In this document: piece after piece, positions 1 through 64,000 of the stretch
Layout of the letters: each line of letters starts with the position of its first letter
Position numbering within the stretch: the stretch's first letter is position 1
Assembly (NCBI GenBank): GCA_021786105.1
Contig: JAJYNW010000010.1
Coordinates: 1 to 64,000 of the forward strand
Length of the DNA stretch: 64,000 bases
From: a bacterium
GTDB taxonomy: Bacteria > Patescibacteriota > Microgenomatia > Daviesbacterales > UBA10151
Direction: 5' to 3'
Position numbers and translations under genes: made by a program
Notes under the pieces: model-generated
Database searches by the model: none
What the model saw: the letters and a program-made list of their open reading frames with translations, nothing else
What the model was told of the DNA's origin: nothing

Positions 1-1
1 A

Positions 2-121
2 CCTCAACTTACCCTAGTTGTTAACCAGTTCTTAGACAGATATCATTATCACAGGCCACATATTAACAAAGGCATGAGACCACCCTTAGAGAGGAGTTAG
101 TGTCGGATATTTACGGGGACA
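2..121 (+). mobile_element. 3' end of an IS481/IS3-type integrase-core transposase plus probable right end (truncated by window edge)
   Basis: Frame 2 reads PQLTLVVNQFLDRYHYHRPHINKGMRPPLERS* (TAG 98-100), matching the YxxxRPH...G..P tail of rve transposases; followed by TGTCGGATATTTACGGGGACA (101-121), ending in ACA as IS481 ends do. Confidence 0.6.
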
Positions 122-345
122 TTGCGGATTATCAACCAATGGGTAGTACGGGAATAGGATGGTGTGAAGGTTGGAAAGCTTGGAGAATTAATTTGAGAAT
201 TGATCCAAAATAGTGGCCCTTAGAGAATTCAAAAAGGCAAAGTAGGATTGTTTACTGGTTAGCCAGGAATTTTTTCTGGCTCAGCGATTCTGTCTGTTTT
301 CGGTCCAAAGAGGAAGCTATAAAAAAGATATCTCCTAAACCCTAA
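121..345 (+). pseudogene. Possible gene remnant with in-frame TAG, abutting the IS end
   Basis: One frame is open from 121 to TAA at 343-345 except TAG at 211-213 (IADYQPMG...IDPK*WPLE...SPKP*). Confidence 0.3.
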
Positions 346-412
346 ATATTTTTAGGCTCTTGATAAATAACTGGTTCATTCCATAGAACAAATTTTAATT
401 AGTATTTTCTTA

Positions 413-445
413 TTGACATTAATACTACGGCCGTAGTATTAATGT
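413..445 (+). promoter_or_regulatory. Promoter with perfect 30-bp palindromic operator (upstream copy, cassette 1)
   Basis: TTGACA 413-418; ACATTAATACTACGGCCGTAGTATTAATGT 416-445 is a perfect dyad; ATTAAT 438-443 lies 19 bp after the -35. Confidence 0.8.
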
Positions 446-449
446 TTTA

Positions 450-932
450 ATGAATGTAAAAAAAGGGATTAGCGACCTCGTGCTTCTGACTCTGGAAAAA
501 TCAATTGATGGTTACGTAATTTTTGAGGATTTTATTTATAATCCACTGTTGGAAAGGCCAGTAAAAAAATCGGCACTCTCTCAAGCTTTGAAAAGATTAA
601 GAGAAGGTGGTTTAATTGAGTTACTAAGTGATGAAAAACTGGCATATAGGTTGACGGATAAGGGTAAAGAGAAAGCAGTATTGGCCAGCTTGAAATTTAG
701 TGAAAAAGAATGGGATGGAAAATGGAGGTTGGTAATTTTTGATGTGCCGGAGAAACGAAGACAAGCAAGGGATCTATTGCGATCTAAATTAAAACAATGG
801 GGATTTATAATTTTTCAGCAAAGTGTTTGGGGAACTAAGAAAAATTGCACAAAAGCTATTAGGGATTTTATTAAAAGTGTGGGGATAGAAGATTGGGTGA
901 TGGTGGTGGAATCAGATAACATTGGCCGTTGA
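450..932 (+). CDS. PaaX-family-like regulator (winged HTH + Cas2-like domain), paralog 1
   Basis: KSALSQALKRLR...YRLTDKG wHTH; WDGKWRLVIFDVPEKRR...LKQWGF...QQSVW PaaX central/Cas2-like fold. Confidence 0.85.
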   Translation: MNVKKGISDLVLLTLEKSIDGYVIFEDFIYNPLLERPVKKSALSQALKRLREGGLIELLSDEKLAYRLTDKGKEKAVLASLKFSEKEWDGKWRLVIFDVPEKRRQARDLLRSKLKQWGFIIFQQSVWGTKKNCTKAIRDFIKSVGIEDWVMVVESDNIGR

Positions 933-961
933 CATTAAACATCCGGCCGTGGGATTAATGT
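929..961 (+). repeat. Downstream direct-repeat copy of the cassette-1 palindrome, overlapping the stop codon
   Basis: TTGACATTAA-ACATC-CGGCCG-TGGGA-TTAATGT, in the same register as 413-445. Confidence 0.8.
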
Positions 962-1030
962 AAATGAATGTACAAACGGAATCTTTAGGAACATGCAGAT
1001 GAGTTATTTGCAGGAATCCATAAAGATGGT

Positions 1031-1465
1031 ATGGCGGTTATCCAGCAATATGCAAAACCCCTTAAGCCTAGACCAAGAAACCTACGCTCTTTCTTAGGAG
1101 CACTATGCGACAACACCATCTATTGTGGCATGGTGTATCGGCATGGCCGAAAGATAGATCTTACTATAGAGGGAGAGGGGCAGCCCAAGGTAGACATAGG
1201 GATTGGTGAATGGACTAACGTTCATGGTCGACGTTGGCTTTTATTTAATATAGAAGGAGTGCGGCAGTGTTTGGGCACGAGTATTAGCAAAGAAAGTGAA
1301 GTTTCATGGAATATTTTAGCTGGTGATCAATGGGATGAATTCATGAGAGGCCATCTCTATAATCTGGACAAACCACAGAATCCGCTTGAGGCAGCTCAGA
1401 AATGGCGGGGTGTAATGGATGATGTTTTGAAAGTTCGACCGATCCACCGAGCAGCATTACCCTAG
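1031..1465 (+). CDS. Hypothetical protein
   Basis: 144-aa ORF filling the gap; no motif recognised. Confidence 0.55.
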   Translation: MAVIQQYAKPLKPRPRNLRSFLGALCDNTIYCGMVYRHGRKIDLTIEGEGQPKVDIGIGEWTNVHGRRWLLFNIEGVRQCLGTSISKESEVSWNILAGDQWDEFMRGHLYNLDKPQNPLEAAQKWRGVMDDVLKVRPIHRAALP

Positions 1466-1483
1466 ATAAAATCAGTTAGCAGG

Positions 1484-2206
1484 TTAAACTTTTGATTTTG
1501 AGAGGTAGTCAATAGATTTTTCGTATTGTTCTTTGGTAATCATATTTTTTCCCATGTAATAATCTAAAATATCAGTTAGTTTCATGGCAGCATAAACTTT
1601 GCAGCCTTCTTTTTCCACCTGTTCTACCCCGCCTTGCTCCCGGTCAATTAATACCAGCATGTTGGCATAAAAGCCGACTGTTTTAGCAGCTTCCAAAGCC
1701 TCCAATTTGGATTTGCCGTGGGCAATGACATCATCAATTACCAAAAGCTTAGTGTTCGGTTTTGGGGTCACGCCTTCTTTAATCACAATTTTTCTGTCAG
1801 TATTTTGGCCGATTTTTTCAAATACATCCATAAAAGGCATTTTAGAAACCTCAGAAAACTTCTGGGCAATTACTAAAGCAGCTTTAGGGACTCCGGTACA
1901 AAAATCCTGTGGAGTTTCTAATTTAACTTCGGAAAGAACCTGGGCAATTTTAGTTAAAACTTCCTCCGGTAAATTTCTTAAATTTATATAAATTGGAGAT
2001 AAGGGAGCTTCTATTTTTACCTCATGTACTTTTAAGGCAAATTCTCCCGGGTCTTTTGCAAAATCAATCGGGCTGGTTGGCCGGGAACCTTCCTCAAGGT
2101 AATATGAGCCATCTTCTTTTTGTTTGCGCCTGATGACTTTGGCTTCGATTTTGGTGTTTAACAACAGGTCAGCCAGTTCCTGTTGTGACTTTGTGAGATT
2201 AGACAT
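1484..2206 (-). CDS. pyrE: Orotate phosphoribosyltransferase
   Basis: SPIYINLR, PRPP loop LLVIDDVIAHGKSK, LIDREQGG; overlaps pyrF stop. Confidence 0.85.
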   Translation of the reverse strand: MSNLTKSQQELADLLLNTKIEAKVIRRKQKEDGSYYLEEGSRPTSPIDFAKDPGEFALKVHEVKIEAPLSPIYINLRNLPEEVLTKIAQVLSEVKLETPQDFCTGVPKAALVIAQKFSEVSKMPFMDVFEKIGQNTDRKIVIKEGVTPKPNTKLLVIDDVIAHGKSKLEALEAAKTVGFYANMLVLIDREQGGVEQVEKEGCKVYAAMKLTDILDYYMGKNMITKEQYEKSIDYLSKSKV

Positions 2207-2969
2207 TCTTTATAGCCTCCTGAATTTGAGAGTGTAAACCTTCGGTAGCTTTTCTTGGATCAGGAGCAAAGATGATACCACGGGAGGATGAAATAATTAA
2301 GCCTTGCTTCTTGCTGTTTAGGCCATTTTTAATGGTTGCTTCCAAGTCTCCGCCCTGGGCTCCAATACCTGGTACTAAAATCGGCATATCTCCCACAATT
2401 TCCCTAACTTTTTTCAGCTCTTCAGGATAAGTTGCTCCAACCACTACCGCACAATTTCCATTTGCGTTCCAGTCTTTGGCCACATGTTCGGCAACTAATT
2501 GGTAAAAAGGTTTTCCTTCCACCATTAAGTCCTGAAATTCGCCTGCTCCTGGATTTGATGTTCTGACGAGCACAAAAATTGTTTTGTTGACTCTTTTCAA
2601 AAAAGATTCCAGGGCTTCTTTCCCAAGATAGGGATGAACTGTAACCGCATCAACGCCCAAATCATCAAAAATAGCTTTGGCATAAGCCTCATTGGTATTA
2701 CCAATATCACCTCTTTTGGCGTCTAAAATAATTGGTACAGTAGGCGCTTTTTCTTTAATATATTGGACGGTTTTTTTAAGTGATTCTAAACCCGCAGTTC
2801 CGGAGGCCTCATAAAAAGCGCTTTGTGGTTTATAGGCACAAACTAAGTCAAAAGTTTGATCGATGATGTTTTTATCAAATTCAAAATCACCTTTGTCCAA
2901 ACCAACGCAGACAAATTTACCCTCGTTCCATTTGGCAGTAAGTTTATCCAGGAAAGAATGATTTATCAT
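2199..2969 (-). CDS. pyrF: Orotidine-5'-phosphate decarboxylase (likely start MINHSF at 2969)
   Basis: CVGLD, DAKRGDIGNT, VVGATYP, LVPGIGAQGG, SSSRGI. Confidence 0.95.
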   Translation of the reverse strand: MINHSFLDKLTAKWNEGKFVCVGLDKGDFEFDKNIIDQTFDLVCAYKPQSAFYEASGTAGLESLKKTVQYIKEKAPTVPIILDAKRGDIGNTNEAYAKAIFDDLGVDAVTVHPYLGKEALESFLKRVNKTIFVLVRTSNPGAGEFQDLMVEGKPFYQLVAEHVAKDWNANGNCAVVVGATYPEELKKVREIVGDMPILVPGIGAQGGDLEATIKNGLNSKKQGLIISSSRGIIFAPDPRKATEGLHSQIQEAIKNV

Positions 2970-2983
2970 AGTTTTTATGGTAT

Positions 2984-3030
2984 GTTCTCGGATGCACTCG
3001 AACAATATTCTTCGAGCGATTAGCGAGAAG
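2984..3030. repeat. Inverted pair of short hairpin elements upstream of pyrF
   Basis: GTTCTCGGATGCACTCGAAC (2984-3003) and CTTCGAGCGATTAGCGAGAAG (3010-3030) are near reverse complements. Confidence 0.5.
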
Positions 3031-3089
3031 TTACATCATTATATAAAGGTTTGTGGACATTCACAAGCTGTGGTATATTGGTCGGAGCC

Positions 3090-3878
3090 ATGGATAAGGC
3101 CCTTCCCAATGTTAAACTTTTTCTGGTTTTGATATTTTTTTCTTTAGTTATTTTTCTGATGGATACTGCTAATTTGTTAAATTTCCCAAAGGGATTGGCA
3201 TTTTATATCACCAATCCCATTTCCTTCGGAATTTACAACACTAATAAAAGCATTAGTAGGCAATTTTATTTTATCTTCGGGGCCCGTTTTGCCGCCCAGG
3301 AAAATAAGGCTTTAAAAGAACAAGCAGGAAAGTTGTTTTCCGAAAATGCCAATTTACGGAAAAAACTGGCGGAGACAGAAGCCCTTGTTTCGCAGGAAAA
3401 GCACCTTGATCCCGGTACCTATAATACGTTACCTGCCAGGCCGATCGGATTGGGCCGGTACTTAAAAATCGATAAAGGATCTAATTCCGGTATTAAAGTG
3501 GGGGAAGCAGTGGTGTTTGAAGATAATTTCATCGGCAAGGTGGTGACTGTATCTCCGCAAGCTGCCAATGTTCAGCTGGTGACTGATCCTGATTCAAAGG
3601 TGGCGGCATTCTCTCAAAACAAAGAGGGTAAGGCTAAAGGAGTGCTGCTGGGACAATTTGGCACGGACGTTTTGCTTGATAAAATACTGCATGAGGAAAA
3701 GATTGAGATGGGGGATTTGGTCTATTCAGAAGGGACGGAAGGGTATTTGCCCAGAGGGTTAATTTTGGGAAAGGTGACCCAGGTTTTGGAGCAGGAGAAT
3801 GAAGTGTTTAAACAGGCAAAAGTTGCTCCGATATTTGATATCAGCGACCTGGAATTGGTGTTTGTGATAGAGGAGTAA
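3090..3878 (+). CDS. mreC: Rod shape protein MreC (likely start MDKALP at 3090)
   Basis: N-terminal TM, coiled coil ENKALKE...ENANLR, IDKGSNSGIKVG, GDLVYSEG...PRGL. Confidence 0.9.
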   Translation: MDKALPNVKLFLVLIFFSLVIFLMDTANLLNFPKGLAFYITNPISFGIYNTNKSISRQFYFIFGARFAAQENKALKEQAGKLFSENANLRKKLAETEALVSQEKHLDPGTYNTLPARPIGLGRYLKIDKGSNSGIKVGEAVVFEDNFIGKVVTVSPQAANVQLVTDPDSKVAAFSQNKEGKAKGVLLGQFGTDVLLDKILHEEKIEMGDLVYSEGTEGYLPRGLILGKVTQVLEQENEVFKQAKVAPIFDISDLELVFVIEE

Positions 3879-3880
3879 TT

Positions 3881-4324
3881 ATGAAAACCTTAATTGTTGT
3901 TTTAATCATTGCCGCTTTTTTGCAATCAACTATCGTGCCGGTAGATTTGGTTTTAATCATTCTTATCTGTCGGGCTTATGTCAGATCCGAAAGACAAAAT
4001 CTTTACCTTGGTTTTGCTTTTGGTCTTCTGACTGCCCATTTAAACTTAACCGGTTTGGGGCTTCAGAGCTTAATTTATCTGGCTGCCATCCAAGCCACCC
4101 AGGCTTTATCAAGGATTCGGCTGGCCGGCAATCCTTTAATGATCGTGCCGATTTGCCTGGTCTTTTTATCCTTCAGCCAGGCCATAAATTCATTTATTAA
4201 CCACCAAACGCTGGAGCTGACAAAAGTATTTTTTGTCTCCTTTTTATCCTTGCCAACTCTTTTCCTGTTGAGACTGTGGGAAGAAAGATTTATTGTCCGA
4301 AAAGAGATAAAATTACGCATGTAA
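3881..4324 (+). CDS. mreD: MreD-like membrane protein
   Basis: Multi-TM protein between mreC and PBP2. Confidence 0.7.
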   Translation: MKTLIVVLIIAAFLQSTIVPVDLVLIILICRAYVRSERQNLYLGFAFGLLTAHLNLTGLGLQSLIYLAAIQATQALSRIRLAGNPLMIVPICLVFLSFSQAINSFINHQTLELTKVFFVSFLSLPTLFLLRLWEERFIVRKEIKLRM

Positions 4325-4354
4325 AAATTTTATGCGAAACTAAAAATGTAAGTT

Positions 4355-6220
4355 ATGGCTAAAAGGAGAAATTTAGGCTTTAGTTTTTCTGACGAAGTAG
4401 CAAAAGTTACAAGTAAAACCGGACATTTTAAAAAGGGGGAATCGCCCGAGTGGGTTGATTCTTTACTGCCTAATTGCGGAGCAACAAGCTCGTCTTATTT
4501 CCGCCCGGGTCAGGAGCAGGAAGTTCAGCACAGTATTTGGAGGGTGGTAGTTTTTTTCATTCTTTGTTTGGTGGCATTTTTTTTCATCTTTCTGCGGCTT
4601 TTTCACCTGCAAATTGTGGAAGGTAAGATTAACCGGGAGCTGGCTGATGGCAACCGGATCCAAATTAGGATTATACATGCCCCCCGGGGAGTGATCTTTG
4701 ACCGCAACGGCAAAATTTTAGCCGCCAATTCCCCCGCCTTTCGGTTAAATGACCCCTCTTCTACTGAACATAAAGTCAGAATGGTAACCCGGGAACAGGC
4801 TTTGGAATGGGAAGTGAAAAATGATCCCCAGTGGGAAAACTTAGAAGTTGATAATGTCCGGACTTATCCGGAAGGGGAAAAACTGGCCCATGTGGTGGGA
4901 TATACGGGGGAGATTTCCGAAGAGCAGCTTAAACTGCCCGATTATAAAAATTACCATTCCGGAGACAGAATTGGGCAGACGGGCATAGAGGCAAAATACG
5001 AAAAACTTTTGCGCGGCACAGACGGTGGAGAGATTATTGAAGTCGATTCCAAGGGCCGGAAATTGCGGACTCTCAGGCTTCAGCCGCCTATTTCCGGACA
5101 AAATATTTATTTAGCAATTGATGCATCTTTGCAGGAGAAACTTTATGATTTATTGAAAGATGCAGTAGCTAAGGCAAACAGTTGCTGCGGGGCAGCTGTG
5201 GCGGAGGATCCGAATGACGGTAAGATTTTGGCTTTGGTCTCCGTGCCTTCTTTTGATCCGAATGTATTTACTAAAGTGGAGGATGACGGTGCTATCAGTG
5301 AGATTTTTTCCCGTTCTGATTCACCAAGCTTGGATCGGGTGATTAGTGGTACTTACCCGCCTGGTTCGACTTTTAAGATAGTTTCTTCACTGGCAGCCCT
5401 CTCTTCTGGAAAAGTTAATGCGGACATGACTGTTGAGGATAACGGAGTAATGAATTTGGGGCCGTATAAATTTACCAACTGGTATTTTAATCAATACGGC
5501 AAGACAGAAGGATTGGTAAATTTATTAAGAGCTCTGGAGCGGTCGAATGATACTTATTTTTACAAAATTTCCCAAATTATCGGAGAAAATGCAATTGCCG
5601 ATTGGGCTAAGAAGCTGTATTTAGGCGGGAAATTAGGAATTGATTTGCCGGGAGAGGAAAAAGGTTTAGTGCCTGATAATGCCTGGAAACAGGAAAACTA
5701 TGGGCAGCCCTGGTATCCAGGGGATACTTTACATATGGCCATCGGCCAGGGGTTTGTTTTGGCAACACCTTTACAGGTTTTAGGTTTTACTTCCTATATT
5801 GCCTCGGATGGTAATTTATATAAACCGGAGTTGCTGCGGGATGACAAGCCCAAAATTTTAGCCGCCAATTTACTGCCAAAAGAACAGATTAAATTAATCA
5901 AAGATGGCTTGAAGCTGGTGCCAAAAGACGGAGGAACTGCCTGGCCGTTTTTCAATTTCCCGATAGAAACTGCCGGCAAAACCGGAACCGCCGAATATGG
6001 TGATCCGAAAGACAGGACTCATGCCTGGTATACCTCATTTGCTCCGGCTGATGATCCCAAAATTGCTTTAACGGTTTTGATAGAAGGCGGCGGGGAAGGG
6101 TCAAACGTGGCCGCACCGGTAGCCAAGGAAACCTACCGTTGGTACTTATCGCCGGATAAAAATAGATTGATAAAAGACCTTTATACCGCCACCGATTCCG
6201 GTAAAACTTTAGGGGAATAA
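4355..6220 (+). CDS. mrdA: Penicillin-binding protein 2 (class B)
   Basis: APRGVIFDRNG, PGSTFK (SxxK), SND, KTGTAE. Confidence 0.92.
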   Translation: MAKRRNLGFSFSDEVAKVTSKTGHFKKGESPEWVDSLLPNCGATSSSYFRPGQEQEVQHSIWRVVVFFILCLVAFFFIFLRLFHLQIVEGKINRELADGNRIQIRIIHAPRGVIFDRNGKILAANSPAFRLNDPSSTEHKVRMVTREQALEWEVKNDPQWENLEVDNVRTYPEGEKLAHVVGYTGEISEEQLKLPDYKNYHSGDRIGQTGIEAKYEKLLRGTDGGEIIEVDSKGRKLRTLRLQPPISGQNIYLAIDASLQEKLYDLLKDAVAKANSCCGAAVAEDPNDGKILALVSVPSFDPNVFTKVEDDGAISEIFSRSDSPSLDRVISGTYPPGSTFKIVSSLAALSSGKVNADMTVEDNGVMNLGPYKFTNWYFNQYGKTEGLVNLLRALERSNDTYFYKISQIIGENAIADWAKKLYLGGKLGIDLPGEEKGLVPDNAWKQENYGQPWYPGDTLHMAIGQGFVLATPLQVLGFTSYIASDGNLYKPELLRDDKPKILAANLLPKEQIKLIKDGLKLVPKDGGTAWPFFNFPIETAGKTGTAEYGDPKDRTHAWYTSFAPADDPKIALTVLIEGGGEGSNVAAPVAKETYRWYLSPDKNRLIKDLYTATDSGKTLGE

Positions 6221-6283
6221 TTTAAATATATAACAGGATGGAGCAGTTGACAATCTCCCAATAAAGAGAGAAGATATTTTTGG

Positions 6284-6601
6284 ATGAAGAAAGAGATTAA
6301 AATTTTTTTAGCCATCTTTGTGATTTTGCTAATAGCTGTAGTTTCAGGAGTAATAGTCCGTAATAAGTATCAACAAGCAGATGATTTATGTACGCAACAA
6401 TTACAAAACAAAGCCTTAGAGGAAATTAGTAGGATTGGTAGCCAAAATAATCTGATAAATATGCTACAAAATGGTGCTGGTGACTATTTCAAAGATATCG
6501 CAGCATTAAATGCTAATCTGAAATTATTTTATCGGGATTGTATGAAAAAAGAGGGTATTCCAGGTATGTTTATTAAGGATAAAGAGCCAGCTAAAAAGTA
6601 A
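6284..6601 (+). CDS. Small membrane-anchored hypothetical protein
   Basis: N-terminal hydrophobic helix, two Cys; TTGACA at 6247-6252 upstream. Confidence 0.6.
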   Translation: MKKEIKIFLAIFVILLIAVVSGVIVRNKYQQADDLCTQQLQNKALEEISRIGSQNNLINMLQNGAGDYFKDIAALNANLKLFYRDCMKKEGIPGMFIKDKEPAKK

Positions 6602-6670
6602 ATTCTCCTATCGTGCTTCGCAATATAGCAACTCCATAATGATATTTTTGTAGGTAGTAGCCATAATAAT

Positions 6671-6706
6671 TTGACAAAATGTTCTCGGCCGAGAATATAA
6701 TGAAAA
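6671..6706 (+). promoter_or_regulatory. TTGACA-N19-TATAAT promoter with palindromic operator (upstream copy, cassette 2)
   Basis: TTGACA 6671-6676, dyad TTCTCGGCCGAGAA 6682-6695, TATAAT 6696-6701. Confidence 0.8.
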
Positions 6707-6716
6707 TATACCCTTT

Positions 6717-7211
6717 ATGAACAAAAGAAAAAGTTTGTCCAAGTTAATCCTTCTAATGTTGGAAAAAGCAGTTGATGGTTATGTCAGGTTTGAGGATTTT
6801 GCCTACAACCCTGGATTTTATGTATCAGGAATGAGGGAAGTTAACAAATCAGCTCTGGCTAATGCTTTGAAGAGACTAAGAGACAATGGTTTTGTAGAGC
6901 TTATTTGTGACAAGGAACTGGCTTTAAGACTTGCAGATACTGGACGAAGCAAGGCTTTATGGATAAAAATGAAGTTAGAGGATGAAAAATGGGATGGGAA
7001 ATGGAGGTTGGTGATTTGGGATATTCCTGAGAAAAGGAGGAATGCTAGAGATTTATTAAGGTATCAGTTAAAACAGCTTGGATTTAAAAAATTTCAGCAA
7101 AGTGTTTGGGCTTCAAAGAAAAATTGTACATTCCTTTTAAGAGAATACATTAAAAAAGTTGGGATAGAGGATTGGGTCAAGGTTGTGGAATCAGATGAAT
7201 TAAGTGTTTGA
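6717..7211 (+). CDS. PaaX-family-like regulator (wHTH + Cas2-like), paralog 2
   Basis: KSALANALKRLR, WDGKWRLVIWDIPEKRR, QQSVW, VGIEDWV; colinear with 450-932. Confidence 0.85.
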   Translation: MNKRKSLSKLILLMLEKAVDGYVRFEDFAYNPGFYVSGMREVNKSALANALKRLRDNGFVELICDKELALRLADTGRSKALWIKMKLEDEKWDGKWRLVIWDIPEKRRNARDLLRYQLKQLGFKKFQQSVWASKKNCTFLLREYIKKVGIEDWVKVVESDELSV

Positions 7212-7225
7212 ATCAAGTATCTCAA

Positions 7226-7271
7226 TTCTCTTTTCATAAAATTCTCGGCCGAGAATATAATGAAAAGAGAA
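7226..7271. repeat. 46-bp palindrome (2 mismatched pairs); downstream copy of the cassette-2 site
   Basis: TTCTCGGCCGAGAATATAATGAAAA at 7242-7266 is identical to 6682-6706; the dyad extends TTCTCTTTTCAT...ATGAAAAGAGAA. Confidence 0.85.
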
Positions 7272-7310
7272 ATATGATTTATGTATGATCAAGATTGATT
7301 ACAAGTATTT

Positions 7311-8396
7311 ATGAATAATATTCCATATTTATTAGCGCTTCATTCAATTGATGGCTTGGGGCCGATTAGGCTGCGGGCGGTTTTGGAATATTTTAAAGAT
7401 CCGAAACTGGCTTGGGAAGCAGATGTTGGGGCAATTAGGAAGATTGGGGTTCCGGAAGCCGTAGCACAAAGGCTGGTGGAAACCAGAAAGAAGTTAGAGC
7501 CGGAAACCTATGCCAAAAAAATTGCTGATAGCGGCATCAAATGGATTACGGTTTTTGATGACAACTACCCCAAACTGCTTTCTCAAATTTACGATCCGCC
7601 GCTGGTTTTATATTTTAAAGGAAATTTAGAAGATACTGATAAAAAAACGATTGCAGTTGTCGGGACTAGAAAAATCACTGGTTATGGGAGAATAGCAACT
7701 CAGCAGTTTGCTAAAGGGTTGACTGAGGCAGGTTTAACGATTGTGTCAGGTTTGGCCCGGGGAGTAGATTCGCAGGCGCATCTAACTGCTGTTACGGAAA
7801 GCGGCCGGACCATTGCCGTTTTGGGCGGCGGGTTAAATAAAATCTTTCCGCCGGAAAATAGAGGCTTGGCAACAAAAATTGCCTCTGGTTTTGGAGCGGT
7901 AGTATCTGAGTTCCCTCCTGATTATCCGCCTTTGCCGGGGAATTTCCCGGCCAGGAATCGGATTATTTCCGGTTTATCCTTGGCAGTAGTAGTGATTGAG
8001 GCAGCTTCCGATTCCGGTTCCCTCATTACGGCCAGGTTGGCTTTGGAACAGGGGCGGGAAGTTTTTGCCGTGCCCGGGCCAATTACTTCAGATTTATCCA
8101 AAGGCCCAATTGATCTGATTAAAGACGGGGCCAGGGCAGTTTTTAGCCCGGAGGAAATTCTGGAGGAACTGGGAGTAGATAGGGTACAGGCTACAGGGTA
8201 CAGGTTACAGAATGAAAAAAATCTTTCAGAAGAAGAGGAAATGGTTTTGAAGGTGCTGGAAAATGAAAACCGCCACATTGATGAAATTGGCCGCCAGTTA
8301 AACTTCCCCTCTCCAAAAATTTCCGCACTTCTCCTCAAAATGGAAATTTCAGGGCTTGTTCAAAGCGTGGGAGCTGGGATATACTGCAAGAAGTAA
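7311..8396 (+). CDS. dprA: DNA-processing protein DprA/Smf
   Basis: YPKLLSQIYDPP, AVVGTR, SGLARGVD, FPARNRIISGLS, SGSLITA, REVFAVPG. Confidence 0.95.
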   Translation: MNNIPYLLALHSIDGLGPIRLRAVLEYFKDPKLAWEADVGAIRKIGVPEAVAQRLVETRKKLEPETYAKKIADSGIKWITVFDDNYPKLLSQIYDPPLVLYFKGNLEDTDKKTIAVVGTRKITGYGRIATQQFAKGLTEAGLTIVSGLARGVDSQAHLTAVTESGRTIAVLGGGLNKIFPPENRGLATKIASGFGAVVSEFPPDYPPLPGNFPARNRIISGLSLAVVVIEAASDSGSLITARLALEQGREVFAVPGPITSDLSKGPIDLIKDGARAVFSPEEILEELGVDRVQATGYRLQNEKNLSEEEEMVLKVLENENRHIDEIGRQLNFPSPKISALLLKMEISGLVQSVGAGIYCKK

Positions 8397-8417
8397 CTAT
8401 AATAAGAAGAATGTGAC

Positions 8418-8768
8418 ATGCCCAAAATACTTTTGCTTAGTATTGCTTTAAGTGTAATAATTTTTACCGGTATCGCCACTCTGGTTTTTAACCATAAGGA
8501 TCAAAAGGTCCCTTCCAAATTAGAAATTGATACAGCTGTTAATCAGGCTCAATACTTCTACCGCCAAAGAAAAGAAAGCGGTGAAGATTTCTCAAATGGC
8601 CCATGTTTATCAAATGCCTTAATGCCGGGTTGGGTAGTGGATATTGTGCACAAACCCCGAATACCCATTGATGATCTGCCGGAAAACCAATGCCCAGCTT
8701 TTATTGAGGGTAAAGCTCAGCATTTTGTGGAGCTTGATTTGAACGGAAATTTAGTGAGAGCGGAATGA
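8418..8768 (+). CDS. Membrane-anchored hypothetical protein
   Basis: N-terminal TM, GPCL...NQC; stop overlaps the Clp gene start. Confidence 0.7.
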   Translation: MPKILLLSIALSVIIFTGIATLVFNHKDQKVPSKLEIDTAVNQAQYFYRQRKESGEDFSNGPCLSNALMPGWVVDIVHKPRIPIDDLPENQCPAFIEGKAQHFVELDLNGNLVRAE

Positions 8769-11272
8769 AATATTTAACACTGCCCATTAGTCTAATTAAA
8801 TTTTGGTACCCGGAAAGTGTCTCCTTTTTTGTTCAAACTTGGAAAAATTTGATGCTTTATTTGGAGGAAGATCTGGCGGTAGGGCTGATGTGGAAGTTGC
8901 TTTTTACCCCGCTTTTTCATGATTCAACAATTGTAGGCCGGATTTTAAGTTTTTTCTTCCGGTTAAGCCGGATTTTGATCGGGTTATTCGCTTTCTTGTG
9001 CGCCACCATTGTCTTGTTTTTGATGGGTGGTTATTGGCTGATATTGCCTGGTCTGGCAGTGTTTGATATGCCACAGCTGCTTAGCAGGATACTATTTTTA
9101 AGCGGTCTGGGATTGTTTTTAATTAATAAAGCCTCTCGTCCTCATAAAAAGATCTGGCAGATTCACAACGCGGATGATTTGTGGAATTGCTCAACCGTGA
9201 ATCGGGGAAATGTTAGTCTTAAAAATTTGCTGCAAAGTTGGGAAGTGGGTGATTTGTTGTCTAATTTAGAAGTCCAGTTGAATGGATTCCCGACATTTGA
9301 AATTAAGGATGTAGACGGGGTGGCCAAAAAAGCTTTTGAGTTGGGCAAATTGTGCGGCAGTGAATATTTAAATGGCCGCCATTTTTTTGTAGCCAGTCTG
9401 TCAGAACTTCCTGGTCTGGATAATTTCCTGCTTAAGTTGGAGTTGACGGTGGCTGATTTCGAAAAAGCCTTGTTGTATTTGGAGAAAAAAAAGCAGACCT
9501 GGCGAATGGTGCATATTTGGGACGATGATTTTACGGTCCGTCATTTAAAAGGGGTAAACAGAGGCTGGATTGGGATACCGACACCGACTTTAGACATTGT
9601 GGCAGAAGATTTAACAAAAACAGCCGCAAGAGTAGGATTTCCTAATTTCGTTGGCGGTATCGAAGTTTTAGAACAAATTATTTCTATTCTTTCTCAGTCA
9701 GGAAACAAAAATGTCATCTTGGTCGGCCCTGCCGGTTCAGGTAAAACATCGTTGATTCGGTCTTTGGCAAAGCAGATTGTAACCGGCAATGCGCCGGAAA
9801 GTTTAGCTACCAAAAGGCTGGTTATTTTGGAGCCTACCCGGCTTCTTTCCGGTATACGGACAGAAGGTGAGTTAGCGGATCGGATTAAGACAATTTTTGA
9901 AGAGGTAGAAGCAACCGGTAATGTAATCATTGCAGTTGAGGAAATTCAAACTTTAGGAGAAGGAGAGGCCGGGAGTAGCTTGAATATCTATTCTTTGATG
10001 TTGCCGTATTTGGAATCTGACAGATTTCAATTTATTGCCACCACCGAAATTGAAAATTATAACCGGACTTTGGAAAAAAATGCGGCTTTAGCCAGATTAT
10101 TTATCAAAGTGGAAGTTCCTCCGGCCACCCCTGAGAATACCTTAAAGATTTTGGAAGATAAAGCTATCGAAACAGAGAGAGAAGATAAAATAAAGGCGAC
10201 TTTCATAGCTTTAAAGACTACCGTGGCTTTATCACAAAAGTTAATTCATGACCGGGTACTGCCTGATTCAGCAATTAGTATTTTGAATGAAGCTTATACT
10301 CGGTCTTCCAACAAATGGGTCACCAAAGAGGTGGTAAGAAAAGTTATTTCTGATCGGGTCAAAGTACCGCTGGTCGAAGTAGGCAATACTGATAAAGGGA
10401 AGCTGCTGAATTTGGAAGAGGAAATTCACCAAAGACTGATTGATCAGGAACAGGCGGTTACGGCTGTCGCTGATACTTTAAGGCGGAGTGTGACGGGTTT
10501 GCGGGAAGAATCCCGGCCCATCGGGTCATTTTTGTTTGTCGGTCCCACTGGCGTGGGTAAAACAGAACTGGCTAAGACTTTATCTGAAGTTTACTTCAAA
10601 ACCGAAGGAGCATTTATCAGGTTTGACATGTCGGAATACCAAACTCAGGAATCGGTTAACCGGCTGATTGGCGGACCGGATCAGGAGGGGCAATTAACTG
10701 AAGCGGTTAGGCAAAGGCCGTATGCTTTGTTGTTGCTGGATGAATTTGAAAAAGCTGACCCCAAGATTTTAACTTTGTTTTTGCAGGTCTTGGAAGACGG
10801 CAGGTTGACTGATGCCACCGGTCGGACAGTAGATTTTACCAACTCTATTATTATTGCTACTTCCAATGCCGGTTCTTTAACCATTGCCTCAGGTTTGCAG
10901 TCGGGGAAAACTTTGGCAGAAATTGATAAACAAGTTAATGAGGAATTGTTGCGGATGTTTAAACCGGAATTGGTTAACCGGTTTGATGAGGTAGTGTTAT
11001 TTAAGCCATTATCTCCGCAAGACTTGCAAAAGATTGTGCAAATTAAGCTTAATTCTTTGCAGAATCAAATGAAGGAAAAAGGTTATTTGGTGGCTTTTGA
11101 CCCCACACTGGTTGTCGAATTTGCCAAAAGAGGTTTTGATCCGGTTTTAGGGGCCAGGCCAATGAGAAGGTTATTGCAGGATACTTTGGAGGCCAAATTA
11201 TCTAGATTAATTTTGGAAAATAAACTGGTTAAAGGTCAACCGTTTAGAGCAGATCGAACTCTTTTGTCTTAA
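8765..11272 (+). CDS. ClpA/ClpB-family AAA+ ATPase with N-terminal transmembrane region
   Basis: Walker A GPAGSGKT and GPTGVGKT, RFDMSEY, LLLDEFEKA, DGRLTD, PELVNRFD, GARPMRR; hydrophobic segments in first ~120 aa. Confidence 0.88.
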   Translation: MKYLTLPISLIKFWYPESVSFFVQTWKNLMLYLEEDLAVGLMWKLLFTPLFHDSTIVGRILSFFFRLSRILIGLFAFLCATIVLFLMGGYWLILPGLAVFDMPQLLSRILFLSGLGLFLINKASRPHKKIWQIHNADDLWNCSTVNRGNVSLKNLLQSWEVGDLLSNLEVQLNGFPTFEIKDVDGVAKKAFELGKLCGSEYLNGRHFFVASLSELPGLDNFLLKLELTVADFEKALLYLEKKKQTWRMVHIWDDDFTVRHLKGVNRGWIGIPTPTLDIVAEDLTKTAARVGFPNFVGGIEVLEQIISILSQSGNKNVILVGPAGSGKTSLIRSLAKQIVTGNAPESLATKRLVILEPTRLLSGIRTEGELADRIKTIFEEVEATGNVIIAVEEIQTLGEGEAGSSLNIYSLMLPYLESDRFQFIATTEIENYNRTLEKNAALARLFIKVEVPPATPENTLKILEDKAIETEREDKIKATFIALKTTVALSQKLIHDRVLPDSAISILNEAYTRSSNKWVTKEVVRKVISDRVKVPLVEVGNTDKGKLLNLEEEIHQRLIDQEQAVTAVADTLRRSVTGLREESRPIGSFLFVGPTGVGKTELAKTLSEVYFKTEGAFIRFDMSEYQTQESVNRLIGGPDQEGQLTEAVRQRPYALLLLDEFEKADPKILTLFLQVLEDGRLTDATGRTVDFTNSIIIATSNAGSLTIASGLQSGKTLAEIDKQVNEELLRMFKPELVNRFDEVVLFKPLSPQDLQKIVQIKLNSLQNQMKEKGYLVAFDPTLVVEFAKRGFDPVLGARPMRRLLQDTLEAKLSRLILENKLVKGQPFRADRTLLS

Positions 11273-11276
11273 TTAT

Positions 11277-11645
11277 TTGAAAGTTTTATTACTGCTTATC
11301 TTAATAACAATTTTTTTGCCGGTTGGTGTTTTTGCAGCAACTCCAACTCTAAATGAGGTTAATCAAAAAGTTTGTGACAGGTTTGAGATGGATACGGTGA
11401 AGCTGGCGGCGATTATGGAGGAATTGAGGAGAAGGAAAGGGATTACCGAAACCAGGGTGGCTTTTGGCGGGATCAATACCCAAATTAAAAGCGCTGACTA
11501 TTGGGTGACTTATGCTGCTGAGGCGATTGCGTATCAAAGAAACCAAAAATATTTCTCAAAAAATGAACTTAAAGGCAGTCTGGAAGTGCTAAAAAATAAA
11601 ATTCTCAAGGCAAAAGGTGAAGTAAGTGAAGCTTTAAATGAGTAA
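11277..11645 (+). CDS. Secreted helical hypothetical protein
   Basis: Signal peptide ending VFA; TTG start. Confidence 0.6.
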   Translation: MKVLLLLILITIFLPVGVFAATPTLNEVNQKVCDRFEMDTVKLAAIMEELRRRKGITETRVAFGGINTQIKSADYWVTYAAEAIAYQRNQKYFSKNELKGSLEVLKNKILKAKGEVSEALNE

Positions 11646-11919
11646 AAAACTTGTTGTTATAATCGTGATAGTTTTGCTGGTAACGTCTGTCTTATTTATG
11701 ATTACCAGATCGGCTGGTGATGGAAAAGAAGCACTGATTAGCCCGGTAGTGAGGAAAGTGTTTCGTCAGCCTGTGCCTGCTTTAACTCCGGCGCCGATGC
11801 CGGTTTCGCAAACTCCTTCCTATAATCCGCCAAAAGAAATCCACTATAATGGCTCTACAGATTTAAAACAGGAATTGGAGAGCGTTAACCCGGAAGTGCT
11901 GGAAAGTGATTTTGAATAG
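11638..11919 (+). CDS. Membrane-anchored Pro-rich hypothetical protein
   Basis: N-terminal TM, P/T-rich linker. Confidence 0.6.
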   Translation: MSKKLVVIIVIVLLVTSVLFMITRSAGDGKEALISPVVRKVFRQPVPALTPAPMPVSQTPSYNPPKEIHYNGSTDLKQELESVNPEVLESDFE

Positions 11920-11982
11920 TCTATTGTTAATCAGTTGCTTGACATCTTCTGTACAATATCCGAAGTTATATAAGAGAGTATT

Positions 11983-13995
11983 ATGCAAAATTTAGTTATT
12001 GTTGAATCGCCAACTAAAGCCCGAACTCTGCAAAAGTTTTTGGGTGATAAATATCAAATTGAAGCCTCGATGGGGCATGTGCGGGATTTGCCTAAAAGTG
12101 AGTTTGGGGTGGATATTGAACATGATTTTGAGCCGCAATACATTATCCCCCGGGATAAAAAAAAGCGGGTTAATGAATTGAAAAGAGTGGCAAAAGAGGC
12201 CGACACTTTATGGCTGGCCACTGACCCTGACCGGGAAGGGGAGGCAATTGCCTGGCATTTGGCTTCAGTATTTAATAGCTCTAAGGAAACCAAAAGGGTA
12301 GTGTTTCATGAAATTACGGAAGAAGCTATTAAAGAAGCTTTTCAAAATCCCCGGACTATTGATATCAAATTAGTTGATGCGCAGCAGGCGAGAAGGATTT
12401 TGGATAGATTGGTAGGTTACAAATTATCGCCGCTGTTGTGGGCAAAAGTTAAAAAAGGATTATCAGCCGGCCGGGTTCAATCCGTGGCTTTGCGGCTGAT
12501 TGTGGAAAGGGAAAAGGAAGTTGTGGAATTTAAGCCAGTGGAATATTGGACAATTGAGGCAGAGTTAGAAAAAGAAGGGGTTGAGGAATCAAAGTTTATC
12601 GCTGCTTTGATTGAGCAAAATGGTAAAAAGCTAACTATCAAAAATAAGGAAGAAGCAGATACTCATGCCAAAAATCTGGAAAACTCAAAATATGCAGTTT
12701 CCAAAATTACCCAAAAAGAAGTCAGGCGGTTCCCCTATGCGCCTTTTACTACTTCCACTTTACAGCAAACCGCTGCCAACAGGCTTGGTATGTCCGCCAA
12801 AAAAACCATGATGCTGGCTCAAGCTTTGTATGAACGCGGGTTAATTACTTATATGAGAACTGATTCAGTGAATTTATCTGTTCAAGCTATTAGTGCAGTC
12901 AGAGATTATATTGAAAACTTTATCGGCAAGTCTTATTTGTCAAAAACTCCCCGGATTTTTAAATCCAAATCTAAAAACGCCCAGGAAGCGCATGAGGCCA
13001 TCAGGCCGACAGACGCCAAGCGTCAGGCAGCAAGTATAAATGCGGACGGATTAAACAGAGACCATATCAGGCTTTACGATTTGATTTGGAAAAGATTTGT
13101 GGCTTGCCAGATGAGTGAGGCAGTGATGGATCAAACTACGGTTGATGTGGAGGCATTTCAGTCCACCTCGGAGGAGTCAAAACCCACCTCCGAGGTGTAT
13201 TTGCTAAGGGCAACCGGAAGCGTCATTAAATTTGATGGCTGGTTAAAGCTTTATGGAAAAGAAATGGACGATGAAGAAGAAGGAGAAAAGAAACAAGCTT
13301 TGCCCAAATTGTCGGAGAACCAGCTGCTTGATTTGATTCAGCTTTTGCCCAACCAGCATTTTACTGAACCGCCGCCCCGCTATACCGAAGCTTCCTTGAT
13401 TAAGAAATTGGAAGAGCTGGGAATCGGCCGTCCTTCCACTTACGCCCCGATTTTATCCACCATTCAAGAAAGATTTTATGTGGAGAAGATTGAACGGAAG
13501 TTTGTGCCGACGCCTCTAGGTATTACGGTTACCGATTTTTTACTGGAATATTTTGCTGACATTATTGATTATTCATTTACTGCCCGGATGGAAGATGAGC
13601 TGGATGAAGTCGCCAGAGGTGAAAGGCAGTGGAAGCCAACAATTAAGGAATTTTACGGGCCGTTTGAAGAAAAGTTAGAAAAGACTGAGAAAACTGCCAA
13701 AAAGGTGAAGATGGAGGTGCAGCACACTGGTAAGCAGTGTCCGGAGTGTGGTAAGGAATTGATTGTGAGGATTGGTAAATTTGGCAAGTTTTTAGCTTGT
13801 TCCGGGTTTCCGGCCTGCAAGCATACTGAATCTTTGGAAGAAAAAATTGATGCTAAATGCCCGCAGTGTGGTGGAGAAATTGTGGTGAGGCGAACCCGGC
13901 GAGGCAAAACTTTTTACGGCTGTAAAAACTGGCCCGGCTGCAAATTTGCTTCTTGGACTAAACCCAAGTCCAATACTCCTGGGGTGCAAACCTAA
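11983..13995 (+). CDS. topA: DNA topoisomerase I (type IA)
   Basis: IVESPTKA, ATDPDREGE, SAGRVQS, ITYMRTDS, AHEAIRP, C-terminal Zn ribbons. Confidence 0.97.
   Translation: MQNLVIVESPTKARTLQKFLGDKYQIEASMGHVRDLPKSEFGVDIEHDFEPQYIIPRDKKKRVNELKRVAKEADTLWLATDPDREGEAIAWHLASVFNSSKETKRVVFHEITEEAIKEAFQNPRTIDIKLVDAQQARRILDRLVGYKLSPLLWAKVKKGLSAGRVQSVALRLIVEREKEVVEFKPVEYWTIEAELEKEGVEESKFIAALIEQNGKKLTIKNKEEADTHAKNLENSKYAVSKITQKEVRRFPYAPFTTSTLQQTAANRLGMSAKKTMMLAQALYERGLITYMRTDSVNLSVQAISAVRDYIENFIGKSYLSKTPRIFKSKSKNAQEAHEAIRPTDAKRQAASINADGLNRDHIRLYDLIWKRFVACQMSEAVMDQTTVDVEAFQSTSEESKPTSEVYLLRATGSVIKFDGWLKLYGKEMDDEEEGEKKQALPKLSENQLLDLIQLLPNQHFTEPPPRYTEASLIKKLEELGIGRPSTYAPILSTIQERFYVEKIERKFVPTPLGITVTDFLLEYFADIIDYSFTARMEDELDEVARGERQWKPTIKEFYGPFEEKLEKTEKTAKKVKMEVQHTGKQCPECGKELIVRIGKFGKFLACSGFPACKHTESLEEKIDAKCPQCGGEIVVRRTRRGKTFYGCKNWPGCKFASWTKPKSNTPGVQT
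13164..13197. repeat. 34-bp hairpin element (family B) in frame in topA
   Basis: CACCTCGGAGG-AGTCAAAACCCA-CCTCCGAGGTG, encoding (S)TSEESKPTSEV. Confidence 0.8.
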
Positions 13996-14064
13996 ATCCA
14001 CCCCTAGGGTGAAATTGTTTGATGTAAGGTTTTCAAAAAGGGAAAATGGGTCGACCGTCCTCAC

Positions 14065-14673
14065 CTATTTGATATTTAGGAATGGATCCTGATTTTGCTC
14101 CAAAGTATTATAATTCTCCCTGTTAACATGCCAGGCTATTTTGGTAATTTCCTCAAAACTATAACGAGGAAATTCGATTCCTGGTAAATCTCTGCCTAAA
14201 ATTCTTCCCATAAAATCAACCAGTCTCATGCAGCCTGCTGTGAGGGCATCAGAATTATAAAATAGGAAAAAAGCCCCAAGCCCTTGGGCAATCTCTTCTT
14301 TCGGCCAAAAACGGGGTTCCTCACCTTTATCGCGTTTTTCATAATAGGAGCCATAGTAAGGCCAATAAGTATGATGGTTAAAACCTCCCTGCATAATGAT
14401 TCTGTAAACTGCTGTGTCAGTGAGTTGTCTTGACTGCCAGCGGTATGCCTGTATTGCATCACAAAAGCGGCCACTCCAAGGTTTTTCTGCCACCGCCGCG
14501 GTCATAATAGCAAAAACAGCCAGTGGTTGATTTATCCTATCTAAATTCGGAATTAAATCCTTAATGACTGGTTTAAAGGTCTGGGGATCATCAATTCCAC
14601 CTGCATCAGGAATATCAAAACATACATAAGGCTGGAATCCGCACATAGAGGATACCTGATAAAATGTTTCCAA
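14065..14673 (-). CDS. Hypothetical protein, probably frameshifted near its N-terminus (alternative start 14810)
   Basis: 202-aa ORF with TTG start; upstream ATG frame MNLLPER...ISKRTLLK joins it by a 1-nt shift. Confidence 0.5.
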   Translation of the reverse strand: METFYQVSSMCGFQPYVCFDIPDAGGIDDPQTFKPVIKDLIPNLDRINQPLAVFAIMTAAVAEKPWSGRFCDAIQAYRWQSRQLTDTAVYRIIMQGGFNHHTYWPYYGSYYEKRDKGEEPRFWPKEEIAQGLGAFFLFYNSDALTAGCMRLVDFMGRILGRDLPGIEFPRYSFEEITKIAWHVNRENYNTLEQNQDPFLNIK

Positions 14674-14948
14674 ATCCTGGTTAACTAAATCTCGTTGCCC
14701 AAGCCAAATTGAAATGGCGGCTACCTACTTTTTAGAAGTGTTCTTTTTGAAATGGTATCCCCAGAATGGATAAGATTACTGCCTATAGATCTTTCTGGTA
14801 ATAAGTTCATAAATTTTTAGGCAGGGAAATATTGCCTGATTATACATAAATTAAGGGTATTTTACAAAATTTGTGGGGTAACTGAATTAAAGTGCCACTT
14901 GAAATGTGAGGCTGGATTTAGTATTATGATGAGGGCCTCAGAAGCATG

Positions 14949-14988
14949 TCCTGAAAGAGAAAGTCTAAATGACTTTCGAGTCGAAGGA
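14949..14988. repeat. TCCTGA...GAGTCGAAGGA hairpin element (family C) in the pyrG leader
   Basis: Same ends as 53209-53236; internal AAAGTC/GACTTT stem. Confidence 0.55.
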
Positions 14989-15027
14989 TACCTCGTATTT
15001 AGACGGAACCCCCAAAGGAATTAATAC

Positions 15028-16644
15028 ATGAAGTACATTTTTGTTAGTGGTGGTGTTATTAGTGGAATTGGCAAAGGAATTGCCACTTCTTCAATTGCCC
15101 TGCTTTTAAAATCAGCAGGTTATAAAGTGACTCCCATAAAAATGGATCCATATTTGAACGTGGATGCGGGAACTATGAACCCAATTGAGCACGGTGAGGT
15201 GTTTGTATTGGATGACGGGACGGAAACTGACCAGGATTTGGGCCATTATGAAAGATTTTTAAATGAGTCCTTAAACAAAAACAGCATTGCTACCCAAGGT
15301 TCAATTTATCTTTCCGTAATTCAAAAAGAAAGAAATTTGGAATATGACGGCGAGTGTGTGGACGTGGTAACTTATGTCACGGAAGAAATTATCAGAAGGA
15401 TTAAAGAAGCCGGCCGGGCCACTAATGCTGATGTGGTGGTAATTGAAATCGGAGGCACCACCGGTGAATATCAAAATATCCTGTTTTTGGAAGCTAATAG
15501 ATTGATGAAGCTAAAAAATCCCGCTGATGTGGCTCATGTTCACATTACCTATTTACCAATTCCTGCCTCAATCGGAGAAATGAAATCTAAGCCGGCGCAA
15601 ATGTCGGTTCGGGATCTGAATGCCATGGGAATTCAGCCGGATGTGATTTTAGCAAGGAGCGAAAAGCCTTTGGATGCTTCCAGAATTAAAAAATTATCCA
15701 TCACCACGGGCTTGGAACCAGAAGACATTATTTCTGCTCCTGATGTAGACAGCATTTATAAAGTGCCAATTGGTTTTGAGGAGCAAAATTTATCAGCCAG
15801 ACTGCTTTCCAAATTGGGGTTAGAGAAGAAGGAAAAGGATTTGAAGAAATGGAGGGCATTTGTAGAAAAAATTGATGCTGCTAAGGATGTGGTAAAGATT
15901 GCCATTGTGGGTAAATATTTTGCAACCGGCGCTTTTACTTTGGCTGATTCTTATATTTCAGTAATAGAAGCTATCAAGCATGCAGCGTGGTTGCAAGGCT
16001 TAAAGCCGGAAATCACCTGGTTGGATTCAGGGAAGGTTTTGGATAATGTGGATGTTTTAAGAGGATTTCAGGGAGTGATTGTGCCGGGCGGTTTTGGATC
16101 GCGGGATATTGAGGGAAAAATTGCCACCATTAAATATGCCAGGGAGAATAAAATTCCTTACTTCGGATTATGCTATGGAATGCAGCTAGCGGTGGTGGAA
16201 TATGCCCGGGACGTGTTGGGACTGCCTGGTGCGCATACTACGGAAGTAGACCCGGAAACCAAATATCCGGTTATCCATATTATGCCGGAGCAGGAAAAAA
16301 GGTTATTAAACCGGGAATATGGGGCTACTATGAGGTTAGGGGCTTGGGAGTGTAAATTAAAGCCTGGAACTTTGGTGCGCAGTTTGTATGGCAAAGAAGA
16401 AATCTCCGAACGTCACAGGCACCGGTTTGAGTTTAACAATGATTTTATGGATCAATTCATGAAAAAAGGGTTAACAATTTCCGGGACTTCTCCTGACGGC
16501 AGACTAGTGGAAATAATAGAACTGAAGGATCACCCGTTCTTTGTGGGCACGCAATTTCATCCGGAATTAAAATCCAGGCCACTTTCCCCGCATCCGTTAT
16601 TTGTTGGTTTCATCACAGCTGCCTCGCAAATAACCCCTAAATGA
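15028..16644 (+). CDS. pyrG: CTP synthase
   Basis: GGVISGIGKG, DPYLNVDAGTMNP, GLCYGMQ, ERHRHRFE, QFHPE. Confidence 0.98.
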   Translation: MKYIFVSGGVISGIGKGIATSSIALLLKSAGYKVTPIKMDPYLNVDAGTMNPIEHGEVFVLDDGTETDQDLGHYERFLNESLNKNSIATQGSIYLSVIQKERNLEYDGECVDVVTYVTEEIIRRIKEAGRATNADVVVIEIGGTTGEYQNILFLEANRLMKLKNPADVAHVHITYLPIPASIGEMKSKPAQMSVRDLNAMGIQPDVILARSEKPLDASRIKKLSITTGLEPEDIISAPDVDSIYKVPIGFEEQNLSARLLSKLGLEKKEKDLKKWRAFVEKIDAAKDVVKIAIVGKYFATGAFTLADSYISVIEAIKHAAWLQGLKPEITWLDSGKVLDNVDVLRGFQGVIVPGGFGSRDIEGKIATIKYARENKIPYFGLCYGMQLAVVEYARDVLGLPGAHTTEVDPETKYPVIHIMPEQEKRLLNREYGATMRLGAWECKLKPGTLVRSLYGKEEISERHRHRFEFNNDFMDQFMKKGLTISGTSPDGRLVEIIELKDHPFFVGTQFHPELKSRPLSPHPLFVGFITAASQITPK

Positions 16645-17297
16645 AAAAAGGGCAATTAATTGTTATAGATGGTATTGACGGGTCAGGGAAAACTACTCAG
16701 GTTAATTTACTGGCAGAGTATCTGGAACAGCAAAAAATCCCACACGAAGTCATTAGCTTTCCCAGGTATCAAGATAATATTTATGGCCGGCTTATTAAAA
16801 GATATCTGGAAGGGGAATTTGGCGAAATCAGCCAAGTCAATCCATATCTTATGGCTTTAGCTTATGCCGGGGATAGGGCTTTGGCAAAACCAGAGATTGA
16901 AAAATGGCTGGAGGAGGGAAAAGTAGTTTTGGCTAACCGGTATGTTTCCGCCAGTTTTGCCCACATGAGTGCTAATCTGCCGGAAGAAAAGAGACAGGAG
17001 TTTATTGATTGGTTGGAAGATTTGGAATACCGTACTAACGGCATGCCAAAAGAAGATTTAACAATTTTGTTAAAAGTTGATCCTGAAGCAGGTCAGAAAA
17101 ATGTGTTTGTTAAGAATCAGCCGGATATTCATGAAGATAACTTAAAACATCTAGAGGAAGCAAGCAAGATTTATTTATCTCTTGCAAAAAAAGAAAACAA
17201 TTGGTATGTTGTCAACTGCATGAAGGATGGACAAATGAGGTCGCCTCAAGATATCCATCAGGAATTGGTTGAAATATGGGAAAAACAAAAAGTATAA
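16641..17297 (+). CDS. tmk: Thymidylate kinase
   Basis: IDGIDGSGKTTQ, FPRY, ANRY. Confidence 0.9.
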   Translation: MKKGQLIVIDGIDGSGKTTQVNLLAEYLEQQKIPHEVISFPRYQDNIYGRLIKRYLEGEFGEISQVNPYLMALAYAGDRALAKPEIEKWLEEGKVVLANRYVSASFAHMSANLPEEKRQEFIDWLEDLEYRTNGMPKEDLTILLKVDPEAGQKNVFVKNQPDIHEDNLKHLEEASKIYLSLAKKENNWYVVNCMKDGQMRSPQDIHQELVEIWEKQKV

Positions 17298-17773
17298 AAC
17301 CCAGGATTCAATTAGGAGCAATGCTGGTGCTGGTGTTGTTGGCCATAGCCTTATTATTATCCCAGCAGGTGGGTCCGGATGCCGGCCCCCTTTTCCAGTT
17401 AAAAAGAGTACAGGAAAAAGTATTCTTAAAAACTAAGCTTTCGGCCAGTAGCCAGGTTGATTATATGAGCAACCTGCTGGAGACTCGTCTTGGAGAGTTG
17501 CAAAACGCAGTTAACAATCAAAATTATGGTTACGTTTTACCTTCGTCGCTACGATATTTTACGCTGGCCGGCCAAATTACCGACCTAATTGTGGCTAATA
17601 ATTTAACAAGTCAGACTGAGACTATTAGGAACCAATTTTTATCCCACCGGAAAATTTTAGATCAGCTATATGTAATTTATCCGAAAAATACTGATAATTG
17701 GGAATGGAAATATATCAAGGATGATTATAACTATCTCAAGCTTTATCTGGATAAATTAGAAAAAGTTAAATAA
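17276..17773 (+). CDS. Membrane-anchored DUF5667-like helical protein
   Basis: TM followed by GPLFQLKRVQEK...RLGEL pattern. Confidence 0.55.
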   Translation: MGKTKSIKPRIQLGAMLVLVLLAIALLLSQQVGPDAGPLFQLKRVQEKVFLKTKLSASSQVDYMSNLLETRLGELQNAVNNQNYGYVLPSSLRYFTLAGQITDLIVANNLTSQTETIRNQFLSHRKILDQLYVIYPKNTDNWEWKYIKDDYNYLKLYLDKLEKVK

Positions 17774-17818
17774 AACTCCACTCGCTTCTTATGGCGCATT
17801 GCGTTATAATCCTATAAT

Positions 17819-19153
17819 ATGATAGTAGCAAAATTTGGCGGGACATCAGTCAGTTCAAAAGGGAGTGTTTTGACTCTCTGTAATATAGTGGCAAATGAAT
17901 TAGGCAGACAACCGGTAGTAGTTGTCTCTGCTTTAAAAGGAGTAACTGATTTATTATTATCCCTTTCTACTTTACCGGAGAATAAAATTGAGAAAAAAAT
18001 CCGCGAGATTAGAAAGATACACAAAAACTTAATTGTAAGTTTATGGAATGATAAAAGGCTGCAAAGCGAAACGTTTTTATATATAAACAGTAAGCTTAAC
18101 GAAATACTTCAGTTAATTATGAAGGCGGAGCCAGGCAGAGAGTTTTTAGATAAACTGGTCTCTTTTGGCGAGATAATGTCTTCATACATTATTACCCGCG
18201 CACTTGAAAGCAAGGGCATGAAAGCTGAGCAAGTTATATCAACAGATTTAATCGTTACTAATAACAACTTTGGCTCAGCAGAATTTTTGGTTGAATCAAC
18301 TAAAAGAAAGACTCAAAAAATCTTAACCCCTCTTGTGAAAACGGGAGTGGTGCCGGTAGTGACCGGGTTCATTGGTGCTACCAGAAGCGGCCAAACAACA
18401 ACTTTAGGAAGAGGCGGGTCTGATTATACTGCTTCTATTGTGGGGTATTGTTTGAAGGCGGAGGAGATTCAAATTTGGACTGATGTTGACGGAGTGTTTA
18501 CAGCTGATCCCAGATTGGTAAAAAATGCCAGATCTTTGCCAATTGTTTCTTTTAAGGAAGCATCAGAACTAGCTGCTTTTGGGGCCAGGGTTTTGCATTC
18601 CCGTACCATCCGTCCAGCAATTTCAGCTGGTATTCCGGTAAGGGTGCTAAATACATTTAACCCAAAAAATCATGGTACTTTAATCGTAGAGAAAAGTCGT
18701 GCATCAGGAAAAGCGAAGGCGGTTTCGTTTAAACGAAAAATAATTCTGGTTAATATTTATTCTACAGAAATGCTTAGACAAAAAGGATTCCTGGCAAAAA
18801 TTTTCAAGGTTTTTGCCAATAACAATATTTCCATAGATTTGGTTAGCGTATCAGAGGTTAGTGTGTCCGTCAGCGTGGATGACAAAAAAAACTTGGAAAT
18901 GGCGGTGAAAGAACTGGCGGAATTTAGTCATGTTTCAGTGATTGAAGATATGGGAATGGTGTCTCTGATTGGTGAAGATATTACGTCTTCCACCAAAACA
19001 ATCAGAAGAGTTTTTGAGATTTTGGATAAGGAAAAAGTTTTGGCGCGGATGGTTTCTCTGAGCGCTGCCAATATTAATATTTCAATTGTGGTAGAGTCTG
19101 ATAAGGTGGAAAAAGCAGTCAAAGCCCTTCATGATAAATTGCTGCTAAAGTGA
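17819..19153 (+). CDS. lysC: Aspartate kinase
   Basis: KFGGTSV, TTLGRGGSDY, WTDVDGVFTADP, ACT domains. Confidence 0.96.
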   Translation: MIVAKFGGTSVSSKGSVLTLCNIVANELGRQPVVVVSALKGVTDLLLSLSTLPENKIEKKIREIRKIHKNLIVSLWNDKRLQSETFLYINSKLNEILQLIMKAEPGREFLDKLVSFGEIMSSYIITRALESKGMKAEQVISTDLIVTNNNFGSAEFLVESTKRKTQKILTPLVKTGVVPVVTGFIGATRSGQTTTLGRGGSDYTASIVGYCLKAEEIQIWTDVDGVFTADPRLVKNARSLPIVSFKEASELAAFGARVLHSRTIRPAISAGIPVRVLNTFNPKNHGTLIVEKSRASGKAKAVSFKRKIILVNIYSTEMLRQKGFLAKIFKVFANNNISIDLVSVSEVSVSVSVDDKKNLEMAVKELAEFSHVSVIEDMGMVSLIGEDITSSTKTIRRVFEILDKEKVLARMVSLSAANINISIVVESDKVEKAVKALHDKLLLK

Positions 19154-19168
19154 TACAATTACCCCCAA

Positions 19169-19897
19169 ATGCAGATTGCTTTAATTGGTTATGGAAAAAT
19201 GGGACATGAGTTGGAAAACCTGATCAATGAGTCGGGCGTCCATCAAGTGGTTTCTGTAAGCTATCGAAATCCTGACGAAGATTTGGATAAAGAAGGCATT
19301 AAAAAAGCTGATGTGGTAATTGATTTTACTTCCCCAGAGGTTGTGGTAAATACGACAAAAGAGGTGGTTGGTATGGGTAAAAACATGGTAATTGGGACTA
19401 CTGGTTGGTATGACCAAATGGATGAGGTTAAGGATTTGGTTGAGAAAGCCGGAGTGGGATTAGTCTATGCTCAAAACTTTTCCATTGGGGCAAACATTTT
19501 CTTTAAAGTGGTGGGTTTTGCAAGTCAGCTGGCCAGCAAGTTTGGCAGTTATGATGTAGCCGGATTTGAAATTCACCACACCGGTAAAAAAGACAGCCCT
19601 TCCGGTACTGCCAAAAAAATTGCCCAAGTGATTATGGAAAATTTTCCGGGGAAGAAAAAACTGGAAACCGGCAGATTAGACCGACAAATTGAAAAAGATG
19701 AATTGCATTTTGCCTCACTTCGGGCCGGCCGTAATTTTGGCTATCATGAGGTGATTTTTGACAGTGCCGCTGATGAGATAAAATTGTCTCATACCGCTCA
19801 CAGCCGGCGTGGATTTGCCGAAGGAGCTTTGGTAGCAGCCGAATTTATCAAAGATAAAAAGGGCTTTTATACTTTTGATGAGGTGTTTAAAATATGA
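19169..19897 (+). CDS. dapB: 4-hydroxy-tetrahydrodipicolinate reductase
   Basis: GYGKMG, IDFT, IGTTG, EIHHTGKKDSPSGTA. Confidence 0.95.
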   Translation: MQIALIGYGKMGHELENLINESGVHQVVSVSYRNPDEDLDKEGIKKADVVIDFTSPEVVVNTTKEVVGMGKNMVIGTTGWYDQMDEVKDLVEKAGVGLVYAQNFSIGANIFFKVVGFASQLASKFGSYDVAGFEIHHTGKKDSPSGTAKKIAQVIMENFPGKKKLETGRLDRQIEKDELHFASLRAGRNFGYHEVIFDSAADEIKLSHTAHSRRGFAEGALVAAEFIKDKKGFYTFDEVFKI

Positions 19898-20781
19898 TTA
19901 AAAAATTTACCGGCACCATTACAGCAATAGTTACACCGTTTTTAGAAGACGGTTCAATTGATGTGGAAGCTTTAAAAAAGCTGGTGGAGTTCCAGGTTAA
20001 AAACGGGGTTTCCGGTATTGTTCCTTGCGGTTCCACCGGTGAGGCCGCCACTATGGACGAAGAAGAAAAAAAGCTGGTGATTAAAACTGTGGTTGACCAG
20101 GTTAAAAAAAGAGTGCCGGTTATTGCCGGAGCCGGCAGTAATGATACTCAAAAAGCCATTAAATCTTCACAGATTGCTAAAGAGGTGGGGGCAGATGCTT
20201 TACTGCATGTAACTCCTTTCTATAACAAGCCGACCCCTAAGGGCTTGATGGCTCACTTTAAAGCAATTGCTTCCGCTGTTGATTCGCCGATAATTTTATA
20301 TAACGTGCCGGGCAGAACTGGCCAAAATGTAACCGCAGAAACTGTTTTAAGAATAGCTAAAGAAGTGCCGCAAGTTGTTGGCGTGAAAGAAGCATCAGGT
20401 AATATAAACCAGATGATGGAGATCATTAAAGGTGCGCCAAAGAATTTTTCTGTGCTGTCCGGTGATGATGCCTTAACTTATCCCTTGATGACCCTGGGCG
20501 GCGACGGCATTATTTCTGTCGTTTCCAATGAAATCCCCAAAGAAATGTCGGCTTTGACAAAAGCTGTCTTGGAAGGTGATTTTGAAAGAGCCAGGAAACT
20601 GCATTATGAATGGCTGGATTTAATGAATATAAATTTTGTTGAAACAAATCCTCAGCCGGTCAAAACCGCCCTGGCTTTAATGGGGAAAATTAGGGAAGTT
20701 TTCCGGTTGCCCTTAGTCTCAATGGAAGAAAAAAATAAAGCCAAATTAACTGAAGTCCTCAAAAACCACCAATTGATATGA
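19894..20781 (+). CDS. dapA: 4-hydroxy-tetrahydrodipicolinate synthase
   Basis: GSTGEA, PFYNKP, LYNVPGRTG, GVKEAS, SGDD. Confidence 0.96.
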   Translation: MIKKFTGTITAIVTPFLEDGSIDVEALKKLVEFQVKNGVSGIVPCGSTGEAATMDEEEKKLVIKTVVDQVKKRVPVIAGAGSNDTQKAIKSSQIAKEVGADALLHVTPFYNKPTPKGLMAHFKAIASAVDSPIILYNVPGRTGQNVTAETVLRIAKEVPQVVGVKEASGNINQMMEIIKGAPKNFSVLSGDDALTYPLMTLGGDGIISVVSNEIPKEMSALTKAVLEGDFERARKLHYEWLDLMNINFVETNPQPVKTALALMGKIREVFRLPLVSMEEKNKAKLTEVLKNHQLI

Positions 20782-20798
20782 AACAATATTGCGCAATT

Positions 20799-20878
20799 GT
20801 CATCCTGAGCAATGAGCGAAGGATCTTCCATGGTGACGGAAGATTCCTCACCCCGATTATATCGGGGTTCGGAATGAC
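20799..20878. repeat. REP/RPE-like palindromic element (family A), dapA-asd intergenic
   Basis: GTCATCCTGAGC...CGAAGGATCT...AGATTCC...TTCGGAATGAC. Confidence 0.8.
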
Positions 20879-20890
20879 AGGAGGAAGGGT

Positions 20891-21964
20891 ATGAAAAGGA
20901 TCTCGGTTGCAATTTTAGGCGCTACCGGCATGGTGGGCCAGCGTTTTATTACCCTTTTGGCTAGTCACCCTTGGTTTGAGGTAGTTTGTGTGGCAGCTTC
21001 CCCCAGGTCTGCCGGCAAAAAATACCAAGAAGCAGTGGAAGGTAGATGGGTAATGAAAGAGCCAATTCCGCAAAGCGTTGTTAATTTGGTTGTAAAGAGG
21101 GTGGAAGCTGATTTGGATGAAATTGCTAAAGAGGTCCCTTTAGTTTTTTCTTGCCTGGACATGGACAAGGAAAAAATTAAAGAGCTGGAAAACGCCTTTG
21201 CCGGTAAAGGCGTGGCAGTGGTTTCCAATAATTCCGCTCACCGCTGGAGTGAAGATGTGCCAATGATTATGCCGGAAATCAACCCCGATCATCTGGAATT
21301 GATTAAAACCCAACAAAAAAACCGGGGCTGGGATAAAGGTTTTATTGTGGTTAAACCAAATTGTTCAGTCCAATCTTATGTACCGCTTTTGACTCCGCTT
21401 TTAAAATTTGAGCCAAAAAAGGTAGCGGTGACAACTTTACAAGCAGTTTCCGGGGCAGGAAAAACTTTGGAGAATTGGTCGGAAATGCAGGAAAATGTGA
21501 TTCCCTTTATTGGCGGGGAAGAGGAAAAAAGCGAAAAAGAACCGATGAAAATCTGGGGTAAAATTGCAGATGGAACCGTTGTTCTAGCAGAAGGGCCGGA
21601 AATTTCTGCTACCTGTATCAGAGTGCCGGTGGAAGACGGGCATATGGCTTCGGTTACCGTGTCCTTTGCCAAAAAACCTACCCGAGAAGAAATTATCACG
21701 GCTTGGAAAAGTTTTGATCCATTGGCAGCCTTTGATCTTCCATCAGCTCCGCATCCATTTATTACAGTAATGGAGGAAGAAAATAGACCGCAAACCAAAT
21801 TGGATAGAGATTTAGGCAGTGGTATGGGAATTAGTGTGGGGAGACTCCGGGAAGATAAATTAATGGATTGGAAATTTATTGGGCTTTCACACAACACTAT
21901 CCGCGGTGCTGCCGGAGGAGCAATATTAATAGCAGAACTATTAAAAGCTAAAGGTTATATATAA
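20891..21964 (+). CDS. asd: Aspartate-semialdehyde dehydrogenase (archaeal/fungal-like branch)
   Basis: LGATGMVGQ, PEINP, KPNC, QAVSGAG, RVPVEDGH, HNTIRGAAG. Confidence 0.95.
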   Translation: MKRISVAILGATGMVGQRFITLLASHPWFEVVCVAASPRSAGKKYQEAVEGRWVMKEPIPQSVVNLVVKRVEADLDEIAKEVPLVFSCLDMDKEKIKELENAFAGKGVAVVSNNSAHRWSEDVPMIMPEINPDHLELIKTQQKNRGWDKGFIVVKPNCSVQSYVPLLTPLLKFEPKKVAVTTLQAVSGAGKTLENWSEMQENVIPFIGGEEEKSEKEPMKIWGKIADGTVVLAEGPEISATCIRVPVEDGHMASVTVSFAKKPTREEIITAWKSFDPLAAFDLPSAPHPFITVMEEENRPQTKLDRDLGSGMGISVGRLREDKLMDWKFIGLSHNTIRGAAGGAILIAELLKAKGYI

Positions 21965-21973
21965 TTTTAGAAC

Positions 21974-22049
21974 GTCATTGCGAGCGAAGCAATCTAGATA
22001 TGGGATTTATCCAACCCAGATTGCTTCGTCGCAGACTCCTCGCAACGAC
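21974..22049. repeat. Family A palindromic element, asd-dapL intergenic
   Basis: GTCATTGCGAGCGAAGCAATCT...AGATTGCTTCG...CTCGCAACGAC. Confidence 0.85.
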
Positions 22050-22062
22050 AAAAGGAAAAACT

Positions 22063-23256
22063 ATGGCTACAATCAATACAAATTACAACAAAGTGGCATC
22101 TGCTTATGTATTTTCGGAAATCGGGAAAAGGGTTAAAGCTTTTATAGAAAAAAATCCCGGGGTAGAAATTATGAGATTGGGCATAGGCAATACCACTGAA
22201 GCTTTGACGCCGACTGTTGTGGAAGGGTTGATGGAAGGAGTTAAAAAATTGGCGGATACCAAAACTTACACAGGCTATGGGGATGAACAAGGTGATAGCC
22301 GGTTGCGGAAAGAGCTGGCGGCATTTTATGAAAATCGCGGTATTTCCTTTGAACCAGAGGAAATTTTTATCAGCGATGGGGCAAAGCCGGATTCTGCAAA
22401 TATCTCCTCAATTTTTGGGTCGGATAATATTGTGGCGGTGACCGACCCTGTGTATCCGGTCTATTCGGATAGTAATGTGATTGCCGGGAAAAAAGTGGTT
22501 TACATGGAATGTAAGGAAGAAAATGGTTTTGCTCCAACTTTACCCAAAGAAAAAGCGGATTTAATTTTTATTTGCAGCCCAAATAATCCTATCGGAACAG
22601 TTTTGACAAAAAAACAATTAAAAGCTTTTGTGGATTATGCCAAAAAAGAAAAAGCCGTGATAATTTTTGATGCAGCTTATGCTGAATACATCTCCGATAA
22701 AAATTTGCCCAGAAGCATTTATGAAATCCCGGGAGCTAAAAGCTGCGCCGTAGAAATAAACAGCTTTTCTAAATTGGCCGGATTTACCGGGGTGCGTTTA
22801 GGCTGGACTGTAGTGCCGATGGATTTGGTGGTGGAAGGTGAAGAAAAAGGTAAGGTGAACAGTCTTTGGAACAGGCGGCAAACCACCATGTTTAACGGCG
22901 CTTCTAATATTGTTCAGGAAGGCGGTTTGGCAGTTCTATCAAAAAAGGGACAAAAAGAGTGTAAAAAAATGGTTGGCTACTATATGAATAATGCCAAAAT
23001 AATAAAGAGAGGTATTTCTAAAATGGGTTTGAAAGCGTTTGGCGGAGAAAATGCGCCGTATATTTGGTTAAAAGTGCCCGGTAATATGAGTTCATGGGAA
23101 TTTTTTGATAAATTATTAAAAGAGGCTCAGGTGGTAGGAACACCGGGGACTGCCTTTGGGCAGGGAGGAGAAGGATATTTTAGGCTGAGTGCTTTTGGAC
23201 ACAAAGAGAATATTGAAGAAGCTGTTAAAAGCATACAAAAGAATTTGAAGTTATGA
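22063..23256 (+). CDS. dapL: LL-diaminopimelate aminotransferase (start MATINT at 22063)
   Basis: LGIGN, GYGDEQG, ISDGAK, DPVYPVY, CSPNNP, SFSKLAGFTGVRLG; lysine operon context. Confidence 0.93.
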   Translation: MATINTNYNKVASAYVFSEIGKRVKAFIEKNPGVEIMRLGIGNTTEALTPTVVEGLMEGVKKLADTKTYTGYGDEQGDSRLRKELAAFYENRGISFEPEEIFISDGAKPDSANISSIFGSDNIVAVTDPVYPVYSDSNVIAGKKVVYMECKEENGFAPTLPKEKADLIFICSPNNPIGTVLTKKQLKAFVDYAKKEKAVIIFDAAYAEYISDKNLPRSIYEIPGAKSCAVEINSFSKLAGFTGVRLGWTVVPMDLVVEGEEKGKVNSLWNRRQTTMFNGASNIVQEGGLAVLSKKGQKECKKMVGYYMNNAKIIKRGISKMGLKAFGGENAPYIWLKVPGNMSSWEFFDKLLKEAQVVGTPGTAFGQGGEGYFRLSAFGHKENIEEAVKSIQKNLKL

Positions 23257-24509
23257 CGGATAAAAAATTACCATTTACTAAATCTTTTATCGAAAAAGTT
23301 ATTAAAAAATACCCCACTCCTTTTCATATTTATGATGAAAAAGGACTCCGGGAAAATGCCAGGAAATTTTATGAAGCTTTTAATTGGGTCCCCGGATTTA
23401 AAAATTATTTTGCAGTTAAAGCTAATCCCAATCCTTATATTTTAAAAATTGCAAAAGAAGAAGAAATGGGGGTTGATTGCAGCTCTTTGCCGGAACTGAT
23501 TTTGGCAGAAAAGGTTGGTTTTGAAGGGGAAGACATTATGTTTACTTCCAATGACACTCCGGCCAAAGAATTCCAAAAAGCCAAGGAACTAGGGGCAATT
23601 ATAAATTTGGATGATATTTCTCATATTGAAATGTTGGAACAATCTGCCGGGATTCCGGAAATTATTTGTTTTAGGTATAACCCCGGACCGCTTCGTAAAA
23701 CCGGCGTCAATGCCATTATTGGTAAACCGGAAGAAGCAAAATATGGTTTGACCAAAAAGCAGTTGTTTGAGGCCTATCAAATTATGAAAAGTAAAGGTGT
23801 TAAAAGATTTGGTCTTCATACCATGGTGGTTTCCAATGAGTTAGATGTGGACGCTTTAGCTGAAACTGCCAACATGCTTTTTGATATTGCTGTGGAGGTT
23901 TATCAAAAGCTTGGGATAAAACTGGAGTTTGTAAATTTAGGCGGAGGTGTCGGGATTCCATATAAACCGGACCAAAAAGCGGTGGATCTGGAAAAATTGT
24001 CTAAAAAGATTAAAGCTTTTTATCAGGAGAAAATTGTTAAAAACGGTTTAGATTCTTTGCGGGTGGTAACGGAATGCGGCCGGATGGTTACCGGTCCTTA
24101 TGGTTATTTAGTAACGACAGTAATTCACGAAAAGCATACTTACAAAGATTATATTGGTTTGGATGCTTGTATGGCCAATTTGATGCGGCCGGCTTTGTAT
24201 GGAGCTTATCATTATGAAACAATTTTGGGTAAAGAAAATGCCAAAAACGATCATATTTATGATGTTACCGGCTCGCTTTGTGAAAATAATGATAAGTTTG
24301 CCATTGACCGGAAATTACCAAAAGTGGAAATTGGGGATATTTTGGTGATTCATGATACCGGGGCACATGGGTATGCGATGGGGTTTAATTACAATGGAAA
24401 GTTGCGGTCAGCTGAATTATTGTTAAAAGAAAACGGAAAAGTGGAAATGATCAGACGCGCAGAAACAATAGAAGACTACTTTGCTACCTTGGATTTTTCT
24501 AAAATTTAA
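23253..24509 (+). CDS. lysA: Diaminopimelate decarboxylase
   Basis: FAVKANP, NLGGG, ECGR, GSLCE, GAHGYAMGFNYN. Confidence 0.93.
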   Translation: MTDKKLPFTKSFIEKVIKKYPTPFHIYDEKGLRENARKFYEAFNWVPGFKNYFAVKANPNPYILKIAKEEEMGVDCSSLPELILAEKVGFEGEDIMFTSNDTPAKEFQKAKELGAIINLDDISHIEMLEQSAGIPEIICFRYNPGPLRKTGVNAIIGKPEEAKYGLTKKQLFEAYQIMKSKGVKRFGLHTMVVSNELDVDALAETANMLFDIAVEVYQKLGIKLEFVNLGGGVGIPYKPDQKAVDLEKLSKKIKAFYQEKIVKNGLDSLRVVTECGRMVTGPYGYLVTTVIHEKHTYKDYIGLDACMANLMRPALYGAYHYETILGKENAKNDHIYDVTGSLCENNDKFAIDRKLPKVEIGDILVIHDTGAHGYAMGFNYNGKLRSAELLLKENGKVEMIRRAETIEDYFATLDFSKI

Positions 24510-24554
24510 TCTTCCTACTTGAAAAAAGTATTTAATTTCATTAGGATTTTACCC

Positions 24555-25250
24555 ATGCCAAGAAGAGAGAATAATAAGATTCTGAAACAAGTTCAGGATG
24601 ACACAAAACAAATTTTAGGGACACTTCCTGATTGGGTAATTAAAGAGCATATCAAAAAAGGCATTATAAAAATTGATCCGCTGCCGGAAAATTGGGAAGA
24701 ATTTGTTGATGAAGTCACCGTTGATTTTCATTTAGGCAATAAACTTCGTGTCTTTACTGATGAAGGCTTAAACACCATTGATACCAGGTATGCTTCCAAA
24801 GAGGATATGGAATCAATGATGAGGCTGGTGGAATTAAAACCGGGCCAGCCGTTTATTTTGACCGAACATGATTTTGTTATTGCTACTACTAAAGAAAGAT
24901 TAACTCTTCCTGATAATATTGTGGGGCATTTGCATGGAAAGAGTTCTCTGGCAAGACTTGGAGTTGTTGTCCATTCCACTGCTGCCAGATTTGACCCCGG
25001 TTGGGACGGGCATCCGGTTTTGGAATTTGGGACTTTTCTTAAGGGTAAAAAATTAGTAATTTATGAAGGATCGTCAATTTGTGCATTTTCTTTTGAAAAA
25101 CTGGGAGCGGCAGTGGAAAGATCGTACAAGAATAGTCCAAATAACAGGTATGGGGGAAGTGACTTGCCGGAAGTGTCAAATATTACTGGTAAGAAATCAA
25201 ATATCAAAGATCAAAAATCAAAGACTAGATTAAAGTTAAAAACTATTTAA
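24555..25250 (+). CDS. dcd: dCTP deaminase (likely start MPRR at 24555)
   Basis: GKSSLARLG, FDPGWDG, VLEF. Confidence 0.85.
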   Translation: MPRRENNKILKQVQDDTKQILGTLPDWVIKEHIKKGIIKIDPLPENWEEFVDEVTVDFHLGNKLRVFTDEGLNTIDTRYASKEDMESMMRLVELKPGQPFILTEHDFVIATTKERLTLPDNIVGHLHGKSSLARLGVVVHSTAARFDPGWDGHPVLEFGTFLKGKKLVIYEGSSICAFSFEKLGAAVERSYKNSPNNRYGGSDLPEVSNITGKKSNIKDQKSKTRLKLKTI

Positions 25251-25307
25251 ATATTTTAGTTTTTATTTAGGTTTTGCTATTTGATCTTTACATTTTGATT
25301 TTACATT

Positions 25308-25877
25308 ATGTCAGTTCTTGGTTTAGATGAAATCCATAAAAGAATAAAAAAGCATTCCTTAATTAAGAACTTGGGCCAGAGGGATTTGAAAAATCCGGAA
25401 GGGGTAGGAATTGATCTCCGGCTAGGTGTAGTCCACAAAATAGTTAAAGGCGGGGCTTTTATACAAGGCGACAGGCAACAGGAATTAGGTAACAGGAAAG
25501 GAGTTGAGACAAAAGAGGTCGCAAAATTTAAGGAGGATGAAGATGATCAAGTATGGATTACTGTAAAACCTGGAGAGTATTATCTGGTGCAGACAGTAGA
25601 ATCCATTAATACACCTGCAGATCTTATGCCAATAGTACATGTTAGAACCTCACTGTTTCGGGCTGGACTCTTGCTTTTAAATTCCAAGACAGATCCGGGT
25701 TATTGTGGGCAACTGACCATGGGGCTTACCAACTTAAGCCCATTTCCGGTCAAGTTGCAGTTAGGAGCCAGAATTTGTAATATAATTTTTCATAAAATCA
25801 AAGGCAAAACCGTGGCCTACCGTGGCCAGCATCAGGGTGGCAGGGTAAGCCCGAAAAAAGCAGAAAGGCAAGTGTAA
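25308..25877 (+). CDS. Second dCTP deaminase/dUTPase-superfamily protein
   Basis: GIDLRL, RTSLFRAG, DPGYCGQL, YRGQHQG. Confidence 0.8.
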   Translation: MSVLGLDEIHKRIKKHSLIKNLGQRDLKNPEGVGIDLRLGVVHKIVKGGAFIQGDRQQELGNRKGVETKEVAKFKEDEDDQVWITVKPGEYYLVQTVESINTPADLMPIVHVRTSLFRAGLLLLNSKTDPGYCGQLTMGLTNLSPFPVKLQLGARICNIIFHKIKGKTVAYRGQHQGGRVSPKKAERQV

Positions 25878-25878
25878 T

Positions 25879-26841
25879 ATGCCGAGACCAAGACATGAAG
25901 AATATCAGTATCTGGATTTGTTAAAAGATATCATGAAAAATGGTTCGGATAAGCCTGTCTTTAACAATCCCGGAGTTTCCATCAAATCCGTTTTTGGCAG
26001 ACAAATGAGATTCGACCTCTCAAAAGGCTTTCCACTCCTAACCACAAAAAAGGTTTTTTTAAGGGGGATTATCGAAGAATTGCTGTGGTTCTTGCAAGGT
26101 GACTCTAATATTAAATATCTGGTGGATCGAGACGTGCATATTTGGGATGAATGGGCATACAGAAAATACAAAATTCAAAATGCAAAAGTCAAAAGTCAAA
26201 AGTTACTAACACAGGAAGAATTTATTGCCAAGATAAAAGAGTTACCAAAGGATCATCCGTTTGTCAAAAAGTGGGGGGATTTGGGAAATGTTTACGGCGT
26301 ACAGTGGAGGAAATGGAAAACTTCAGATGGCAGAATTATTGATCAATTAGGCTGGGTGATTAAAGAACTCAAAACCACTCCTTTCAGGAAATCAATTCTG
26401 GTATCAGCTTGGAATCCGGAGTTCATTTACGAGATGGCCTTGCCGGGAAAATCCATGGCTTTGCCGCCTTGTCATACCTTGTACCAATTTAATACCACCG
26501 ACGACCGATTATCTTTGCAGCTATACCAGCGCAGCGCTGACTCTTTTTTGGGAGTGCCGTTTAACATTGCGTCATACGCTTTGTTTACGATGATGATGGC
26601 TCAAGTGGTGGGGTTAAAACCCGGGGAATTTGTTCATACATTTGGTGATGTACACATTTACAGTAACCACATAGCTCAAGTCAAAGAGCAGCTAAAAAGA
26701 AAACCCCGGCCTTTTCCGGTCATGAAAATAAATCCCAAAATCAAAAATATTGATGATTTCAAAATTGAAGATTTTACTGTAGAAGGTTATGATCCCTACC
26801 CGCCAATTAAAGGTGAAGTCACGGTAGTAGGAGGATTTTGA
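25879..26841 (+). CDS. thyA: Thymidylate synthase
   Basis: FPLLTTKK, ELLWF, YGVQWR, ALPPCH, YQRSAD, PFNIASY. Confidence 0.97.
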   Translation: MPRPRHEEYQYLDLLKDIMKNGSDKPVFNNPGVSIKSVFGRQMRFDLSKGFPLLTTKKVFLRGIIEELLWFLQGDSNIKYLVDRDVHIWDEWAYRKYKIQNAKVKSQKLLTQEEFIAKIKELPKDHPFVKKWGDLGNVYGVQWRKWKTSDGRIIDQLGWVIKELKTTPFRKSILVSAWNPEFIYEMALPGKSMALPPCHTLYQFNTTDDRLSLQLYQRSADSFLGVPFNIASYALFTMMMAQVVGLKPGEFVHTFGDVHIYSNHIAQVKEQLKRKPRPFPVMKINPKIKNIDDFKIEDFTVEGYDPYPPIKGEVTVVGGF

Positions 26842-27326
26842 TGGTTAGCATTATTGTGGCCATTGCCGGCCAAAAAAGAGTAATTGGGACTCAAGGGGGG
26901 ATGCCCTGGTATATCCCCCAAGAGTTAAAAAGGTTTAAGGAGATTACCATGGGTCACCCGATTATCATGGGCAGGAAAACCTTTGAATCGATTGGCAAGG
27001 CTTTACCCGGCAGAACCAATATTGTGATTACTCGGGATCCATCTTTTCAATCAGAAGGCGTAATTGTGGTAAATTCCCTGGAAGAAGCCCTTCAAAAAGC
27101 CAAAGGCCAACCAGGGGATGAGGAAATTTTTATTATTGGCGGAGGAGAAATCTACAAACAGGCTTTGCCGCTGACTGACAAGCTTTACCTGACAATGATT
27201 GATAAGGAAATTAAAGGCGATACCTTTTTCCCGGATTATTCTGATTTTAAAAAAGTGGTTTCAGGGTCAGCGGAGCAGCGGTCGGATGGGTTTAAGTATA
27301 AATTTTTGGAACTGGAAAGAATTTAG
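26838..27326 (+). CDS. folA: Dihydrofolate reductase
   Basis: MPW, IMGRKTFESI, LPGRTN, IIGGG, GDTFFP. Confidence 0.95.
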   Translation: MMVSIIVAIAGQKRVIGTQGGMPWYIPQELKRFKEITMGHPIIMGRKTFESIGKALPGRTNIVITRDPSFQSEGVIVVNSLEEALQKAKGQPGDEEIFIIGGGEIYKQALPLTDKLYLTMIDKEIKGDTFFPDYSDFKKVVSGSAEQRSDGFKYKFLELERI

Positions 27327-27457
27327 CTCCTTTGTGGTTTAGCAGGTAAAACGAAGAAAAGAAAAATTAGGTACCTAAAATTGCTTCATAGGGTGTGTAA
27401 GTAATTGTAAAGTCCTATAGTTGATAGAAAGTGGCTTTTGTAGTAAAATTCCCAACT

Positions 27458-28042
27458 ATGCTTACTATAGAAGAATTAGATGCATATTGTCTTTCATATC
27501 TGCTGCCTGAACCAGAGGTTGTTAGTACGCCTGTTGTTTCCACAGACCTAGGAAAAGTTATTGCAAAGCTTATGAAAGAAGTGGCAGGGAAAAATGGTAT
27601 TTTGTCTTGCAATATTAAATATTTAGCCTTGGCTGCGGGACAAGCGTATAAAGAACTTGCATTTGCAGAAGAGCTGAATATTAACAACCGTGATGTAACT
27701 TTGGTGGATAGAAAATATCAAGATGGTGACGAACGCTGGTTTAGAAGATTTCCAGGCATTAGGGTTGTAACATCTGGCATATTTGCTTTTCTAACACAAC
27801 CGCTTGAGAAAGATTTTACGCTCGTTTCTGTTTTCGGTATAGAATATTCATTAAAAGATTCACGTCGTATGAAAGCGCTAATTTCTTTGTTGCCAAATGT
27901 TTTAAGGCGGTCTGGGTTAGTTTGTATCGATCCATATGACGGTGCAGCTATGCAAGAAATTTGGCAACAGAATAGATTTCAGCCACTATATAATCCAGCA
28001 GCTTTGCCTGATTCTCCAATCGTATATTTATTTAATCCTTAA
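27458..28042 (+). CDS. Hypothetical protein, possibly a degenerate Rossmann/methyltransferase-like fold (start MLTIEE at 27458)
   Basis: Own promoter TTGATA(27421)-N17-TAAAAT(27444); YLALAAGQ...VTLVD pattern. Confidence 0.5.
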   Translation: MLTIEELDAYCLSYLLPEPEVVSTPVVSTDLGKVIAKLMKEVAGKNGILSCNIKYLALAAGQAYKELAFAEELNINNRDVTLVDRKYQDGDERWFRRFPGIRVVTSGIFAFLTQPLEKDFTLVSVFGIEYSLKDSRRMKALISLLPNVLRRSGLVCIDPYDGAAMQEIWQQNRFQPLYNPAALPDSPIVYLFNP

Positions 28043-28095
28043 TGGTTAAACATAGGCTTGTTTTATTGGACCAAGCCTGTTAAAATACAACTTAT

Positions 28096-28234
28096 TACAC
28101 ACTCATAGTTTAAGTCTCTAAAACCACTAACTATGAGGAGGAACAAGAGACATGTATAAGAACCTGTCGGTTCTTGCGATAGTTCCGCGCTTCGCGCGTA
28201 GTAACTATCTAAAATTACCTTTTTCCTTGGTGTA
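28096..28234 (+). promoter_or_regulatory. Structured rpsB 5' leader (putative S2 autoregulatory RNA)
   Basis: TACAC...GTGTA closing stem, CTCATAGTT/AACTATGAG, AAGAAC/GTTCTT and GATAGTT/AACTATC stems. Confidence 0.55.
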
Positions 28235-28246
28235 AAATAGAAACTT

Positions 28247-29107
28247 ATGTATAAACTACCGACATTGCAAGAACTGCTGGAAGCCGGGGTGCATTTTGGG
28301 CACCAGGTTAGACGCGGCCATCCCAGGATGCGGCCATATATTTATGGAGCCCGGGAAGGCGTGCATGTTATTGATTTAACCCAATCCGAAAAATACTTAA
28401 AAGAAGCTGCTGAGTTTGTCTACAATTTAGGCAAAGAGGGCAGAGTACTGCTTTTCGTGGGTACTAAAAAACAAGCCCAGCCGATTATTGAAGAATTTGC
28501 CAAAGAGCTGGGAGCACCGTATTTAGCGGAAAGATGGATGGGCGGATTTTTAACTAATTTTGAACAAATGCAGAAAAATATCAAAAGGCTCAAAGAATAT
28601 TTAGAGCAAAAGAAAAAGGGTGAACTTTCCAAATATACCAAAAAAGAGCAATTGTTGTTGGAGAGAAAAATGGGCAAATTGGAAAAAGATTTTGCCGGAG
28701 TAATGGATCTGGCAAAATTGCCCGATGTTATTTTTGTAGTTGATGCAGTATCGGATAATATTGCTATCAGGGAAGCTAAAAGGTTAAACATTAAAGTAGT
28801 GGCGATCGCCGATTCAAATTCTGATCCTACACAAATTGACTACCCAATCCCAGGCAATGATGATGCAATCAAATCAATTAAAATATTAGTAGGGGCGGTA
28901 GCTTCTGCTTACGGAGAAGGCAAAAAATCCTCCTCCGCCAAGGCTTCGGAGGCAGAAGAAAAAACTGCTGAAAAGCCGGCTAAAGAAGGTAAAAAAGAAA
29001 CAGAGGAGAAAACTGAAGAGGGAATAGCAGAAGAATTAAAAGAGGAAGTGGCAGCAGCTGAGGAAATGGTGGAAAAAGAATCTGTTAAGGAATCAGAAGG
29101 GTTGTAG
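28247..29107 (+). CDS. rpsB: 30S ribosomal protein S2
   Basis: LLEAGVHFGH, FVGTKKQA, RWMGGFLTN, IPGNDD; acidic tail. Confidence 0.97.
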   Translation: MYKLPTLQELLEAGVHFGHQVRRGHPRMRPYIYGAREGVHVIDLTQSEKYLKEAAEFVYNLGKEGRVLLFVGTKKQAQPIIEEFAKELGAPYLAERWMGGFLTNFEQMQKNIKRLKEYLEQKKKGELSKYTKKEQLLLERKMGKLEKDFAGVMDLAKLPDVIFVVDAVSDNIAIREAKRLNIKVVAIADSNSDPTQIDYPIPGNDDAIKSIKILVGAVASAYGEGKKSSSAKASEAEEKTAEKPAKEGKKETEEKTEEGIAEELKEEVAAAEEMVEKESVKESEGL

Positions 29108-29117
29108 AATAATATTT

Positions 29118-29573
29118 ATGGATATTAAGCTTGAAGATATCAAAAAACTACGCGAACAAATCGGGGCAGGAATTGCCGATTGCAAAGAAGCTTTAAAGCA
29201 GTCAAATGGTGATATAGAAAAAGCCAAAGAGTATTTAAAGAAAAAAGGTTTTGAAAAGGGGGCTTCCAAAGGTGAAAGGGAAACTAAAGCTGGTATTGTG
29301 GATGTCTACTCGCATGGCGGAAGAGTAGGAGTTTTGGTTGAACTGCTTTGTGAAACAGATTTTGTCGGGAGAACTGAAGATTTTAAAAATCTGGCCCACG
29401 AAATAGCTTTGCAAATTGCTTCCATGAACCCTTCTAGTGTTGAAGATCTTTTATCGCAAGAGTATATTAGAGATAATTCTTTGACGATAGATCAATTAGT
29501 TAAATCCGTAATAGGAAAATTAGGAGAAAATATTCAAGTTGGCAGGTTTGAAAGAATAGCAATCGGGGAATAA
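29118..29573 (+). CDS. tsf: Elongation factor Ts (short form)
   Basis: IKKLREQIGAGIADCK, CETDFV, KLGENI. Confidence 0.95.
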   Translation: MDIKLEDIKKLREQIGAGIADCKEALKQSNGDIEKAKEYLKKKGFEKGASKGERETKAGIVDVYSHGGRVGVLVELLCETDFVGRTEDFKNLAHEIALQIASMNPSSVEDLLSQEYIRDNSLTIDQLVKSVIGKLGENIQVGRFERIAIGE

Positions 29574-30128
29574 ATGGATCCAGTTTTAACTGAACCTAAT
29601 CAAAAGATTGAAGCTGCACTGAATCACTTTAAAGTGGAAATTGCCGGGATCAGAGCCGGCCGGGCTAATCCATCATTAATCGAAAACATTCCGGTTGAGG
29701 CTTACGGCTCCAGAATGAAACTTAATGAAGTGGGAAATATTTCCGTTCCTCAGCCTTCTCTGTTAACAGTTCAGGTTTGGGATGCCTCTGTTTTGGATAA
29801 GGTAATTAAAGCTATTCAGGAAGCAAATTTAGGTTTAAATCCCTCCAATGAAGGTACTTTGATCCGTTTGCCGATTCCCCCATTAACTACGGAAAGACGG
29901 GAAGAGTTTATTAAACTATTACATAAAAAGGTGGAAGAGGCTCACGTTTCAATTCGACAGATCAGGCAGGATTTTCGAAATGAGTGGAAAAAGCAGTCAG
30001 AAGAAGGTCAATTTGGAGAAGATGAATTCTTCCGGAGAGAAAAGATTTTACAAGAATTAATAGATAAAAAAACTGCTGAAATTGAAGAATTGGCTAAGGT
30101 AAAAGAAGAAGAGTTAACACAAATTTAA
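29574..30128 (+). CDS. frr: Ribosome recycling factor
   Basis: IRAGRANP, LGLNP, PPLTTERR. Confidence 0.96.
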   Translation: MDPVLTEPNQKIEAALNHFKVEIAGIRAGRANPSLIENIPVEAYGSRMKLNEVGNISVPQPSLLTVQVWDASVLDKVIKAIQEANLGLNPSNEGTLIRLPIPPLTTERREEFIKLLHKKVEEAHVSIRQIRQDFRNEWKKQSEEGQFGEDEFFRREKILQELIDKKTAEIEELAKVKEEELTQI

Positions 30129-30129
30129 G

Positions 30130-31233
30130 ATGGTTCTTTCCGCCGTCATCTTTATTATTACGCTTCTGGTGTTAGTTTTAATCCATGAATTTGGCCATTT
30201 TTTGGTAGCCAAAAAATTTGGGATTAAAGTAGAAGAATTTGGTTTTGGGATTCCACCTAGGCTGTGGGGTAAAAAAATCGGCGAGACTTTATATTCTATC
30301 AACTGGCTGCCGTTTGGGGGGTTTGTCAAACTCCTGGGGGAAGATGAAGTAGATACAATCATGGTAAGCAAAAAAGACAAAAGCCGGGATTTCCGGGTTA
30401 AGTCGGTTTGGCAAAGGATTGCGGTGGTGGTGGCGGGAGTAGCAATGAACTTAATTTTGGCGTGGGTGCTTTTGTATATTGTGATTATAGCGCAAAATTT
30501 TAAAATTATTTATCCGACTTTAGAACCGGCAGTTTATATAGCGCAAGTAGAAAATAATTTTCCCGCCCAAAAAGCCGGTGTCCAGCCGGGAGAAAAGCTG
30601 GAGGCGGTTGATAACCAAAAAGTTTCAGATATTGATACTGCCAGGAAGCTGATTAAATCCAAAGACGAAAAGCCCGTGACTTTGACATTAGCTGACAGCG
30701 ATGGCAGAAACCCGCGAAAAATAAGCGTTACTCCGCAAAAGCAGCCCAATGGGGATGTGCTAATCGGAGTGGTGTTTAGCCCAATTCCATTCAGGGAATA
30801 TCAAACTGTTCCTCAAAAACTTTTTTCCGGAATTACTTATTCTTGGGATTTAGTCAGGCTGACTTTTGCCGGCTTGGGCAGATTACTGCATGATTTGATT
30901 TATGGAAATTTTGGAGCAGCTTCTCAATCAGTTAGCGGGCCAGTTGGTCTGGCTGTTGTCACCAATGATATCTTATCTTCCGGCGGCCTGGCGACGGTAA
31001 TTCTGCCGTATCTTTGGTTTGTGGGGGTAATCTCTTTAACCTTGAGCGTATTTAATGTTTTACCGATTCCGGCTTTGGATGGAGGCAGGTTGTTGTTTTT
31101 GGTGATTGAGGCCGTGACCGGCAAAAAGGTAAAGGAAGATGTTGAAAAGAATGTGCACATGATAGGTTTTATTATCTTGCTTGCTTTGGCTGTATTGATT
31201 ACTTTTTCGGATATCCGCAAACTGCTTCCGTAG
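30130..31233 (+). CDS. rseP: RseP-like site-2 protease with PDZ
   Basis: HEFGH, LPFGGFV, NVLPIPALDGG. Confidence 0.92.
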   Translation: MVLSAVIFIITLLVLVLIHEFGHFLVAKKFGIKVEEFGFGIPPRLWGKKIGETLYSINWLPFGGFVKLLGEDEVDTIMVSKKDKSRDFRVKSVWQRIAVVVAGVAMNLILAWVLLYIVIIAQNFKIIYPTLEPAVYIAQVENNFPAQKAGVQPGEKLEAVDNQKVSDIDTARKLIKSKDEKPVTLTLADSDGRNPRKISVTPQKQPNGDVLIGVVFSPIPFREYQTVPQKLFSGITYSWDLVRLTFAGLGRLLHDLIYGNFGAASQSVSGPVGLAVVTNDILSSGGLATVILPYLWFVGVISLTLSVFNVLPIPALDGGRLLFLVIEAVTGKKVKEDVEKNVHMIGFIILLALAVLITFSDIRKLLP

Positions 31234-31241
31234 TCAACCAT

Positions 31242-31559
31242 ATGATAGCTGAATATGAATTAAGGAAACTATCTAATTCTAGGAGCATTTTTGCAGAAGG
31301 ACTTAAGAGGACAGAAGATCGTTATGGTTTTGAAGCTCCTGTAACAAAACTTGCTACTAGGTTGTGGGATAAGTGCGGATTATTACAACTACCGCAAGGA
31401 TATATAGAAAAAAAATCAGAAATTTGTGAAGTGATTGCCAAATCTTTTGTTGTGACACATTTCAGTATACCAGCTGTAACTTTAGATATTGCCCTTAACC
31501 TTTCTAGGTATATCCTCTGCACAACAGAGATAGCTTGGGAAAGAATACAGCAAAAATAG
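31242..31559 (+). CDS. Hypothetical protein
   Basis: 105-aa ORF between rseP and proS. Confidence 0.5.
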   Translation: MIAEYELRKLSNSRSIFAEGLKRTEDRYGFEAPVTKLATRLWDKCGLLQLPQGYIEKKSEICEVIAKSFVVTHFSIPAVTLDIALNLSRYILCTTEIAWERIQQK

Positions 31560-31631
31560 TTAATTTACTACCCCGGATTGTTCCGTAATTTAAAATCACC
31601 CCGATCTCCGCTATAATGAAGAGGAGGTAAT

Positions 31632-32855
31632 ATGAAATATTCAAAACTTTTTCCGAAAACTATAAAACAGGTTCCAATTGGAGCTGAATCAGTAAATCAC
31701 CAGCTGTTGGTTCGTGCCGGATTTATCCATCAGGAAATGGCCGGGGTTTATACCTATTTGCCTTTGGGTTGGAGAGTAATCGAGAAAATCTCCAATATTG
31801 TGAGGGAGGAGATGAATAAAGTTAACGGTCAGGAAATACTGATGCCGGTTTTGCACCCCGGCGAAAATTGGAAGAAAACCGGCAGATTTGATAGCTTTGA
31901 TGTTTTGTTTAAGTTAAAGGGTGCAGGAGATAAAGATTTAGTGCTTGGGCCTACTCATGAAGAAATTATTTATCCTTTGCTTGCTGAGTATGTAAATTCA
32001 TATAAAGATTTACCGCTTCATTTATATCAGATCCAGACCAAATTTCGTAATGAGCCAAGAGCGAAGGCTGGGCTACTTCGTACCAGGGAATTTATTATGA
32101 AGGATTTGTATGCTTTTCATGAAAGCGATGAAGATAGGGATGAATATTATAAAATTGTTAGAGAGGCTTACTTGAGGATTTTTAAGAAATTAGAATTGCC
32201 TGTACTGATAACTAAAGCCTCGGGAGGAACTTTTTCTGATCTTTCGGAAGAATTTCAGGTAGTTACTCCTTCCGGCGAAGATACCATATTAATTTGCAGC
32301 AAATGTGATGTTGTAATTAACAAAGAAATTGCCGGAAAGGATTGTTCGGAATGCGGCGGGGTTATAAAAGAAGAAAAAGCTATTGAGGTGGGGAACATTT
32401 TCCCGCTTAAACGGGCTTATGCAGAAGTTTTTAACTTAAGTTTTACGGATAAAAAAGGAGAAAAGAAAATTGTTTCGGCAGGATGTTACGGTTTGGGGAT
32501 TTCCCGGGTAATGGGAGCTATTGTGGAAGTATCTCACGATGATAAGGGGATGATTTGGCCGGAAAGTGTGGCTCCGTTCCGGGTTCATTTGGTGGGTTTG
32601 GATTTGGAAGATAAAAGCGTAATGGAAATGGCAGAGAAGGTTCATAAATTGCTGGAGGCGGAAGGAATTGAGGTGTTGTTTGATGATCGGGTAGGAGTTT
32701 CAGCCGGGGCCAAATTTGCTGATGCGGACCTAATTGGCATTCCTTATAGAATTGTGATTTCTAAAAAGACCACAGAGGATAAATTGGAAGTTAAAAAGAG
32801 AAGCGAAAAAGAGACAAAATTTATGTCTTTTAAACAATTTCTGGAAATTGTTTAA
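31632..32855 (+). CDS. proS: Prolyl-tRNA synthetase (short, no editing domain)
   Basis: LGPTHEE, FRNEPR...GLLRTREFIMKD, IEVGNIF, GCYGLGISR. Confidence 0.96.
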   Translation: MKYSKLFPKTIKQVPIGAESVNHQLLVRAGFIHQEMAGVYTYLPLGWRVIEKISNIVREEMNKVNGQEILMPVLHPGENWKKTGRFDSFDVLFKLKGAGDKDLVLGPTHEEIIYPLLAEYVNSYKDLPLHLYQIQTKFRNEPRAKAGLLRTREFIMKDLYAFHESDEDRDEYYKIVREAYLRIFKKLELPVLITKASGGTFSDLSEEFQVVTPSGEDTILICSKCDVVINKEIAGKDCSECGGVIKEEKAIEVGNIFPLKRAYAEVFNLSFTDKKGEKKIVSAGCYGLGISRVMGAIVEVSHDDKGMIWPESVAPFRVHLVGLDLEDKSVMEMAEKVHKLLEAEGIEVLFDDRVGVSAGAKFADADLIGIPYRIVISKKTTEDKLEVKKRSEKETKFMSFKQFLEIV

Positions 32856-33276
32856 AGTATTGCTTACCGAACCGAGAAGGGTGATGAATTTTCTGATAAA
32901 ATTCACTAGCCTCAGGATCATAATTTTCTAAGATAATGTCACCTACGAGGGCTTCTAGTGCTTCATCACGGTTTTGGGGACGTTTTCCTGTAAGCACTTC
33001 TATAATACCGAAGATACCAAGGCTTCTTCTTCTGAGCCAAAAAGAAGATCTATCTGTATTACTGATATTACAAGAACCGTCTCCGTAAATACGATCCTCG
33101 ATTATATCCTGAGTAAGATTTAATTCTTTGATGCCCTCCTGGTAAGACAATCCTTTTACCAGCCAACATTCCAAGATTTGTCTGTGCACTGGGAGGAAAG
33201 GATTGATTGGGGATAGGCAAAGTTGTCCCTCTATTCCTAAGCCTCTTTTCAATACTTGTTCTGTTGCTACTGCCAT
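32830..33276 (-). CDS. Hypothetical protein
   Basis: Own promoter TTGATT-N17-TATACT 6 nt before ATG; 3' end overlaps proS. Confidence 0.55.
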   Translation of the reverse strand: MAVATEQVLKRGLGIEGQLCLSPINPFLPVHRQILECWLVKGLSYQEGIKELNLTQDIIEDRIYGDGSCNISNTDRSSFWLRRRSLGIFGIIEVLTGKRPQNRDEALEALVGDIILENYDPEASEFYQKIHHPSRFGKQYFKQFPEIV

Positions 33277-33398
33277 CGCGATAGTATATTATAGGGTAAC
33301 TAAAAAATCAACAGACTGATTTGAATAAACCTCTTCATTGATTTTAAAGCTGATTTCTGGTACATTAGCTGATTAGTGTCGTCAGGACAATTATTTAT

Positions 33399-33423
33399 GG
33401 ATCCCGATTTTCATCGGGATGAC
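33399..33423. repeat. Family A half-element before tig
   Basis: GGATCCCGATTTTCATCGGGATGAC. Confidence 0.6.
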
Positions 33424-33431
33424 AAAAGGAT

Positions 33432-34523
33432 ATGATTACTCAAAATATTGAAAAACTTCCTAAAAGTATTGTTGAAGTCACGGTGACAGTGCCGTGGATT
33501 GATTTGCAGCCGACTTGGGATGCTACTTTGCAAAGGATGGCCCAAGAGGTAGAGTTGCCGGGTTTTAGAAAAGGCCAGGCGCCTATTAACATGGCAGAAC
33601 AAAACCTGGGGATCAAGCTTCAGGATGAGGTTTTAAAAAATGCCATGCCCAATTTTTTGATTGAGGCTTTGAAGGGCACGGATATTGTCCCGATTGATTA
33701 TCCAAAATACGACCTGATTTCTTTTACTAAAGGCCAACAACTGCAATTTAAAGCCACTATTACCAACAGACCGGCGGTGACAGTGGGTAATTACAAAAAC
33801 ATTAAAGTTACTAAACCTACTCCCAAAGCAGTAACTGAAGAAGAAGTTAATAAAGTGGTTGATGATTTGTTTAAAAGATGGAAAGCCAGAGCAGGAGCTC
33901 AGCCAGCGGCCGGATCACAACCGGCAGCAGGCGGACAAACAGGTTCAATTAATTTTCAGGGCAATCAACCTCAGGCTCCAACCGGCGGGCAATCAGCTGG
34001 TCCTGATGATACTTTTGCCAGAGCCATGGGAGCTTTGGGTTTAACTGACCTAAAAGGCAAAATCAGAAAAGACCTGGAGGCCAATGTTTCCTACAATAAT
34101 GAATTAGACTATGAGGAGGCAATTTTGCAAGAAGTGGAGAAAATTACTACCGTAGAAATACCGGAAATTTTAATCCAGGACGAGCTCAACAGGATGTTGG
34201 TTTCGCTTCAAAGAAGAGTGGCAGATATGGGGCTTTTGCTTGAGGATTACTTAAAAAGCCAGGGGAAAACTTTAGAACAACTGAAAAGCGAATGGAGGGT
34301 ACAAGCTGAAAAAAATGTCCGGATGGAGCTTGGTTTGGCAGAAGTGGCCAGACTGGAAAATGTTTCAATTTCTGATGCTGAGTTGCAGGCAGAAGTAGAC
34401 AAGATCCAGGATGCCAAAGTCAAAGCGCAATTTGAGGCTCAGGAACCAAGATTGCACCTAAGACATGCTTTAAGACAGACTCGAACACTCGATCTTCTTA
34501 AGAAGATGGTTGCCAGCTCCTAA
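33432..34523 (+). CDS. tig: Trigger factor lacking the FKBP domain
   Basis: LPGFRKGQAP ribosome-binding motif; C-terminal chaperone domain; central Q/P/A/G linker. Confidence 0.9.
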   Translation: MITQNIEKLPKSIVEVTVTVPWIDLQPTWDATLQRMAQEVELPGFRKGQAPINMAEQNLGIKLQDEVLKNAMPNFLIEALKGTDIVPIDYPKYDLISFTKGQQLQFKATITNRPAVTVGNYKNIKVTKPTPKAVTEEEVNKVVDDLFKRWKARAGAQPAAGSQPAAGGQTGSINFQGNQPQAPTGGQSAGPDDTFARAMGALGLTDLKGKIRKDLEANVSYNNELDYEEAILQEVEKITTVEIPEILIQDELNRMLVSLQRRVADMGLLLEDYLKSQGKTLEQLKSEWRVQAEKNVRMELGLAEVARLENVSISDAELQAEVDKIQDAKVKAQFEAQEPRLHLRHALRQTRTLDLLKKMVASS

Positions 34524-34561
34524 CCCCAAGAGGTATAATTTAACTGCCTTAAATTTAAATT

Positions 34562-34891
34562 ATGGATGATATCTTTTGCAAAATTATCAGGAAAGAAATA
34601 CCAAAAGAATTTATCTATGAATCGGAAAATTTAGTGGCTTTTGAGGATATCAATCCGTCGGCAGATGTTCATATTCTGATTGTGCCCAAGCAGCATATTG
34701 AGAGTATTAGAGATGTTAAGTCAGAACACGGACAGTTGCTGACAGAGGTTTATCAGGCAGTAAATAAATTAGTGACTGATAATAATCTGGAGAATGGCCT
34801 TTATCGGGTAGTAGTAAATGGGGGTAAAGCACAACACGTGCCTCATTTACATTTCCACCTTTTGGGTGGACAATGGAAAAAGATGGTTTAG
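34562..34891 (+). CDS. HIT-family nucleotide hydrolase
   Basis: IFCKI, HLHFHLLGG. Confidence 0.93.
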   Translation: MDDIFCKIIRKEIPKEFIYESENLVAFEDINPSADVHILIVPKQHIESIRDVKSEHGQLLTEVYQAVNKLVTDNNLENGLYRVVVNGGKAQHVPHLHFHLLGGQWKKMV

Positions 34892-34925
34892 TGAAACAAA
34901 AAAAAGGAGGTGTTTTTTATATTTT

Positions 34926-35123
34926 ATGTCAATAGTAGTAAAAGCAGGTCCGGGCGACAGCACGGATTCGGTGATCAGGAAATTTCAGAAAAGAGTTGTA
35001 GCAGAGGGAATTGTCCAAGAAATTAGGGACAGGTCTGTTTATAGAAAACCTTCTGAACTCCGACAGGAATACTTGGCGGAAAAACGCAGAAAAATTATGC
35101 GTGCAAGAAGATATAGCAAGTGA
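34926..35123 (+). CDS. rpsU: 30S ribosomal protein S21
   Basis: MSIVVK...DSVIRKFQK...YRKPSE; AGGAGG SD upstream. Confidence 0.88.
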   Translation: MSIVVKAGPGDSTDSVIRKFQKRVVAEGIVQEIRDRSVYRKPSELRQEYLAEKRRKIMRARRYSK

Positions 35124-35128
35124 TTTTT

Positions 35129-35596
35129 ATGTTACTGGATCAGATTCAAACAGATTTAAAGAATGCTCAATTGGCCCGTGATGAGGTCAAGGTTTCAACT
35201 TTAAGGTTGCTTCTGTCTGAAGCCAAGAATAAGGAAATTGCCAAAGGCGAGAGTTTGACTGATGAGGAGGTGGTTTCCCTAATCCAGCGGGAAGTAAAAA
35301 AGAGAACAGAGGCTGCTGAAGGTTTTCGGAAAGGCGGCCGAGAAGACTCAGTATTAAAGGAAGAGAGTGAGGCAAAAGTTTTAGAAAACTATTTGCCAGC
35401 CCGTCTGTCAACTGAGGAATTGACTAAAATTGTTGAGGGTACTATAAATGAGTTGGGAGCCAGTACTATGCAGGATATGGGAAGAGTGATAGGAGCGGTG
35501 ATGGGTAAGGTTAAGGGTCAAGCGAGTGGCGGTGCAGTATCGGCTATTGTTAAAGAAAAGTTGTCAACTCTACAAGAAGGCTCTTCGGAGCCGTAG
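35129..35596 (+). CDS. GatB/YqeY domain protein
   Basis: LKNAQLARD, KKRTEA, YLP, DMGRVIG; rpsU-yqeY synteny. Confidence 0.9.
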   Translation: MLLDQIQTDLKNAQLARDEVKVSTLRLLLSEAKNKEIAKGESLTDEEVVSLIQREVKKRTEAAEGFRKGGREDSVLKEESEAKVLENYLPARLSTEELTKIVEGTINELGASTMQDMGRVIGAVMGKVKGQASGGAVSAIVKEKLSTLQEGSSEP

Positions 35597-35597
35597 G

Positions 35598-35670
35598 CCT
35601 GAGCGGTTAGCGAAGGATTGCGGTCGGAATGTGGAAGATTGCCACGTCGCCTTCGGCTTCTCGCAATGAC
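35598..35670. repeat. Family C plus family A repeat arms before ybeY
   Basis: CCTGAGCGGTTAGCGAAGGA 35598-35617; AGATTGCCACGTCGCCTTCGGCTTCTCGCAATGAC 35636-35670. Confidence 0.7.
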
Positions 35671-35682
35671 AGAGAAACATTT

Positions 35683-36096
35683 ATGGTAAATATCATTGTA
35701 AATTCTGACCCCAGATATAATATTAATAAAGACAGCATTAAGACTGCAGTATCAGAGATTTTATCCCAGCATCGTATCTCTGGTAAGGTTGAATTAGGGA
35801 TTAATATTGTGGGTGACCGGAAAATGCATGAACTCAATCGTAAGTATCGCGGTTTAGACTCTACCACCAATATTTTATCTTTTGCCTTAGAAGATTCTAA
35901 TCCGGCCAACTTGCAACATATTCCCAGGATTGGTTTTGTGGCAGCACCTGATAAGTGGTTGAGGTTGGGTGATATTATCATTTCCTACCCACAAGCTTTG
36001 GAAGATGCTTCAATGGACGGAATTTCGGTTGATGAGGAGATTAGGGATTTAGTAGAGCATGGGTTAAACCATTTATTAGGGATTCACCACAATTAA
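35683..36096 (+). CDS. ybeY: rRNA maturation RNase YbeY (start MVNII at 35683)
   Basis: LNRKYRG, TNILSF, LGDIIIS, HGLNHLLGIHH. Confidence 0.92.
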   Translation: MVNIIVNSDPRYNINKDSIKTAVSEILSQHRISGKVELGINIVGDRKMHELNRKYRGLDSTTNILSFALEDSNPANLQHIPRIGFVAAPDKWLRLGDIIISYPQALEDASMDGISVDEEIRDLVEHGLNHLLGIHHN

Positions 36097-37649
36097 TGGA
36101 AAACATTGCCTATTACTTAAAGTATCGTCCCCAAACTCTTGGCGAACTGGTAGGCCAGACATCGGTAAAAAAAACTCTCCTGTCATCTTTTCAAAATAAT
36201 AAGCTGTCTCACGCGTATCTTTTTGTCGGTCCCCGCGGTACCGGCAAAACCTCAACCGCCAGAATCTTGGCCAAGATGGTCAATTGTTCCGCAGAGCAAA
36301 ATATTCCTTGCAATAAGTGCGAAGCGTGTATATCTATAACAGACGGATCAAACCTTGATCTTATTGAAATTGATGCTGCTTCCAATCGCGGTATCGAAGA
36401 TATCAGATTGCTGCGCGACAAAATCAAACTCGCCCCCACTAGTGCTAAAAAGAAAGTTTACATCATTGACGAAGTGCATATGCTAACCACGGAGGCTTTT
36501 AATGCGCTTTTGAAGACTTTGGAAGAACCTCCTAAACATGCTTTATTTATTCTGGCAACTACGGAGGGTAATAAAGTTCCCCCAACAATTTTGTCCCGGG
36601 TGCAGAAGTTAGATTTTAAGTTGGCCACCTCAGAAGAATTGTTAGAAGCTTTGAAAAAAATTGTCACGGTGGAAAAAATTGATATTGACGAAGAGGCTTT
36701 AAAAAACCTGGTTAAAAAATCAAACGGTTCTTTTAGGGATGGAGTGAAATTATTGGACCAAGTTTCAATGGGAGAGAAAATTACTGTAAAGCTCGTTGAT
36801 GAAAGCTTAAAATCTTCCCAATTTGAAAATATTTTGGAGTTAGTGCAAAGCCTAAAAAACAAAAATGCCGAGGCCTGTTTATTGAGCTTATCGGGGCAAA
36901 TAGAAAATGGGGTTGATGTTAAAGAGCTAATGCTGTCTTTGATGGATATTTTGAGGAATTTAGTTTTCATAAAAAATGGATTAGGTGAACAATTAGTAAA
37001 AGTCCATTTAACGGAAGATAAATATAAACAACTGGAAGAGCTGGCGGAAAATTTTAGCCCTGATAATCTAATCAGAGCTTTAGATATTCTGCAAATCAGT
37101 CTTGAGAAAATGAAATTTGCTCCAATACCGTCATTGCCGCTGGAATTGGCAATTGTGGAAATCTGTGGGTTAGTAAATCAGCAGGTCAGAGCATCAGCAA
37201 GTCAGCAAGTCAGTGAACCAATGGATTCTGCCGATACTCCGATCTCATCTGAAACGCAGGTAGATGATCAGATTCCGGAAGCGCCTGTCTCAGGTAATGC
37301 TGATATTGCCAAACTGAAGGAAAAATGGACTTTTGTATTAGAGACAATAAGACCCTTTAATTTTTCTCTGGAAGCATTGTTAAGATCCATTAATATTGCA
37401 GAATGCACTGAAAGTTCAGTGATCATGGAAGTGCCATACTCGTTTCATCAAAGAATTTTAGAAGCTCCAAAAAATAGGGATTTGGTGGAAGGAATTCTGT
37501 CGGATATTTTAGGAAGAAGCATTAGGATCTCTGCCGTATTGGGAAGCCGGCCGGCCAAAAAAGATGATGTTGCCAATATTGAGGTAGCCCAGGATGATGA
37601 AATTATTAGAGCAGCTGCTGAAATCTTTAACTCTGATTCTGTTAACTAA
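36096..37649 (+). CDS. dnaX: DNA polymerase III gamma/tau
   Basis: KYRPQ, GPRGTGKTS, EIDAASNRG, IIDEVHML, NALLKTLEEP. Confidence 0.97.
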   Translation: MENIAYYLKYRPQTLGELVGQTSVKKTLLSSFQNNKLSHAYLFVGPRGTGKTSTARILAKMVNCSAEQNIPCNKCEACISITDGSNLDLIEIDAASNRGIEDIRLLRDKIKLAPTSAKKKVYIIDEVHMLTTEAFNALLKTLEEPPKHALFILATTEGNKVPPTILSRVQKLDFKLATSEELLEALKKIVTVEKIDIDEEALKNLVKKSNGSFRDGVKLLDQVSMGEKITVKLVDESLKSSQFENILELVQSLKNKNAEACLLSLSGQIENGVDVKELMLSLMDILRNLVFIKNGLGEQLVKVHLTEDKYKQLEELAENFSPDNLIRALDILQISLEKMKFAPIPSLPLELAIVEICGLVNQQVRASASQQVSEPMDSADTPISSETQVDDQIPEAPVSGNADIAKLKEKWTFVLETIRPFNFSLEALLRSINIAECTESSVIMEVPYSFHQRILEAPKNRDLVEGILSDILGRSIRISAVLGSRPAKKDDVANIEVAQDDEIIRAAAEIFNSDSVN

Positions 37650-37821
37650 ATCTCGGCATCTATACCATCAAAACAAGGAAGTATTCAGAATAAATATCCC
37701 TAGTATCTAGGGCTAAAAAATTGACATTCTTGAAGCTAGATTTCTTAAATTTACGTCCTTACTATTTATAATATAACTATGATTTCTGTTTTTTCTTTCA
37801 TGTTGATATATAATAAAAACA

Positions 37822-37956
37822 ATGAAAAGAAGACTAGTAGGGAAAGATAAAAAATCGAAAGAGTTAATAGAATTTCTAAAAAAAGGTGGCAGGGAAAGAT
37901 CAAAAGAAGATTTTAAAAAATTACTTAAAAAGGCTGTGCAGTCAATAAAGAAATAA
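37822..37956 (+). CDS. Small basic passenger protein (44 aa)
   Basis: MKRRLVGKDKKSKELIEFLKKGGRERSKEDFKKLLKKAVQSIKK*; not in the ORF track. Confidence 0.5.
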   Translation: MKRRLVGKDKKSKELIEFLKKGGRERSKEDFKKLLKKAVQSIKK

Positions 37957-38040
37957 CTATAGAGATATTCAAATCTTGTAATTTGGTATTTTTATTGCAA
38001 TAATAAATTAATAATTACAAAATAATCAATTTATAGATAA

Positions 38041-38568
38041 ATGGAAAAAACAGACAAAATCATTTTAGGTTTAAGAGGAAATGAAATTTTTGCGTATACA
38101 TTATTTGTAGTTGTATTTGGTGGACTGCCAATAATAGGTGGTCTGATGTTTCTTCAACTTCCACAAGTCCAACTATTAGGATTAATTCTTTTAATTGTAG
38201 GTTTAGTTCTTACTGGATATTTTGTATTCCTTGTAATTCTGCAAAGCAAAAAAAGCGTTTCAATAGACAAAAAAATCTTAACATTGATGACTCCAAACTG
38301 GAATGGTTCCTGGATAAAAAAGACAGTAGATCTATCAAAAACAAAAAGCATTGGATTTGTAAAAACAACAAGCTTACTCTATATGAAAAACGCAATAATG
38401 CCAGTGGGTATTCAGCACTTGGCTTTTATTTACGAAGATCAAAGTATTAATCAACTACCTATAAACCAATTTAAAACCACAGATGTTAAGAAAATATTAA
38501 ACTTAATTCATCAGAATAGTCCTTCTATTGGATTTGCTCCAGAAATAACTACTTATTTGAATAGCTAA
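38041..38568 (+). CDS. Two-TM membrane passenger protein with beta-rich (PH-like?) C-domain
   Basis: Two hydrophobic helices then a soluble domain; inside the IS IRs. Confidence 0.7.
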   Translation: MEKTDKIILGLRGNEIFAYTLFVVVFGGLPIIGGLMFLQLPQVQLLGLILLIVGLVLTGYFVFLVILQSKKSVSIDKKILTLMTPNWNGSWIKKTVDLSKTKSIGFVKTTSLLYMKNAIMPVGIQHLAFIYEDQSINQLPINQFKTTDVKKILNLIHQNSPSIGFAPEITTYLNS

Positions 38569-38625
38569 ATAGTAGATAAAAAGCGGGTTTAAATTGTTTT
38601 TAAAAGACAGGAGGTGAAAATTTGT

Positions 38626-38784
38626 ATGAATAACAACATCATAAAAGTGGGAGCAATTGTTTGCATAGTGACAGGATCAGGATTAGCCTTTTCAAATTTA
38701 AGTGGAAGCAATGATCATATCCCCCTACTGTACCATGGAGCGATAATTGCATTTGGTTTTTATATGCTACTAAAGAAAAATTAA
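38626..38784 (+). CDS. Small two-TM passenger peptide (52 aa)
   Basis: AGGAGGTG SD at 38609-38616; MNNNIIKVGAIVCIVTGSGLAF...AIIAFGFYMLLKKN*. Confidence 0.6.
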   Translation: MNNNIIKVGAIVCIVTGSGLAFSNLSGSNDHIPLLYHGAIIAFGFYMLLKKN

Positions 38785-38814
38785 AGTGTCAGATAAATTT
38801 ACCATCCTTAAAAA

Positions 38815-38834
38815 AGTACCTACGCGTAGGTACT
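38815..38834. terminator. Perfect 20-bp palindrome between convergent passenger and transposase genes
   Basis: AGTACCTACGCGTAGGTACT preceded by an A-run. Confidence 0.55.
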
Positions 38835-38911
38835 AAAATTTGTTGTTTTTGAGGCTGAATTTGTTAAAAACACAGACTCTTTATTCTTATATAAATATAA
38901 GATGATGCAAA

Positions 38912-39859
38912 CTAAGCAACTTTGACTTGAGAGATAACTTTTATATTAGCTATTTCACTTAGTAACTTTTCAAACATTTTATCCTGATATTTTCTGTTAT
39001 TGTATCTCCAACTATATTCATCAATATATGCCTGTAAGTATTTTTTAGATACAACTCTGTACACTCCATAAATACCTCGTTTTAGAATTGACCAAAGATT
39101 TTCAACATTCTGGGTATAAATATCACCAACTACATAAGTTTCTTTATGTTTTACAAAATCATGTTTATAACAGTGATATTTTAATTGGGTATATCCATAA
39201 TATTCATCAGTTATAACTCGGGCTTTTGCATCGACATGATTTTTAATCTGCTCAAGCAGTGTCCATTTGCCAGTATTGGGGATATGTTTTAAATATACTT
39301 TGTTGCCTCCTGTATCTGTCCCGTTTTTGTCTTGTTCATTTCTTTGCACCATTCCCATAACGACCTCTTTTGGTATTTCATTAAAGTTTGGTTTAAAAGC
39401 TCTATTTTTTCCTTTTCCTCCAATAAAAGTTTCATCTATTTCAACTGTGCCATCAAGTAGCTCACCATTACCACCTGAGCTTTCTGTACCAATCGTATTT
39501 ACCATAAGCATTCTTATTTGCTTAAACATTCTCCAGGCAGTTTTGTAGGTTACACCAAGCATCCGTTCTAATTGTTTTGCAGAAGTACCACTCCTGGTTT
39601 GGGTCATCAGATACATGGCAAAAAACCAAAGATCAAGTGGGGTTGTAGTTTTTTCAAAAATAGTTCCAGCAAGTGGATAAATGTGATGACCGCAATTATT
39701 GCAAGCGTAAGCAGTTCTTCCTTTAACAGTATAAAACTTTTCTTTTCCTTTGCATTTGGGACATTCCATTAAGTCGGAGAAACGAAGTCTTTTAATTACC
39801 TCAAGACACTGCTCATGAGTACCATATTCTTGTCTAAATTCTTTGAGGCTAAATTTCAT
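38912..39859 (-). CDS. IS1595-family (ISXO2-like) DDE transposase
   Basis: CPKC...CNNC Zn ribbon, GTIFE, VEIDETFIGGK, ITDEY, TQNVENLWS, YLQAYIDEYSWRYN. Confidence 0.93.
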   Translation of the reverse strand: MKFSLKEFRQEYGTHEQCLEVIKRLRFSDLMECPKCKGKEKFYTVKGRTAYACNNCGHHIYPLAGTIFEKTTTPLDLWFFAMYLMTQTRSGTSAKQLERMLGVTYKTAWRMFKQIRMLMVNTIGTESSGGNGELLDGTVEIDETFIGGKGKNRAFKPNFNEIPKEVVMGMVQRNEQDKNGTDTGGNKVYLKHIPNTGKWTLLEQIKNHVDAKARVITDEYYGYTQLKYHCYKHDFVKHKETYVVGDIYTQNVENLWSILKRGIYGVYRVVSKKYLQAYIDEYSWRYNNRKYQDKMFEKLLSEIANIKVISQVKVA

Positions 39860-39961
39860 AGGATAAACTTATCTTAGCATGAATCTTCCTTGTCGTCAAG
39901 GGATAAATGCCTAAATCTCCCCTTGACAACCGGCTTCTTGTGGTTAACAATGGTTTCTTCC

Positions 39962-41257
39962 ATGTCATCAAAGGTTTTTAAATTAATTGCAGAAGAAGCC
40001 CACCGTCAAAAGTATGGTTTGGAAATGATCCCTTCAGAAAATTATGTTTCCAAAGATGTTTTAAGAGCTTTGGGGTCTATCCTGACTAATAAATATTCAG
40101 AAGGTTTTCCCGGCAGACGTTATTATGGCGGCAATGAAGTGATTGATAAAATTGAAAATTATGCTGTGGATTTGGCAAAGGAATTGTTCGGTGTGCCGGC
40201 CGCGTTTGTCCAATCTTATTCCGGTTCCCCGGCCAATCAGGCTATCACGATGGCAGTTTGTGAGCCGGGTGAGATAGTGATGGGGTTGGCTTTGTCTTCC
40301 GGCGGACATTTAACCCACGGTGCTAAATTAAATTTTTCCAGTATTTTCTTTAAAGCAGTTAATTATACTGTCGGTGAAGACTGGAAAATAAATTTTGGAG
40401 AACTGGAAGCTTTGGCCAAAAAACATAAACCAAAAATGATTTGGGTGGGAACGACTGCATATCCTTTTAAGCTGGATTATAAGAAATTCAGAAAAATTGC
40501 CGATGAAGTAAATGCCACACTGGTTGCAGATATTTCCCACATTACCGGGTTAATTATCGGCGGTGTTCACGAGTCACCAGTACCTTACGTTGACATCATT
40601 ATGACAACTACCCATAAAACTTTGCGGGGTCCGAGGGGAGCCATGATTTTGGTAACTGACCGGGGATTAAAAAGGGATCCGGAAATCAAAGGAAAAATTG
40701 AAAGAGCGATAATTCCCGGGATCCAGGGCGGGCCGCATAATCATCAAACAGCCGCTATTGCAGTAAGTTTAGAAGAAGCTTTAAAACCTTCGTTTAAAAA
40801 ATATGCTGCCCAAGTTGCTAAAAATGCGGCAGTGCTGGCCAGAGAATTGGGAACAGTTTCAGAAACTCATTTGATACTTTTGACTTTAACTGAATATGGT
40901 TATGGTATGGGTTATCAGGCCCAATATGCATTGGAGGAAGCGGGGATTACAGTTAATAAAAATACGATCCCCGGAGAACCAGCTTCTCCTTTTTATCCTT
41001 CAGGTATCCGCTTGGGAACGCCGGCTTTAACAACCAGAGGGATGAAGGAAAAAGATATGGTTAAGGTGGCCAGTTGGATTAAGATGGTTTTGGAAGAAAT
41101 TAGGAGTTTGGATTTGCCGGAAGAACAGGAAAAAAGAAAAGATTTCTTAAAAGAAGTTAGAGTTAAATTGCACCAAAATAAAAATTTGAAAAAAATCAGA
41201 AAAGAAGTGGAGAAATTTGCTGGAAAATTTCCTATGCCAGGTGTAGATGATATTTAG
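39962..41257 (+). CDS. glyA: Serine hydroxymethyltransferase (start MSSKVF at 39962)
   Basis: IPSENY, NKYSEG, GGHLTHG, TTTHKTLRGPRG, SGIRLGTP. Confidence 0.97.
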   Translation: MSSKVFKLIAEEAHRQKYGLEMIPSENYVSKDVLRALGSILTNKYSEGFPGRRYYGGNEVIDKIENYAVDLAKELFGVPAAFVQSYSGSPANQAITMAVCEPGEIVMGLALSSGGHLTHGAKLNFSSIFFKAVNYTVGEDWKINFGELEALAKKHKPKMIWVGTTAYPFKLDYKKFRKIADEVNATLVADISHITGLIIGGVHESPVPYVDIIMTTTHKTLRGPRGAMILVTDRGLKRDPEIKGKIERAIIPGIQGGPHNHQTAAIAVSLEEALKPSFKKYAAQVAKNAAVLARELGTVSETHLILLTLTEYGYGMGYQAQYALEEAGITVNKNTIPGEPASPFYPSGIRLGTPALTTRGMKEKDMVKVASWIKMVLEEIRSLDLPEEQEKRKDFLKEVRVKLHQNKNLKKIRKEVEKFAGKFPMPGVDDI

Positions 41258-41311
41258 TTTCCCAATCCCGGTTTGTAATTTCAAATCCAAACCCGGATTG
41301 TAGGTTCAATT

Positions 41312-42157
41312 ATGAAAGTATCTGGTAAAGCAGTTGCAGCAGCCATCTCCAAAAAGCTCCAAAAAAAAATTGAAAAATTAACAGTAAAACCAACCCTCGC
41401 CATTATTTTGGTCGGAGAAGATCCTTCCTCCCGGATGTATGTTGATTTTAAAATTAAGGCGGCCAAACGAATTGGGGTGGGGATAAAATTTTATGAATTT
41501 TCCGAAGATCAATACAGAGAAACTTTAAAAACCATCCAAAAGTTAAATGCCGATAAACAAGTTCACGGGATAATAATTCAATACCCAATTTATAAAAGTT
41601 GGGACTTTGATGAGCTGTTTTCAGCAGTTGATCCAGAAAAAGATGTAGATGGCTTTCATGAAAACTCTCCTTTTGGCGGGGCTACCGCCATTGGAGTTTG
41701 GGAAATGCTGACTGCTTTTGCGCTGATTGAGGGATTTAAAAAAACAGAGGAATTTTTGAAAGATAAAAAGATTGTGGTTTTAGGTAGAGGCAAAACAGCC
41801 GGCGGCCCGATTATAAAACTTTTGGGAAGTCATGGTTTGCAGGTAACGGTGGTAGCTCACGATACTGAAAATCCGCAAAGCGTAATCAAAAGCGGAGATG
41901 TGATAATCTCGGCAACCGGGGTGAAAAATATTGTTAATAAAACTAATCTTAAAAACGGCAGCTTTGTGATTGGAGTTGGGGTGGGTAAAGAAATAGTGGA
42001 CGGGCAGTCCAAAGTTTATGGAGATATTAATGAAGAAGATGTAGAAAAAATTGCCAAATTATATTGCCCGACCATTGGTGGGATTGGGCCTTTGACAATT
42101 GTGAGTTTGCTCGAGAATACGATAGAGGCAAGTATCAGACAACAAAAAAAAGATTAA
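41312..42157 (+). CDS. folD: Methylene-THF dehydrogenase/cyclohydrolase
   Basis: LAIILVGEDPSS, KDVDG, VVLGRG, GGIGPLT. Confidence 0.9.
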   Translation: MKVSGKAVAAAISKKLQKKIEKLTVKPTLAIILVGEDPSSRMYVDFKIKAAKRIGVGIKFYEFSEDQYRETLKTIQKLNADKQVHGIIIQYPIYKSWDFDELFSAVDPEKDVDGFHENSPFGGATAIGVWEMLTAFALIEGFKKTEEFLKDKKIVVLGRGKTAGGPIIKLLGSHGLQVTVVAHDTENPQSVIKSGDVIISATGVKNIVNKTNLKNGSFVIGVGVGKEIVDGQSKVYGDINEEDVEKIAKLYCPTIGGIGPLTIVSLLENTIEASIRQQKKD

Positions 42158-42750
42158 TACTCTTTTCTTCCTTCCAAAGCTCTGGATAAGGTTGTTTCAT
42201 CAGCATATTCCAAATCAGACCCCACCGGCAAGCCTCGGGCAATCCGGGTAACTTTTACTCCCAAAGGAGAAATCAATCTTTGGATATACATGGCAGTGGC
42301 TTCTCCTTCCATAGTCGGATTGGTGGCCAAAATTATTTCTTTAACTTTGCCATTTTTGAGTCTTGGTAAAAGTTCCCTAATATGAATTTCTGAAGGACCG
42401 ATATTTTCCAAGGGGGAAATTACTCCATGCAAGACATGGTAAAGCCCTTTAAAGTTGGCTTTCTCCAAAGCCAAAACATCCAAAGGATTTTCTACTACTG
42501 TAATTACGGTTTGGTCGCGGTTTTGGTCGGAACAAATTTGGCAGGGATCTTCTTCTCCAATATTAAAACAAATTGAACAGATTTTGGTTTTTTCTTTCAT
42601 GCCTAATGCGGCCTCAGCCAAAGCTTTGGTTTCAGTATCCGGCGCATGCAGAAGGTAATAGGTGAGTCTTTGGGCGGTTTTTGGCCCAATGCCGGGGAGC
42701 CTTTCAAATGCCTCGATTAAATTTTGTACTGACTTGGGGATTTGTGCCAT
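42154..42750 (-). CDS. recR: Recombination protein RecR
   Basis: LPGIGPKTAQR, C4 Zn finger, YHVLHG, ATNPTMEGEATA. Confidence 0.97.
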   Translation of the reverse strand: MAQIPKSVQNLIEAFERLPGIGPKTAQRLTYYLLHAPDTETKALAEAALGMKEKTKICSICFNIGEEDPCQICSDQNRDQTVITVVENPLDVLALEKANFKGLYHVLHGVISPLENIGPSEIHIRELLPRLKNGKVKEIILATNPTMEGEATAMYIQRLISPLGVKVTRIARGLPVGSDLEYADETTLSRALEGRKEY

Positions 42751-42816
42751 GGTGGGTGAATTTTACCATTTATAGGAGACCATTGCGAGCGCTAGAGGAT
42801 TGAATTGGTATAAGTT

Positions 42817-43095
42817 TTACATTCCGGGGATGCCTAAACCGCCCATCATACCTTTCATCTCGTCAGCTGCTACTTTTTGGGATTGTTTTAAGGCTTCGTT
42901 TACTGCTTCGGTAATTTTGTCAAAATTTTGTTCACCGGAAATGGAAATTATCTTTTGGTCAGCAGTCATGATTACTGTTACGCCTTTATGTTCCACTGTA
43001 ATCTTAATCCCGGCCAGCTTTTTTTGCATTTCCAGGGCCTGATCCCGCATTTTCTTGAGGTCTCCAAGTTGTTTTAAATTATCCATTAAACCCAT
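42817..43095 (-). CDS. ybaB: YbaB/EbfC nucleoid-associated protein
   Basis: Size, AVNEAL motif, position upstream of recR. Confidence 0.85.
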   Translation of the reverse strand: MGLMDNLKQLGDLKKMRDQALEMQKKLAGIKITVEHKGVTVIMTADQKIISISGEQNFDKITEAVNEALKQSQKVAADEMKGMMGGLGIPGM

Positions 43096-43153
43096 ATGCA
43101 GGAATTATATAATATCTTGAAAGTGAAGTCGAGATTTATGTTAAGATATCTGC

Positions 43154-43582
43154 ATGAATAGCGGAGTTAAGCAATTTGCCGGGGAGGTAAAACAGGCCAC
43201 GGGGGAAGTGGCTCAAGATGTGAAAGACCAGTTTGGGCAGGCGTTGGAACAGGGTGCTCAATCAATTGCCGGCAGCCAACTTACCCCGCAACAAATTCAG
43301 CAAAAACAACAGGAAGACCAAAAAAAAGAGTTAGAAAGACAAAGACAGCTGGTTTATACCAGGAAGTGGCTTAAGGATTTGGAAATGTCTCAGCAAAAAG
43401 CCAGGATGGAAAATAAACAGAAAGAACAGCAAAGATTGCAAGGCCAGCAGCGAGAGGTGCAGGAGAAAAAGATGGCGGAAATCCAAAAAACACAGGCCAC
43501 CAAAAGACCTGGTGGTACTACCCAAGATGCCATTCAAAGATCTCAGGCAGAACTAAAAGTTGGAAAAGGAGTCGGAGGGTAG
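43154..43582 (+). CDS. Q/K-rich coiled-coil hypothetical protein
   Basis: 142-aa ORF ending 2 nt before cysS. Confidence 0.65.
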   Translation: MNSGVKQFAGEVKQATGEVAQDVKDQFGQALEQGAQSIAGSQLTPQQIQQKQQEDQKKELERQRQLVYTRKWLKDLEMSQQKARMENKQKEQQRLQGQQREVQEKKMAEIQKTQATKRPGGTTQDAIQRSQAELKVGKGVGG

Positions 43583-43584
43583 GG

Positions 43585-44952
43585 ATGTTAAAGCTATATA
43601 ACACACTATCACGAAAAGTTGAGGACTTTGTTCCTATAAATACACCAAAGGTTGGACTTTATACTTGTGGCCCGACCGTTTATAACTTTGTCCATATCGG
43701 CAATTTAAGAACTTATATTTTTGAAGATATTTTGCAGAGGGTTTTAGAGGCTGATAGTTATGAAGTCAACAGAGTGATAAATATTACTGATATCGAAGAC
43801 AAAATTATCAAAAAAGCTGAGGAAGAAAGAGTAAGTATTGAGGTCATTACCAAGCCGTACGAGCAGGCTTTTTTGGAAAATTTACAAAAACTTAATATTA
43901 AATCAGCCAATGTTTATCCTAGGGCCACCGAGCACATTGGCAAAATGATCAAATATATTGAAGTTTTGATTGAAAAGGGTTTGGCGTATGTGGAAAAAGA
44001 TGGGTCAGTGTATTTTGATATTTCCAAATTCCCGGAATATGGGAAGTTATCTCAGCTTGATAAACGGGAAATTAAAGCCGGAGCTAGGGTAAAAGCTGAT
44101 GAATATTCCAAAGAAGATGTTGTCGATTTTGCCTTATGGAAAGCAGTCGGGTCGGATGAAATTGGTTATGATTCGCCGTGGGGCAAGGGTCGGCCGGGTT
44201 GGCATATTGAATGTTCGGTGATGAGTCAGGAATATTTGGGGGATACTTTTGATATTCACGCCGGAGCGGTTGATTTAATTTTTCCTCATCATGAAAATGA
44301 GATAGCTCAGTCTGAGGGTAAAACCGGTAAGAAGTTTGCTAATTTTTTTATTGAAGGCGAGCATTTGTTGGTAGACGGCCAAAAAATGGCCAAGTCTTTG
44401 GGTAATTTTTTCACCTTGAAGGATATTGAAGCCAAAGGATTTGACCCTTTGGCTTTCAGGTATTTGGTATTAACTGCCCATTACAGGGACAAATTAAATT
44501 TCACCTGGGAATCTTTGCAGGCTGCCCAAAATGCTTTAAATAATTTAAGGGAAATTATTCGTGATTGGCCTTCTTCTGTCATTGCGAGCCCCGAAGGGGT
44601 GCGGCAATCTTATTACCAGAAATTTATGAGTGCTGTCAATAATGATTTAAATATACCCCAAGCTTTGGCGGTAATGTGGGATATGGTCAAATCTGATAAT
44701 CCAACTTCTGCCAAAGCCAAATCAATTTTGGAAATGGATAAAATTTTAGGCTTAAAGTTAGATGAATATTTAGGGAAAAAACTGGAAATTCCGGAAGAAG
44801 TACAAAAGTTAGTTAACCAAAGGGAACAAGCGCGTAAATCTGGAGACTTCAAAAAATCAGATGAACTGCGCCATGAAATTAAAAAACTAGGTTTTGAAAT
44901 CGAAGATACTCCTCAAGGTCCCAAAATAAAAATTGACAAACAGCCCTCCTAG
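43585..44952 (+). CDS. cysS: Cysteinyl-tRNA synthetase
   Basis: CGPTVY, HIGN, GRPGWHIEC, FPHHENE, KMAKS. Confidence 0.97.
   Translation: MLKLYNTLSRKVEDFVPINTPKVGLYTCGPTVYNFVHIGNLRTYIFEDILQRVLEADSYEVNRVINITDIEDKIIKKAEEERVSIEVITKPYEQAFLENLQKLNIKSANVYPRATEHIGKMIKYIEVLIEKGLAYVEKDGSVYFDISKFPEYGKLSQLDKREIKAGARVKADEYSKEDVVDFALWKAVGSDEIGYDSPWGKGRPGWHIECSVMSQEYLGDTFDIHAGAVDLIFPHHENEIAQSEGKTGKKFANFFIEGEHLLVDGQKMAKSLGNFFTLKDIEAKGFDPLAFRYLVLTAHYRDKLNFTWESLQAAQNALNNLREIIRDWPSSVIASPEGVRQSYYQKFMSAVNNDLNIPQALAVMWDMVKSDNPTSAKAKSILEMDKILGLKLDEYLGKKLEIPEEVQKLVNQREQARKSGDFKKSDELRHEIKKLGFEIEDTPQGPKIKIDKQPS
44578..44610 (+). repeat. Family A arm in frame in cysS
   Basis: GTCATTGCGAGCCCCGAAGGGGTGCGGCAATCT = VIASPEGVRQS. 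Confidence 0.85.
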
Positions 44953-44971
44953 ATATAAACTATCGGATAAT

Positions 44972-45490
44972 ATGACAGCAGAGTTTGAACAATTACCGAC
45001 AACCCATTTTTTAGTAAGACAAGGAATAATTGGATCAGGAAATTCAGTGTTGCCTTGGAAAGGGCGAATTTTTGAGAGAGTTCCTATTAATGTAACAGTG
45101 AATTGGAAACCAGGAATTACAGATGTAGAAATTAGCAATCAATTTGTTGCAGAGAGATTGCAGATCAGAGAAGTATTTGCTGATATGGTTATGCTAAGGC
45201 AAAATGCGTTTGGTATAAAAGGAATCATTCTGGAGCCAGACAACAAAGATTTTGACTGGTATTTTGGTTCTTTTGACCCAAATTCTCGTGATCTTTATTT
45301 AAAAAGAGAGGGCCGCGATTGGATAACAGTACCTACAAATATTGGAAGCTTTCCACAAAGAATAGTAGCTGATATTGATAGAGAGAAAACAGAAAGATAT
45401 TTACCTAAAGGGGGAACAGTGGATGAAGCTATTGAAGCATTTATGAGAATTAGAAGAATAATAGAATCTGCAATTCCGTTTACAACCTAA
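44972..45490 (+). CDS. Hypothetical protein (start MTAEFE at 44972)
   Basis: Promoter TTGACA(44933)-N17-TAAACT(44956) overlapping the cysS end. Confidence 0.6.
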   Translation: MTAEFEQLPTTHFLVRQGIIGSGNSVLPWKGRIFERVPINVTVNWKPGITDVEISNQFVAERLQIREVFADMVMLRQNAFGIKGIILEPDNKDFDWYFGSFDPNSRDLYLKREGRDWITVPTNIGSFPQRIVADIDREKTERYLPKGGTVDEAIEAFMRIRRIIESAIPFTT

Positions 45491-45541
45491 TTTATTTCCT
45501 GATTTTTATTTTCTTCACGGCTGTGAACATTTTGGAAATCA

Positions 45542-45657
45542 AGATTGCTTTGTCGCTTTTTGTCATCGCGAGACCAGAAGCGACAAAATAGCCAATGGTT
45601 GTGGTATATTTTGTATAAAATCCTTAGGTGTAGCTACACTTCCACCTCGGAGGTGGA
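45542..45657. repeat. Cluster of degenerate family A and family B hairpins
   Basis: AGATTGCTTTGTCGC...GTCATCGCGAG...GCGACAAA; TCCACCTCGGAGGTGGA 45641-45657. Confidence 0.55.
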
Positions 45658-45711
45658 ATCAGAATTACATAGATAGTTTTGAGCGGTTGAATTGTGGTAA
45701 ACTAGATCCTT

Positions 45712-46410
45712 GTGGAAACTGAAGTTATTACAATTGACGGGCCGACCAGTTCCGGGAAAAACAGCGTGGGTTTTTTACTGGCGCAAAAATTAGGCTACCA
45801 ATATATTGATTCCGGTTCAATTTACCGGGCCGGCAGTATTTTCGTTTTGCGGAACAATATTTCCCCAGATAGCGAAAAAGTTGCGGAAGTTTTCAAAAAT
45901 CTGCAAATAGAAACTAAAACTCAAGATCATGAGGTGAGGTTTTTGGTAAATGGGGAAGATATCACAGATCATTTGCATGATCCCGAGGTGACTAAAACTG
46001 TTCCAATTGTTGCTGCTATTGGGGAGGTTAGAGAAGAGGTTAAAAAAATCCAATACAATTTAGTAAATTCTAAAAATACGGTTATGACCGGTAGGGATAT
46101 CGGTTCAGAAATTTTTCCCGATGCCATGCATAAGTTTTATTTAACTGCTTCAGTTGAAGTAAGAGCCCAAAGGCGTTTTAAGCAGTTAGTGGAAAAAGAT
46201 CCAAAAGTAAAATATGAGGAAATTTTGAAGAGTATGGAAGACAGGGATGAGAAGGATATGACTAGAGAGGTGTCCCCCTTACGGATTCCGGAAGATGCGG
46301 TGGTGATAGATAACTCGGATTTAACTATTGAACAAACAGTGGAAAAGATGTTGAAGTATATACAATCAAATGTCATTGCGAACGAAGTGAAGCAATCTGG
46401 GTCGGGTTAA
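45712..46410 (+). CDS. cmk: Cytidylate kinase
   Basis: IDGPTSSGK, DSGSIYR, GRDIG, LTASVEVRAQRR. Confidence 0.94.
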   Translation: METEVITIDGPTSSGKNSVGFLLAQKLGYQYIDSGSIYRAGSIFVLRNNISPDSEKVAEVFKNLQIETKTQDHEVRFLVNGEDITDHLHDPEVTKTVPIVAAIGEVREEVKKIQYNLVNSKNTVMTGRDIGSEIFPDAMHKFYLTASVEVRAQRRFKQLVEKDPKVKYEEILKSMEDRDEKDMTREVSPLRIPEDAVVIDNSDLTIEQTVEKMLKYIQSNVIANEVKQSGSG

Positions 46411-46452
46411 ACATTAACTAGATTGCTTCGTCACTCCGTTCCTCGCAATGGC
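46372..46452. repeat. Family A element spanning the cmk stop codon
   Basis: GTCATTGCGAACGAAGTGAAGCAATCT...AGATTGCTTCGTCAC...CTCGCAATGGC; left arm encodes VIANEVKQS. Confidence 0.85.
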
Positions 46453-46465
46453 AAGGAGTAGTTCT

Positions 46466-47731
46466 ATGCATAAGATGTTTACATTAAAAAATGGCTTAAC
46501 GGTGATGACCATAGATATGCCACATCTCGATTCGTTAACTACGTTGGTAGCCATAGGAGCGGGTTCAAGGTACGAGCAAAAAAGAACCAATGGTATTTCT
46601 CATTTTTTGGAGCACATGTTTTTCAAAGGATCGGTAAAATACCCCACCGCCGAACAGATTGCTACTTTAGTTGACGGCATCGGGGCAGTTAATAATGCTG
46701 CAACTGACAAAGAAATTACTTATTATTGGATTAAATCATCAGCCAAAAATGTCAAGTTAGCTTCCGATCTTCTTTCTTCGATGATCAAGGAATCACTGCT
46801 TGCAGAGGAAGAAATAGAACGCGAAAAAGGAGTGATTGTGGAAGAGCTGAGGATGTACCGGGATAACCCGACCAGGTATGTTTGGGAATTGTATGAAAGA
46901 TTGCAGTTTGGGAACCAGCCTTTAGGTTGGGATATCGGAGGGGATGAAAAAACAGTTACCAATATCAGCCGACAAGATTTAATTTCTTATATGGATTCGC
47001 TTTATTCCCCTAAAAATATAGCACTTATTTACGTCGGGAAATTACCAGAAGATATTAGAAAAATTGCCCAAGAGTATTTTGCAGATTTACCTGAACGGTC
47101 AGAGTATTCTCCCAAAGCCTATCAGAGGAAGAAGCAAATCGAGCCGAAAGCCAGGGCCTTTTATAAAGCTACGGATCAGGCAAACCTGGTTTTAGGAATG
47201 GAAGGTTTTGATCGTTATGATGACAAACGTTATCCTGCCAAGGTTTTAGCCTCAATCTTAGGAGAGGGAATGTCTTCGAGATTATTTATTCAGGTTAGGG
47301 AACGAAGAGGTTTGGCTTATCATATTAGTGCCCACCACAGCAGCTATAAAGATATCGGTACTTTTACTGTTTATGCCGGATTGAAACTGGAAAAAGTGTA
47401 TGAAGGGTTAGAAGTAATTTTAGCAGAGTTGCAAATTTTGACTTCCGAAAAAGTGACAGATGATGAGCTTAAAAAAGCCAAGGAAATGATTAGAGGGAGA
47501 ATTGCTTTGCAGTCCGAGTCCACTAATTTCTTGGCGGAATATTTTGGCACTAACTTTGTTTTGGATAGAAAAGTTGAAACCTTTGATGAAATTTTGAAAA
47601 AGGTTGACAAAACTACTAAAGAAGATATACAAAATCTGGCGCAAGAATTATTTGTCAAAAATAAGTATAACCTGCAGGTTATCGGTCCTTTTAAAAATGC
47701 CAATAAATTTGAGATTATCTTAAACAAGTAA
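46466..47731 (+). CDS. M16 family zinc peptidase (start MHKMF at 46466)
   Basis: HFLEHMFFKG, GMSSRLFIQVRERRGLAY. Confidence 0.93.
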   Translation: MHKMFTLKNGLTVMTIDMPHLDSLTTLVAIGAGSRYEQKRTNGISHFLEHMFFKGSVKYPTAEQIATLVDGIGAVNNAATDKEITYYWIKSSAKNVKLASDLLSSMIKESLLAEEEIEREKGVIVEELRMYRDNPTRYVWELYERLQFGNQPLGWDIGGDEKTVTNISRQDLISYMDSLYSPKNIALIYVGKLPEDIRKIAQEYFADLPERSEYSPKAYQRKKQIEPKARAFYKATDQANLVLGMEGFDRYDDKRYPAKVLASILGEGMSSRLFIQVRERRGLAYHISAHHSSYKDIGTFTVYAGLKLEKVYEGLEVILAELQILTSEKVTDDELKKAKEMIRGRIALQSESTNFLAEYFGTNFVLDRKVETFDEILKKVDKTTKEDIQNLAQELFVKNKYNLQVIGPFKNANKFEIILNK

Positions 47732-47738
47732 ATAAAAG

Positions 47739-48986
47739 ATGAATACTTTTGACTCTGCGCTTTCAAGGCTTACGCAGGCAGCAAAATATGAGTCTTTGCC
47801 GGAGTGGTTTTTAGAAACTTTATCTGTTCCTGAAAGGACTATCCAATTAAATTTTCCAGTCAAAAGAGATTCAGGAAAAATTGAGATAATGAGTGGTTAC
47901 CGGGTTCAATACAATAATTTGTTAGGTCCTTACAAAGGCGGTTTGCGTTTTCATACTAAGGTAGATATGGATGAAGTTAAGTCTTTGGCTTTTTGGATGA
48001 TGATTAAAAATGCCGTAATCAATATTCCTTTTGGCGGCGGTAAGGGCGGAGTCGAAGTTAATCCGAAAGATTTATCCAAGGCAGAACTGGAAAGATTAAC
48101 CAGGCAATTTACCAAAAAATTAGCTCCGAATATTGGTCCCTATACGGATGTGCCGGCACCGGATGTGAACACCAATGCCAAAATTATGGATTGGATAACT
48201 GATGAGTTTAGAGTCAGGAGCGAAGAACTAAAAATTAAATACAATGAGAATGAATCAAAGGCAGTAGTGACGGGAAAGTCGGTAGAGAACGGCGGATCCT
48301 TAGGGCGGGAAGAGGCAACGGGACTGGGGGGATTTTTTGTGCTAGAGCAGCTGATTAAAAAGTTAGATTTTAATAAGCCGTTAACTGTGGCAGTACAGGG
48401 TTTTGGAAATGTTGGTTCGCATATGGCGGCGCTGCTTTTTGAAAATGGTTATAAAGTTGTCGGACTTTCTGATTCCAAGGGAGGAATTGTTGAACAATCG
48501 GGCAAAGGTTTTAACGTTAATTCAGTAAAAAGTTGTAAGCTAGAAAAAGGCTTAATCAGCAGTTGCTCTCCCATCAATATTTCTAATGAAGAGTTATTTG
48601 AAATGGAGGTAGATATTTTAATTCCGGCTGCTTTGGAAAATGTTATAACTTCTGAAAACGCCAATAAAATAAAAGCCAAAATTGTTTTTGAGATGGCCAA
48701 CGGGCCGGTGATGGCAGAGGCTGATGAGATTTTAAAAGAAAAGGGAATTATTGTTGTGCCGGATGTTTTGGCCAATTCCGGAGGGGTGACTGTATCGTAT
48801 TTTGAATGGTTGCAGAATATTGAAGGTAAAAAGTGGACTTTGGAAGAAGTCAATAAAAAACTGCAAGAAAAAATGGAAACGGCTTTTGAAGAAGTCTGGA
48901 AGATGTATGCGGAGAAAAAAGTAGATCTGAGAACTGCAGCTTATGTTTTAGCGTTGCAAAGATTAGCGCAAAAAGCGGGCCTCTAA
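47739..48986 (+). CDS. gdhA: Glu/Leu/Phe/Val dehydrogenase (glutamate dehydrogenase)
   Basis: GPYKGGLRF, GGGKGG, PAPDV, VQGFGNVG, ANSGGVTVSYFEW. Confidence 0.93.
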   Translation: MNTFDSALSRLTQAAKYESLPEWFLETLSVPERTIQLNFPVKRDSGKIEIMSGYRVQYNNLLGPYKGGLRFHTKVDMDEVKSLAFWMMIKNAVINIPFGGGKGGVEVNPKDLSKAELERLTRQFTKKLAPNIGPYTDVPAPDVNTNAKIMDWITDEFRVRSEELKIKYNENESKAVVTGKSVENGGSLGREEATGLGGFFVLEQLIKKLDFNKPLTVAVQGFGNVGSHMAALLFENGYKVVGLSDSKGGIVEQSGKGFNVNSVKSCKLEKGLISSCSPINISNEELFEMEVDILIPAALENVITSENANKIKAKIVFEMANGPVMAEADEILKEKGIIVVPDVLANSGGVTVSYFEWLQNIEGKKWTLEEVNKKLQEKMETAFEEVWKMYAEKKVDLRTAAYVLALQRLAQKAGL

Positions 48987-49484
48987 ATTTTTTTTGATTT
49001 GTAAGGAAATAAAGATTGCCACAATTGCTGTTACAAATCCTCCCAATATATCCAAAGGATAATGTACGCCGACAAAAATCCTTGATAGTCCTACCCAACA
49101 CATGATAAACAATAAAAGCAGTGACCACCTGGATTTGAAATAAGTATAGGCAAAAGCCAATACAGCAGTAATGGCAGCATGATGGGAGGGAAAGGAGGCG
49201 CCTGCTTTTTCGGGAACAATAGGGGTGAAATGAAAATTGGCAAAAGGTCTGGGTTCAAAAAAGAAAAGGTGGATGATAACAATCAGTAAAAGGGCTATGG
49301 GTACGCTGACTAAAATTAATAACAGGGCTTTTTTCTCGCGGATGCTGCCTTTAATTCCCAGAATTAAAACCAGTAACAGCGCCAGATAGATCAAGTAAGT
49401 GGCACCAAACACCATTAATTTATCTAGGACTGGAAAGCGTCCGTTTAAATTAAATATTTGAAAGAAAAGGCTAACGTTGTCCAT
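48963..49484 (-). CDS. PAP2-family undecaprenyl-diphosphatase-like protein
   Basis: RP, SFPSHH, SRIFVGVHYPLD. Confidence 0.9.
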   Translation of the reverse strand: MDNVSLFFQIFNLNGRFPVLDKLMVFGATYLIYLALLLVLILGIKGSIREKKALLLILVSVPIALLLIVIIHLFFFEPRPFANFHFTPIVPEKAGASFPSHHAAITAVLAFAYTYFKSRWSLLLLFIMCWVGLSRIFVGVHYPLDILGGFVTAIVAIFISLQIKKNLEARFLR

Positions 49485-49493
49485 TATTTCGCT

Positions 49494-49859
49494 TCAGAAT
49501 GACAAAATGTAAGGCCAAAAGATTATGATCCCCAAAATTGCGGAAGTGATAGCAGCAATTAAAACTGCCCCGGCGGAAATATCTTTGGCATACTTGGCTC
49601 TCGGGTGTTCTTTGTCTGTAAATGCATCAACTACTGCCTCGACTGCGGTATTGGTTAATTCTACGGAAATGACAAACCCGATTAAGAAGACAATAATTAA
49701 CCAGTCCTGGCGGGAAAGATTTAAAATGAGAGAGACGATAATAACAGCTAATCCTGCAACAAAATGAAATTTTAAATTTGGTTCTTCTCTTAAGGCGGCA
49801 ATAATTCCGGCGCAAGCATATTTAAAAGAGAGTATTCTCCTGTTTGCCAAATTTTCCAT
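49494..49859 (-). CDS. dgkA: DgkA-family (undecaprenol) kinase
   Basis: SFKYA, EPN, ELTNTAVE, AKDISAGAV. Confidence 0.92.
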   Translation of the reverse strand: MENLANRRILSFKYACAGIIAALREEPNLKFHFVAGLAVIIVSLILNLSRQDWLIIVFLIGFVISVELTNTAVEAVVDAFTDKEHPRAKYAKDISAGAVLIAAITSAILGIIIFWPYILSF

Positions 49860-49892
49860 AACCTAATTTTAGTATACCATTTTTTAATACAC

Positions 49893-49921
49893 TTGACTCA
49901 TAGCTTAAATTTGGTTATATT
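49893..49921 (+). promoter_or_regulatory. Sigma70 promoter of the pur operon (probably leaderless)
   Basis: TTGACT-N17-TATATT, ATG 5 nt downstream. Confidence 0.65.
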
Positions 49922-49926
49922 AGGCT

Positions 49927-51345
49927 ATGGGAAAGAGATTGAAAGAGAAATGTGGAATATTTGGAGTTTATGGAACGGGATTTGAGGCAGCCCGATTAGT
50001 TCACCCCGGGCTTTGGGCCTTGCAACATCGAGGCCAAGAATCTTCCGGAATTGCATCTTCTGACGGTAAAAAGATCTATCTTCATAAAGGCATGGGCTTA
50101 GTTTCTCACGTTTTCGGAGAAGAAGACTTAAAAAAATTAAAAGGATATTTAGCAATTGGTCATAATCGTTATTCCACCTCAGGCGATTCAATTGACTCCC
50201 ACGCCCAACCAATTTTAGAAAAAATTAATGCTAATAAATTCATTGCCTTAGTCCATAACGGCAACCTTCCCTCCACTCAAAAGTTAGCAGAATTCCTAAA
50301 GGATAAAAAGGTTAGTGCATCCGGTCTTAATGATTCGGAAATGATTACTAAGGCAATTGCAGTTTTAGTCAAAGAAGGTTTAAGTTTGGAAGCGGCTATT
50401 AAAAAAGCATACCCTTTATTTACCGGTGTATTTTGTTTGTTGATTATGAATGAGGAAAAAATAATTGCGGTCAGGGATGGTTTCGGAATCAGGCCGCTTT
50501 GTTTGGGGAAATTAAACGGAGGGTTTATTGTAGCATCTGAAACCTGTGCCTTAGACATTATCGGAGCCAAATTTTTGCGGGAGGTGAAACCTGGTGAGAT
50601 GGTTATACTTGATGATAAAGGTTTACAAGGTGTCCAGATTGAAAAAGGTCAACAAAAGCTGGATGTTTTTGAATATGTCTATTTTGCCAGACCCGACAGT
50701 ATAATTTTGGGAAAAAGCGTTGATGAAGTCAGACAGAATTTAGGCAAAGAATTGGCTCGGGAAAATCAGATCAAAGCTGATATGGTCATCCCGGTTCCCG
50801 ATTCTGCAATACCGGCAGCCATAGGTTTTTCTAAAGAGTCAAAAATCCCTTTTGAAATGGGCCTTATTAAAAACCGCTATATTCACCGAACTTTTATTTC
50901 TCCGGAAGTACATGCCCGTCATAAAATGGTCCAATTAAAGCTTAACCCGATGCCGCATGTCCTCAAAGGGAAAAAGGTGATTATTATTGATGATTCAATA
51001 GTTAGAGGAACAACTTCAAAACAAATTATTAAAATGATTAAAGATGCCGGGGCTAAAGAAGTTCATTTATTGGTTTCCTCGCCTCCGGTGAAATTCCCGG
51101 ATTTTTATGGTATCGATACTCCTAAACAAAAGGATTTGATCGCGGCAGAAAAAAATATCAAGCAGATTGCCCAGGAGTTAGGGGTAGATTCCTTGCATTA
51201 TTTATCTTATCAAGGTTTGATAAAAGCCATTGGTTTGCCTGAAAATCTACTCTGCACCGCCCTTTTTAATGGCAATTATCCTGTGGATATCGGGGAAAGA
51301 AGGAAAGAGATAGTTTATGAAAAAAATAGCAGTTTTAATATCTAA
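49927..51345 (+). CDS. purF: Amidophosphoribosyltransferase
   Basis: CGIFG, LQHRGQES, GHNRYST, FEYVYFARPDS, IDDSIVRGTT. Confidence 0.97.
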   Translation: MGKRLKEKCGIFGVYGTGFEAARLVHPGLWALQHRGQESSGIASSDGKKIYLHKGMGLVSHVFGEEDLKKLKGYLAIGHNRYSTSGDSIDSHAQPILEKINANKFIALVHNGNLPSTQKLAEFLKDKKVSASGLNDSEMITKAIAVLVKEGLSLEAAIKKAYPLFTGVFCLLIMNEEKIIAVRDGFGIRPLCLGKLNGGFIVASETCALDIIGAKFLREVKPGEMVILDDKGLQGVQIEKGQQKLDVFEYVYFARPDSIILGKSVDEVRQNLGKELARENQIKADMVIPVPDSAIPAAIGFSKESKIPFEMGLIKNRYIHRTFISPEVHARHKMVQLKLNPMPHVLKGKKVIIIDDSIVRGTTSKQIIKMIKDAGAKEVHLLVSSPPVKFPDFYGIDTPKQKDLIAAEKNIKQIAQELGVDSLHYLSYQGLIKAIGLPENLLCTALFNGNYPVDIGERRKEIVYEKNSSFNI

Positions 51346-53266
51346 CAAAGGTACAGGTACTAATCTACAAGCAATCATTAACGGGGTAGAAAGCGGAAAA
51401 ATTCCGGCTAAAATTGCAGCGGTAATTTCTGATACACCTGAAGCGCAAGGTTTAACAAGAGCCAAAAAACACAGACTTCCAATTAAAATAGTTCCGAAAA
51501 AAGAAGGACTGTCAGCAGTATTAAAAAAGCTGAACCCTGATTATATTTGTTTGGCTGGATGGAAACAGATTATTTTGGATGAGGTGATTGAGGCATTTCC
51601 TAATCGAATTTTAAATGTTCACCCCGGGCTTATACCGGATACAATGGACGGAGTTGTTAAAAATCCGGACGGAACCAACGGTCTATGGAATAAAGGGAAA
51701 ATGACCGATAAGGCCATGCAGAACTTTTTTGATAATAAGGCAACATATGCCGGTTCAAGCATTCATTTCTTAACTTTGGAATTTGATTTCGGACCGGTAT
51801 TGGGTAGAGGTTTTGAAGAGATAAGACGCGGGGATACCGTTGAATCTTTATATTCTAGATTAAAAATCAAAGAGAATAAATTGTATGCAGAGGTTTTGGC
51901 AAAACTTTGTTCTTCCCAAACCGTCTTAATTATTGATGGAGGCGGAAGAGGGTCAGTGCTGGTTGATAAATACGGGCAAAGCGAACAAATAGGGAAAATT
52001 TTAGTTATTCCCGGTAACGATCTGATGCAAATCAATACCAAAAAGCCGGTGATGACTTACCAACATTTGAAAACTACATCAGTTGACGAAATTTTAGAAA
52101 TTTGCCAAAAAGAAAAAGTGGATTTAGTGGATGTAGCTCAGGATAATGCAGTGGAAGTTGGGTTAGTAGATAAGCTGCAAAAAAATAAAATACCGGTAGT
52201 TGGTCCAACCAGGTTAGCCGGACAAATCGAATGGGATAAAGGATGGTCAAGGGATTTTATGAGAAAATATCAAATTGCGCACCCTAAGTATTATGTTTTC
52301 TCAACGGAAAAGGATGGAATAAAATTTGCAGAAGAATCAGAAAACCCTAAATGGTTTGTGAAAGCGGCTGGTTTGGCAGAGGGTAAAGGGGTGATACCGG
52401 CAGAGAATAAAAAAGATGTAATTAACGCTATCAAGCAAATGAGTAAATTTGGCAGCTCCGGCAAAACTTACTTATTGGAGGAATGGCTAACAGGTGAAGA
52501 ATTCTCGGCTTTTGCAATTTGCGATGGGAAAACTTTTAAATTGGTAGGTTTTGCTCAAGACCATAAAAGGGTAGATGATGGCGATCAAGGTCCTAATACC
52601 GGAGGGATGGGTTGTGTGTCCAGTCCTTTAATAGTTGATAAAAATATTAAAAGCCAGATAGAGGAAATCTTTAAAAAAGCTATGGCAGGTTTAAAAAAAG
52701 AAAAAAGGCCATACCAAGGAGTTTTGTATTTGGGTGGGATAGTAGTTGGAGGAAAAACTTATGTAATTGAATTTAATGCCAGGTGGGGAGATCCGGAGGC
52801 AGAAGTAATTGTGCCGTCTATCAAAAATGATTTGTTTGATTTATCAAAGGTTATAATTTCGGGAAGGATTAAAGACTTTGATGTCAGAACAGATAACAAA
52901 GTTAGAGTGGCAGTAGCGGGTGCAGCAAAAGGTTATCCGGTTGATTATTCTAAAGTTAAAGGTAAAAAAGTGTTGGGAATTGATAAAGCTATGCAAACAG
53001 GAGTTAAAATTTATGGCGCGGGTATTAAAAAAATTGACGGAGATTTTGTAGTTAATGGTGGCAGGGTTTTATATATGGTGGCGGAAGGAAAGAATATTAT
53101 GGACGCAAGAGAAAAAGCTTATAAAGCTATGAAATTGATAAAAATTGAGGGAGATAACTTGCATTACAGAAAAGATATTGGTTGGAGGGATGTTGAGCGA
53201 ATGCGAAATCCTGAGCGAGCGAAGCGAGTCGAAGGAGAAAGGCTGAAAAATGATACAAAAAGTTAG
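51317..53266 (+). CDS. purD: PurN-PurD fusion (GAR transformylase + GAR synthetase)
   Basis: N-terminal GTNLQAI, LAGW, NVHP, DFGP; C-terminal GLAEGKGV, QDHKR, GPNTGGMG, EFNARWGDPE, GGRVL. Confidence 0.9.
   Translation: MKKIAVLISNKGTGTNLQAIINGVESGKIPAKIAAVISDTPEAQGLTRAKKHRLPIKIVPKKEGLSAVLKKLNPDYICLAGWKQIILDEVIEAFPNRILNVHPGLIPDTMDGVVKNPDGTNGLWNKGKMTDKAMQNFFDNKATYAGSSIHFLTLEFDFGPVLGRGFEEIRRGDTVESLYSRLKIKENKLYAEVLAKLCSSQTVLIIDGGGRGSVLVDKYGQSEQIGKILVIPGNDLMQINTKKPVMTYQHLKTTSVDEILEICQKEKVDLVDVAQDNAVEVGLVDKLQKNKIPVVGPTRLAGQIEWDKGWSRDFMRKYQIAHPKYYVFSTEKDGIKFAEESENPKWFVKAAGLAEGKGVIPAENKKDVINAIKQMSKFGSSGKTYLLEEWLTGEEFSAFAICDGKTFKLVGFAQDHKRVDDGDQGPNTGGMGCVSSPLIVDKNIKSQIEEIFKKAMAGLKKEKRPYQGVLYLGGIVVGGKTYVIEFNARWGDPEAEVIVPSIKNDLFDLSKVIISGRIKDFDVRTDNKVRVAVAGAAKGYPVDYSKVKGKKVLGIDKAMQTGVKIYGAGIKKIDGDFVVNGGRVLYMVAEGKNIMDAREKAYKAMKLIKIEGDNLHYRKDIGWRDVERMRNPERAKRVEGERLKNDTKS
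53209..53236 (+). repeat. Family C element in the purD C-terminal extension
   Basis: TCCTGAGCGAGCGAAGCGAGTCGAAGGA = PERAKRVEG. Confidence 0.7.
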
Positions 53267-56036
53267 AGTACAAACAATAGGGCAACAAAACATTAAAGTT
53301 TATCGACTAGAGGGAATATTAGAAAAAGACGCCAAAATTTTGGCTGAAAAATTACTATCGGAATCAATCAACCAAAGGTATGCAATTAACCGTCCAATCC
53401 ACCTCGAAGGAGTTAAAGCCCACCTTCGAGGTGTGGCTGTAATAGAAATTGCTTATAAACCAGGGGTCATGAACCCGGAAGTAACATCGATTATGAAAGC
53501 TGCTTCTGATTTGGGGATTAAACTAATTGCCTGCGATAGCTCCATGGAGTACCTTAATAAAAAGGTTTCCTTTAATCCTTTAATAGAACATATAGTGACA
53601 GAAGAACCGCAAACACTTTTAATCAAAGAAAAACAAAGTCAAACTCAAATAATCCCAATCAGAAATCTTAATGATAAAGAGCTTTTGGATTTATCCAAAG
53701 ATAAACTTTTCTTAAATTTGGAAGAAATGCAAACCATCCAAAAATATTTTCAAAAAATCAACAGAGATCCGACTGATTTAGAACTGGAAACTTTAGCTCA
53801 AACTTGGAGCGAGCACTCCGGTCATAAAACTTTTAAAGCGAAATTAATTGTCGACGGCAAAGAAAAAGAACCGCTAATCCAAAGGATCAAAAAAGAGGCT
53901 TTGAAACATAATAAAAATATTGTGTCAGCATTTGAGGATAATTCCGGGGTGATGGATTTTTATGATGGTTTCGGAATTTGCGGCAAAGTGGAAACCCACA
54001 ATGCTCCGTCAGCTATTGAACCATATGGCGGGGCAATGACCGGTTCGGGTGGGGTGTTTCGCGATATCGCGGCAACCGGAAAAGGCGCAAAAAATATAGC
54101 CTCAACCGATATCTTTTGTTTTGCGCCGGTTGATTTACCTATTGAGAAATTACCTCAAGGTTGTTTGCCGCCGGAATATTTATTAAAAAGGGTGGTAGCC
54201 GGAGTGAGGGATTACGGGAATAGAATGGGAATTTCGACTAATAACGGATCAGTGCATTTCCAGGAAGATTTTCGGGCCAGACCAACAGTGATTGTGGGGG
54301 CATACGGCATAGTGCCGAAAAAATATGCTTTAAAAGACAAGCCGAAAATTGGAGATTTGATAATTTGTGTGGGCGGGCGGACAGGCAGGGATGGAATTCA
54401 CGGAGCCACTTTTTCTTCCGGTGAAATGACTGAACGGACAATTGAAGTGCATTCTTCAGCGGTGCAAATTGGCAATGCCATTGAGGAAAAAAGAATGTTT
54501 GATGCGCTCTTGGAAGCTAGAGACAGAGATTTAATCAGGTTGATACAGGATGTCGGTGGTGGAGGATTCTCGTCAGCTGTCGGTGAAATTGGAGAAAGTT
54601 TAGGGGTATCAGTTGATATTAAAAATGCGCCGTTAAAATACCAGGGTTTAGCACCTTGGGAAATTTGGGTGTCAGAGTCCCAGGAAAGAATGGTGGTGGT
54701 TTTAGAGGAAAAGAATCTGGAAGGATTTAAAGACCTTTGCAAAAAACATAACGTGGAGATGGCAGTTTTAGGAAAGTTTGATGGCAGTAAAAAATTAAAC
54801 GTGACTTTTGGAGAGGAAGTTGTCGGCGATTTAGATATGCATTTTTTGCATAAAGGGTTACCGAAAAGAATTCTTAAAGCCACCTCTCCTGTCATTCTGA
54901 GCACAGCGAAGAATCTCGAGATTAATGAATTTAGAGATCCTTCACTAATCGTTCAGGATGACAAAATTGAAGAGCCAAAAACAGAAAAAGAATGGATTGA
55001 AGTTTTGAAAAAGGTTTTGGGTCACGGTAATGTTTGTTCAAAAGAGCCAATTGTCCGGATGTATGACCATTCGGTCCAGGGGACTAATGATTTGCAGCCC
55101 TTTTCCGGTGTAACTTTAGACGGGCCAAATGATTCTCCGGTTTTGCGGCCATTCTTGGATAAAAAATATGGCATGGTAATTTCTCATGGATTAAATCCGA
55201 TACTAAATAATATTGATCCATATTGGGGGAGTATTTGGGCAGCAACAGAAAGCTTATCAAATTTTGTGGCAGTGGGAGGAGACTATAAAGAAGCTTGTCT
55301 GATAAATAATTATATTTGGCCGTTTCCGGATGAGGAATCACTTTGGTCATTGGATAGATCTGTTGATGCAGTAGTAGATTTTATGAAAGTTTTCCAAATC
55401 CCGGTAATTTCAGGCAAGGATAGTTTGTCCTCAACTTACCGGGCAGCAAACGGCACGATTATTAAAATTCCCCCAACACTTTGTATGTCAGTTTTTGGCA
55501 GAATTCTTGATGTCGATAAAACTGTCACTGCTGATTTTAAGAAAGTTGGTTCAACAATTTTGTTGGTAGGAAAAACGGATAAAAGTTTAGGCGGATCCAT
55601 ATATTATCAAGTAAATAATTTAGAAGGAAATTCTTTGCCGAAAGTAGATTTGAAATTATTGTCAGAAGTTTTTACAGCAGTTAATAACGCAATAACAAAT
55701 GGAAAAGCATTAGCAGTTCACGATGTATCAGAAGGGGGAATAATTTCTACAATCTTTGAAATGTGTGTGGGCGGAGGGATGGGGGCAGATATCCACCTCG
55801 AAGGAGTCAAAGCCCACCTTCGAGGTGATCAGATTTTGTTTAACGAAACTGCAGGGTGTTTTATTGTTGAGGTGGAAAACAAAAAAGTCGCTGAGCGACT
55901 TTTTAAAAATATTCCTTATCACATCTTAGGAGAAACAAAAGTAGATCAAAAAATAGAAGTAAAAAATCTGTTTAAAGCCGACGTTAATGATTTGAAAAAA
56001 GCTTGGCAGGAACCAATGAGGAGGTGCTTCAAATGA
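53250..56036 (+). CDS. purL: FGAM synthase PurL with PurS-like N-terminus; contains three repeat insertions
   Basis: WSEHSGHKTF, KVETHN, GRDGIHGA, SESQERM, ISGKDS, HDVSEGG. Confidence 0.95.
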   Translation: MIQKVRVQTIGQQNIKVYRLEGILEKDAKILAEKLLSESINQRYAINRPIHLEGVKAHLRGVAVIEIAYKPGVMNPEVTSIMKAASDLGIKLIACDSSMEYLNKKVSFNPLIEHIVTEEPQTLLIKEKQSQTQIIPIRNLNDKELLDLSKDKLFLNLEEMQTIQKYFQKINRDPTDLELETLAQTWSEHSGHKTFKAKLIVDGKEKEPLIQRIKKEALKHNKNIVSAFEDNSGVMDFYDGFGICGKVETHNAPSAIEPYGGAMTGSGGVFRDIAATGKGAKNIASTDIFCFAPVDLPIEKLPQGCLPPEYLLKRVVAGVRDYGNRMGISTNNGSVHFQEDFRARPTVIVGAYGIVPKKYALKDKPKIGDLIICVGGRTGRDGIHGATFSSGEMTERTIEVHSSAVQIGNAIEEKRMFDALLEARDRDLIRLIQDVGGGGFSSAVGEIGESLGVSVDIKNAPLKYQGLAPWEIWVSESQERMVVVLEEKNLEGFKDLCKKHNVEMAVLGKFDGSKKLNVTFGEEVVGDLDMHFLHKGLPKRILKATSPVILSTAKNLEINEFRDPSLIVQDDKIEEPKTEKEWIEVLKKVLGHGNVCSKEPIVRMYDHSVQGTNDLQPFSGVTLDGPNDSPVLRPFLDKKYGMVISHGLNPILNNIDPYWGSIWAATESLSNFVAVGGDYKEACLINNYIWPFPDEESLWSLDRSVDAVVDFMKVFQIPVISGKDSLSSTYRAANGTIIKIPPTLCMSVFGRILDVDKTVTADFKKVGSTILLVGKTDKSLGGSIYYQVNNLEGNSLPKVDLKLLSEVFTAVNNAITNGKALAVHDVSEGGIISTIFEMCVGGGMGADIHLEGVKAHLRGDQILFNETAGCFIVEVENKKVAERLFKNIPYHILGETKVDQKIEVKNLFKADVNDLKKAWQEPMRRCFK
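53400..53433. repeat. Family B hairpin in frame in purL
   Basis: CACCTCGAAGG-AGTTAAAGCCCA-CCTTCGAGGTG = HLEGVKAHLRG. Confidence 0.85.
54891..54962. repeat. Full 72-bp family A element in frame in purL
   Basis: Encodes VILSTAKNLEINEFRDPSLIVQDD; 54933-54963 is identical to 62466-62496. Confidence 0.9.
55794..55827. repeat. Second family B hairpin in frame in purL
   Basis: CACCTCGAAGG-AGTCAAAGCCCA-CCTTCGAGGTG = HLEGVKAHLRG. Confidence 0.85.
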
Positions 56037-56815
56037 GACCAAAAGTTTTAGTTTTAAAAGCAGATGGAACAAACCGGGATGAAGAAATGGCTTTTGCTTT
56101 TAAGATTGCAGGTGGGGATCCGAAAATAATTCATGTAAACGAATTGCGAAATGGATCAGAGAGAATGGAAAATTTTCAAATTTTGGCTTTACCGGGCGGG
56201 TTTGCTTATGGGGATGATATTGTGTCGGGAAAGATTTTAGCAATTGAATTAACCTCATTTTTTGCAGAAGAACTAAGGAAATTTATTGATAGGAAAGATA
56301 CGGCAATTTTGGGAATTTGTAATGGATTTCAAGTTTTGGTCCGAACAGGTTTGCTTCCATTTAGAAATGTGGGAAGAATGGATGTGACTTTGACTAATAA
56401 TGATTCCGGGCATTTTGAGTGCAGATGGGTGAAAGTAAAAGTTAATAAAAACAGTAGGTCTAAATTTTTGCGGGGACTTGAGGAGCGAATTATTTGGTAT
56501 CCGGTGGCACACGGTGAAGGAAAATTCTTTACAGACAATAAAACTTTAAAAAAAATAGAAGATAATAATTTAGTTGCATTTAGGTATGTTGATAATAATG
56601 GGAATCAGACCCAAAATTATCCGGCAAACCCTAACGGTTCTTTAAATGCGGTAGTAGGAATTTCTGATGAGACTGGCAGAATTTTAGGAATGATGCCGCA
56701 TCCGGAGTGTTTTGTGAGAGTTGAGCAGCACCCAAACTGGCGGCGTGGTAAAGTTAAAGTAATGGGTTTACCGCTTTTTGAAAATATAGTGGAATTCGTG
56801 AAAGGAGTAAAATGA
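56033..56815 (+). CDS. purQ: FGAM synthase glutaminase subunit (start MRPKV at 56033)
   Basis: PGGFAYGD, GICNGFQ, AHGEG, NPNGS, MMPHPE. Confidence 0.95.
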   Translation: MRPKVLVLKADGTNRDEEMAFAFKIAGGDPKIIHVNELRNGSERMENFQILALPGGFAYGDDIVSGKILAIELTSFFAEELRKFIDRKDTAILGICNGFQVLVRTGLLPFRNVGRMDVTLTNNDSGHFECRWVKVKVNKNSRSKFLRGLEERIIWYPVAHGEGKFFTDNKTLKKIEDNNLVAFRYVDNNGNQTQNYPANPNGSLNAVVGISDETGRILGMMPHPECFVRVEQHPNWRRGKVKVMGLPLFENIVEFVKGVK

Positions 56816-58347
56816 TAATACTTATTGATTTTGGATCACAAACAGCACATTTAATAGCCCGAAGAATTCGGGAGCTAGGGGTAGGGTGTGAAATTGTGGT
56901 GCCGTCTGAGGCAGCTGAAACAATAAAGCAGAAAAAACCGGAAGGAATTATTTTTTCCGGTGGACCCGCTTCAGTTTACGAAGATGATTCTCCAACTATT
57001 GAAAAAGAGATTTTTGAACTAGGGATTCCGATTTTGGGAATTTGTTACGGTCAGCAATTGATGTGCCAGCTTTTAGGGGGAGAGGTAAAGCCAGGATTTA
57101 AAAAAGAATATGGACCAGCAGTTCTGGAGTCAGTGGATCAGCGGATTGGCGAATCAGGGTTATTTCATGGTATTCCAAGCGGGATAACGGTTTGGATGAG
57201 CCACGGGGATGAGGTGGTTAAAATCCCGGCAGGTTTCCAAACTTTTGCTGTGACAAAAACAATCCCACACGCCGTGATTGAAAATAAAGACAAAAAGATT
57301 TACGGCATTCAATTTCATCCGGAAGTAGTCCATACAGAATTTGGTACCGAGATCTTGGAAAACTTTATTAAGATTTGTGGATTAACCCCCAAAAGGTCAG
57401 AAATAAATGAAGAGTTTGTTAAAAATATTATTGAAGATGTGAAAGATTCGGTGGGGGGCGAAAAAGCAATTTGTGCATTATCCGGAGGTGTTGATTCTTC
57501 TGTTGCAGCCCTCTTAGTTTTTAAAGCAATTGGTAGGAATTTAACCTCTCTTTATATTGATTCAGGACTCATGAGGGAAGGTGAGACAGATGCTTTGCGA
57601 CAAGTTTTTTCCAAACATTATGACATGAATATAAAAGTAATAGATGCAAAAGAAGAATTTTTAAAGAATCTAAAAGAAGTTACAGATCCAGAGCAAAAAA
57701 GAAAAATAATTGGTAAAATTTTTATTGAAGTTTTTGAAAAAGCTGCCAAAGAAAATGGGGCCAAGTTTTTAGTCCAGGGAACAATTTATCCGGATGTAAT
57801 CGAAAGTGCTGGCACCAAACATGCTAAAGTCATTAAATCCCACCATAACGTTGGTGGATTACCGGAAAATATGAATTTGGTTTTAATAGAACCACTCCGG
57901 AATTTTTATAAAGATGAAGTAAGAAAAATTGGTAAAGTCTTGGGATTGCCTGAGGAAATAATTAACCGGCAGCCTTTTCCGGGACCGGGGCTGGCGGTCA
58001 GAATTATCGGTGATGTGACAGAAAAGAAATTAGAGATTTTAAGAAAAGCGGATAAGATAATTCAGGAAGAAATCGGAAAAACTGAATGGTCAGAAAAACT
58101 TTGGCAAGTGTTTGCGGTATTTACCGGAGTAAAAACCACCGGAGTTCGGGGAGATGAACGGGCTTATGGGGAAACAATTGCCATTAGGGCAATTGAGGCT
58201 CAAGATGCCATGTCAGCCAATTTTGCCAAATTACCCTATGAACTTTTAGAAAAAATCTCCACTAGAATTGTGAATGAAGTAAAGGAAGTAAACAGGGTAG
58301 TCTACGACATCACCAACAAGCCTCCTGCTACCATGGAGTGGGAATAA
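56812..58347 (+). CDS. guaA: GMP synthase
   Basis: DFGSQ, GICYGQQ, QFHPEV, SGGVDS, KSHHNVGG, KPPATMEWE. Confidence 0.98.
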   Translation: MIILIDFGSQTAHLIARRIRELGVGCEIVVPSEAAETIKQKKPEGIIFSGGPASVYEDDSPTIEKEIFELGIPILGICYGQQLMCQLLGGEVKPGFKKEYGPAVLESVDQRIGESGLFHGIPSGITVWMSHGDEVVKIPAGFQTFAVTKTIPHAVIENKDKKIYGIQFHPEVVHTEFGTEILENFIKICGLTPKRSEINEEFVKNIIEDVKDSVGGEKAICALSGGVDSSVAALLVFKAIGRNLTSLYIDSGLMREGETDALRQVFSKHYDMNIKVIDAKEEFLKNLKEVTDPEQKRKIIGKIFIEVFEKAAKENGAKFLVQGTIYPDVIESAGTKHAKVIKSHHNVGGLPENMNLVLIEPLRNFYKDEVRKIGKVLGLPEEIINRQPFPGPGLAVRIIGDVTEKKLEILRKADKIIQEEIGKTEWSEKLWQVFAVFTGVKTTGVRGDERAYGETIAIRAIEAQDAMSANFAKLPYELLEKISTRIVNEVKEVNRVVYDITNKPPATMEWE

Positions 58348-58413
58348 AGATTGATTCAATGATTCAACTCATAGTTGACATCTCTTTTGCCTTATAGTAT
58401 GATCACAAAAATT

Positions 58414-60314
<1,901 letters not shown>

Positions 60315-60316
60315 TT

Positions 60317-61333
60317 ATGGGAATTAAAAATTACACAATTGTAACTTTAGGTTCTCACTCCGCCCTGCAAATTTTAAAAGGGGCAAAAGACGAAGGGTTC
60401 AAAACTGCGGTCGTAGCAACTCCCAACAGAATTCCCCTTTATAAATCTTACCCAAACTTTATTGACGAAATTTTAGAGGTAAAATCCTGGAATGAGTTTC
60501 CAAAACTTGAAAGTGAGTTAGTCAAAAGAAATTGTATTGTTATTCCTCATGGATCCTTTGTGGCATATTTGGGAATGGATGAAAATAAAGAAATGAAAGT
60601 GCCTTATTTCGGAAACAAGGCAGTTTTAGATTGGGAGGAAAACCGGAAAATGCAAAGGACTTGGATGGAAGAGTCGGGGGTAAAAGTGCCGCATAGATTC
60701 AAAAGAGGAGATAAGATAGACCGGCCGGTGATTGTAAAATCCCATGGGGCCTCTGGTGGAAAAGGCTATTTTACAGCCAGAAACCAAAAAGAATTTGATG
60801 AAAAATTAAAGAAATATAATGAGGAAAAATTTATGGTTCAAGAATATGTGATCGGAGTACCGCTTTATTTTTCATTTTTCTATTCACCCTTAACAAAAAA
60901 AGTAGAAATAATGAGTATTGATAAACGGTATGAAACGAACGTTGATTCCTTAGGTAGGATTCCGGCGAAAAACCAGAGAGGGTTAAATATTGAGCCATCC
61001 TTTGAGGTGGTGGCAAATATTCCATTGGCTGTTAGGGAATCAATGTTGGCGGAGGCAGTTTCAATGGCGGAAAGGGTGGTTGAAACTTCCCGGAAACTCA
61101 TACCGGAGAAAGGCCTTTTTGGACCATTTTGTCTGGAAACAATTATTACATCAAGTGAGGAAATTTATGTAATTGAAATATCAGCTAGGATTGTTGCCGG
61201 AACTAATTTTTTCATAAATGGTTCGCCTTATACATATCTTTTGTATGATGAACCGATGTCAACAGGTAGACGGATTGCCAGAGAGATTAAAAATGCAATA
61301 AACTTAAATAAATTGAAAGAGGTGTTAGATTGA
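60317..61333 (+). CDS. purP: Archaeal-type FAICAR synthetase PurP (ATP-grasp), paralog 1
   Basis: LGSHSALQILKGAKDEGF, PHGSFVAY, GPFCLE, EISARIVAGTN, MSTGRRIAREI. Confidence 0.9.
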   Translation: MGIKNYTIVTLGSHSALQILKGAKDEGFKTAVVATPNRIPLYKSYPNFIDEILEVKSWNEFPKLESELVKRNCIVIPHGSFVAYLGMDENKEMKVPYFGNKAVLDWEENRKMQRTWMEESGVKVPHRFKRGDKIDRPVIVKSHGASGGKGYFTARNQKEFDEKLKKYNEEKFMVQEYVIGVPLYFSFFYSPLTKKVEIMSIDKRYETNVDSLGRIPAKNQRGLNIEPSFEVVANIPLAVRESMLAEAVSMAERVVETSRKLIPEKGLFGPFCLETIITSSEEIYVIEISARIVAGTNFFINGSPYTYLLYDEPMSTGRRIAREIKNAINLNKLKEVLD

Positions 61334-62418
61334 TGAATAATTACACAATTGCTGTTTTAGGTTCTCACTCTGCTTTAGACGTTTGCCGGGGTGCAAAAGA
61401 TTTAGGATTTAGGACTTTAGTGATTTGCAAAAAGGGAAGAGAAAAAACTTACAAAGATTATTATGCTTCTAATGGCAAATTAGGTTGTGTTGATGAAGTG
61501 ATTGTGCTGGATGAATTTAAAGATATTTTAAATAAAGAGATCCAAGAAGAACTCCTTAAAAAAAATTGTATTTTTGTTCCCCACCGGTCTTTTGAAGTTT
61601 ACATCAATGATTACAATGCGATTGAGAAAAAATTTAAAGTGCCGATGTTTGGGAACAGGTTCTTATTAAAAGCGGAAGAACGGGGAGTCAAACCAAACCA
61701 ATATGATTTATTGGATGCGGCCAAAATCCGCTACCCCAAACAATTTAAAAATCCGGAAAGTATTGACCGGCTTTGTATTGTTAAAGTTTTGGAAAAAGAA
61801 CGGGGATTTGAAAGGGCATTTTTCTTTGCCGAATCTTTTGAAGAGTATAAAGTGGGAGTAGCTCATGGATTGGGTCTAGGCAAGTTTACTGAGGAGCAGA
61901 TAAAAGCAGCAGTGATTGAGGAATTTATTGTGGGGGTGCAAGTAAATTTTAATTTCTTTTATTCACCAGTAAACAAACGGCTCGAACTAATTGGGACTGA
62001 TACCAGAAGGCAAACTAATATTGAGGGTTTAACTAAATTACCATCTATTTACGAAGAAGAGTTAATTAAAAAGATTGGAGTCAAATATGAAGAAGCCGGA
62101 CATATTGCGGTGACGGTTTTAGAATCACTTTTGGAAGATGCATTCGCAATGGGGGAAAGATTTGTAGAGGCTACTCAAAAAATGGTTAAGACCGGTGTGA
62201 TTGGTCCATTTGGTTTGCAAACTATGATTACGGCTGGTCCGCCTAAAAAAGAAATAATTGTTTTTGATGTTTCACCCAGAATGCCGGGGAGCCCGGGAAT
62301 TTTTGCAACTCCGTACGGTAATTATTTATATGGTGAGCATTTATCGATGGGTAAAAGAGTCGCCATGGAAATAAAGGAAGCTTTAGAGAAAGGAGAGTTA
62401 GACAAAGTTTTAACTTAA
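61333..62418 (+). CDS. PurP-like ATP-grasp protein, paralog 2
   Basis: LGSHSALDVCRGAKDLGF, PHRSF, GTDTRRQTN, FDVSPRMPGSP. Confidence 0.85.
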   Translation: MNNYTIAVLGSHSALDVCRGAKDLGFRTLVICKKGREKTYKDYYASNGKLGCVDEVIVLDEFKDILNKEIQEELLKKNCIFVPHRSFEVYINDYNAIEKKFKVPMFGNRFLLKAEERGVKPNQYDLLDAAKIRYPKQFKNPESIDRLCIVKVLEKERGFERAFFFAESFEEYKVGVAHGLGLGKFTEEQIKAAVIEEFIVGVQVNFNFFYSPVNKRLELIGTDTRRQTNIEGLTKLPSIYEEELIKKIGVKYEEAGHIAVTVLESLLEDAFAMGERFVEATQKMVKTGVIGPFGLQTMITAGPPKKEIIVFDVSPRMPGSPGIFATPYGNYLYGEHLSMGKRVAMEIKEALEKGELDKVLT

Positions 62419-62424
62419 CATATT

Positions 62425-62495
62425 GTCATTCTGAGGCGTAGCCGAAGAATCTCAAGATTTAGTCCAGAGATCCTTCACTAATCGTTCAGGATGAC
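62425..62495. repeat. Family A element between purP2 and purH
   Basis: GTCATTCTGAG...GAAGAATCTC...GAGATCCTTCAC...TTCAGGATGAC. Confidence 0.85.
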
Positions 62496-62503
62496 AGAAA
62501 CAT

Positions 62504-64000
62504 ATGAAAACTGATAAACGATTCGCCTTGCTGAGTGTTTATGATAAAACCGGAATTGCTGATTTTGCTAAAGTGCTCCAAAAGTTAGAATATACCATCA
62601 TTTCCACAGGCGGCACACTAAATGTTCTAGAAGAAAACGGCGTTAAGGTAATACCGATTGATGAAATTACCGGTAACCCTAGGGATTCGTTTGACGGCCG
62701 GATGAAAACCATTAGTTTCCAAATTGAGTCAGGTATTTTATTTGATAGAAAAAATTTCAAGCATGTGACAGAAGCTAATAAACTGAATGTGCCGCAAATC
62801 GATATGGTGGTTTGTAATCTTTACCCGTTTGAAGAAAAACCCGGTATTGAAACAATTGATGTGGGTGGTCCAACTATGATCAGGGCAGCTGCCAAAAATC
62901 ATAGCAATGTTTTAGTTGTAGTTAGCCCGGATGATTATGGATTAGTAGCTGATGCTTTGGAGAAAGGAAAGGTAACTGATAAATTAAGAAAGGAATTAGC
63001 ATCAAGAGCCTTTTACCATTTATCGTTTTATGATTCCCAAATTGGCAACTTTTTCTCTGATAAAAAATTTCCTAAGGAATTAACAGTACCACTTAGAAGA
63101 TTAAGCGTTTTGCGGTATGGGGAAAACCCGCACCAGGCCGGTGCTTTATATTTAATGCCAAAGGCTAATTCTCCTTTAGGTAAATTGAAACATCTTTGGG
63201 GTAGGGAATTATCCGGTACAAATATCGGAGATATCTATACCGGCTTGGAAACTGTTAGGCAATTTAGCGAACCGGCGGCAGCAGTGATGAAACATTTGAG
63301 TCCTTGCGGGATAGCTACCGGTAAGACGGCCGAAGAAGCATTAGACAGAGCAGTAAAAGCAGATCCGGTTTCCGCCTTTGGCGGGGTAGTTGTTTTGAAT
63401 AAACCAATGGACTTGAAGGCGGCCAAAATTATTGCCACTTTTAAAAACGAAAAAGAAGGTAATACGGATATCGTGGCAGTGCCGGAAATTTCTGCAGATG
63501 CTTTGGAGCTTTTGAAAAAAGTTAGAAAAACTATGGGAGTTTATACCTTTGGTAAGATTCCTGCAAACAGGACTGAAAATTGGGATTTGAAATATTTTGC
63601 CGGGGCAGTACTGTTGCAGGATTATGATGATAATGTAGAAAAAAGTTTTGCTAGTTGGAAAGTCGTGACTAAGAAAAAGCCAACTCAAAAACAGCTGGAG
63701 CTAATGCATTTTGGTTTTAAGGCAGTAAAGGCGGTTAAATCAAATTCTGTTTTGGTGGTGGATAAAAATATCCCAATGACGCGAGGAATTGGTTCCGGAC
63801 AAACTTCCCGGATTGGAGCTACTAAAATTGCTTTGGAACAAGCCGGGGATTTGGCCAAAAGTGGTATTCTAATAAGTGACAGCTTTTTTCCGTTTGATGA
63901 TAGCGTTAAGATGGCGGTGAAATTTGGCATTGGGGTAATCGCGGAACAGGGCGGATCGATAAATGACCAGATGTCCGTGATAGCTGCTGATGAGGCTGGT
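62504..64000 (+). CDS. purH: Bifunctional AICAR transformylase/IMP cyclohydrolase (runs off the window; absent from the ORF track)
   Basis: MKTDKRFALLSVYDKTG, STGGT, IDVGGPTMIRAAAKN, LRYGENPHQ, KHLSPCG, VKSN, SDSFFPF. Confidence 0.93.
   Translation, partial: MKTDKRFALLSVYDKTGIADFAKVLQKLEYTIISTGGTLNVLEENGVKVIPIDEITGNPRDSFDGRMKTISFQIESGILFDRKNFKHVTEANKLNVPQIDMVVCNLYPFEEKPGIETIDVGGPTMIRAAAKNHSNVLVVVSPDDYGLVADALEKGKVTDKLRKELASRAFYHLSFYDSQIGNFFSDKKFPKELTVPLRRLSVLRYGENPHQAGALYLMPKANSPLGKLKHLWGRELSGTNIGDIYTGLETVRQFSEPAAAVMKHLSPCGIATGKTAEEALDRAVKADPVSAFGGVVVLNKPMDLKAAKIIATFKNEKEGNTDIVAVPEISADALELLKKVRKTMGVYTFGKIPANRTENWDLKYFAGAVLLQDYDDNVEKSFASWKVVTKKKPTQKQLELMHFGFKAVKAVKSNSVLVVDKNIPMTRGIGSGQTSRIGATKIALEQAGDLAKSGILISDSFFPFDDSVKMAVKFGIGVIAEQGGSINDQMSVIAADEAG

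What the first reader, a model, noticed from the sequence alone, without database searches (positions are those of the whole stretch)
413..7271. Candidate new system: wHTH-Cas2-like genes each bracketed by their own CGGCCG-core palindromic direct repeats
Seen: paralog 1 (450-932) has TTG-ACATTAA-N5-CGGCCG-N5-TTAATGT at 413-445 (perfect 30-bp dyad) and again at 929-961, overlapping its stop. Paralog 2 (6717-7211) has TTCTCGGCCGAGAATATAATGAAAA at 6682-6706 and an identical copy at 7242-7266, where it is part of a 46-bp dyad. All four sites share the CGGCCG centre, but the flanks are specific to each gene, and the putative recognition helices differ (KSALSQALKR vs KSALANALKR). Established: the PaaX central domain has a Cas2-like ferredoxin fold, and autoregulators normally need only an upstream operator. 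Inference: the site-gene-site layout is either a minimal cassette that excises or inserts by recombination between the direct repeats, or a regulator co-evolving with its operator and looping over its own gene while also controlling the next gene.
Basis: partly seen in the sequence, partly recalled or inferred. Interest (0 to 1): 0.9.

Follow-up and report, generated by a model that had tools for sequence, protein, structure and literature searches.

The report
Regulator genes bracketed by own operators
These are small DNA-binding regulators of an ultra-small (CPR) bacterium, each with its own roughly 30-base palindromic binding site in its promoter and again right after its stop codon; one amino acid in the Cas2-like half of the protein changes together with the two central bases of the site.

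Summary
Both window genes encode 160-164 aa proteins made of a winged helix plus a PaaX_M (Cas2-like) domain. Each carries a gene-specific ~30-bp dyad inside a promoter-like sequence and a second copy at its stop codon.

- **Own genome:** this 1.04-Mb Daviesbacteria-like genome has six such paralogs, and all six are bracketed.
- **Relatives:** of 60 close relatives, 59 have a CGRYCG dyad upstream and 51 also have one downstream. The background is about 3% per window. Distant CPR subfamilies show the same layout.
- **Not a mobile cassette:** synteny is stable (dprA, M1 aminopeptidase and GH1 neighbours). The two copies differ in ways that are conserved between orthologs. No junction contigs were found.
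- **Regulon-like sites:** type-matched solo sites occur elsewhere, 14 in this genome and about 35 in a complete relative with four such genes.
- **New result:** the x residue of the Q-x-S-V-W strand of the Cas2-like domain tracks the dyad centre. Gln goes with CGGCCG (17/17) and Lys/Arg/Leu with CGATCG (34/34), with about 10 joint switches on the tree. A second set replicated this (56/62).

Best reading: these are dimeric, autoregulated mini-PaaX repressors. The role of the downstream copy is only partly explained, because it is kept even where the next gene is convergent.

The parts
413..418 (+). TTGACA, a -35-like hexamer whose last three bases are the first three of the upstream dyad of paralog 1
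   Evidence: Read. The same TTGACA/TTGaCA arrangement recurs in most of 59 upstream sites. Promoter function is inferred; there are no RNA data.
416..445 (.). Upstream operator of paralog 1: a perfect 30-bp dyad, ACA-N9-CGGCCG-N9-TGT. It contains a -10-like TATTAA at 437-442 and ends 4 nt before the ATG, a geometry that fits a leaderless transcript.
   Evidence: (I15). The centre lies at -18/-19 from the ATG in 28 of 59 relatives.
450..932 (+). Paralog 1, 160 aa: winged helix (about residues 1-83) plus Cas2-like PaaX_M domain (86-158). Q124 lies in the strand motif FQQSVW; D98 is invariant.
932..961 (.). Downstream operator copy of paralog 1. With the TTG at 929-931 it overlaps the TGA stop. 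Arms are 8/12 symmetric, with the same outer 7-mers and centre as the upstream copy.
   Evidence: (D6).
1031..1465 (+). 144-aa ORF after paralog 1's downstream site. It has no Pfam family and is a rare accessory gene; it is a possible target of that site.
   Evidence: One relative (31% identity, E 6e-14) in 1 of 95 other genomes of the family.
6671..6676 (+). TTGACA, a -35-like hexamer of paralog 2 (called own4 in my tables)
6674..6703 (.). Upstream operator of paralog 2, centred on TTCTCGGCCGAGAA, with TATAAT at 6696-6701 inside it (19-nt spacer from the -35)
6717..7211 (+). Paralog 2, 164 aa, with the same architecture; it also has Q at the position equivalent to 124 (FQQSVW)
7234..7263 (.). 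Downstream operator copy of paralog 2. It lies inside a longer dyad (7219-7278), carries TATAAT at 7256-7261, and sits 48 nt before dprA.
   Evidence: (I2, I3). The promoter-like match TTCATA-17-TATAAT at 7233-7261 is listed.
7311..8396 (+). dprA (DNA_processg_A plus DprA_WH), the conserved downstream neighbour of this ortholog group and the likely target of the downstream operator
   Evidence: dprA lies downstream in 8 loci whose operator sequences differ.

Best explanation
Each gene encodes a 'mini-PaaX': a dimeric transcription regulator made of a winged helix and a Cas2-like dimerisation domain. It lacks the C-terminal effector domain of PaaX.

Proposed mechanism:
- The dimer binds a ~30-bp dyad of the form ACA-N9-CGRYCG-N9-TGT. 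The arms are specific to each paralog.
- The two-fold axis of the Cas2-like dimer sits over the centre of the dyad. Residue 124, the x of Q-x-S-V-W, determines whether the two central base pairs are G:C (Gln) or A:T (Lys/Arg).
- The winged helices reach the outer arms.
- The upstream copy fills the spacer and -10 of the gene's own, mostly leaderless, promoter, so the protein represses itself, as PaaX does at Px.
- The second copy begins at the stop codon. Where a gene follows on the same strand (about 70% of cases; here dprA, and perhaps ORF 1031) it is that gene's promoter-operator.
- Because the second copy is kept equally where the next gene is convergent, it must also serve the regulator gene itself. 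Candidate roles are an auxiliary operator (co-operative binding or looping over about 540 bp) or a protein roadblock that insulates the gene in a genome where no Rho was found.
- Further sites of the same types elsewhere in the genome form small regulons.

Shown here: anatomy, generality, cognate specificity, covariation, fold. Inferred: binding, repression, leaderless start, and the role of the downstream copy.
For: **Fold and family**
- PF20803 hits at E 4e-23 and 2e-22.
- AlphaFold2 model with pLDDT 88.7.
- Best Foldseek hits are E. coli PaaX 8a39 (E 9.7e-5), 3kfw, 3l09, and Cas2 chains at rmsd 2.3-3.3 A over about 70 residues.
- A profile search against the PDB also gives 8a39 first (E 4.4e-6).
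- PaaX autorepresses by hindering RNA polymerase and uses a long dyad, TGATTC-N27-GAATCA (passages of PMC9493321).

**Dimer**
- The homodimer model scores 0.46 against 0.00 for the best of 3 controls. That mark was reached by 20 of 30 solved pairs and 1 of 23 single chains.
- The runs agree in at least 96% of contacts and the partner's pLDDT is at least 83.
- The interface is residues 94, 96-98, 122-126, 134, 138, 149, 151-160.
- PaaX and Cas2 dimers are solved, so this pass may reflect likeness to them.

**Generality**
- All 6 of 6 paralogs in this genome are bracketed.
- Of 60 close genes, 59 have CGRYCG within 130 nt upstream, 51 within -20..+90 of the stop, and 51 have both. In 2346 random windows the rates were 3.7% and 3.2%.
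- In 24 distant loci, the best up/down match is at least 15 of 18 in 17 loci, against 1 of 72 controls.

**Cognate specificity**
- Up/down identity is 17.1 of 24 against 10.0 (sd 3.4) for non-cognate pairs.
- The gene's own downstream site is the best of 51 in 26 genes.

**Covariation**
- 17 of 17 genes with CGGCCG have Q124; 34 of 34 with CGATCG have K (24), R (8) or L (2).
- On a tree built without that column, both traits change 10 times. In all 10 independent pairs they go the same way.
- In the replicate, Q goes with a non-CGATCG centre in 11 of 11 and K/R with CGATCG in 45 of 51. This used 72 of 88 non-redundant loci.

**Regulon**
- In this genome the pattern CA-N9/10-CGRYCG-N9/10-TG gives 26 sites, against 0-4 for asymmetric controls. 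Twelve flank the paralogs and 14 are solo; several solo sites match the types of paralogs 1, 2, 5 and 6.
- The complete relative G394 has 4 genes, all bracketed, and 43 sites against 8 for the control pattern.
- Only 12 of its 35 solo sites lie in long open frames, against 66% of random positions.
- A solo site of paralog 1's type stands upstream of the Wzy_C/TPR gene on C24. In two relatives a paralog of this family sits at exactly that place.

**Stable synteny**

**The downstream copy does not depend on the neighbour's direction**
- It is present in 36 of 41 codirectional and 15 of 18 convergent cases.
- Its identity to the upstream copy is 17.6 and 15.7 of 24 respectively.
Against: - No binding, expression or transcription-start data exist. 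No RNA holder was listed.
- The consensus promoter scan did not list the two upstream promoters, because its rules need a 16-18 nt spacer and T at position 6. It found no more promoter-like sites than in shuffles (19 against 19.3).
- The putative recognition helix hardly varies between genes with very different arms. Operator distance correlates no better with the winged helix (rho 0.50) than with the Cas2-like domain (0.55), so no arm-reading residue was found.
- The covariation rests on 10 switches in a quick tree. Only 3 of them lie on well-supported branches, where the sign test cannot reach 0.05.
- There are 6 apparent exceptions among 51 K/R rows in the replicate. Three of them have a CGATCG dyad at the other end of the gene.
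- I could not inspect coordinates to check that residue 124 faces the DNA.
- Some well-formed solo sites lie inside long open frames.
- Helical phasing of the two copies is weak (R 0.24, p about 0.05, uncorrected, related sequences). No tetramer is known, so looping is unsupported.
- The invariant Cas2-type Asp (D98) is not explained by a pure repressor model.
Confidence: 0.75

Rival explanations
1. Mobile or excisable cassette: site-gene-site is a unit that excises or inserts by recombination between its direct repeats. The palindrome would act as a recombination core (arms plus a 6-bp centre), as in dif/pdif-type modules or integron cassettes.
For: - The site looks like arms plus a 6-bp centre, and the core is identical in 45 of 51 pairs.
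- One presence/absence case exists. The C24 locus of this genome lacks the regulator gene that sits between the orthologous neighbours in L019 (70% and 59% identity); in L014 only the upstream neighbour is orthologous (66%). C24 keeps a dyad there.
- Paralog 1 lies next to the end of an IS copy.
Against: - Ortholog groups keep their neighbours across genomes while the operators drift: dprA in 8 loci, M1 peptidase in 5, GH1 in 5.
- The copies are not identical (mean 17 of 24). Their differences are conserved between orthologs: the up-type ending CATTTGT against the down-type ending CAAATGA in own2 and L015-L016, while L017 keeps it only in part.
- Identity of the cores is explained by residue 124.
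- The 'empty' C24 locus holds a dyad of paralog 1's type at the promoter of the neighbouring gene, plus a second unrelated small dyad. That is not a clean single hybrid site.
- No contig in 4 runs joins across either gene (contigs cannot show rare forms).
- No recombinase domain is present in the protein.
- About 35 solo sites stand against 4 genes in G394.
Confidence: 0.03
2. RNA-level element: the downstream palindrome acts as a hairpin in the regulator's own mRNA (a terminator or stabiliser). Its likeness to the upstream site would be secondary.
For: - It starts at the stop codon (centre at +15/+16 in 20 of 51).
- It fills very short convergent gaps (14-143 bp) where a terminator is expected.
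- No Rho was found over the cut-off.
Against: - Downstream copies are less symmetric than upstream ones. Per-position dyad symmetry is 0.45-0.78 across most positions (0.90 at arm position 11). The arms are kept as direct copies (17.1) better than as inverted ones (14.3). This is not expected if pairing were under selection.
- No T-run follows the palindromes, and the terminator scan lists none of the four sites.
- The centre covaries with a protein residue.
Confidence: 0.05
3. The Cas2-like domain is still an enzyme: a site-specific, metal-dependent nuclease or nickase acting at the CGRYCG centre. Regulation would be secondary.
For: - D98, R107 and S125 are invariant in 81 sequences.
- The F-D-I-P-E Asp and the Q-x-S-V-W strand align with the same motifs of solved Cas2 chains (PADLOC Cas2 models at E 2e-5).
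- E. coli PaaX has lost both motifs (alignment).
- D98 lies in the predicted dimer interface next to residue 124.
- That this Asp binds the catalytic metal in Cas2 is recalled, not tested.
Against: - The sites sit in promoter-like positions of the gene itself and of housekeeping genes such as dprA and pth, where cutting would be harmful.
- No partner methylase or cas1 was found (genome 92% complete).
- Matches to Cas2 are below the curated cut-offs (18.5 against 23.8; 23.0 against 24.5).
- A conserved Asp may be structural.
Confidence: 0.05
4. The downstream copy is only the operator of the next gene, or a decaying relic of tandem duplication, with no role for the regulator gene itself.
For: - 41 of 59 downstream neighbours are codirectional. 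In the dprA group the site lies 10-50 nt before the start.
- In paralog 1 the repeat runs on through ATGAATGTA, like a duplicated gene start.
Against: - The site is kept in 15 of 18 convergent cases, in gaps too short for a gene.
- The GH1-linked group keeps it although the downstream neighbour differs in all 5 genomes.
- Distant subfamilies keep it too.
- A relic would not stay cognate through about 10 switches of the centre.
Confidence: 0.1

Closest known systems
PaaX, the phenylacetyl-CoA-responsive repressor of E. coli/Pseudomonas (PDB 8a39, 3l09; TIGR02277)
   Same: - N-terminal winged helix followed by the Cas2-like PaaX_M domain.
- Dimer.
- Long dyad operator with distant half-sites, and autorepression by blocking RNA polymerase (PMC9493321, passages).
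   Different: - About 160 aa with no PaaX_C effector domain; the TIGR02277 score is 39 against a cut-off of 264.
- Keeps the Cas2-type Asp and the Q-x-S-V-W strand, which PaaX lacks.
- The operator is 30 bp with a conserved CGRYCG centre.
- Multi-paralog expansions occur in CPR genomes (1-12 copies, in 76 of 301 genomes).
- A second operator lies at the stop codon.
Cas2 (CRISPR adaptation protein; PF09827, TIGR01573)
   Same: - Ferredoxin-like fold (rmsd 2.3-3.3 A).
- The beta1 Asp and beta2 Q-x-S motifs align.
- Dimer through the same sheet region.
   Different: - Fused to a winged helix.
- No cas1 found in this genome.
- Scores are below the curated cut-offs.
- Here the domain appears to take part in sequence-specific reading of DNA. 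I do not know of this for Cas2 (recalled).
Repressor genes flanked by their own operators: lambda cI between OR and OL, and lacI with O3 at its 3' end
   Same: - The repressor gene lies between two cognate operators.
- The far operator helps autoregulation by looping (lambda), or acts as a roadblock at the end of the repressor gene and as an auxiliary operator of the next promoter (lac).
- Lambdoid immunity regions pair each repressor with its own operators.
   Different: - Here the two sites tightly hug a single 0.5-kb gene.
- Higher oligomers are not known.
- The layout is a rule across a whole protein family rather than a property of one system.
dif/pdif modules and integron cassettes (recalled)
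   Same: A gene flanked by short imperfect palindromes with a 6-bp centre.
   Different: - No recombinase, no junctions, stable synteny.
- The sites overlap promoter elements and covary with the encoded protein.

Membership tests
PaaX family (Pfam PaaX / PaaX_M / PaaX_C; NCBIfam TIGR02277) | Central Cas2-like domain PF20803 | tested here: met
   E 4.1e-23 and 2e-22, 81.7 and 79.5 bits against a cut-off of 24.
PaaX family (Pfam PaaX / PaaX_M / PaaX_C; NCBIfam TIGR02277) | N-terminal winged helix placed as in PaaX | tested here: met
   The model has an H-H-H-strand-strand head. Foldseek aligns 158 columns to 8a39. By sequence there are only weak MarR/PadR-type hits (E 0.003-0.07).
PaaX family (Pfam PaaX / PaaX_M / PaaX_C; NCBIfam TIGR02277) | C-terminal helical effector domain (PaaX_C) and equivalog score | tested here: not met
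   The protein ends at residue 160-164, right after the Cas2-like domain, and has no PaaX_C hit. TIGR02277 scores 38.9 and 30.8 bits against a cut-off of 264.55. It is therefore a PaaX relative, not a PaaX ortholog.
PaaX family (Pfam PaaX / PaaX_M / PaaX_C; NCBIfam TIGR02277) | Response to phenylacetyl-CoA and control of paa genes | not testable with these tools
   No ligand test is possible. The neighbours are dprA, M1 peptidase, GH1, Wzy_C and others, not paa genes.
Cas2 (PF09827 / TIGR01573) | Sequence score over the curated cut-off | tested here: not met
   18.5 against 23.8 bits; 23.0 against 24.5 bits. The scores are close but below.
Cas2 (PF09827 / TIGR01573) | Ferredoxin-like fold with a conserved Asp at the end of beta1 | tested here: met
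   Foldseek matches Cas2 chains at rmsd 2.3-3.3 A. D98 is invariant in 81 sequences and aligns with the Asp of Cas2 chains 3exc and 6jhz (E 0.013-0.09).
Cas2 (PF09827 / TIGR01573) | Encoded with cas1 beside a CRISPR array | tested here: not met
   No Cas1 (PF01867) match in the genome, which is 92% complete. Neighbours are housekeeping genes.
Autoregulated repressor with a cognate operator | Dyad overlapping the gene's own promoter elements, specific to the protein | tested here: met
   59 of 60 genes have an upstream dyad. TTGACA and -10-like elements flank or lie in it. Cognate identity exceeds non-cognate. Residue 124 covaries with the centre. Binding itself was not tested.
Site-specific recombination cassette | Recombinase, junction or circle forms, clean empty sites | tested here: not met
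   No recombinase domain. No joint at the repeats in the contigs of 4 runs (rare forms cannot be seen). The one gene-less allele is not a clean single site.

The most novel reading that the evidence does not exclude
The Cas2-like dimer is itself a sequence-reading DNA head. It sits on the dyad centre, and a single residue (Gln against Lys/Arg at the x of Q-x-S-V-W) sets whether the two central base pairs are G:C or A:T, while the winged helices hold the outer arms. Together with the operator copies at both ends of every gene, this would make each paralog a self-contained, self-insulated regulatory cassette (autorepression plus a roadblock or loop) that can duplicate and re-specify. That may account for much of the transcription-factor repertoire of some CPR genomes. 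The retained Cas2 Asp might point to a metal-dependent step at the centre.
Probability: 0.4. Interest if true: 0.8.

Novelty: new variant of a known kind. Interest (0 to 1): 0.68.

Why it matters
- **Gap in knowledge.** Transcription control in Patescibacteria (CPR) is almost undescribed. A 2024 perspective on their biology holds none of the words transcription factor, regulon or operator. No paper in the searched library holds PaaX together with Cas2.
- **Size of the family.** Thousands of members were found (5779 cluster representatives at E <= 1e-3). The family occurs in about a quarter of sampled CPR genomes. Its operators can be read directly from the flanks of each gene, so regulons can be predicted genome by genome.
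- **A testable rule.** The one-residue/central-base-pair rule is a simple specificity code. It gives a Cas2 fold a role in sequence-specific DNA recognition, which bears on how Cas2, VapD and PaaX are related.
- **An open design question.** An operator at both ends of the regulator gene, kept whatever lies downstream, asks whether the second site acts by looping, as a roadblock, or as an insulator in very compact genomes where no Rho was found.

Tried and rejected
The helix K-S-x-L-S-Q-A-L-K-R-L-R-E is nearly constant across very different arms. Partial correlations of operator distance with the winged helix and with the Cas2-like domain are alike (0.29 and 0.33). A position-by-position mutual-information scan of the arms gave only clade-level signals.
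2. **Junction or circle evidence.** The look-up of sequencing runs listed 6 DNA holders (contigs) and no RNA holder. Read laying on 4 runs gave no joint at 430/946 or 6688/7248. The joints listed there lie elsewhere and come from low-identity contigs of other organisms. Contigs cannot show rare forms.
3. **Expression and transcription starts.** No RNA holder was listed, so the leaderless start is inferred from geometry only.
4. **Helical phasing of the two copies.** R is 0.24 at 10.2-10.5 bp, p about 0.05, uncorrected, on related sequences. This is not conclusive.
5. **Consensus promoter/terminator scan.** It gave no more hits than shuffles. It lists only the downstream site of paralog 2. The upstream promoters have 18-19-nt spacers or a -10 ending in A, which its rules exclude.
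6. **Single-sequence PDB search with the C-terminal domain.** It found nothing. A profile of 29 sequences was needed.
7. **tRNA adjacency as a sign of integration.** ARAGORN found a tRNA-Leu beside only 1 of the 4 paralog loci outside the window, so I dropped the idea.
8. **'ORF start near solo sites' test.** The control was uninformative (64% of random positions pass). I replaced it with the open-frame span test.
No earlier notes were used.
10. **Supplementary files of papers** were not consulted. None seemed to bear on the claims.

Full report
**Observation.**
- Bases 416-445 form a perfect 30-bp dyad preceded by TTG. Bases 929-961 repeat it at 82% identity and overlap the stop codon of gene 450-932.
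- Bases 6682-6706 and 7242-7266 are identical 25-mers around gene 6717-7211. The downstream copy sits in a longer dyad.
- Neither pattern occurs in 100 shuffles of the window.
- Both proteins carry PF20803 (PaaX_M, 'Cas2-like') after a winged helix and are 60% identical.

**The organism and the paralogs.**
- The window is the start of a 99-kb contig of a 1.04-Mb, 40% G+C assembly, 92% complete.
- The closest loci come from records titled Candidatus Daviesbacteria / Microgenomates.
- The genome holds six paralogs; one, on C13, is shortened.
- All six have a gene-specific dyad just upstream and again just after the stop. Four have a CGGCCG centre and two have CGATCG.
- Among all 64 palindromic hexamers, these two are the top centres of long dyads in the genome (9 of 221 and 8 of 65 with arms at least 8 of 12).

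**Generality.**
- The search for related loci gave 80 of at least 463 relatives.
- I took 60 close genes: L010-L063 plus the six own. L066 belongs to the distant set and dropped out there because it had no usable start.
- Of these, 59 have CGRYCG within 130 nt upstream and 51 within -20..+90 of the stop. In 2346 random windows of the same loci the rates are 3.7% and 3.2%.
- Most of the nine without a downstream hit have a degenerate centre or a frameshifted gene.
- The upstream centre lies at -18/-19 from the ATG in 28 of 59. The downstream centre lies at +15/+16 after the stop in 20 of 51.
- Cognate up/down pairs share 17.1 of 24 flank positions. Non-cognate pairs share 10.0 (sd 3.4) and the inverted orientation 14.3.
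- In 24 distant loci (Saccharibacteria, Giovannoni-, Staskawicz-, Nealsonbacteria, WWE3), 17 have an up/down match of at least 15 of 18, against 1 of 72 controls. Their centres include GCGATCGC, CTGCAG and GCTATCGC.
- The family has 5779 cluster representatives at E <= 1e-3 and 2847 at E <= 1e-10.
- PF20803 occurs in 76 of 301 sampled genomes of the phylum, in 1-12 copies.

**What the protein is.**
- The AlphaFold2 model (pLDDT 88.7) has a winged helix followed by a beta-alpha-beta-beta-alpha-beta domain.
- Foldseek ranks E. coli PaaX (8a39) first, then 3kfw, Cas2 chains and 3l09. A profile search of the PDB agrees.
- It is not a PaaX ortholog. There is no PaaX_C, and the TIGR02277 score is far below the cut-off.
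- Unlike E. coli PaaX, it keeps the Cas2-type F-D-I-P-E Asp (D98, invariant in 81 sequences) and the Q-x-S-V-W strand.
- A homodimer model passes: 0.46 against 0.00 for the best control. The mark was reached by 20 of 30 solved pairs and 1 of 23 single chains. At least 96% of contacts are shared between runs, and the partner's pLDDT is at least 83.
- The interface is residues 94, 96-98, 122-126 and 151-160. Because PaaX and Cas2 dimers are solved, this shows likeness rather than proof.

**Evidence that the protein reads the dyad.**
- In contrast, alignment column 141 (residue 124) predicts the centre perfectly in the first set. All 17 genes with CGGCCG have Gln. All 34 with CGATCG have Lys (24), Arg (8) or Leu (2).
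- Genes with the mixed centres CGACCG/CGGTCG have Gln or Asn.
- On a maximum-likelihood tree built without that column, each trait needs 10 changes. All 10 independent pairs agree. Only 3 pairs lie on starred branches, so the strict test cannot reach significance.
- Sister pairs show the pattern plainly: L010 (Gln, CGGCCG) against L011 (Lys, CGATCG), L021 against L024, L040 against L042, and L017 against own2/L016.
- For the replicate I took 88 rows: metagenome loci less than 90% identical to the first set, plus the distant loci. Of these, 72 had both the motif and a dyad.
- Gln goes with a non-CGATCG centre in 11 of 11, and Lys/Arg with CGATCG in 45 of 51. Fisher's test gives 2e-8, not corrected for kinship.
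- Of the six exceptions, three have CGATCG at the other end of the gene and two have CGTACG.
- Residue 124 lies in the predicted dimer interface, hence near the two-fold axis, which must coincide with the centre of a palindromic site. That last step is an inference.
- This rule also explains why all four window sites share CGGCCG: both window proteins have Gln.

**Regulons, not private sites.**
- The generic pattern gives 26 sites in this genome, against 0-4 for asymmetric controls. Twelve flank the six genes.
- The 14 solo sites include three of paralog 1's type (C14, C21, C24), one of paralog 2's type, two of paralog 5's type and one of paralog 6's type.
- In the complete 820-kb relative, four genes are each bracketed. 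There are 43 generic sites against 8 for the control pattern, and the solo ones fall into the four genes' types.
- Only 12 of 35 solo sites there lie in long open frames, against 66% of random positions.
- On C24 a site of paralog 1's type lies upstream of a Wzy_C/TPR gene. In L019 and L014 a paralog of this family occupies exactly that place beside the orthologous gene; in L019 the downstream neighbour is orthologous too.
- So the regulator gene turns over while the operator stays.

**Why it is not a mobile cassette.**
- Ortholog groups keep their neighbours (dprA in 8 loci, PBP2 in 6, M1 peptidase in 5, GH1 in 5) while the operator sequence drifts.
- Differences between the up and down copies are conserved among orthologs.
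- No junction contig was seen, and the protein has no recombinase domain.

**The downstream copy.**
- 41 of 59 downstream neighbours are codirectional and 18 are convergent.
- In the dprA group the site carries a -10-like element 10-50 nt before the start. There it is most simply dprA's promoter-operator.
- However, it is present in 15 of 18 convergent cases (36 of 41 codirectional), in gaps of 14-143 bp. Its identity to the upstream copy is 15.7 of 24 there, against 17.6 in codirectional cases.
- The GH1-linked group keeps it although the downstream neighbour differs in all five genomes.
- It therefore belongs to the regulator gene. I propose an auxiliary operator (loop) and/or a roadblock/insulator. 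Rho was not found over the cut-off. Phasing is inconclusive. This part is inference.

**Literature.**
- I saw passages of PMC9493321 for PaaX's domains, operator and autorepression.
- I ran a zero-hit term search inside PMC11665869.
- Searches for 'PaaX'+'Cas2-like' and 'PaaX'+'Cas2' found no paper.
- PaaX with CPR taxon names listed 12 of 501 papers, none of the 12 containing PaaX.
- One search listed nothing relevant.
- The comparisons with lambda OL/OR, lacI O3, pdif modules and the catalytic role of the Cas2 Asp are recalled, not checked.

**Verdict.**
- The system is a family of autoregulated mini-PaaX regulators with regulons, not a mobile element.
- It has two features I could not find described. 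One is operators at both ends of the gene as a family rule. The other is a one-residue code in the Cas2-like domain for the operator centre.

Noticed in passing
window 1-126 (ORF end at 2-100): The window starts inside the C-terminal end of an integrase-core (rve_3-like) transposase (E 0.022, below the cut-off). Bases 1-126 sit on a separate contig of about 6-fold depth in run X1. This looks like an IS copy at the contig start, right beside paralog 1.
   Followed up: partly
window 964-1002: After paralog 1's downstream site comes ATGAATGTA, the same first three codons as the gene itself (450-458). Nine more codons and a stop follow. The repeat thus extends about 16 nt beyond the dyad, as if a promoter plus gene start had been duplicated.
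   Followed up: no
window 1031-1465: A 144-aa ORF with no Pfam or PADLOC family. It has only one relative (31% identity) among 95 other genomes of the family. It is a rare accessory gene placed between paralog 1 and the convergent pyrE-like/pyrF genes.
   Followed up: partly
own genome, C24:2960-2990 (L006 about 2262-2292): A second, short dyad with a CGATCG centre and its own TTGACA lies 31 bp from the solo site of paralog 1's type. It sits in the 139-bp gap between the Wzy_C/TPR gene and a 250-aa gene. No paralog in the assembly matches its arms.
   Followed up: no
own genome C15:5108-5137 and C13:9304-9333: Well-formed dyads lie inside coding sequence. One has 11 of 12 symmetric arms and sits within a signal-peptidase-like ORF. 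The other is of paralog 6's type and sits inside trmD, 1.1 kb upstream of that paralog. Their function, if any, is unknown.
   Followed up: no
own genome (whole): The Rho model TIGR00767 gives only weak hits (48 bits against a cut-off of 509). Mfd gives no hit over its cut-off. Cas1 gives no hit. The assembly is 92% complete.
   Followed up: partly
own genome C14:25665-25694 and C21:62430-62459: Two solo sites of paralog 1's type have their TTGACA side pointing into the 3' end of the neighbouring gene (convergent or antisense direction). This hints at regulated antisense transcription or a roadblock role rather than a classical promoter.
   Followed up: no
L001:850-933 (own genome C22): A tRNA-Leu(CAA) gene lies on the opposite strand, 113 bp upstream of the C22 paralog. 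No tRNA was found beside the other three paralog loci scanned.
   Followed up: yes
own genome C13:10435-10866 (L004:736-1167): The sixth paralog ends early, losing the last third of the Cas2-like domain (one TGA inside the match). It still keeps both dyads and is probably a recent pseudogene.
   Followed up: no
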